DNA from: Atractiella rhizophila
Taxonomy: Eukaryota
Assembly: GCA_021432655.1 (NCBI GenBank)
Contig: MU271614.1
Coordinates: 1 to 39,104, forward strand
DNA: 39,104 nt
Reading direction: 5' to 3'
Position numbers and translations under genes: made by a program. The notes under the pieces are model-generated. The model had not been told where the DNA came from. It worked only from the letters and a program-made list of their open reading frames with translations, and ran no database searches. This document shows positions 1 to 39,104 of the stretch, piece by piece. The stretch's first letter is position 1. Each line of letters starts with the position of its first letter.

Positions 1-485
1 TGCAAACTTTTGGATATGTATACATCTCTTTTTTCACTCAAACAGACGATCCACTATTTTGCAACGCAAACGGAACGCGGTATTGCAGACTGAATTAGCT
101 GGCGTCGTTACAACGAATTGTCAGATAACACATTTCTCAGGCTTAGCTTGATTCCCTTTTTCACCTTAGAAGGATGGTTACGTATAGCGGGAATGGGGCC
201 GAATGCGTGGGCAATCAGTTTCCTGCTCCACTGTTTCATAAACTTTAACATAATTAGGGGAATAAATTCTGAATGTTCCTTAGACGTTCTGAAGCGTTAG
301 TTTTGCCTCAAAGCGCTCGGTTCATTCAGCCAAATGCTCTCAGATTTGGGTCAACAGCAAGAGATGTGAAGACATAACATTCAGGAGCTCTCAATTGGCT
401 AGTAATACATAATCCAAGAAGTTAGAGGAGCGAAACAAACAGAGTACAGTCGTAATAGAGAGAAGGCAAGTAGCAGAAATCCACC

Positions 486-1403
486 TCAAAGGTGACGGCT
501 TGTTACTTCCAAGATTTGCAGAAATTCGGGCAGCAACTCTTTCAATCTACACCTTTTCGTATGCTCCCTTAGTTCTGCAGGACTCTTCGGGAATGGCGCC
601 AAAACAAGGGGCTCATCGTTCTCTTTGTCTTCCAGACATTTCATCTCCTCATCCCGGAACCATGTGAACCTTCTGCATTGACAGTATCCAGCATAAGCGA
701 AGGCGACACCATTAACCCAAGCACTGCGTGCGTATCCTCTCGACCATGAGAAGACTTTTGCTCCCCGAAAGAAGACGGTGGGGTAGAGACAGGCAGGGAG
801 GTGGATTTGTGTCGGATCGCACCTTTCAAATTGATTCTCGGCCATCTCTTCTAACCCAGCGCCAACAATTCGAATGAACGCGTCTGTACCTTCTTGAAGA
901 TAGATATAGCCTAGCTCTCGTGGAAAAGCTCGTATTTTTTGAGAGAATCTTTCTCGGGGTATAAGCGGTGCAAACGGAAACGGCTCGAGATGAGCATTGC
1001 GGCATTGTGAAGCAGAGACAGAATCTTGCCGCTCATCATTAGGAGTGGAAACAACGCATGCATCACTGTTGCTGTCAAGGATGAGAAATTGGCTTGGAGC
1101 AGCAGGCATCATAGCCGTTGAGTTGGAGCTAGATGAGCTGAACCAGTCGGATGGCAGTTGACAAGCGAAACACCACTCTTCTGTAAAAAATCAACCAATT
1201 TTATAAATGGATAACAAACATTATTCACCAGATGTCAAGAAACAGGTGGATCCTAATTGATTCAATATCTTGTGGTATCGCTCCAGGTCTGGATCTGCGT
1301 TTAGATCTGCTTGAAATAGAAGAAGAGGACACTCACTGGTAAAGCGGAGCCAGTTGAATTCGATGACAATATTATCCCAAGAGGGATGCGGAAAGGTTTC
1401 CAT
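486..1403 (-). CDS. Hypothetical protein (probably multi-exon; 5' end uncertain)
   Basis: 208-aa ORF 486-1112 stays open upstream to ~1183 and can be joined to the 1221-1403 ORF by a short GT-AG intron. No family recognised. Confidence 0.35.
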
Positions 1404-3221
1404 TTTGGAGTTATGTACGAGTTCTGGCGTATTGCGATGTGGCTAGTGAAGAGTTGAAAGAACGCAGCTCCCAGAGATATATCGGAAGTGTTCGGTGAGT
1501 TGTAGCCCACCGAACACTTGCGACCTATCAGAGCTAGCTGGATTCTTTCAGACATCCCACAATGAGGTGTATGAACTGAAAACGAGCGAGTTGGAGTTGC
1601 GAGTCTGGTGAGGAAACAATCATTCGTCGATTCTCCATCCACTCTGGCCTGATGTTTTGCCAATGATGGTGATGGTGGAAGTAAGAGAGACGCCAAAAGG
1701 AATGAAATAAAGAGCGTGTGAAGCTGGCCTATCAAGTTTCGAAAATGGTAGCGTAGAAGAACGAGTGTGCGCTCTTTTATCATCAGTGTGGAGACATACG
1801 CAAACGCACCTGCGTTTGCGCCTATTTACGCGGTTCCTCTTGCGCATTCCTCTTTGCCAAATTTCGTGCATCATGCCCCGTTGCGCCTCCTCTCTACCTC
1901 ATCCCAGCATCCCACCATCAGTATACTTGTGTGCAACCCCCATCACATTCGCAATCCAATCTTCCTTGTATCCTGGAATATCTCAGCTTTACATCGCATT
2001 GCATTGCGAGCGAGAGTTTGCAATCCCCCACCAGATCTCTCACGGTAATCACATCTCAATCTACATGATTGTGCAGGAGACCATTGAATGTGACTAGACT
2101 TGTCCAATAACGGACCCGATTGCGGATGAATATCGATAAATGCTAGGTCGATTCCACAGAAGGTCTAGAATAAGCAGATCACTGTCACTGAATTCAAGTT
2201 TTTCATCGTCACTACATTTTATCTCCTCCCCATTCACTCCCTCTCTTTCCAACCAGCAACACAACCCACAACTTCGAATGCCACTCTGTCTGCCTGTGGG
2301 GAGATCTCAACCGACTGTCCGATCTAATCCCTCTTAAACCTCCGCCATTGCCTCCATTGCTGACTTTCCATTCAATTTATTCGCGCGCAAGGTTCTAATC
2401 GACATGGCAATCTCAATATAGTGATTCGTTTCAATGGCCTAAGGGCAGTGACTGTCAAAGTCTAGAGTGAGGAGGGTTCGTACGGTTGGAAGAGCAGGAA
2501 CATATCTTCACACCTTCAAACTGAGAGCGCTAGGTCACTTTGAAAGGGAGGCAAGAAGATGGATGTGGTGGCGAAGAAAAGCCCAACTCTCGTGTGCGAG
2601 AGCATAGAGGTATGGTGTCAACTCAGACCTGCGTAGTTGGATTGCAGAGGTCCTCAGGCAGGCGAGGTCGTTTGGCTTCTGTCTAGAGGGTATATGCCAT
2701 CCATCAATCGTCGCATGCAGAGAATGAAGAGAGAGAAGCTTGTAGAGAAACGAGTTTGGCATCCTGAAAGAGGCAGTGAGGCAATGGTCCACCTTGCGCG
2801 CTACGTCGTCAGCATCACCATCCAAAGTGTAGAGAAGAGGGATGAGGACGATAAGTGTAAGGATCCAAAACGGCAATATCGATGCTCTTACAGTTGTCCT
2901 CCTAAATTTTGAGGCATTGATGGTTTTCCAATTCGAACATTTGTCTCTGGTTCAGATCGAACAGAGCCTTGCATATCAGCAGAGTGTGGGAGAGGATGAC
3001 TGCCTCCTTCGATGCATCTTCGAGGATGCTTGATTCTCAGGTGGCTCGCTCCAATGGAATGACGGATCTCAAGAGAGGATTCAGACTGTATTCGACATCA
3101 TTAATACTTATCATGACTGTTGTCGTGAAACAGAACCCAAGTGACCGCGGTCTGGTCACGTGTTCCACACACGGGCTGCCGTCTCTCCTTCGAATTCACG
3201 CCAACACATCTTCCACACACC

Positions 3222-6200
3222 ATGTCCTCCCCATTGCCCCTTTGGACGCCCTCTCCCTCCTCCCCTCCCGCTAAGATCACGGAGTTCCTCAGCTTCGTGA
3301 ACACGCGCTTTGCTCTCGATCCTCCGCTCAAAGACTATTGGCAGCTGCATAGATGGAGCGTCAGTGATGACGGGATCGGCAGATTCTGGGAAGCGGTATG
3401 GGAGTTTACGGGTGTTGTTGGCGACAGAGAAAAAGGAGGACAGGTAAGTGCGATTCGTGTCGTCGTCTTTCATCTCCTTCGTCGCCTTGCTAGCTTTGTG
3501 CCATATTACGGCTTACTTCGTTTATATTTTATCAGATGCATATAATTTCCATTAAAATTGACTGCATTTCAACCGCTAGTAGTCTTTGATTGAATCCCAA
3601 CAGTTTCACAACTGCCAATTTTGGTCTGTAAATGGTACTTTGTGATTTTAAGTCGTTGGCTACAACGATCAGTAAGGCTGGACGTCAGACAATTCCAGCA
3701 ACAGAGCCACAAGGTGCCCGTGCCGAGACTGACCTGATATTTCCTTGAGGAATTAGAGCAAGAGACCCACCATTCTGAATGAAATCAGTTCCAAAGACTT
3801 GTGCTTCTCTTAGGCATGCGTATACGCCAGTTCGGCGCGATTGGACGGGAGATTGCCAGTCATCTGTTTATAGTGATTGATGTGTCCATTAGGACAGAGA
3901 CGACGAAATCTTGTTGTTTGGAAGGTATTGTTTCATGCCACACCAGGCACTTATCTTTGTCCTTTATTGCTTCATGTGCATCTTGACCCTATTATCGAAT
4001 AACTTACATAGTTTTATTTGGACAGGTCCTAGACACCACATTACGAATGGATAGCATTCCGCCATGGTTCCCAGGCGCCAGGATAAACTGGGCTGAGTAA
4101 GTGTATTTCTCTCTCGAGTACAATGCCTCCTCTCAAACCAGGCACTCACGTACGCAGAAATATGCTCTCTCCACACCGGAACTCCACCCGCATAGCACTC
4201 ATCCAGCTATCCGAAGATCTGATACCTACCAAACTATCCTACGCCGAGCTATATACACGCGTCCACAGCTTCTCCGCCTACCTTTCCTCTCCATCGATCG
4301 CATTCGGGGAAAACGACGTTCTGGCGTATTACGGTCCGACCACCTCGGAATCCGCCATCTCTCTCCTCTCCTGTTCCGCCCTCGGAGGCGTCTTCGCCTC
4401 CTGTGGTTCCGATATGGGCGTCCCTGGCGTCGTGGATCGGTTGAAACAGATACGTCCGAAAGTACTCGTCGTTGGGAAGGAAAGCGTGTACGCTGGGAAG
4501 CGGTTCGCTTTGAAGGAGAAAGGGGAGGAGGTTGCGAGGTTGGTCGGTGCCCAAGTCACAGTGCTACATGTTGGAAGCTCACAGTGGGAGACTGCACTGA
4601 CGGAAGGCGTCAAGGAGGAGAGTACCGAAATTGCTTGGAGGAGAAGAGAGTTCAATGACCCGCTTTGGGTGTTATTTTCTTCAGGGACGACTGGTGCTGT
4701 GAGATTTCTTCTCTTTTATTTTTGCGACCTATGCAACTTAACAGCTGACTGCTGCAGCCGAAACCTATCGTCCATCGGGTTGGAGGGATGATCTTACAGA
4801 GTAAGAAGGAACATGTGATACACGGTGATATCGGACCTGAAGATGTGCGTCTCTAAATCTCTCCTGCACTCGATTAGGGATGCTAAAGGAGGGTTTGGGA
4901 CAAGGTCTTCTTTTATTACACCACGCCGGGTTGGATGATGTTCAACTATCTTCTATCCGCCTTGTCCACTGGCGCCACACTTGTCTTATACGATGGTTCA
5001 CCACTCCACGACCCGTCGATCCTTTGGCGAATGGCGTCTCAGTTGCGAGTAACAATATTAGGTGTTGTTAGTCCTCCCTTCCTCCATACCCAGCCGAAAA
5101 GAGCCTAACGACAGTGAATAGTCGGCCAAATACCTCTCCGTCCTCTCCACGTCGTACTCGCCAGCAAAAGCAGAAGGACTCGATCTCACACCACTCCGCC
5201 AGATCCTCAGCACTGGTAGTCCGTTGAAGGCTAGCTTATATGAGTGGGTGTACGAGCATGTAAAGAAAGACGTCGTTGTGGGTTCCATCACTGGCGGAAC
5301 GGACATCTGTTCCCTCTTCTGCGGCTACGGCACCTACCTACCTGTAGGTCCTACTTAGGACCTCCCTCATGAATTAGTGCAAACTGATCGAGCTTGCAGG
5401 TATACGCGGGCGAAATCCAGCACGCAAATCTGGGGATGGCAATCGAGGCTTGGAACGAAGAAGGGAAAAAGGTGGCAGTGGGAGAGAGCGGGGAGCTCGT
5501 GTGCATCAAGCCGTTCCCCGCGATGCCTATTCGCTTCTGGCCTACCACGGAGGATCCGGATGGGATGCAAAGGTATCGGGCCGCGTACTTTGGAGATTTC
5601 GAAGGGGTGTGGAAACACGGAGACTACTGTTCGTCTTTCTCTCCTTTTCCCCCAAATATAAGTAAAGAAGATGAGCTGAATCGAGCAACTTAGGCATATT
5701 CACCGAGAGAGGAGGAATTGTTATGCTTGGACGGTCAGACGCAGTCCTGAACCCATCAGGAGTACGCTTTGGCAGCGCTGAGATTTACGAGGTGCTAGAA
5801 GGGATGGGCGAAGCTGAGGGAATCCTCGATTCGCTGGCTGTAGGACAACCTATCGATGATGGGGCTGATGAGAGGGTCGTCCTTTTTCTTGTCATGCAGG
5901 AGGGCCATCTATTGGACGAGGAACGAGCGAAGAGAGTGAAGGCGAAGATTAGACAAGCGTAAGCTGACTGTTCCTGAATTAGGAATAAGCATACTGATGT
6001 CGACGTTAGGAGGAGCCCTAGACACGTACCTGCCGTGGTGTTGCAGGTCCAAGATATCCCCTATACGTGCGATATCTCATCTCTTTTTTGATCCTGTGCT
6101 CACTCCAACCTTAGGATAAACGGGAAGAAGGTCGAAGTGCCGGTCAAGAAACTGATTCGGTGCGTTCATCTGCCCCAGACCGTCTTGAAGCTGAATAGCA

Positions 6201-6303
6201 ACGCAGTGGTGCCTCCTTGAACTCAATCAATCTTGGGACATTGAGGAACCCAGAATGTCTACAAGAGTATATCCAATTACGAGATTCCGCTCTGAAGCTG
6301 TAG
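3222..6303 (+). CDS. AACS: Acetoacetyl-CoA synthetase (AMP-dependent acyl-CoA synthetase family), multi-exon
   Basis: Spliced by eye: [45 protein letters not shown]-binding motif [88 protein letters not shown]; ends [20 protein letters not shown] (TAG 6301-6303). Splice phases consistent throughout. Confidence 0.92.
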
Positions 6304-6438
6304 CATAAATGTCGACAAAAACATGTCTTGTACAAGAGAGAACGCAAGATGTATAAACTACCTATTGGTGTTGGAGGAGTTGAAGTATGCTCCGATGTCA
6401 TTTTGTTAGTTTTGCAACATCCATTAACAACAGCTAAA

Positions 6439-8112
6439 TCACGAGGACACGTTCTTCCGTCGTGCGACTGCAAGCACCAAAGCAGCAGCAGCGTAAATCC
6501 CCTTTGTACCCCTGTCAGTATCCTGAGTTCGAGGAGGGAGGGAGGGACAAACAGCAGAAAGAAACCAAGAAAAGTTAGGTGCGCTGTCCAAAGTAGCACT
6601 GTAAACCGACCCAAGAATGATGGGAGAGATCGTCAATCCAATGGCGTCCAAGACCGCAAAGCCTTGTATAAGGCTATCTGTTCGTTTAACAAGCTGGGTC
6701 ATGAATGCTTGTATTGATGGAGCCGCCCCACTCGACAGTCCCGCCATGGCCAGACCCACGAGAAGGCCCACCCAGGACTTTGAAAGACCAATAAGAAAGA
6801 TGCCGCCACTATTGAGTGCGAAGGAGAGGGAGGAGAAGAGTAAATCAAAGTGATTCGGTCCAGGAGACGACGAAGGTGCTTCGGAGAGTAGAGGTGTAGT
6901 GATGCTGGGTGTGGTTGGAGGTGTTGAGCGGCGCATACCCGAGAATAGTCGCCTACCGTAACTCGATAGTGGTGGGAAAATAAGGATGGAGTATATCGAC
7001 TGTTCGAGGAGTGTTATGATATGAATGAGTTAAAAATAAATGGGGACGGCGAACCTGAATGCCCAGATAATATGCGAGAAGAAATCCAAGATCCTTTTCC
7101 GAATAATGTAACCTACCAGTTGTAAACAACATGAGCATCTAACCCGTTTGTTAGCCCGCGGCTCTGGGAACAGTGACAATATCGAACCTGATTGAAGAAC
7201 CCCACCACCAGCAAGCTCAGAAAGTACGCAGCACCACATCCCAGTAAAGCATAGCTCCTTTGCCTTCGTGCTCTCCCAGCCGCGTGAGGCGGGAATAACA
7301 AGCGCTTTGCCCTTTTATACCCCTCTTTGAAACCTGTTGAGCCCTCTTTTTCTTCCTCTTTCCTTTGTAGCTTGAGCTCGGCTTTCGCTTCGTCAGTCAA
7401 GGACTCTCTGACGGTTGCAAGGACGAGCAGTAAATTGAGCGACTGGACAGCTAGAGCAATCCACAGAGGAAAAGTCAAGAGTCCGGTTCGATTTGCGATC
7501 CATCCCCCTCCACCTGTACTGACGGCAGTCGCAAGGCCAGCCATGCCCCTTTGCACCGCGAACCAACCTGCCCGTTTATGCATTTTGTCTTCTGGCAAGA
7601 GGTCGATGATGTAGTTCTGCCAGGCGAGATTGAAAAGAAATGGTCCCAAAGAGCCGATGGATACGACGGCTAGCATGAGGAGCAGGAATGAATGTAGAGT
7701 CAGGGAAGCGATGACGAGAGTTGTGTTCAGAAGAGAAGCGAGCAGGGCATAGATGACGAGTCGCTTCCTCCCTATCCTTTGCTCATTTAGACTAGCAGTT
7801 AAAGCAGATAAGAACCATACCTCGGGTGTTCACGAGGTGAGAAAACTCCTTAATACTGACTAAACTTATGATGCACTCAAAGCACACCATCGCGCTCATC
7901 AGTCCACTCTGAATACGCTCGACCTCAACTGAGGAGCATTTCGAGTCGTCCAGCTCCAAATCGAACTCTTGGAAGTAGAATCGGCATGCCCATTGACGAT
8001 AGATCATGGGAATAATTGGCATTGGGAGTCCATGGGCGACGTTGTAGAGGAAGATTGGCGAGAGGATGGAATAGAGCGTTGCTTTCGGTGCAACTCGCCG
8101 CAGCTTGAACAT
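6439..8112 (-). CDS. Major facilitator superfamily transporter (SLC46/TetA-like), multi-exon
   Basis: Multiple hydrophobic helices across ORFs 7792-8112, 7113-7676, 6953-7138 and 6439-6936. Cys-containing loop after TM1 (WACRFYF..KCSSVEVERIQS), motif-A-like LVNTRG|GRKRL, and C-terminal AVLDAIGLTISPIILGSVYS. Joined by GT-AG introns. Confidence 0.8.
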
Positions 8113-10725
8113 TGCGGACAGTCTGCAAGGAATGTTAGTTGGTTATCGAAAAGTTGCAGCACAGACAGGTTATGCCAATTTTAAGATGTTGAGCGGTGGG
8201 AATTCTGCAGCACAACTTGTTGGGGAGAACAGTCTGCTAGAGACACAATGGACGGCGACAAAGGCTGACGCGTATTTTGAGCCATGTGATTTTTTTTGCG
8301 CAAGATATAATATACACGACTTTTAGGTCAACCAGCCTGCTGCATCATCTGCAAGTGCGCATAGAGTCTAACAACACCCAAACTAGGCAAGGTAAGAGGG
8401 ATACTGGCGGCATTAGGCGGAATTTGATACAGTTATACTGGAGAAAACACCACCTGGCTCTCAGTGACAGGGCTCCCCCTTTCACACAGAAACGAATACG
8501 TGAAGAGCGTGTTCCCCTCACCATCCACCTCAATATGCAGCAACAGCGTATAACGTTTAGCATACATGAATGATATGCATGCTGATTGGAACAGACAATG
8601 TTTCAGGTTAATCTCGACTGAGCCATAGCACCCAACACAAATTTTAAGGATTTCAGGCCAGAGACAACCTCAAAGCGAGGAATCTGTCGCGTCTAACCGC
8701 TCCATTTCTTAGACCGCACCGTTTTGCTGGTTCAAAAGTCCGACCAGCTCATGATCGAAGCGTGTAACCAAGCTTCAAAGAGCGGGATAGAGTTCAGCAA
8801 TATCCTAGCTTACCACTCGCCAGATTTAGGAGAAGGTGATGCGCATACCATTCCTTTTTTGTGAATTTAGTAAATTTTCACCTCAAATGGACGATCTGCG
8901 CGACATAGCCAGAAAGGCGACTCAAACTATTGTACGATTTGGTACGATCTTGCCCCGAAATGAGAAAGGACGACTGGACATTGTTTTTCGCACTGATCTA
9001 AACAATTTACATGAAGTCGAGGTATAATAGCGAAAGAAATGCAACTTTGACTACCAACTGCACTTGCGTCATTACGTCATGCACAAAGCTCTCATTGCCC
9101 AAAAGCCCCGACTAAGGACAGATAAACGTACCTAAGCACCTTTACTCTGATTCCAGTCAATTCCAAGAATGCTTCTCAGCTGCAATCAATCAGCCAATCC
9201 CAGTTCGTCGTTTATCTGTGTTTGGGCGGAAGGCGTCACTAATTGTGATCGCAATTCCGGCTGCTTGAACCTTGGCTTGCTCCAGTTCAACCAAGTCGAA
9301 CTTGCTCGAATTCGCAGGCTGCCCTATAAGAGCCTTGCCTTGTCCTGTCCATTCCGCTCTTCACGGCTGGATATCGTCAAATTCGCACCTCGGGGCTTTC
9401 CGTCGTTCGGTAACACGGAGCGCTTCTTGTCAGCTCAGCTTAACGGTCTTTCACGCTACTTCGTTGGTCCCGTCAGCTTGTTCCGGCGCATAGTTCCTTG
9501 TGCCACTGGGGAGAAGATCAGGAGGAGAAAACGAGAATTTCAGCTTGCTGAAAGGTGTTATAAGGTCTGGATCTGGCATTGAGCAACAGCTGCTTCAGGA
9601 CAGCTTGCTTTGGAGGAGTAAGTAAAGGAAGACTCGTTCATTTTTTAAGGTAAGCTTTTGCGTTTCGTAGAAAAAAGAGGATGGTAGTGTCTCTTTTGAT
9701 GCCTACTTGGCACAATTCTGTGCGCACTTTTAAGGAGGATCTGCATTCTATTCATTTATTTCGACGAATATTGTTCAGCTCGAACAGCTGCGTACTATTG
9801 ACTTTTGAAAAAGCTCTGAGCCATGATACGAAATGGATGTATAGAGAGAGGAGCCGTCCTTGGTGATTCCACCGATTCCACTCAGGCCTGATCAACGGCT
9901 TTTGTGTTTCATGCCACTTTATCTAAATTGCAATATTCTCCCTCCACAATTTGTTCCTCCCAACCTGCCTCGAGAAAGCCTTATACTGTAGAGGTTTCTG
10001 AATCAACTCGGTGGCCTTGCCCTTTTAATTTAGTTAGTTCACACTTAGCGTCGTGGCTGCCTCTGGGCTCCTGCCAGTCTATTCCATCCGGACCTTATTG
10101 CTACGGCATTTTCCCTTGTGCTTTCGTTCAAAAACTGGATATTTCCTGTATGAGTTGCGCTAGACAAAGGACCTGGTTGTATCGTTTACTATTGATTGCA
10201 GCATACGTACCTTGCGCAACTAGATCCAAAGATAATTACTATTTACCAACCCAAATTTCTCAGGAACTTTCTCAATCCTTCCAGCAAGATTTGTCTTGAA
10301 TCAAGCACTGTTGGCCCAAGCAGCGTTTGACTGACAAGTGTGCCAATGCTTTGGAGTTCCATTTGATAGTGAATGAAGTGTTCTATTTTGTCCCATCTCT
10401 GAACAAAATAGCACACTTCATTCACTATGATCCCAACTCTGGCGCGCCGTCACCTTTGGAGCGATTTTCGACGCCTTGCGCTAATTCCCCATCCTCACAA
10501 GTAAAGCGGCCGTTACAATACCGTTCCAACGGATACTGATAATAAAATTTTGATTTGTATCTCACATATGTTATCCGTGCACGATGCATGCGGATGGGGG
10601 ATTCTTCCGTTTCATGTCCCAAACCCGATCTCTATCCCGGTCTTTTATGCCTCTGCTCTCTCGTCTTCCCTCTCATTCTTGTTGCTACATTTTTGCGTCA
10701 AAACCGACCATATTCACTCATTAAC

Positions 10726-11984
10726 ATGGGGCTCTTAGACAATTTACACATCTCGATGAATCCAAACACAGTCCTTCTCGTCGTTGTCCCTCTTGGATCG
10801 GCCCTGATCCTTGGCCTTCTTTTCTTCTGGATTTGGCTCAATCGAAGACGTGCGAGGCAAGCGAGAGCGCAAGTTAAGGATTGGAGAGATGGTGTCAAAC
10901 CAGAGGGGGAGGGAGATGCTCTGGAGGTAGTTGTGGGCGGCAAGCAGCTGACCGAAAAAGAGCTGGAGAGCGGGTTGTACAATTCGTACTCTGAAAAACA
11001 CTCGGTTTGTGATTCTTTACAAGTAAAAGGTACAATTATTGACCGAGGCGCTGTAGGAGTTCAACGTTGTTGTTACGCCTCCTCCCGTCACTCCACCGCA
11101 TGCGTTCACGGCCTCGATGCGGATCGAACCCTGGCAATTCCCTCCATCGTTCCCTGGGTTTGAAGTCCCTACCACCCCGTCGACCTTCACGATGCCTAGT
11201 ACACCATCACCTGCCTAGCACACCATCACCTGCCTATGCGCCTCCATCTCGCGCTCCATCTTATAAATCCACCACCAGCCGCTCTCCCTCTTCTTCTCGC
11301 TCTCCTTCGACCAAGCTTCCTAGGTTCCCAAGGTTTCCGATATCACCAAAGTCTCCAACATTTCCAAAGTCCCCTCGGTCACCTAACTCAGCGCCCGACC
11401 CGACCATGGACGACTTTTTCTTGCCTTCTGACACGCCTTCCGTGCCACTGCCCATCTCTGCGGCGATGGCGATGTGTTCGTCTAATCTAGAGATCATCAC
11501 ACCGCCGCTCCATCTCATGCCGAACAGTCCAATCAGTGCGGAGCTGAGGAGGGTGGAGAGCGAGAAGAGGAGGAATTTCGAAGGGAAAGAAGCGGAGAAA
11601 AGAACGCTTCCTCTCCGTCGCGAGGAGGGTCTGTACTTTAACGGCACTCGTTTCGAAGGCGGCGTTGGGTTGGAAAGGGCAAGGAGCGAACGTATCGTCC
11701 GCTCGGCCAGCGAGGGAAGGGCGAAGATGGCTGCGCGCAAGCATCGACAGGCGGAGAGCGAGGGGGGACGGTCGAGAGGAGCCAGGAGGAGCGCCACGCT
11801 GAATATGCCTCGAGAGAAGAGGAGAGAACGTGGAAGAGGAGCCATCCCTAACGCTGCTGTCACGCCTTTTCAACTCGATTCGCCTCCCTCGAGGACGTCC
11901 AGCCTTAATAAACAGCATAGACGACCAAAAGCTCCTCCATTTACGAGAGAGGGTTCAGTGTCCTCCATCCAAAACATCGCTTAA
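10726..11984 (+). CDS. Single-pass membrane protein with Pro/Ser-rich tail; reading frame broken by a 19-bp tandem duplication
   Basis: ATG 10726; TM segment VLLVVVPLGSALILGLLFFWIWL followed by a basic stop-transfer RRRAR; intron 11005-11056 (gtttgt..ctgtag). Spliced frame reads EFNVVVTPPP..MPSTPSPA* (TAG 11216-11218); the low-complexity coding frame continues to 11984 in a different frame. Confidence 0.6.
11193..11236 (+). repeat. 19-bp tandem duplication (2.3 units)
   Basis: tgcctagtacaccatcacc / tgcctagcacaccatcacc / tgccta; one t/c mismatch between units. Confidence 0.9.
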
Positions 11985-12714
11985 CATTATCTACACCATT
12001 TATCAGTATCAGTTATTGCTTCTCGTTCCGTGTATTCCCACAAATCAACCGGGCCTGCGTTGACAAACGATTTAATCCTCAACATCTTGACGATAGCATC
12101 TTCTGCAATACTTCAGCGTCGTATTGGTGCTTTAATCCTCGTTTGCTGGTCGTTCGCCTCAAATTATAACAAAAAGCCAACGTTGACAATGGCATCATTC
12201 ACCTTACCATGGACTTCGTTTTAGATTTCCCCTTCTTTCAGTTGGTTACGAATGATGTTCTTGCTGGTCGTTGTCCTTTATTTTGTCGTTTGCATCTCCC
12301 TTAGCGCTTAAGCTCGCTGGGTTTGTCATTTGTCGTCAATTCCACCAGAGGTGTATTGTCTTTCATTGCTAGCGTCAGAGACTGTGTGTACTATCCACTG
12401 TGTAGCTTAAATGATTAAATGATCCCAGCATCGATTTATATTCTTTCCTGCCATCCATGGATTCAAGCCAAAGCATTCGAGAGAATACTAATTGAACAGC
12501 TAAAGAGCTCAATCCATTAGAACAGGAATCTGCTTGAACATACATCTTGTCGAAGGATCATAAAGGCGAAGGTCGGGTTGAAGAAGGGAGGTATGTGACA
12601 TTTTGGATTCGGTCAAGGAATAGATAGTGTAAAATGACGTATATTAAGAATAAATGAACCAAGAACTCCACAACCCGAAGCAAGCGCCGTCAGATCGTCG
12701 TCTGTAGAACAGGT

Positions 12715-13803
12715 TTAGTTGGTCCTCTGCCTCTTTTTGCTCCTCTTCTCCTCCTCCTCATCTAAATCAATCTCCTTCGAAGCGTCATCGTCGTCCTCTT
12801 CGTCCTCGCTGTGGTCTTCTCCATCTTCGAGGTCGCTATCAACATAGACGCCAGCGAAGAGGTCAAGAGCCTGCTCATACACAACGTTGAACTGTCCAAT
12901 CGAATAACAGGTCAGGCCTGCGTTCATTCAATGGTTATGAGCGGAGGAGCGTACCATTTCAGCGAAGTTGTAAGGGTCCTGTCCATCCTCGCCACTAGTG
13001 AAGTAGTTGAAAAAAGAACCGTGGATCTGATCAGGAACCTCGTCGAACTCCTCCATATCATCGATATTCTTCGCAGGGTACTTCTTGACGAGATTCTTAT
13101 CTTCCGACTTCCAATCAATCGGGGTAGGTGACGTGTAGGTCTCTGCTTCCAACGAGTATTTGGGGACGGGGGCCGCAGGAGTTTCCAATTTGACGTTGTC
13201 CGCAGGTGTCAAACTATAGGACTTGACAAGGGTTGTGTTGCTGAAGAAAGGGTTCTCCTTGAAAGTCTGTGCATGTCGAACGCATGTCAGAAAGCGTCTG
13301 GCAGTGAACAGAACGGCGGCGCAACGTACGAGCACAACGTCAAAATACCTAGGATCCTCCTTGTGAATGATTTTCAAGTCTTCCAGAGCCTCAAGAGCCT
13401 CTCTGTCCTCAGCAACCATGAAGCTGCTCAGGTTGGCAAAGTTGGTCAACTGTTCTCCCCGTTGACGCGTTCAACCCCCAATTAGGCCAGAGACGAAGAA
13501 ACACGCACGGCAGTCAACCAAAATTTGGGGTACTTTTTGATGAGCGCCTCTCGTTGGGCGAGCACCTTCTCCTGAGCTGCCAACTTCTGTTTCCCTGTTA
13601 CACCAAACGAATCACGAAAAAACGCGTCAAGTCAGACATTCTTCCCAGTGCAGCTCCAACAAAGAAGACGTACAAGCCTCATATTCGACCTTTTGCCAGG
13701 ACTCCACAATGGTATTAGCCTCCTCGACATTGGCACCATAAATCTCCTTGTACCTCAAAGATTTGATGGACACCATATCAACAATTTCTCCGTTCGCTGC
13801 CAT
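12715..13803 (-). CDS. NAP-family histone chaperone (SET/TAF-I/Vps75-like), multi-exon
   Basis: QREALIKKYPKFWLTA, EDREALEALEDL, FKENPFFSNTTLVKSY, SPTPIDWK..KNL, SFFNYF, and an acidic C-terminal tail ending in basic KRSKKRQRTN. Confidence 0.85.
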
Positions 13804-14037
13804 GCTAGAGAATGCGGTGGAGAAACGGGAAGTCTGAGAGGTTTGTCGTTTTTGAAAGGAAAAAATTGCGGCCTATTCCGGTGGTTTCGGTACCGCGCTT
13901 GTTCCGGATGGGCCGCCGTCCGGCCTGCAAGGAAGCAAAGACGAGACGCGTCTTAGTTGAAGCTTCCTGCCAGTCAAGTAGATTCCTTGAGAAAGCCTCC
14001 ACCGAACGCATAGGACAAGTGAAGAGGTAGCATAAAG
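13804..14037. promoter_or_regulatory. Probable bidirectional promoter between divergent NAP-family and PC4 genes
   Basis: Only 234 bp separate the two head-to-head ATGs (13803 minus, 14038 plus). Confidence 0.45.
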
Positions 14038-14677
14038 ATGGGGAAACGCAAAAACGAACCGAAATCAGATGAATTTGTTGTGGACTCTGACGCGAGCGAG
14101 GAGGAAAAACCCGTGAAGAAGAAAGCGAAGAAAGAGAGCGAATCCTCTAAAAAGTCTAAGGAGATAATGGAGAAAAGCTCTAAGGTATGTGTCCCATGGT
14201 TATGGCCTATGTATTCCTGATGTCTGTCCAACAGAAGAAGGTGGATTCTGAGCAGGAAGAGGAGTCTGAGACTGAGCCTCAAGGTTCCCCGAAAGACGTA
14301 AAGGTGAAGAAGAACAAGGATGGGAAACCCTACGTAGAGGTTTGTCTCATTTCCCCACATCAAACCCAAATATTGATGATGGAAAAACAGCTTGGGAAGT
14401 TACGACGCGTTACTGCGAGCTCCTTCCGTGGAAAAGAGAGCATTGATATCCGAGAGGTTTGACCCTTCTCTCTACATTCTGACCTATGACATACCGAATC
14501 CTGCAGTATTACGAGAAAGATGGCGACGTTCTTCCTGGTAGAAAGGGCATCTCTCTCTCTCAGGAGCAATGGGCTAAACTGAAGGAGCTTATCCCTGTTG
14601 TCAGTCTTTTCATCACCGTTTGTGTATATCGCAGCGCTAATTGTTACGTGAAGATTGATGGCATGCTTGGAAAATAG
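14038..14677 (+). CDS. SUB1: Transcriptional coactivator PC4/Sub1, multi-exon
   Basis: K/E/S-rich N-terminus, then PC4 domain [47 protein letters not shown]; four short introns. Confidence 0.9.
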
Positions 14678-15465
14678 TTTTGATTCTTGTTTTACGTCTG
14701 CTAGTTACACCCCCATCATCAGGGTTCAAGTCTGCTGTCAATCTCCATGTTTATCTCGACAATCATCAATATGGTAGAATGAAGTCAACCTAGATTTGGG
14801 AAAACTAGGACTTGATACTGCAGGCGAGTCATTATTTCTCTCTGAGGGAGACGACGCTTTCCTCTTCATGGTTCGATGCCTGTGCAGCAGATCCTCGTCA
14901 TCAAAGAGAAGTAACGCAAACAGTATTTAACTTGTTGCATTTGCAGCCTGCGTGACTATCTGTTACTCTCCATGCATCCGACTGGGAGCATGAAATGCCA
15001 ACTCGAGTGATTCCCTATGGGGTTGCTGAAAGATCGAAGAGCTACGCACGCAAACAAAGAGGAAGGGCACAGGAGTCTGAAGTATTGTCCGGTTCAAAAC
15101 ACGTTGAGAGTCATGTTAAGTAGGTCTCACTATATTCTCAACGTCAGCGTCTAGCTGGGGCTTTCGAGCGCCGGAGATCACATCTCCCAAGCAGCATGGC
15201 GCCGTCGTCTCTTCCTCTGCTTCAATGGCTGCTGCCCCAACGAGCAGCTCCACTCCTCACCACCGACTTCGGATGTTTTGGACCTTTGACACATCAGAGC
15301 GGGAACGGGAAGAGACAACCGCGATCATGACCACAGCGCGGAGAAACTGGAGTATAGATCCGTAATAAGGAGTGGATAAATACTAAAAGGCGATATGTTC
15401 GCTCCCTCTCAATCCGGCCAGCTTCAACGATCTCTGACCACCTGAGCACGCCATCTCCGCTACCT

Positions 15466-16685
15466 ATGGATCCCTCAAAAGCCACTGCAGCACTTAAGGA
15501 TTTCTCTCTCCCTCCCTCGCCTCCCAAGACTGTTGTCATAGTCGGCGCTACCTATGGAGTAGGAGCTGCCGTTGCACGGCAATGTGCTCGTATTGGATGC
15601 GCCAGAATCTTCATTATGGGAAGGAGCGAAGATAAAGCTGAGGGCGTCTTAAAGGAATTAAAGGAGAATGGCAAGGACTACTGGCAGGTTGCCTTCGTAA
15701 AAGGGGATGTTTCGTACGTTTCTCAATCATGTTTCCGGTAAAGGAAGCTGAGACAGCTGCAACTGTAGCAACAAAAGGGGGATGAGGAAGGCGGCAGAGG
15801 ATCTCAACACTGCTCTCGGCACAGGACAGATTGATTATCTGGTTTGTATTCCCCCTACAGACGATTCTAAAGTTACGCGGTGATGATGCATCCGGTATAG
15901 TTCATGTGCCAAAATGGGGTACCCTCCGGCATTATCAGAGAGAACGAGGACGGGTGCGTCTCCTATCCCGTTTATGACTCTGATGGTTTGACTTTTGCTA
16001 TTTTCTAGGGAAGAGATCGCGTTCGCTATACAAACTCTTTCCCGTTTCGCTGTCCCATACCTGCTCATCAAATCCCGCTCACTCGCACCGAATGCGAAAA
16101 TCATCACAATCGCGAATTCAGGAATGGACTTTGCCGAGCTTTCAACGTCTGACCTTTCGCTCAAAGAGAGAGCACAAACGAGGCCCAAGATAACTTTGAC
16201 TCAAGATCAGTCGAAGAGGGATAGCTGCGTCCTTGACACCATCACAATGGTCTGTCATCCAGTTCCTAAAAAACCAAACTCTGATTCCAACCATGCATTG
16301 TAGGAGTTCAATGCACGTTATCCTGAATACAGCTGCTACAACATCTGGCCAGGATTAGTGAAAACCGAATACTTCTTCTAGAACAATTCTCTTCCTTTCC
16401 CACTCTCAACGATTATGAACCTCGCGGTTCGCCTGGTGGGAACAACGCCGGCTGCTTTCTCCAACACACCAGTCTACGTAGGCACCCGTCTTTCTAACCG
16501 CATGTGGACAAGTCGTTCTGAATTTCTGGCAGATTGCTTTCCACCCAGAGGCAGAAGAGAGGATGGGTAACGGGAAGCTTTGGCAATATACCATGAAGCC
16601 GAGCAAACCAGGCAGTTGGGCTCAGAACGACGAGAACAGGAAGAATTGTTGGAATACTCTCAAAGTTATGATTGGAGAAAAATAA
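15466..16685 (+). CDS. Short-chain dehydrogenase/reductase-like NAD(P)-binding protein with an in-frame TAG at 16379-16381 (possible nonsense allele or pseudogene)
   Basis: Rossmann motif VVIVGATYGVGAAVA, IMGRSEDKAE, IDYL|FMCQ, FAIQTLSRF, NIWPGLVKTE. The frame continues past the TAG to ..CWNTLKVMIGEK* (TAA 16683-16685). Confidence 0.8.
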
Positions 16686-17415
16686 TGTAGAAGTATGCCA
16701 TCCAACTTGAAGTTGACAACACATTTAAGTCCAGAGATCGTGTGCAGCAAGGCAGCACGAAGAAAGATACGTTGGCATCCATCAATAACAAGGACTCGTT
16801 AGAGAACATGGAAGGAGGCCGAGATTTTGACACGATTCCCACGGGCTGTTGTCACAATTCCTCCAACCCCTGTATTAATAACAGTTTGTTTCACCACGAC
16901 ACTTCCTCTTATGCGCCAAAATTCAATAATATATACTATCCCCTTCATCTCACAACCGGTTCAGGAATAGGCTATACCACCCAGGCTTACAGGCTTACTA
17001 ACCTTCAAGTTTGAAGCGTTGTCTCGCGTCCTGCGGCGCGGAAGCACTCCTTCCTCGGCACCATGAAAATGCTAGGATGACTAGATGTTCCGAGGGATGA
17101 CGCGTCCCTGGAAGTCAACAGTGTGGGAACTCTGGAAGATTGTTAATGTAACAGCCATTTCGTATTATACGCTGACCAGATTTGTGGCTCCACGTTCGCG
17201 CATACCCAGGTAGTGGAGCGCGCGAAGTGAACGACGGGGAGGACCATCGGCCCCAAACATGGCATTCTTCGCCCAGAAAATCAATGAACGGGCTTTCGCA
17301 TATACCGCCTGCTTCCGAGGCACTATATAGGTAGGCAAACGGTTATCATGTCCAAAGCCCCTTTCGCCGCCCATCACACAGTAAAACACGATAAAAGCAG
17401 CAAAACTTCAAGGAG

Positions 17416-17637
17416 ATGGCTACAGCAACATCGCCCGCACCTGCCTATACCCATCTCTCCCCACCGCCTTACGCCCCCTCTCCTCCGCGCTCAATATCGA
17501 GCGAGACCTCTGCATCACTAGTGACAGAATCAGAAGCGAAGAAGGAGCCGGAGAGCTTTGTTTCATGGTTCTTTGGTTTGTTCAAGGACGATGGGAAGAG
17601 AGAGCAAAGTAGGGGATGGAGAAATGATAGGTGGTGA
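17416..17637 (+). CDS. Small intronless 73-aa protein with PY-like motifs and C-terminal RNDRW (paralog of 27863-28174)
   Basis: Good start context (ggagATGG), TATA-like ctatatag near 17323, and clear protein-level similarity to the 103-aa ORF at 27863-28174. Confidence 0.7.
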   Translation: MATATSPAPAYTHLSPPPYAPSPPRSISSETSASLVTESEAKKEPESFVSWFFGLFKDDGKREQSRGWRNDRW

Positions 17638-18122
17638 CAGGTGATAGCAAGTATGCACAATTACTGGGGAGTAAACAGTGCTCATGCGACTGAACAGCCC
17701 TGAAGACGCGGACAGGTTGCTACACTAGCACTAGCCAAACTCATCAGACATTTCGGATTTCCAAACACCTTCCTTATCTGAACTTTCGTAAATTCGTTGT
17801 CAATATTCAATACTTTTGGATATCGCGCGGCTCATACACTACATACTGCATGATGTTAATCCCATTACTCTGTACTTCATAGCGGGCAGCATCTGACCAA
17901 TGTCAGTTGGTGCTGACTGGATGAATAAAACAAATTGAAGCGCACAATGCTAACACTCACCATTCCCTTAATGCCAGGCAGTTACGAGAGGTCTTTCTTA
18001 CGACTCCTCGCCCTCACAATCAAGTAGTGTAGATGCTGAGACGCCGTTATCCCTGAGGGGTTTACTACTCCACTCAACCTGTTAGATTGAGAAAGACAAG
18101 ACAGAGAAGGCTAAGTCTTGGG

Positions 18123-19263
18123 ATGGTGAAATCTAAAAGGCATAGCCTAAAATCGGGTTCGTCTTTTATCGTACCTTTGATTCCATCGCATGTATTGACA
18201 AGACTGATTGCAGCGCTGGAGCGCATTCAGTCATCCTCGAAGAAGAGGAAGCTGGACTCTCCTTCCACTGCTGCCGCCAATGGAGCTGAGGATGGCCGAA
18301 TGGCTAAAAAAGCAAAGCCAAATCCGTCCGTGGCGAAGTCGCAAGCAAATCAACAGCCTGTTATACCTTTCACGAAGGGAGAGTCCGTCCTGCTTGTTGG
18401 AGAAGGGGATTTCACTTTCACCCTAGCACTTTTGTCCCACCTCTCGTCTACCTCCGCCAGCGATACAAACGAGGATGGTGCTGGCGAAGGAGATCTGCGA
18501 ATCCTCGCGACCACATTTGATAGCCTTGCAATTTCGAAGGAGAAGTATCCGACGGTGGAGGAGACTGTGAAGTCAATCGAGGAGCAAGGAGGGAAGTGTG
18601 TCTTCGGCGTAGATGCGACGAAATTAGAGAAGTACAAGGAAGTAAAAAGGAAGAGCGGGTGGGATAAGATTGTGTTCAACTTCCCTCATTCTGGTACTCC
18701 TCCTCTTCCTCTCACACTCTAATTGACAGTACCAAACTGTAGGCTCAAGCATCGCAGATCAAGATCGCAACGTCCGCACAAATCAATCGCTCATCCTCCT
18801 CTTCCTACGCTCAGCACATCCCCTTCTACGACCTTTATCCTCCACCTCCCCCTCCTCGCGCACTCTACGTCGTACTCCCACCCCGGACTCAGATGCTGAG
18901 CCTTCTCTATCACCCGTCTCTCCAGCCCGCTCGACATCGGACCCGTGTATCCTCATCACCCTCTTTACCGGCTCACCATACACTCTGTGGTCCCTTCCCG
19001 ATCTAGCAAAAAACAAGCGCTCAATGTCGCGGACCGTCCTCGAGCCTCCTCTGAACGGACTCAAACAACCGACGTATGAGGTCCGGAGAAGCTTCAGATT
19101 CCCTGCTCAGAAATGGGGTGAGTTGGGATACGCTCATCAGAGGACGAATCCGAACTTGAAAGACGGGCGAAAGAAAGGAAAGGTTGGAGGAGGGGAGGGA
19201 GAGGCCAGAACCTGGGTGCTTGTTCCTAGGGAGGAGAAGCGCAAAGAAGGCGAGAGTGATTGA
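18123..19263 (+). CDS. BMT5: 25S rRNA (uridine-N3)-methyltransferase BMT5-like (DUF2431), 3 exons
   Basis: VLLVGEGDFTFTLAL, ILATTFDS, FGVDATKL, WDKIVFNFPHSG|SSIADQDRNVRTNQ, ILITLFTGSPYTLW, SFRF..GYAHQRT. Confidence 0.88.
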
Positions 19264-19434
19264 ACGTTTTGACCTGAAGCTGGAAAGCTTGACTCTGCAG
19301 AGATGATGCATAGCACAGAGAGTCGATTTATCGACGGTTTGCGATATATAGCCAATGAGTTCTACCGGATGTATCTAAAAGTACACAATCACTGTACACG
19401 CCAATAACTAATATGCCCAACAATCTGATCCATC

Positions 19435-21716
19435 TCAAACAGCAGGTCCCTTATAAGGGCTTTTCAGCTTTCCATCCAAGCTCAGCTTCAACTGGAGAGC
19501 GACCAGCTTGGAGAGGTGTCGACTGCTTGGCTGTTGGGTTTGAAGAAACCAAAAACCAGGGTCTACAGTCGTAAATGGGGTGAGATTCCATGGACTGTTG
19601 GAAACAGGGAACGGAGGCTTACGACCAGATTGCACAGCAACTCCCTTCTGCTCAGCTTCTGAGTAGATTCCCTGCACATCTTCCATTTTGTTCGCTTCCT
19701 CTATGCCAATATATTTAGAAGCTGTTTCTCGTTGATCGTTATCCTGGAATCTATGCGTCGATTTAGTCAGTCTACACGCTCCATCAGGAATCAGGACGAA
19801 CCCCGTGGCCATGACAATCACATCGGCTTCATCTACGGTGCCATCAGAATATTCAACTCCCTTGTCAGTGTACCTGACGATTTGTTTCTTGGATCGAATC
19901 GTCACACGCCCATCGAGGACCATGTCCGCCATTCCACAGTCGATGAGATGACCGGCTATGGAGATGCAAACAGTCAACAGTGACCGCAGGAGTGGAAGGA
20001 GAGAAAGACGTGCCATGTTTAACGTAGATGCAGTTCCAGAAATCCTTCTCCTCTGCAATCATCATTCCCTTGGCTTTCATGCTATCATAGAACTCCTTAT
20101 TCTGCTCTGCCGAGAACTTGATCCAGCCATTCAACAATATCCGTCCGATAGAAGGAGGGAGGGATTCGCTCATCTGGTCGGAAATTTCGATCGGCGTGAA
20201 ATCGTTGTAATGTTCGTAATGTTTTCCAATCGCCTCCTCGCAAGTGATCATGCACGACGTGTTACGCTGATAAAGGACGACGGAGGAGAGACCAAAGCGG
20301 ACCATGTCCATTGCGATATCGTGAGCTGAGTTCGCCGCTCCTTGAAGTGTAATGTGTTTAGGAGAAGGAAAGAATGTGCAGGCGTAGAAGGCATACCAAT
20401 GATTAGTCCTCTTTTGCCTTTCCACGGCTCTGCATTCCAGTATTTGACACTATGAACGATGTCTCCCTTGAACTTCTCCTAAACAATAGCACATTAATGG
20501 ACACCTTTACTGGAGGAGATGCAGAGAAAACGTACCCGCTCCGGAATTTCCGGTTCGTAAGGATCCGTGTTCCCTACTCCGGTGCACATTACAATGTGCT
20601 TCGCCACAATGGTTTTCACTCCGTCCTTTCTCTTAATCTTATTCGTCCACTCCTTCCGATCTTCATCCCATTTTCCGTCCTCCCACCTGCTCTGCATGTA
20701 GACAGGTAGACCCAAAGATTTTCGATAACTCTCGTAGTGATCTGATAGCTGTTGAGCCGTAATAAAGACAGGATAGTTTTCTGGGTAGCGAAGAAACGGC
20801 ATGTGCCCTATTTTCTTCGGTGTGTCTGCATGTTATTGGATGTATCAATGTTATATGCATGATCAGGTGAGGAGTACGAACGCAGTTTGCAAGCCTCGTA
20901 ACGTGTGCCCCAGCTGTCGCCACACTTCTGGTTGCCATCCACTACGACGTGAGGGATTTGGAAGGACTTGAGAAGGGCTGAGAGGCAGAGACCGGATTGG
21001 CCAGCGCCTGGGCCAATTGTTGTCAGTTTTCTCAAGGCGGCTAACAGTCGAATGGGTCACATACCGATAACGAGGATGTCGGTCTGTTCAGGGAAATTGC
21101 CGTCTGGCGCACCATTGGCAATCGGCTTCTCCTTCATCTTCTGTTCATCAAGGGTTTCGACGCCATCGAGCGCGAAGATGACTGTATATACAGTCCAAAG
21201 TTTCCACCTGTCTTCTGCAACCCTCACAGCTCGGAAGCTCCCCATGCAACTAGCTTTCGGCTCTTCGATCTCAAACACGAAGCCAGTATCAAGCCAATGA
21301 GTCTTTTCTGAGAACTCCACGATCTTTCCCGGCGCATCTTGAAGGCGGAAAGAGTGCGGTTTCGCGTGAGGAGCGAGGGCTTGAACAGCTTTGGAGATAT
21401 TAGGGATTCCATGGATGGATCGAATCGAAGCTATTTCACCACAATCACCAGAACATATCAGCGTAAGAGGCAAAGGGGAAAGAAAGTACGAACCAGTGAA
21501 TGCGAGCTGATCACGCCAAACAGCACCATCGAGGAACAAGTTGTTCAAATCGTCGTCCTTCCCTTCAAAAACCTTTGCCAGCTTATCCACCAATTCCTTT
21601 CCCATGAATTGATGTCCGTGCTCTGTGGAATGGGAAGGTTAGTAGTAGGAAAGGAGACGGGGATAGAATCAAGGGGTGCCGATTCGGCAGTTGGGCGGAA
21701 AGTGTCTCTTTGCCAT
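19435..21716 (-). CDS. Flavin-containing monooxygenase (class B FMO, fungal type with N-terminal extension), multi-exon; start at 21716 or 21605
   Basis: LFLDGAVWRDQLAFT N-terminal domain, FAD motif ILVIG|AGQSG, GDSWGTRYEACKLHTP, FMO signature FKGDIVHSVKY, NADPH motif IIGAANSAHD, DVIVMATGF. Confidence 0.88.
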
Positions 21717-22791
21717 TTCGCAGACTGATTATGTTCTTGTTATCAGTGTGAGCACCCGATGAAGCACGTAAGCTGACTGGATCGATGGATCTGCGTTGGT
21801 ACAAGCACCAGGTTTTAAAGCTACAGTGGCGAGCTGGGCGAAGAATCGGTTCCTCCGTCCCCACTTTTACCGGCTAAATATTAGAAGCACGCATTCTCAT
21901 TCCCGACAATGACGGTTATCAAAGCGAGCTGGAGAGCGACCGTACCCCAGTTTTTGCGCACAACCAGATTGTGGGAGGCAGCCAGAAAAGGCAATGAAGG
22001 AAATAGCGGCAGATGTTCAACATTGCACTGCCCCACTGACGCGAACAATTCATTGAAGTATAAAGAACACCTTGAAGTGAAGGAAGGGTCAAATAGTCCA
22101 CCATCACTTTCATGGTACTCATTCGTGGTATAAATATCAAACCTACCCTCGGAGACAGTGCACACAATCGTGGCGCCTTCAGGGCAATGACTGACGGTTG
22201 GAGCATCGGTGTATTTGCTATCACAAAACATTTCTACTCTCTATTTCTATTGGGAGAGGAGGAAACATGGTACTTCTCGTTTCAATTTTAAGCTCACTGT
22301 CGCTTAGCGAAAGAAGCTGATATAGAGAATCATTACAAAAAGTGGGAGGTTATGACAGTAACGAGTTCCATTTTATATGCTTTGATCCGAAACACTTTCC
22401 ACACCTTCCAATATACCTTTGAGGCAAATAAAAGCCATCTTACCCTTTTAAACATGTTTCCATCTCAACTGCGCTCCCAAATGCTTCTCCACATTACAAA
22501 ACCTCCATTCGCGTCGCCGTTATGCAGTTGTAGCAAGCAACATGGTCTCAGCACTTAAGTCAACTGGGTTATGCATCACAATATATATCAAAGCATGACG
22601 GTGTAGGCTAAGCAACAGTTGGAGAAAAGTCGAAATGGTCGTAGCCGAATGCTTCTCCGTCCGCCAACCGATCAATTGATCAGCGGCTGAGGTGATCATA
22701 AAAAGTACGATCAATCAAAACTCGAATCACTGGCCTCAGATAAAAGACTCATAAAACCACCATCTGAAGGGAAATATTTCTCAGTAGCAGA

Positions 22792-24449
22792 ATGAGTACG
22801 ACGCATCCTTTCTCCTGCCTCACTTGCTCTCTTTCTTTTGCCACTCCGACGCTGCACAGAGATCATTACTCATCCGAGCTCCATCGGTACAACGCTAAGG
22901 TACGCCACTCATCATCTTTACCCTGTCTTGCCTCTGGCTCATATGTGCAACGATGTAGAGAAAAGTAGCGAAACTCCCACCGGTCACCCGGGAGGTATGG
23001 GAGGAGAAATTGGGAGCTGGCGCGAAGTTGGAGAAGGAGGAAGCAGAGAAGAAGGAGGAGTGGTACTGTAAGGCTTGCAGGTAAGTCACAGCTTTATTCA
23101 TGACAAATGACCCTTTCTGTGTGTTTCCTCGGCCATATTTTTATTATGCTGTCAGGAGCATCCAATTTACATTTCTGTCCTTTGATGTTTTAAGTGGCTG
23201 CTAGAGTGTATGCATTTTGTCTCTATTGAATTTGTACTCATTGGTTTTGAGAAAGAGGAGGAGTTGCTTTGATAATTTGTTCACTTTATGCCGTTCCTTT
23301 TACATTCTTGCCTGCTGAGCATAAACAGAGCTGACTAACCAACCTTCTTGGCTCTCAGCAAATCTTTCTCGTCTATCAATGCGCATCGCAATCATCTCGA
23401 GTCCAAAAAGCATCGCGATAATGTCTTCAAGTCTTTCTCAGCCGATTCCATCTCAAAATCACAATCACAATCTACCATCTCCAAATCTGCTTCCAATTCT
23501 CCCTCCGAAGAGTCCACGGACGTAGCAGCTGTGACACAGTCTCTCGCTTCTGCTTCTCTCGCAACGACACCAGGAGGAGACACAATGGATGCCCTCGTCA
23601 AATCCCGTCTCGCCTCCCACCCTCCGCTCCCGAAAGGAACCTGCCTCTTCTGTCACTCTTCGACCTCCTTCGCTTCGCTCGATGAGCTCACAACCCACAT
23701 GCAGCGCAAACACGGTTTCTTCATTCCCGACTCTGAGTATCTCGTCGACCTTCCAGGCCTGCTGGGTCGATTGGGTGAACTGGTTGGCACCTGGAATGTG
23801 TGCGTTTGTTGTGGGAAGGGGTATGGGGGTGAGGTCGTTATTGAACAGGTCGAGGAAGAAGGAAGCGAGAAGAAGAAGGTGAGGGAGAGAGATGGATTGG
23901 ATGCGGTCAGGAAGCATATGGATGCTAAACGACATTGTCGCTTGCCTTGGGACACCGAGGAGGAACGGCTTGATTATGCGGATTTCTATGATTACCGACC
24001 TTCTTATCCAGATTATAAGCCACCGAAAAAGAAAGAGGAGGAATGGGAGGACACAGAAGATGTTGAGGATGACGAGGGAGAGGTTGTTGAAGTTTCGGCA
24101 TCGGAGGACGAAGAGAGCGAGGAGGAAGAGGATGAAGACTTTGAGAATACGATTCCCATTTCCTACGGTTCAACACCTTATGAACTCATCCTCCCCTCTG
24201 GCATTCGAATTGGTCATCGTTCCCTTCGGAAGATTTACGCTCAAAATCTCGCTCCGCATCTCAGCAAATCCGCTGCCTCTAGATCTGGTCCTTCGAAGGA
24301 TTCCCAGCTCGTAGATCGTCTAGCAGAGAGCGTCACGACAGGAAAGAGTCTTGCATTATCGAGGCAAGGTTTAGTGGCCGCGAAGGGAGGTGGAGGGAAG
24401 TTTGGGAGGGGTGGAGAGCTGGTGAAGGCTAGAAATGCGGGAGAGGCCA
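22792..24449 (+). CDS. REI1: Pre-60S maturation zinc-finger protein REI1/ZNF622, 5' part (interrupted at 24449 by mirror block A)
   Basis: ATG 22792 MSTTHPFSCLTCSLSF..HYSSELHRYNAK|RKVAKLPPV; introns 22900-22958 and 23081-23358; WYCKACSKSF..HLESKKH; CLFC..HMQRKHGFFIPDSEYL; AVRKHMDAKRHC; ELILPSGIRIGHRSL. Confidence 0.92.
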
Positions 24450-26185
24450 ATCGGAAAAATATATAGCCCCAACGTGGAGGGCTCCTCGCGCTACCTGTGT
24501 GGCGTCAAAGCCGCGACTAATGTGGGGTCTGCAACTTCGTTCGGTTCCGAGCCGCTCTGTGAACAAGACGACAACACGAGTGCTTCGTTAAAAAGGAGTC
24601 AAACGGTGACTTCCGCAACCGAATGATCACAACGACAATAACGGAGATCTCAGAGAGAGTACTATCTTCCTCCGTAGGGATTCTGTATCTGACGGGAACA
24701 GTTTTCACGTACTGTTGGAAAAGTGAGGAAGGTTTCTTCGACAAGCGCTCAGTGACACGCGATGTCAGGCAGTAAAGCTCTGGAACTGGGAGTTACGGAG
24801 TAAAACGTCCGGCCCCTCTCTAAGACGGTATTCCTATATAACCCTTTTGATTGTCTGTTCGTCTATTATATTACTTGACGGGCGAGTAGGCGCGTACCCG
24901 ACTGAGGTCTTCGTAAGGAGCCGTACAACTCTCTTGTTTCGGGTCACGTAGAGCACGGTTTCCCACTGTTTCTGTCCCTTTAAGACGAGACAGACCTTTT
25001 AGACTTCCAGTGCCTATTTTCGCTCCTTCAGATGATAACCCGCTGACCTCGCCTCAAGTACCTCGCGCGGCCTGAACTGTCGTAACCGACCTATTTTCGC
25101 AATATAACCACTTCGAAACGGAGGTACGGGGGTTGCGACCACTATTAGTCTCTTCTAAGACTGTCTTACGGAAGAAGAGGGGATGGAGCTATAAGGGGAC
25201 GTAGTCTTCTCGGTGGAGGCCGAATAAGAGGAGCTCTTAGTTCCCGACTGCTGTGAGTCTAGCCTTATGCGCAAGCAGAGTTGCAGTAATATCGTCGACT
25301 TCCCCTAGTTCTAAGAAGCTACTTGCAATGTTGGCTTCTGTTCTTGAAGGAGAGGTTTAATCGATCCAACAAGTTCTTGCTTCATCATCTACCCTTCTTC
25401 CTTGTGGTTTCTCGCGCATCCTTGCTATCTACCATCTGAGGCCATGCGGAATAAGACTAAGTGACCTGTTTCGAAATAAAGAAGATATCTTCTGCCACAT
25501 ACAGGATTGGGAGGCGTGCTAAAGCTTCCTGTATCCGAATAAAATCGCGTAGTAGAACTACCATATCTAATACGAACATGTTTATACCGTCATTAAACCT
25601 AAACGGTCACACATGGTGGTGCTGTCACTCTTACCCTAGTCGCTTACGTAGTAAAGCGTTCACAGGGTTCGTACAAGACCACTGTCGTTCTCTCTCCCTA
25701 CTTGATCAAAGGATTTAGAGCGGAAATGGTTTATACTGTTTAGAGACGGGAGCTGATTACGTTAGAACAGGAGTTGATTCGTCCTAGGTACGTTACAAGG
25801 ACCGCTACAAACTTACGAGTCGCAGGACTGACCATACGTGTACGTGGTGTTTACTTTGAAGGAAGTTCAAGGTGGAAGCCGAACCTCCGCCATCCTGCCT
25901 ACTACTACTCTCCTCAGATCTTATACCTAAAGTGAAGCTATGTAAAGGTGACGTGATACGTGACCGTGGAAGAAAGGTGGAGAGGTGAAGAGGATGTAGG
26001 TTGGAGTACGAGTAACCTCGTCTCCTAGAGACTTCACAAAAACTAATGATGGTGTCGTATAGAATAATACCGGCTGTTAGCTGACTCTCCCTTATTTTGC
26101 ATGAACAAGAAGTATGGTCACTGCTTGACAACGAGTGACTAGAAGGAGACCAGGGATATGAGGGATTATACAGAAGGTCGAAGGA
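24450..26185. repeat. Mirror block A: reversed, non-complemented copy of 27114-28521 plus ~32663-32988
   Basis: 24450 atcggaaaaatatatagccc is the backwards reading of 32988..; 26161-26185 agggattatacagaaggtcgaagga reads backwards as 27114 aggaagctggaagacatattaggga. Colinear throughout. Confidence 0.95.
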
Positions 26186-26674
26186 NNNNNNNNNNNNNNN
26201 NNNNNNNNNNNNNNNNNNNNNNNNNNNNNNNNNNNNNNNNNNNNNNNNNNNNNNNNNNNNNNNNNNNNNNNNNNNNNNNNNNNNNNNNNNNNNNNNNNNN
26301 NNNNNNNNNNNNNNNNNNNNNNNNNNNNNNNNNNNNNNNNNNNNNNNNNNNNNNNNNNNNNNNNNNNNNNNNNNNNNNNNNNNNNNNNNNNNNNNNNNNN
26401 NNNNNNNNNNNNNNNNNNNNNNNNNNNNNNNNNNNNNNNNNNNNNNNNNNNNNNNNNNNNNNNNNNNNNNNNNNNNNNNNNNNNNNNNNNNNNNNNNNNN
26501 NNNNNNNNNNNNNNNNNNNNNNNNNNNNNNNNNNNNNNNNNNNNNNNNNNNNNNNNNNNNNNNNNNNNNNNNNNNNNNNNNNNNNNNNNNNNNNNNNNNN
26601 NNNNNNNNNNNNNNNNNNNNNNNNNNNNNNNNNNNNNNNNNNNNNNNNNNNNNNNNNNNNNNNNNNNNNNNNNN
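26186..26674. other. Assembly gap (489 N)
   Basis: Run of N. Confidence 1.
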
Positions 26675-27288
26675 GATTATAAGCCACCGAAAAAGAAAGA
26701 GGAGGAATGGGAGGACACAGAAGATGTTGAGGATGACGAGGGAGAGGTTGTTGAAGTTTCGGCATCGGAGGACGAAGAGAGCGAGGAGGAAGAGGATGAA
26801 GACTTTGAGAATACGATTCCCATTTCCTACGGTTCAACACCTTATGAACTCATCCTCCCCTCTGGCATTCGAATTGGTCATCGTTCCCTTCGGAAGATTT
26901 ACGCTCAAAATCTCGCTCCGCATCTCAGCAAATCCGCTGCCTCTAGATCTGGTCCTTCGAAGGATTCCCAGCTCGTAGATCGTCTAGCAGAGAGCGTCAC
27001 GACAGGAAAGAGTCTTGCATTATCGAGGCAAGGTTTAGTGGCCGCGAAGGGAGGTGGAGGGAAGTTTGGGAGGGGTGGAGAGCTGGTGAAGGCTAGAAAT
27101 GCGGGAGAAGCCAAGGAAGCTGGAAGACATATTAGGGAGTATAGGGACCAGAGGAAGATCAGTGAGCAACAGTTCGTCACTGGTATGAAGAACAAGTACG
27201 TTTTATTCCCTCTCAGTCGATTGTCGGCCATAATAAGATATGCTGTGGTAGTAATCAAAAACACTTCAGAGATCCTCTGCTCCAATGA
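26675..27288 (+). CDS. REI1: REI1 3' part (overlapping duplicate contig carrying the true C-terminus)
   Basis: 26675-27113 repeats 24011-24449 (one difference noticed, 24445 g / 27109 a). It then continues EAKEAGRHIREYRDQ..GMKN, intron 27196-27251, NNQKHFRDPLLQ* (TGA 27286-27288), the conserved Rei1 ending. Confidence 0.9.
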
Positions 27289-28521
27289 GCATGAGGTCGG
27301 ATATAGGAGAAGTGGAGAGGTAGAAAGAAGGTGCCAGTGCATAGTGCAGTGGAAATGTATCGAAGTGAAATCCATATTCTAGACTCCTCTCATCATCATC
27401 CGTCCTACCGCCTACAAGCCGAAGGTGGAACTTGAAGGAAGTTTCATTTGTGGTGCATCTGCATGCCAGTCAGGACGATGAGCATTCAAACATCGCCAGG
27501 AACATTGCATGGATCCTGCTTAGTTGAGGACAAGATTGCATTAGTCGAGGGCAGAGATTTGTCACATTTGGTAAAGGCGAGATTTAGGAAACTAGTTCAT
27601 CCCTCTCTCTTGCTGTCACCAGAACATGCTTGGGACACTTGCGAAATGATGCATTCGCTGATCCCATTCTCACTGTCGTGGTGGTACACACTGGCAAATC
27701 CAAATTACTGCCATATTTGTACAAGCATAATCTATACCATCAAGATGATGCGCTAAAATAAGCCTATGTCCTTCGAAATCGTGCGGAGGGTTAGGACATA
27801 CACCGTCTTCTATAGAAGAAATAAAGCTTTATCCAGTGAATCAGAATAAGGCGTACCGGAGTCTACCATCTATCGTTCCTACGCGCTCTTTGGTGTTCCT
27901 TCTTCCCATCTACTACTTCGTTCTTGAACAACCTAGCTAATTTGGAGAGGAAGTTCTTGTCTTCGGTTGTAACGTTCATCGAAGAATCTTGATCCCCTTC
28001 AGCTGCTATAATGACGTTGAGACGAACGCGTATTCCGATCTGAGTGTCGTCAGCCCTTGATTCTCGAGGAGAATAAGCCGGAGGTGGCTCTTCTGATGCA
28101 GGAGAATATCGAGGTAAGGGAGAAGAAGGCATTCTGTCAGAATCTTCTCTGATTATCACCAGCGTTGGGGGCATGGAGGCAAAGCTTCACCAATATAACG
28201 CTTTTATCCAGACAATGCTGTCAAGTCCGGCGCGCTCCATGAACTCCGCTCCAGTCGCCCAATAGTAGACTTCCTCGCTTTTATCCGTGACCTTCAGATT
28301 TTCCAGACAGAGCAGAATTTCCCTGTCTTTGTCACCCTTTGGCACGAGATGCACTGGGCTTTGTTCTCTCAACATGCCGAGGAATGCTTCTGGAGTCAGC
28401 CCATGCGCGGATGAGCGGGCAGTTCATTATATTATCTGCTTGTCTGTTAGTTTTCCCAATATATCCTTATGGCAGAATCTCTCCCCGGCCTGCAAAATGA
28501 GGCATTGAGGGTCAAGGTCTC
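27229..28521 (+). repeat. Direct near-identical copy of 31364-~32662 (allelic haplotype duplication)
   Basis: Colinear with scattered SNPs and small indels (e.g. agttcatccc vs agtacatgtacgtccc). Confidence 0.93.
27863..28174 (-). CDS. Small intronless 103-aa protein with LPxY/PPxY motifs and C-terminal RNDRW (allele 1)
   Basis: Similar to 17416-17637; differences among its three assembled copies are synonymous or conservative. Confidence 0.7.
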   Translation of the reverse strand: MPPTLVIIREDSDRMPSSPLPRYSPASEEPPPAYSPRESRADDTQIGIRVRLNVIIAAEGDQDSSMNVTTEDKNFLSKLARLFKNEVVDGKKEHQRARRNDRW

Positions 28522-28546
28522 NNNNNNNNNNNNNNNNNNNNNNNNN
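28522..28546. other. Assembly gap (25 N)
   Basis: Run of exactly 25 N. Confidence 1.
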
Positions 28547-31363
28547 CGGCTGTTAGCTGACTCTCCCTTATTTTGCATGAACAAGAAGTATGGTCACTGC
28601 TTGACAACGAGTGACTAGAAGGAGACCAGGGATATGAGGGATTATACAGAAGGTCGAAGGAACCGAAGAGGGCGTAAAGATCGGAAGTGGTCGAGAGGTG
28701 GGGAGGGTTTGAAGGGAGGTGGAGGGAAGCGCCGGTGATTTGGAACGGAGCTATTACGTTCTGAGAAAGGACAGCACTGCGAGAGACGATCTGCTAGATG
28801 CTCGACCCTTAGGAAGCTTCCTGGTCTAGATCTCCGTCGCCTAAACTACTCTACGCCTCGCTCTAAAACTCGCATTTAGAAGGCTTCCCTTGCTACTGGT
28901 TAAGCTTACGGTCTCCCCTCCTACTCAAGTATTCCACAACTTGGCATCCTTTACCCTTAGCATAAGAGTTTCAGAAGTAGGAGAAGGAGGAGCGAGAGAA
29001 GCAGGAGGCTACGGCTTTGAAGTTGTTGGAGAGGGAGCAGTAGGAGTTGTAGAAGACACAGGAGGGTAAGGAGGAGAAAGAAAAAGCCACCGAATATTAG
29101 GCCTATTCTTCCAGCCATTAGTATCTTTAGGCGTATTAGTTCGGCAAGGAGGAGCCATAGGGTTCCGTTCGCTGTTACAGCAAATCGTAGGTATACGAAG
29201 GACTGGCGTAGGTTAGGTAGAGAGAGGGAGTGGAAGAAGAAGAGCGAAGGAAGAAGGAGTTGGACAAGTTATTGCTGGAGTGGGGGTATGGGGAAGGGTG
29301 TTGTTTGCGTGTGTAAGGTCCACGGTTGGTCAAGTGGGTTAGCTGGGTCGTCCGGACCTTCCAGCTGCTCTATGAGTCTCAGCCCTTACTTCTTTGGCAC
29401 AAACGCGACGTACACCCAACACTCGAGTAGCTCGCTTCGCTTCCTCCAGCTTCTCACTGTCTTCTCTGTCCAAGGAAAGCCCTCGCCTCCCACCCTTCGC
29501 TCTGCCCTAAACTGCTCCCGTAGGTAACACAGAGGAGGACCACAGCAACGCTCTCTTCGTCTTCGCTCTCTGACACAGTGTCGACGATGCAGGCACCTGA
29601 GAAGCCTCTCTCTTAACCTTCGTCTAAACCTCTACCATCTAACACTAACACTAAAACTCTACCTTAGCCGACTCTTTCTGAACTTCTGTAATAGCGCTAC
29701 GAAAAACCTGAGCTCTACTAACGCTACGCGTAACTATCTGCTCTTTCTAAACGACTCTCGGTTCCCAACCAATCAGTCGAGACAAATACGAGTCGTCCGT
29801 TCTTACATTTTCCTTGCCGTATTTCACTTGTTTAATAGTTTCGTTGAGGAGGAGAAAGAGTTTTGGTTACTCATGTTTAAGTTATCTCTGTTTTACGTAT
29901 GTGAGATCGTCGGTGAATTTTGTAGTTTCCTGTCTTTACATTTAACCTACGAGGACTGTCGTATTATTTTTATACCGGCTCCTTTGTGTGTCTTTCCAAG
30001 TAAACGGTACTTATTTCGACACTGAATGGACGTTCGGAATGTCATGGTGAGGAGGAAGAAGAGACGAAGGAGGAAGAGGTTAAAGCGCGGTCGAGGGTTA
30101 AAGAGGAGGGTATGGAGGGAGCACTGGCCACCCTCAAAGCGATGGAAAGAGATGTAGCAACGTGTATACTCGATCTCCGTTCTGCCCCATTTCTACTACT
30201 CACCGCATGGAATCGCAACATGGCTACCTCGAGCCTACTCATTACTAGAGACACGTCGCAGCCTCACCGTTTTCTTTCTCTCGTTCACTCCGTCCTCTTT
30301 CCTACGCAGCGTGAGTAAGACGATGACTCTTTATGAAAGGAAGTCTACCACCAAAACACACAGAAAATAGAGTCCGTTCACTAAGCTCAAAAGCTCAAAA
30401 CTAACTAGCATGAAAAACTAGAACTAGTCGAAAACTTAGTCGAGTCAGCGACTAGTCAATCGCCTGCCTTTTCGTACGCCGACGCTGGAGTTGCTAAGGG
30501 AGCTGAAGCTGAAAAGAGGTTGAGAAACGAAGCGGGTGCGGCACAACCATTGCGGTACGAAACTGTATATAACACTACGCACCGGGTCAACTGAGTTCAC
30601 GACTCCCGTACAACGAGTGATGTTGGCGCATTGTCGTTGCGCTGACCTCCAAAACATTACACCTTTTCGTAAACCCTCGCGTCAACTCTACTTTTGTACA
30701 AATTTTCCCATTCTACCGAAAATAAACGGAGTTTCCATATAACCTTCCACACCTTTCACAAAGCCTAGTTTCGTATATTTTACCTTGAGCAATGACAGTA
30801 TTGGAGGGTGAAAAACATTACTAAGAGATATAGTCGAAGAAAGAGATTCGCTGTCAGTCGAATTTTAACTTTGCTCTTCATGGTACAAAGGAGGAGAGGG
30901 TTATCTTTATCTCTCATCTTTACAAAACACTATCGTTTATGTGGATACGAGGTTGGCAGTCAGTAACGGGACTTCCGCGGTGCTAACACACGTGACAGAG
31001 GCTCCCATCCAAACTATAAATATGGTGCTTACTCATGGTACTTACTCATGGTACTTACTCTCTACCACCTGGAAGGAAGTGAAGTTCCACAAGAAATATG
31101 AAGTTACTTAACAAGCGCAGTCACCCCGTCACGTTACAACTTGTAGACGGCGATAAAGGAAGTAACGGAAAAGATCGACGGAGGGTGTTAGTCGAGCACG
31201 CGTTTTGACCCTATGCTAGCGAGAGGTCGAGCGATACTATTGGTAGTAACAGTCCTTAGCTCTTACTCATTACGCACGAAGATTATAAATCGGCCATTTT
31301 CACCCCTGCCTCCTTGGCTAAGAAGCGGGTCGAGCGGTGACCGTCGAAATTTTGTTTGGACCA
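28547..31363. repeat. Mirror block B: reversed, non-complemented allelic copy of ~21807-24449 plus 27114-27228
   Basis: 28547 cggctgttagctgac is the backwards reading of 27228..; 31321-31363 reads backwards as ~21807 accaggtt..gagctgggcgaaga. It contains almost the whole REI1 gene written backwards. Confidence 0.95.
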
Positions 31364-31386
31364 CATAATAAGATATGCTGTGGTAG

Positions 31387-31423
31387 TAATCAAAAACACT
31401 TCAGAGATCCTCTGCTCCAATGA
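31387..31423 (+). CDS. REI1: Duplicate copy of the REI1 last exon (NQKHFRDPLLQ*)
   Basis: Identical to 27252-27288; its upstream exons lie reversed in mirror block B. Confidence 0.8.
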
Positions 31424-32003
31424 GCATGAGGTCGGGTATAGGAGAAGTGGAGAGGTAGAAAGAAGGTGCCAGTGCATAGTGCAGTGGAAATGTATCGAAG
31501 TGAAATCCATATTCTAGACTCCTCTCATCATCATCCGTCCTGCCGCCTCCAAACCGAAAGTGGAACTTGAAGGAAGTTTCATTTGTGGTACATGTGCATA
31601 CCAGTTAGGACGATGAGCATTCAAACATCGCCAGGAACAATACATGGATCCTGCTTAGTTGAGGACAAGATTGCATTAGTCGAGGGCAGAGATTTGTCAT
31701 ATTTGGTAAAGGCGAGATTTAGGAAACTAGTACATGTACGTCCCTCTCTCTTGCTGCCACCAGAACTTGCTTGGGACACTTGCGAAATGATGCATTCGCT
31801 GATCCCATTCTCACTGTCGTGGTGTTACACACTGGCAAATCCAAATTACTGCCATATTTGTACAAGCATAATCTATACCATCAAGATGATCCGCTAAATA
31901 AGCCTATGTCCTTCGAAATCGTACGGAGGGGTTAGGACATACACCGTCTTCTATAGAAGAAATAAAGCTTTGTCCAGTGAATCAGAATAAGGCGTACCGG
32001 AGT

Positions 32004-32315
32004 CTACCATCTATCGTTCCTACGCGCTCTTTGGTGTTCCTTCTTCCCATCTACTACTTCGTTCTTGAACAACCTAGCTAATCTGGAGAGGAAGTTCTTG
32101 TCTTCGGTTGTAACATTCATCGAAGAATCTTGATCCCCTTCAGCTGCTATAATGACGTTGAGACGAACGCGTATTCCGATCTGAGTGTCGTCAGCCCTTG
32201 ATTCTCGAGGAGAATAAGCCGGAGGTGGCTCTTCTGATGCAGGAGAATATCGAGGTAGGGGAGAAGAAGGCATTCTGTCAGAATCTTCTCTGATTATCAC
32301 CAGCGTTGGGGGCAT
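32004..32315 (-). CDS. Small 103-aa RNDRW protein (allele 2 of 27863-28174)
   Basis: Same protein except K>R in NFLS[K/R]LARLFK. Confidence 0.7.
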   Translation of the reverse strand: MPPTLVIIREDSDRMPSSPLPRYSPASEEPPPAYSPRESRADDTQIGIRVRLNVIIAAEGDQDSSMNVTTEDKNFLSRLARLFKNEVVDGKKEHQRARRNDRW

Positions 32316-33227
32316 GGAGGCAAAGCTTCACCAATATAACGCTTTTATCCAGACAATGCTGTCAAGTCCCGCGCGCTCCATGAACTCCGCTCCAGTCGCC
32401 CAATAGTAGACTTCCTCGCTTTTATCCGTGACCTTCAGATTTTCCAGACAGAGCAGAATTTCCCTGTCTTTGTCACCCTTTGGCACGAGATGCATTGGGC
32501 TTTGTTCTCTCAACATGCCGAGGAATGCTTCTGGAGTCAGCTCATGCGCGGATGAGCGGACAGTTCATTATATTATCTGCTTGTCTGTTAGTTTTCCCAT
32601 CATATCCTTATGGCAGAATCTCTCCACAGCCTGCAAAATGAGGGATTGAGGGTCAGGATCTCGAAATGACGGACTGTAGCACACAGTGACTCGCGAACAG
32701 CTTTGTCAGAGGGATTCAAAAGCTTGTCATGCACTTTTGACAAGGACAGTCTATATCTTGGGGATCCCTCCTTCTATCATGAGAGAGAATCTAGAGGCAA
32801 TAACAGCAGTAGTAATAAGCCAACGTCTTCAGTGGCAAACTGAGGAAAATTGCTTCGTGAGCACAACAGCAGAACAAGTGTCTCGCCGAGCCTTGGCTTG
32901 CTTCAACGTCTGGGGTGTAATCAGCGCCGAAACTGCGGTGTGTCCATCGCGCTCCTCGGGAGGTGCAACCCGATATATAAAAAGGCTATGCATTGAGTTT
33001 GTCGTTCCCAACTGCTTGCTCGAAAGCGTCCACAGAGTAATGTGCCAAGGCAACGAGTCATCATATCGCGACACCAATTTCATTTCAATCGTCACTGCAA
33101 TGAAAAGGTAGGTCCAGTCAAACATCACCCAAACAAGAAACGCAAACACAGAAAGTTGTCATCCCAAGCTGATTAATGGATGGTATTAAACGTAAGCTTT
33201 CTGTTCATAACGACAACGATGCAGGAT

Positions 33228-34618
33228 TTAACCCCTTCGGATCTCTCCAACAGGAAGGACGAAGAAGGAGTTGTCGGGCGTCAGAATGCCAGCCAATCCA
33301 ACATACTGCAGCGAAGGGAGTCAGCGATATGAAACAGTGACAGAACAGAACAACGTACCCAAGCGATGAAAGCTGTTATGATTCCGAAGGCACCTCCAGC
33401 TTTGTGGACCTTGACATTCTCAGTGAACTCTCCGGCCATCTGTTGCATGGACTCAGTGAGAACCCTCCAAATATCATGGTAGATCACGTACGAGAAGAAG
33501 GAAAGTGATGTCAAGGAAGAAGAATAGAGCGATGAGACCCCACGACGATCGCAGCGTACAGATGAGCATGAGCGTCGTGAAGATGAACCAGGTTGCTATT
33601 TACACATAGCGTGAGAACGACGCGTTTTGGAGTGTGCGAAGGACAGACCTAGGTAAATACCGACGGATGAAACGAGTTGACCTTCCTCTCCTTCAAAAGC
33701 AGCCAAAATGCCAGAATCTGGAATATAGATGGCAGCGAAGGAGAGCCAGAAAGCACCGTAGGAGGAGAAAGCAGTAGCACCGAAAGTGTTCCCGGCAGCG
33801 AATTCCCACATACCTGCATCGCACAGGAACGATCAGTCCTCAGCCCAAGATGAGGAAACAACGCATACCAGCAAGTAGCTGAGCCAAGCCACCATATCCA
33901 AGTGCAAGACCCACAACGACGTTAGGAATAGTGACGTGCCGGGCTTGGACATTGATCATGGAGAGGAAGAAGGTGGTTCCGGCGAAACCCATCAATCCCA
34001 AAGGAGCGGGATTGGCGAATTTCCTGTGGTAGACCGGGAAAGCGGGTTGGGAGGTGTCAACTGGGTGTCCACCAGGAGTGACGGCACGGTTGACGGGCTA
34101 AAGAAGCATGAGCGTTCAGGCCGCTCCAAGGAACCTATGAGCAAAACCTACAGCCCCATGAAAGGCTGGATAAAGATGTCAGTCGAGGACCAGAGATCAT
34201 GACGTGAAACAAGGAGAAAGCTCGGAAAGTTTACACCACGAAGAAATACATATGGTGCTGACAGTTCATACAAGTTCAGGCAACCTGCAACATGCAACAG
34301 ATCATCGAAAGAACAGTCACAGCACGCTCTGGGCAAAGCCTCCCGGTCCGTGTCCCGGACAATAGACAGACAATGTCCCACAACTTCGCATACTGGACGA
34401 AAATAGCGAGACCAGCTTCTTGGCAATCCTCATATTTTCGAGGCAACCCCATTGGTGCTAGGCTATGAAACCGAGCGCACGAGAGTACACCTATCTTTGT
34501 TCCTATACCTTAGGTGCATTGAAAAAAAACGCGTCTGGCAGCTTTCCCCAAACAATTTTCATGAAAGACAAAGCAACATACCAACTTTCTCTCCGTTAGA
34601 AACACCAGACTCTGACAT
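33228..34618 (-). CDS. GPR1/FUN34/YaaH (ATO/SatP) acetate/ammonia transporter, multi-exon
   Basis: MSESGVSNGEKV|AFHGA|PVNRAVTPGGHPVDTSQPAFPVYHRKFANPAPLGLMGF; YGGLAQLLA|GMWEFAAGNTFGATAFSSYGAFWLSF; KAGGAFGIITAFIAW|Y; ends FFVLPVGEIRRG* (33228). The first two exons are inferred from phase fit. Confidence 0.92.
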
Positions 34619-36263
34619 GTTCAAGGTCTTTGTTGGTTTTTAACTACTTCACAAAGGATTGGCTGTTTGAGAGCGCGGGGAGAGTGAGCGACTGAAGGAG
34701 TTGAACAAGTGCGGGGTATTTATGCTTCTCCTCAAAGGGGCCGGACTTTTACGGGATCGCTGCAGTCCCGCTTCCCAAAAAGGTTATTTAGAGTTGAATC
34801 AACAAACGAATTGTCACGTTTATTGGCCAGTCAGAATCTTCTAGTGACAAATCCGTTACATCCACCAAAGCAGCGCGCATCTGCTTCCTGCAAGCCGTTC
34901 CTCCATCAAAGAGCTCTCGAAGCTCTCGATTTCGACTCGACAGAGTTCATGCAGACATGGGGATGAGAAGTGCGAGTGACCAACCCCCGCAAAAGAACAA
35001 TATTTTCCTCACGAAATCGCCCGGGGACAGTCTAGAACGGGCATGGATATCTCCATCGCTTGTCAATCGCTGCGTGCACCGAAGTAGCGCCGTCTTGTCT
35101 GACACTTGCCCAGAAGGATTCAGCAGCAAAAATTCGGGGTGGAACAGTCTCGCAGAGCCTTGAGCCGACTTGAGCAAGGGCGAGGACATGTCGAGTTCAT
35201 AACTTCCACCGTGGAATATGCTTCTTGTTTGCAGCCGCGCCGTGAGCGCGTGAGCCCCAAATTCATTTGCTGGAAGCGGCGCTGTGCCGATTATAGGATA
35301 AAGGACAGGACAAAGCATTGAAGAACACAGTCGATCTCAACTCAACTGAATCTCCGACATTATTGGCTACCTTACAACATTCTTGTAACCTGTCACAGCT
35401 ATGCTCTGAATGCAAGGAAGAAGAGGAAGAAGAGGTGGAGGAAAGGATGTTGTAAATTGCTGACGGCCGCAAATGAGAGGGAACGCTCCATCACAGAGGC
35501 TCTTGCCGTTTGTGCAGAAAGAGTTCTCGTTGCAGATCATCTGTCTGTGCGAGAACATGAGTTAGAGCGAGATAACCGCGGGCTAAATTAAAGATGTAAT
35601 TGCTCTATTTTTGATTCACATTATCCACTAATTCTGATCTTCTTGTTGATTCCAAGAGACGCAAACTGCCCGCTCTGTCAGACACGGCGCGTATACCATG
35701 CTCGAAGTTTGAAGGATGGAGAGTGCCTGAAAGAAGAGAGCTCGTGAAACGGGCAAGTAGCCAGGTTGCAGCCCACTTATGCCCATGAATTTTGGCATCT
35801 CGATGACCTCAGTCAGAAAACATGAAGGTGTGTGTACATAACGCCTTTCATGGCAGTAGAGTTTTCCGTTCTGCATTCCTTACAGTAGAAAAATGGAAGT
35901 CGGAACTATGGACAGCTGAGCTCCTAAACTCGCTATTGATAACAATGGCTCTCATCGAAGGACGGTAGCGAAGGAAAATGGAAACAAATTCACCACGATC
36001 ACCCGGCGCAGAATATATCTGAAGAGGACAGCGCTCTTTAATATTGCGGTGTTAACCAGGCACCCATGTCATTGCTTCAACGAGAAAGTCACGTTTCGTA
36101 AGAAATTTACTTGCCGGCCTTCTGGCAAACGTGGCGGCTGCTTTTCTTTTGATGATAGGGTTAGGGATTCGTTGCAGAGGCAAAACCAAGTCATCGACTC
36201 AGGTGGTATAAGAGCCGGGTACTCAGCAGAGGATAGTGTTAGCAGCTTTTAACAGTATACAAA

Positions 36264-36770
36264 ATGGTAAGTCGTCTTCCTTTCTCTGTGAGGCGTGGGT
36301 TTCGAACGGATCGTGGGGAAGAACGCTGTAGCAAGGACAAGGGAGTGAGGGCTGATCGTGTGATTCTTTGGCGGTAGACTCTTGCTGTCGATCTCTTGAA
36401 CCCCTCTCTCGACGCCGAGAAGCGAAAGCACAAGAAGAAGAGGCTCGTACAGTCTCCCAACTCCTTTTTCATGGATGTCAAATGTCCCGGTATGTCCTCC
36501 CTACATGATCTTTTGCTGTCTCACAGGCTGAGAGGATGATGTGGACTGATTGATTCTGCACGATCGTAGGATGCTTTAACATCACCACCGTCTTCTCCCA
36601 CGCCCAAACTGTCGTTCTTTGCGGATCTTGCGCAACAGTACTTTGTCAGCCGACTGGTGGCAAGACACGACTGACTGAGGGTTCGTTCTTCTCTCGCCTT
36701 GCGCAACTATTTACAACAGTATGGCTGACCAAACTTGCAAATAGGGTGCTCGTTCCGGAGAAAGAACTGA
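36264..36770 (+). CDS. RPS27: 40S ribosomal protein S27 (eS27), 4 exons, first coding exon is ATG only
   Basis: [83 protein letters not shown]. Confidence 0.97.
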
Positions 36771-37341
36771 GCCTGGGGACTCTGAAAACTGATCTCGTCA
36801 TCAGACTGTTGTCAGCGACCTAGGGACTGATTATGCGTATGATTCACTTCATGATTTTACCACCTTTTCCATGCAATATTTCATGTTTCGTTCCGTTGCG
36901 AAGCCATCGTAGGGGCTGACTTTGGATCATGAATTGGCAGAGGTGGAATTCCGAAACGAAACTTAGGTTGCTGACAGGAGTTTATGTCCCTTCATGGTGG
37001 AAGTTACAATAGCCTGCAGTGTTGACGTTCAAGACGGAGGCGACACATTACACTAAGGCATAGGGGATAGCGACAGGGCAAGTTCCTGACCCTATCAACG
37101 CAATTCCTGCATCGTCAACAAACCAAAATAAGAATCGATGAGACCACCGATTCCTCATAAGTGTGAAGATATCTGCCGTGCTAAACTGCATGACGGCTTG
37201 AACTGTTGAAAGTCAACAATGATAATGATCAGCGGTCGGAGATTGTGTTCGTTGTGCGATCGGGTCCGGGGTAAACGATAGCAACGACATCGTCAGCTGT
37301 AAGTCTCAACAACTCAGGCAAGTGACACCAAAGGAGGAATA

Positions 37342-38634
37342 ATGTCTTGGTACGTTTATTTCTTTTACAAGTGTTTAAACAACTCTAATGCTCTTGATAG
37401 GGCTGGGTACGTTTGACTCGGCAAGTCCACCAATGGCGTCCTAACCTCCTTGTTCATGCAGATTAAAGAAAGGTGTTTCTCGAGCGGGTACAACGGTTTG
37501 CCTCTCCGCCAAATATGTTTGTCTCAGTACATGCTGATATCTGATTGGATGTTACGCTGTAGCTCCTCCAAAAGACCGGGCAAGTGGATCGTACTGTTGA
37601 TCCTCAATTCCAAGAGGAGGTAGAACGGTTCAAGCTGTTGGAGAAGAATGCGAATAACTTGCAGAAACACTCCAAGTTGTATCTCGACTCTCTGCGCGGT
37701 AAGTCGGAACTCTTCACCAGCCTCACCCCGAAGTGACGGCGTTGGCGTAGGCATGACTGGTGCTCAGCTCCGAATCTCAGAGACAATTGATCACTTCTAC
37801 AATGATGCGTTTACTGGTGGACAAGCGACTGATGAAATGGCTGGACACTCTTACAAGCGGGCTATTGAAGAACTTGAAGGGAAGACGAGAGATCAGTTGG
37901 TTCGTCTACTTCATGTCATCTTGATTAAAGGGTGCGCGAGCTCAGTGACGGGGATGGCGTGTTTCGTGGTATATAGGATGCCCCTTATCGACAGACAGTC
38001 CTTGAACCCATAGGGAAACTTTGCTCCTATTTCCCAGAAATAAATAACTCAATTCAGAAGAGGAACAAGAAGGTTTGTCCCTCACTCCATTGCGAGAGAA
38101 TGACTTTGTGAAGACTTGCTCATGCTATAGCTGCTTGACTATGATTCTGCCCGTACACGGATGCGCAAACTCCAAGAGAAGCCCAATGACGACCCCGCCA
38201 AGTTTTCAAGAGTACGTCTACCTTAAACGTTCAGGTTCCCCCGAGTTGATTGTCGCCACAGACAGAGAAAGAAACGGAAGAAGCAAGGGTCATTTTTGAA
38301 ACTATCAATTCTCAACTCCAGGTCGAGGTCCCTCAAATGGTCGATCTTCGTGTTCCTTACCTAGATCCTTCGTTCGAGGCCATGGTTAGGATACAACTCA
38401 AATTTGCGGAGGATTCGTGCGTGTCCCTTACCCTCTGTAATGTTGTGGACAACGCTTTCTAACGCTGTCTGCGCGTACGGCTTGCCACTGTTTAGGTATG
38501 AGCGTCTGAGTGGCGTGCAGAGATATCTCCAGGATAATGTGAGGGACGATTACGCGGAGGGAAGGCTGGATGCCCAGGTCGAGGGAGCGCTGCAGGAGAT
38601 GAGAGACTTGAGCATCTGCGGCTTGAGCGGTTAG
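37342..38634 (+). CDS. RVS161: N-BAR amphiphysin Rvs161/Hob3, multi-exon
   Basis: MSWAGLKKGVSRAGTTLLQKTGQVDRTVD..YLDSLR; PYRQTVLEPIGKLCSYFPEIN..IQKRNKKLLDYD; DLRVPYLDPSFEAMVRIQLKFAE; YAEGRLDAQVEGALQEMRDLSICG. Confidence 0.93.
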
Positions 38635-39104
38635 AACTCGATTGTCGAAGGAGGACCTGCCATTTAAATTGTGCGTTATCAAGTTTTGTGGAATGGTAGA
38701 AATGTTGTATTGTTATTGACCATGATCGCGTTCGTTGTGCCTGATAGCCTGATGCCTCATAAAAGGCCCACATATCTGGATTGGAAGACCCAATCCATCT
38801 GGCAAGCACTCTCAAAAGCAGACAGAGTAGCCCCGTATATGCATCACTTACAATAAAGTGAATTCAAGATCCTATGACTATGTTTCCAAACTGTTTAAGG
38901 ATTGCGCGTATTCACATTATATCCACTGTTTATGCTCCTTCTCTCCTCATGAGGCCCTTGATAAGCGGCGAGATCGTTGCGAGTAAAGATCCGGAACTGT
39001 GCAGTGAGCTGGCTCCTCGCCGAGGCGATATTTTCATCGATTTTTCAAATGCATGTTCCAAGTAGTTGCGTGAAGGAAACGTTCTCCTCTCATTGGGAGC
39101 AATG

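Follow-up and report, generated by a model that had tools for sequence, protein, structure and literature searches.

A Candidate Family of Small PY-Motif Proteins in Atractiella rhizophila, One of Them Carried by a Spliced RNA

We describe two short unannotated open reading frames (ORFs), P0001 (73 codons) and P0002 (103 codons), that are probably real small coding genes of a fungus. Alignment statistics and codon comparisons identify them as true paralogues, conserved at the peptide level and forming one divergent family, and P0001 is the first ORF on a genuine spliced RNA of the plus strand. Both proteins begin with a proline-rich third containing two xPxY motifs, continue with a helix of the form F-x-S-x4-LFK and end in a basic tail, GK-x-E-x2-R-x2-RNDRW. 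The family appears undescribed as far as the searched libraries reach. We tentatively suggest that P0001 and P0002 might act through the WW domains of an Rsp5-type ubiquitin ligase.

Results

Genomic Context of the Two ORFs

The window, by which we mean the whole stretch of 39,104 nucleotides that was analyzed (contig MU271614.1 of A. rhizophila), is fungal-type nuclear DNA with short introns. The Pfam matches found in it are exon-sized pieces of several genes:

4087-4788, plus strand, piece of an AMP-binding enzyme
12931-13470, minus strand, piece of a NAP protein
15358-15738, plus strand, piece of a short-chain dehydrogenase
18057-19260, plus strand, pieces of a BMT5-like rRNA methyltransferase, the downstream neighbor of P0001
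23339-24463 (frame to 24466), plus strand, C2H2 zinc-finger (zf-C2H2_2) gene
33284-34097, minus strand, three exon-sized pieces of a Gpr1/Fun34/YaaH transporter

The zinc-finger gene is presumably Rei1-like. The Gpr1/Fun34/YaaH gene, which we take to be of the acetate-transporter type, lies upstream of the second copy of P0002 (see below) and on the same strand. The zinc-finger gene is itself present twice on the plus strand, at 23339-24466 and at 26675-27382. The frame of the first copy ends early (...ARNAGEANRKNI, then the stop), where a repeat ends at 24450, and that of the second copy runs on (...ARNAGEAKEAGRHIREYRDQRK...); one of the two versions may have been disrupted by an insertion or by misassembly.

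P0001 Is Carried by a Small Spliced RNA

The first-pass annotation, made from the letters alone, had proposed a 73-aa ORF at 17416-17637, and translation of the plus strand gave the protein that it quoted. The features of this locus, all on the plus strand, are as follows:

17324-17330, plus strand, TATATAG, a TATA-like element read from the sequence, about 40 nt 5' of the RNA contig starts
17369-17650, plus strand, exon 1 (minimum extent, from RNA contigs), with the whole coding sequence inside
17416-17637, plus strand, P0001 coding sequence, 73 aa and TGA (from translation)
17437-17448, plus strand, PY-type motif APAY
17461-17472, plus strand, PY motif PPPY
17554-17586, plus strand, hydrophobic helix, residues 47-57
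17620-17634, plus strand, RNDRW end
17651-17697, plus strand, 47-nt GT..AG intron in the 3'UTR, 13 nt past the stop (from the RNA joint 17650^17698)
17698-17860, plus strand, exon 2, 3'UTR (minimum extent, from RNA contigs)

A search of public runs for 17300-17800 listed 24 runs, 20 of which contained part of the stretch; seven of these 20 were recorded as RNA, chiefly root metatranscriptomes. Four of the 24 were compared with 16800-18800: the root metatranscriptomes X1 and X3, and X22 and X24, which are raw poly(A) RNA-seq runs. One contig of X1 joined 17369-17650 to 17698-17828. From X3 we obtained a contig covering 17383-17567 and another joining 17580-17650 to 17698-17860. The 73-aa ORF was wholly spanned by contigs from these two runs, and the joint 17650^17698 was found in one contig of each, with a side of 131 nt in X1 and of 71 nt in X3. 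No other letters were found in the X1 and X3 contigs when compared with the window. The contigs of both runs lacked one base at 17402 and one at 17812, both in the UTRs, which may be due to strain variation or to errors in the assembly. X1 and X3 bear separate study codes and share year, habitat and library type, so that they count as one campaign at most. The poly(A) runs X22 and X24 come from a related organism and gave no matching reads among about 8 million each, which is no test of expression.

No coverage from X1 or X3 was seen at 16800-17368 or at 17861-18386. In the BMT5-like gene, a 49-nt GT..AG intron (18693-18741, plus strand) was also removed in an X3 contig. The canonical splice, the sharp coverage limits and the spliced neighbor together argue that the contigs derive from RNA and not from contaminating DNA. 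Transcription, whose absence for both ORFs had been named as an argument against the family, was thus found for P0001.

The position of the ORF on this RNA is also informative. Its ATG is the first of the RNA contig, with none between 17369 and 17416, and has G at both -3 and +4. An in-frame TAA at 17392-17394, eight codons 5' of the ATG, closes the frame upstream; the intron, being in the 3'UTR, leaves the 73-aa frame untouched. These three features indicate that the ORF of P0001 is complete, has a small spliced RNA to itself and is not an exon of a larger gene. The TATATAG at 17324-17330 would be a putative promoter element. A 57-codon ORF at 17348-17521 (plus strand), out of frame with P0001, was also observed. 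Its ATG is placed shortly before the contigs begin (17369 and 17383), and on any longer transcript this ORF would be an overlapping uORF.

P0002, Its Second Copy and the Assembly

The partner ORF had been placed at 27863-28174. The quoted 103-aa protein is indeed encoded there, on a strand that the first-pass annotation had not given: it is found on the minus strand only, the plus strand of this interval giving only stops. The same annotation had treated the two ORFs as a pair. The pair is real, and a six-frame search of the window added a third locus that had been missed, a second copy of P0002 (copy B). The features, all on the minus strand, are:

27810-27856, minus strand, predicted 47-nt GT..AG intron in the 3'UTR of copy A, 6 nt past the stop (from sequence only)
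27863-28174, minus strand, P0002 copy A coding sequence, 103 aa and TAG (from translation)
28187-28423, minus strand, 78-codon open frame directly 5' of copy A (from sequence)
31951-31997, minus strand, predicted 3'UTR intron of copy B, equivalent to that of copy A (from sequence only)
32004-32315, minus strand, P0002 copy B coding sequence (from the six-frame search of the window)
32328-32564, minus strand, 78-codon open frame directly 5' of copy B (from sequence)

The copy B protein is identical to that of copy A at 102 of 103 residues. The coding sequences differ at 3 of 312 nucleotides, two of the changes being synonymous and the third giving K78R. In the MAFFT alignment, Met15 of P0002 (ATG 28132-28130; MPSSPLPRY...) is aligned with Met1 of P0001, and Met15 may be the true start, with a product of 89 aa. 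The predicted intron of P0002 (GTACGC...TATAG) is as long as the RNA-supported intron of P0001 and sits at almost the same place. This match suggests that the duplication at the origin of the two genes took the whole gene architecture along.

Both copies of P0002 lie inside a 1.3-kb direct repeat (27229-28521 and 31364-32662, 96.8% identical). Runs of N interrupt the window twice, at 26186-26674 and at 28522-28546, and further repeats abut them: 24011-24450 matches 26675-27114 (99.8% identical) and 26071-26185 matches 28547-28661 (100% identical). The repeats at the N runs fit an alternative haplotype or contig scaffolded between two contigs that truly overlap. The two copies of P0002 may thus be alleles or assembly redundancy instead of two loci. 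The two paths through the 23339-32662 region differ, about 4.4 kb vs 114 nt.

The Peptide Is Conserved Between Diverged Genes

The claim that the two ORFs align as proteins was borne out. BLASTP aligned residues 5-73 of P0001 with residues 17-103 of P0002 (28/87 identical, E 2e-10), and MAFFT gave 29 invariant columns. The Smith-Waterman score of the whole proteins was 93, compared with 26.8±5.0 for shuffles of P0002, none of 5000 reaching 93. The C-terminal halves taken separately scored 72 (21±4.4 in shuffles; 0/5000 reached 72), and the P/S-rich N-terminal parts scored 44 (30±5.4), a value reached by 95 of the 5000 shuffles and thus marginal. The statistical weight of the similarity therefore resides in the helix and tail and not in the PY region. 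In the six-frame search of the whole window, only P0001 and the two copies of P0002 fell below E 1e-4, and the hit that followed them had an E of 0.065.

Synonymous codons exist for 27 of the 29 residues that are identical in the alignment, and at 15 of these 27 the two genes use different codons; nucleotide identity over the aligned codons was 114/219. As had been pointed out, the codons of RNDRW differ only synonymously (aga aat gat agg tgg tga in P0001, agg aac gat aga tgg tag in P0002), and the two stops fall at the identical aligned position after this motif. Between the two copies of P0002, the ORF differs less (3/312) than its flanks (35/760; Fisher p=0.0018), which is what purifying selection would give. 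The codon divergence at conserved residues and the low divergence of the ORF between copies point to selection on the peptide, which had been proposed from the RNDRW codons.

We considered that these ORFs could be RNA without translation: P0001 would then lie on a non-coding RNA or on an upstream transcript from the BMT5-like gene, with the similarity to P0002 left over from an old, decaying duplicate. In favor of this reading, the protein libraries offered no annotated relatives, ORFs of 40-90 codons are common in the window (28 ORFs of at least 40 aa in 16000-19500), and codon usage does not set the sense frame apart from an antisense one. A log-odds score trained on the 1402 Pfam-supported codons of the window was +8.1 and +8.6 for the two ORF frames and negative for the other two sense frames, but one antisense frame scored similarly (+9.5 and +5.2), so that the score is weak evidence for coding. 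Against this explanation, amino acids have been kept while synonymous positions diverged, both ORFs stop at exactly one aligned position, P0002 is better conserved than its flanks, and P0001 starts at the first AUG of its RNA in the context given above. We thus consider the absence of translation improbable and retain translated genes as the preferred reading.

An Open Frame Upstream of P0002

Alternatively, each ORF could belong to a larger gene as one of its exons or fragments, or be a piece of a pseudogene; this would concern P0002 above all. The 78-codon frame directly upstream of P0002 (28187-28423 in copy A) is in phase with it, with one TGA between them. The two copies differ at 3/228 positions of this frame, compared with 35/760 for the flanks (p=0.028), which shows that it is conserved as well, and its codon-usage score is +6.9; a uORF, an exon and a read-through partner are candidate roles for it. 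An intron joining this frame to P0002 was sought by eye, and no phase-compatible GT..AG pair removing the TGA was found. The frame also had no Pfam family, no relatives among longer proteins and no counterpart near P0001. For P0001, a fragment is excluded by the RNA, which is colinear from 17369 through the stop, with an in-frame TAA upstream and its only intron after the stop. Taken over both ORFs, we judge a fragment origin to be a poor bet, and we continue to treat P0001 and P0002 as complete small genes.

Relatives and Known Families

Relatives of the two proteins were sought in protein libraries, PDB, metagenome contigs and the ESM Atlas. Neither P0001 nor P0002 matched a Pfam family at E<=10, and there was no Pfam domain match to the Sna3/Pmp3-type, Bsd2 or arrestin (ART) families. 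A search for proteins of near length in a library of 5.8 billion clusters gave one word-sharing candidate for P0001 and two for P0002, none of which scored. HMMER, run exhaustively with a profile over 1.84 billion representatives, returned no match at E<=0.001, a threshold that only close relatives could pass with proteins so short. In the JGI metagenome contigs, the alignment of the two proteins gave 326 pattern matches, none of them confirmed, and a degenerate DNA pattern for GK.E..R..RNDRW-stop gave none. The best ESM Atlas score for P0002 was 0.81, below the 0.9 level of a lead, with no usable match for P0001, and PDB sequences gave no match at E<=10. Titles and opening lines of abstracts from the full-text literature held nothing relevant for RNDRW, and among the matches listed there, judged in this same way, no family of small PY-motif/amphipathic-helix/Rsp5 proteins was described.

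Runs labeled with eight coded organisms contained between 0.23 and 0.83 of the 31-letter words of the locus; we did not count these values as evidence of conservation. The earlier proposal that the family is undescribed agrees with all libraries searched, including the profile search and Pfam. The absence of relatives is by itself weak evidence, since the libraries did not include a six-frame set of fungal genomes and ORFs of fewer than 100 codons are often left uncalled.

PY Motifs, Helix and Tail

Each protein has two tyrosines, and all four lie inside an xPxY motif; neither protein contains a cysteine. The motifs of P0001 are PAPAY (APAY, residues 8-11) and SPPPY (PPPY, 16-19), those of P0002 PLPRY (LPRY, 20-23) and PPPAY (PPAY, 31-34). 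The first-pass annotation had spoken of PY motifs and had named [L/P]PxY as the form that binds WW domains. This form is found in three of the four (PPPY, LPRY and PPAY); the APAY of P0001 is non-canonical. The WW domains of Nedd4-family ligases bind a P/L-P-x-Y consensus (excerpt of PMC9282857). When the local proline-rich segment was shuffled, both tyrosines fell in P.Y in 5.8% (P0001) and 5.5% (P0002) of the cases, and two canonical [LP]P.Y motifs appeared in 0.34% of the P0002 shuffles.

AlphaFold2 predicted the PY-motif regions of both proteins to be non-helical or disordered. The model of P0001 (mean pLDDT 62) has one helix at residues 49-57 and that of P0002 (mean pLDDT 57) has helices at 41-57 and 70-99, such low confidence being expected with only two or three sequences. 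Both proteins are mostly disordered in these models. The amphipathic helix that had been announced for the family applies to P0002, where NFLSKLARLFK shows this character strongly (muH 0.79, mean H -0.03). In P0001 the corresponding FVSWFFGLFKD is mainly hydrophobic and not strongly amphipathic (muH 0.46, mean H 0.51). Neither protein has a stretch of transmembrane length, the hydrophobic segment of about 9-11 residues being too short for a bilayer. Lysines are conserved in LFK and in GK.

We also looked by eye for a PY-type nuclear import signal in the proteins, for which a basic-x(2-5)-PY pattern is required. This pattern fits P0001 only and is not kept in P0002, and we rejected this candidate.

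Discussion

The best-supported mode of action for P0001 and P0002, as read from their motifs, is the following. The PY motifs would dock on the WW domains of the Nedd4-family HECT ligase of the fungus (Rsp5/HulA type), no sequence of which lies in the window, with the helix and basic tail keeping the micro-protein at the surface of a membrane or bound to a partner. From there it may recruit the ligase, titrate it or be ubiquitinated by it, the conserved lysines in LFK and GK being candidate ubiquitin acceptor sites. Paralogy, peptide conservation and the spliced RNA with P0001 as its first ORF are shown here, and we infer the rest, from translation of the ORFs to docking on WW domains, contact with a membrane and a part for the RNDRW end. 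The first-pass annotation had guessed at tiny membrane-associating Rsp5 adaptors or decoys with RNDRW as a docking signal or degron. The link to Rsp5 draws on the PPPY, LPRY and PPAY motifs and that to a membrane on helices predicted at low confidence, and the roles given to RNDRW would be conjectural. An action through Rsp5-type WW domains is possible in our view, with the odds rather against it. The same reserve applies to the whole explanation, combining real paralogous coding genes, PY/WW docking and anchoring by helix and tail, which is the best that we can offer and still a doubtful one. A more detailed scenario, which we consider unlikely, would have lineage-restricted, soluble and disordered micro-proteins use their tandem PY motifs on Rsp5/HulA WW domains and their helix and free basic RNDRW end on a membrane or a second partner, as mini-adaptors or decoys that tune arrestin-Rsp5 trafficking in a root-associated fungus.

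It is quite possible, at somewhat less than even odds, that the proteins are real, lineage-restricted and disordered and that their xPxY motifs are not there for a ligase of the Rsp5 type. They could for example be ligands of another WW or SH3 protein, stress-induced hydrophilin-like proteins, or peripheral membrane or organelle factors acting through helix and tail. The evidence for coding (BLASTP, shuffles, codon divergence and spliced RNA) serves such roles equally well. In addition, conservation is best in the C-terminal helix and tail (0/5000 shuffles, vs 95/5000 for the PY region), one motif in four is non-canonical, and the proteins have no transmembrane or cargo-binding domain as known adaptors do. 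However, all four tyrosines have been kept in P-x-Y, three of them in canonical motifs, in paralogues that are only 32% identical, which is hard to explain without a reader of PY motifs.

Should P0001 and P0002 be translated and bind an Rsp5-type ligase, no smaller soluble PY-motif partners of such a ligase would be known in fungi. They would also exemplify regulatory micro-proteins overlooked by gene callers, neither ORF being present in the large protein collections searched. If their function differs, they would be one more lineage-specific small-ORF family; such ORFs are common in fungi, and few of them combine a diverged paralogue, peptide conservation and RNA support. The practical value is modest and consists of a concrete pair of small genes, one of them supported by RNA, that can be tagged and can be mutated at the tyrosines. 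Translation could be read out by targeted mass spectrometry, for instance of tryptic peptides spanning EPESFVSWFFGLFK.

The nearest known systems are PY-motif partners of Nedd4-family ligases. In yeast, small PY partners of Rsp5 other than Sna3 include Bsd2, Ear1, Ssh4, Tre1/2 and Rcr1/2. Sna3 is a small protein whose PPXY motif binds the WW domains of Rsp5 and which is ubiquitinated on one lysine (excerpt of PMC2171029). P0001 and P0002 resemble Sna3-type partners in being small and having PPxY or LPxY motifs. Unlike these integral membrane proteins, they lack a transmembrane segment; they also contain no cysteine, match no Pfam family and show no detectable sequence similarity to such partners. 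The ARTs and Bul proteins bind the WW domains of Rsp5 with multiple PY motifs and bring the ligase to membranes (excerpt of PMC9282857). P0001 and P0002 likewise have multiple PY-type motifs, but they are proteins of 73-103 residues with no arrestin domain (Pfam, E<=10), in contrast to the ARTs, which are large and have a cargo-binding arrestin fold. In Ndfip1/2, LITAF and CYSTM-type proteins, N-terminal proline-rich PY motifs are followed by a C-terminal membrane-associating element in the form of transmembrane helices, a zinc-ribbon LITAF domain or a tail anchor rich in cysteine. The architecture of P0001 and P0002, with N-terminal PY motifs and a putative membrane-associating element at the C terminus, is similar, whereas they differ from CYSTM/LITAF-type proteins by the lack of any cysteine and by having only a hydrophobic helix of 9-11 residues. 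At most, P0001 and P0002 would thus represent a new minimal soluble form of the PY-motif partners of Nedd4-family ligases.
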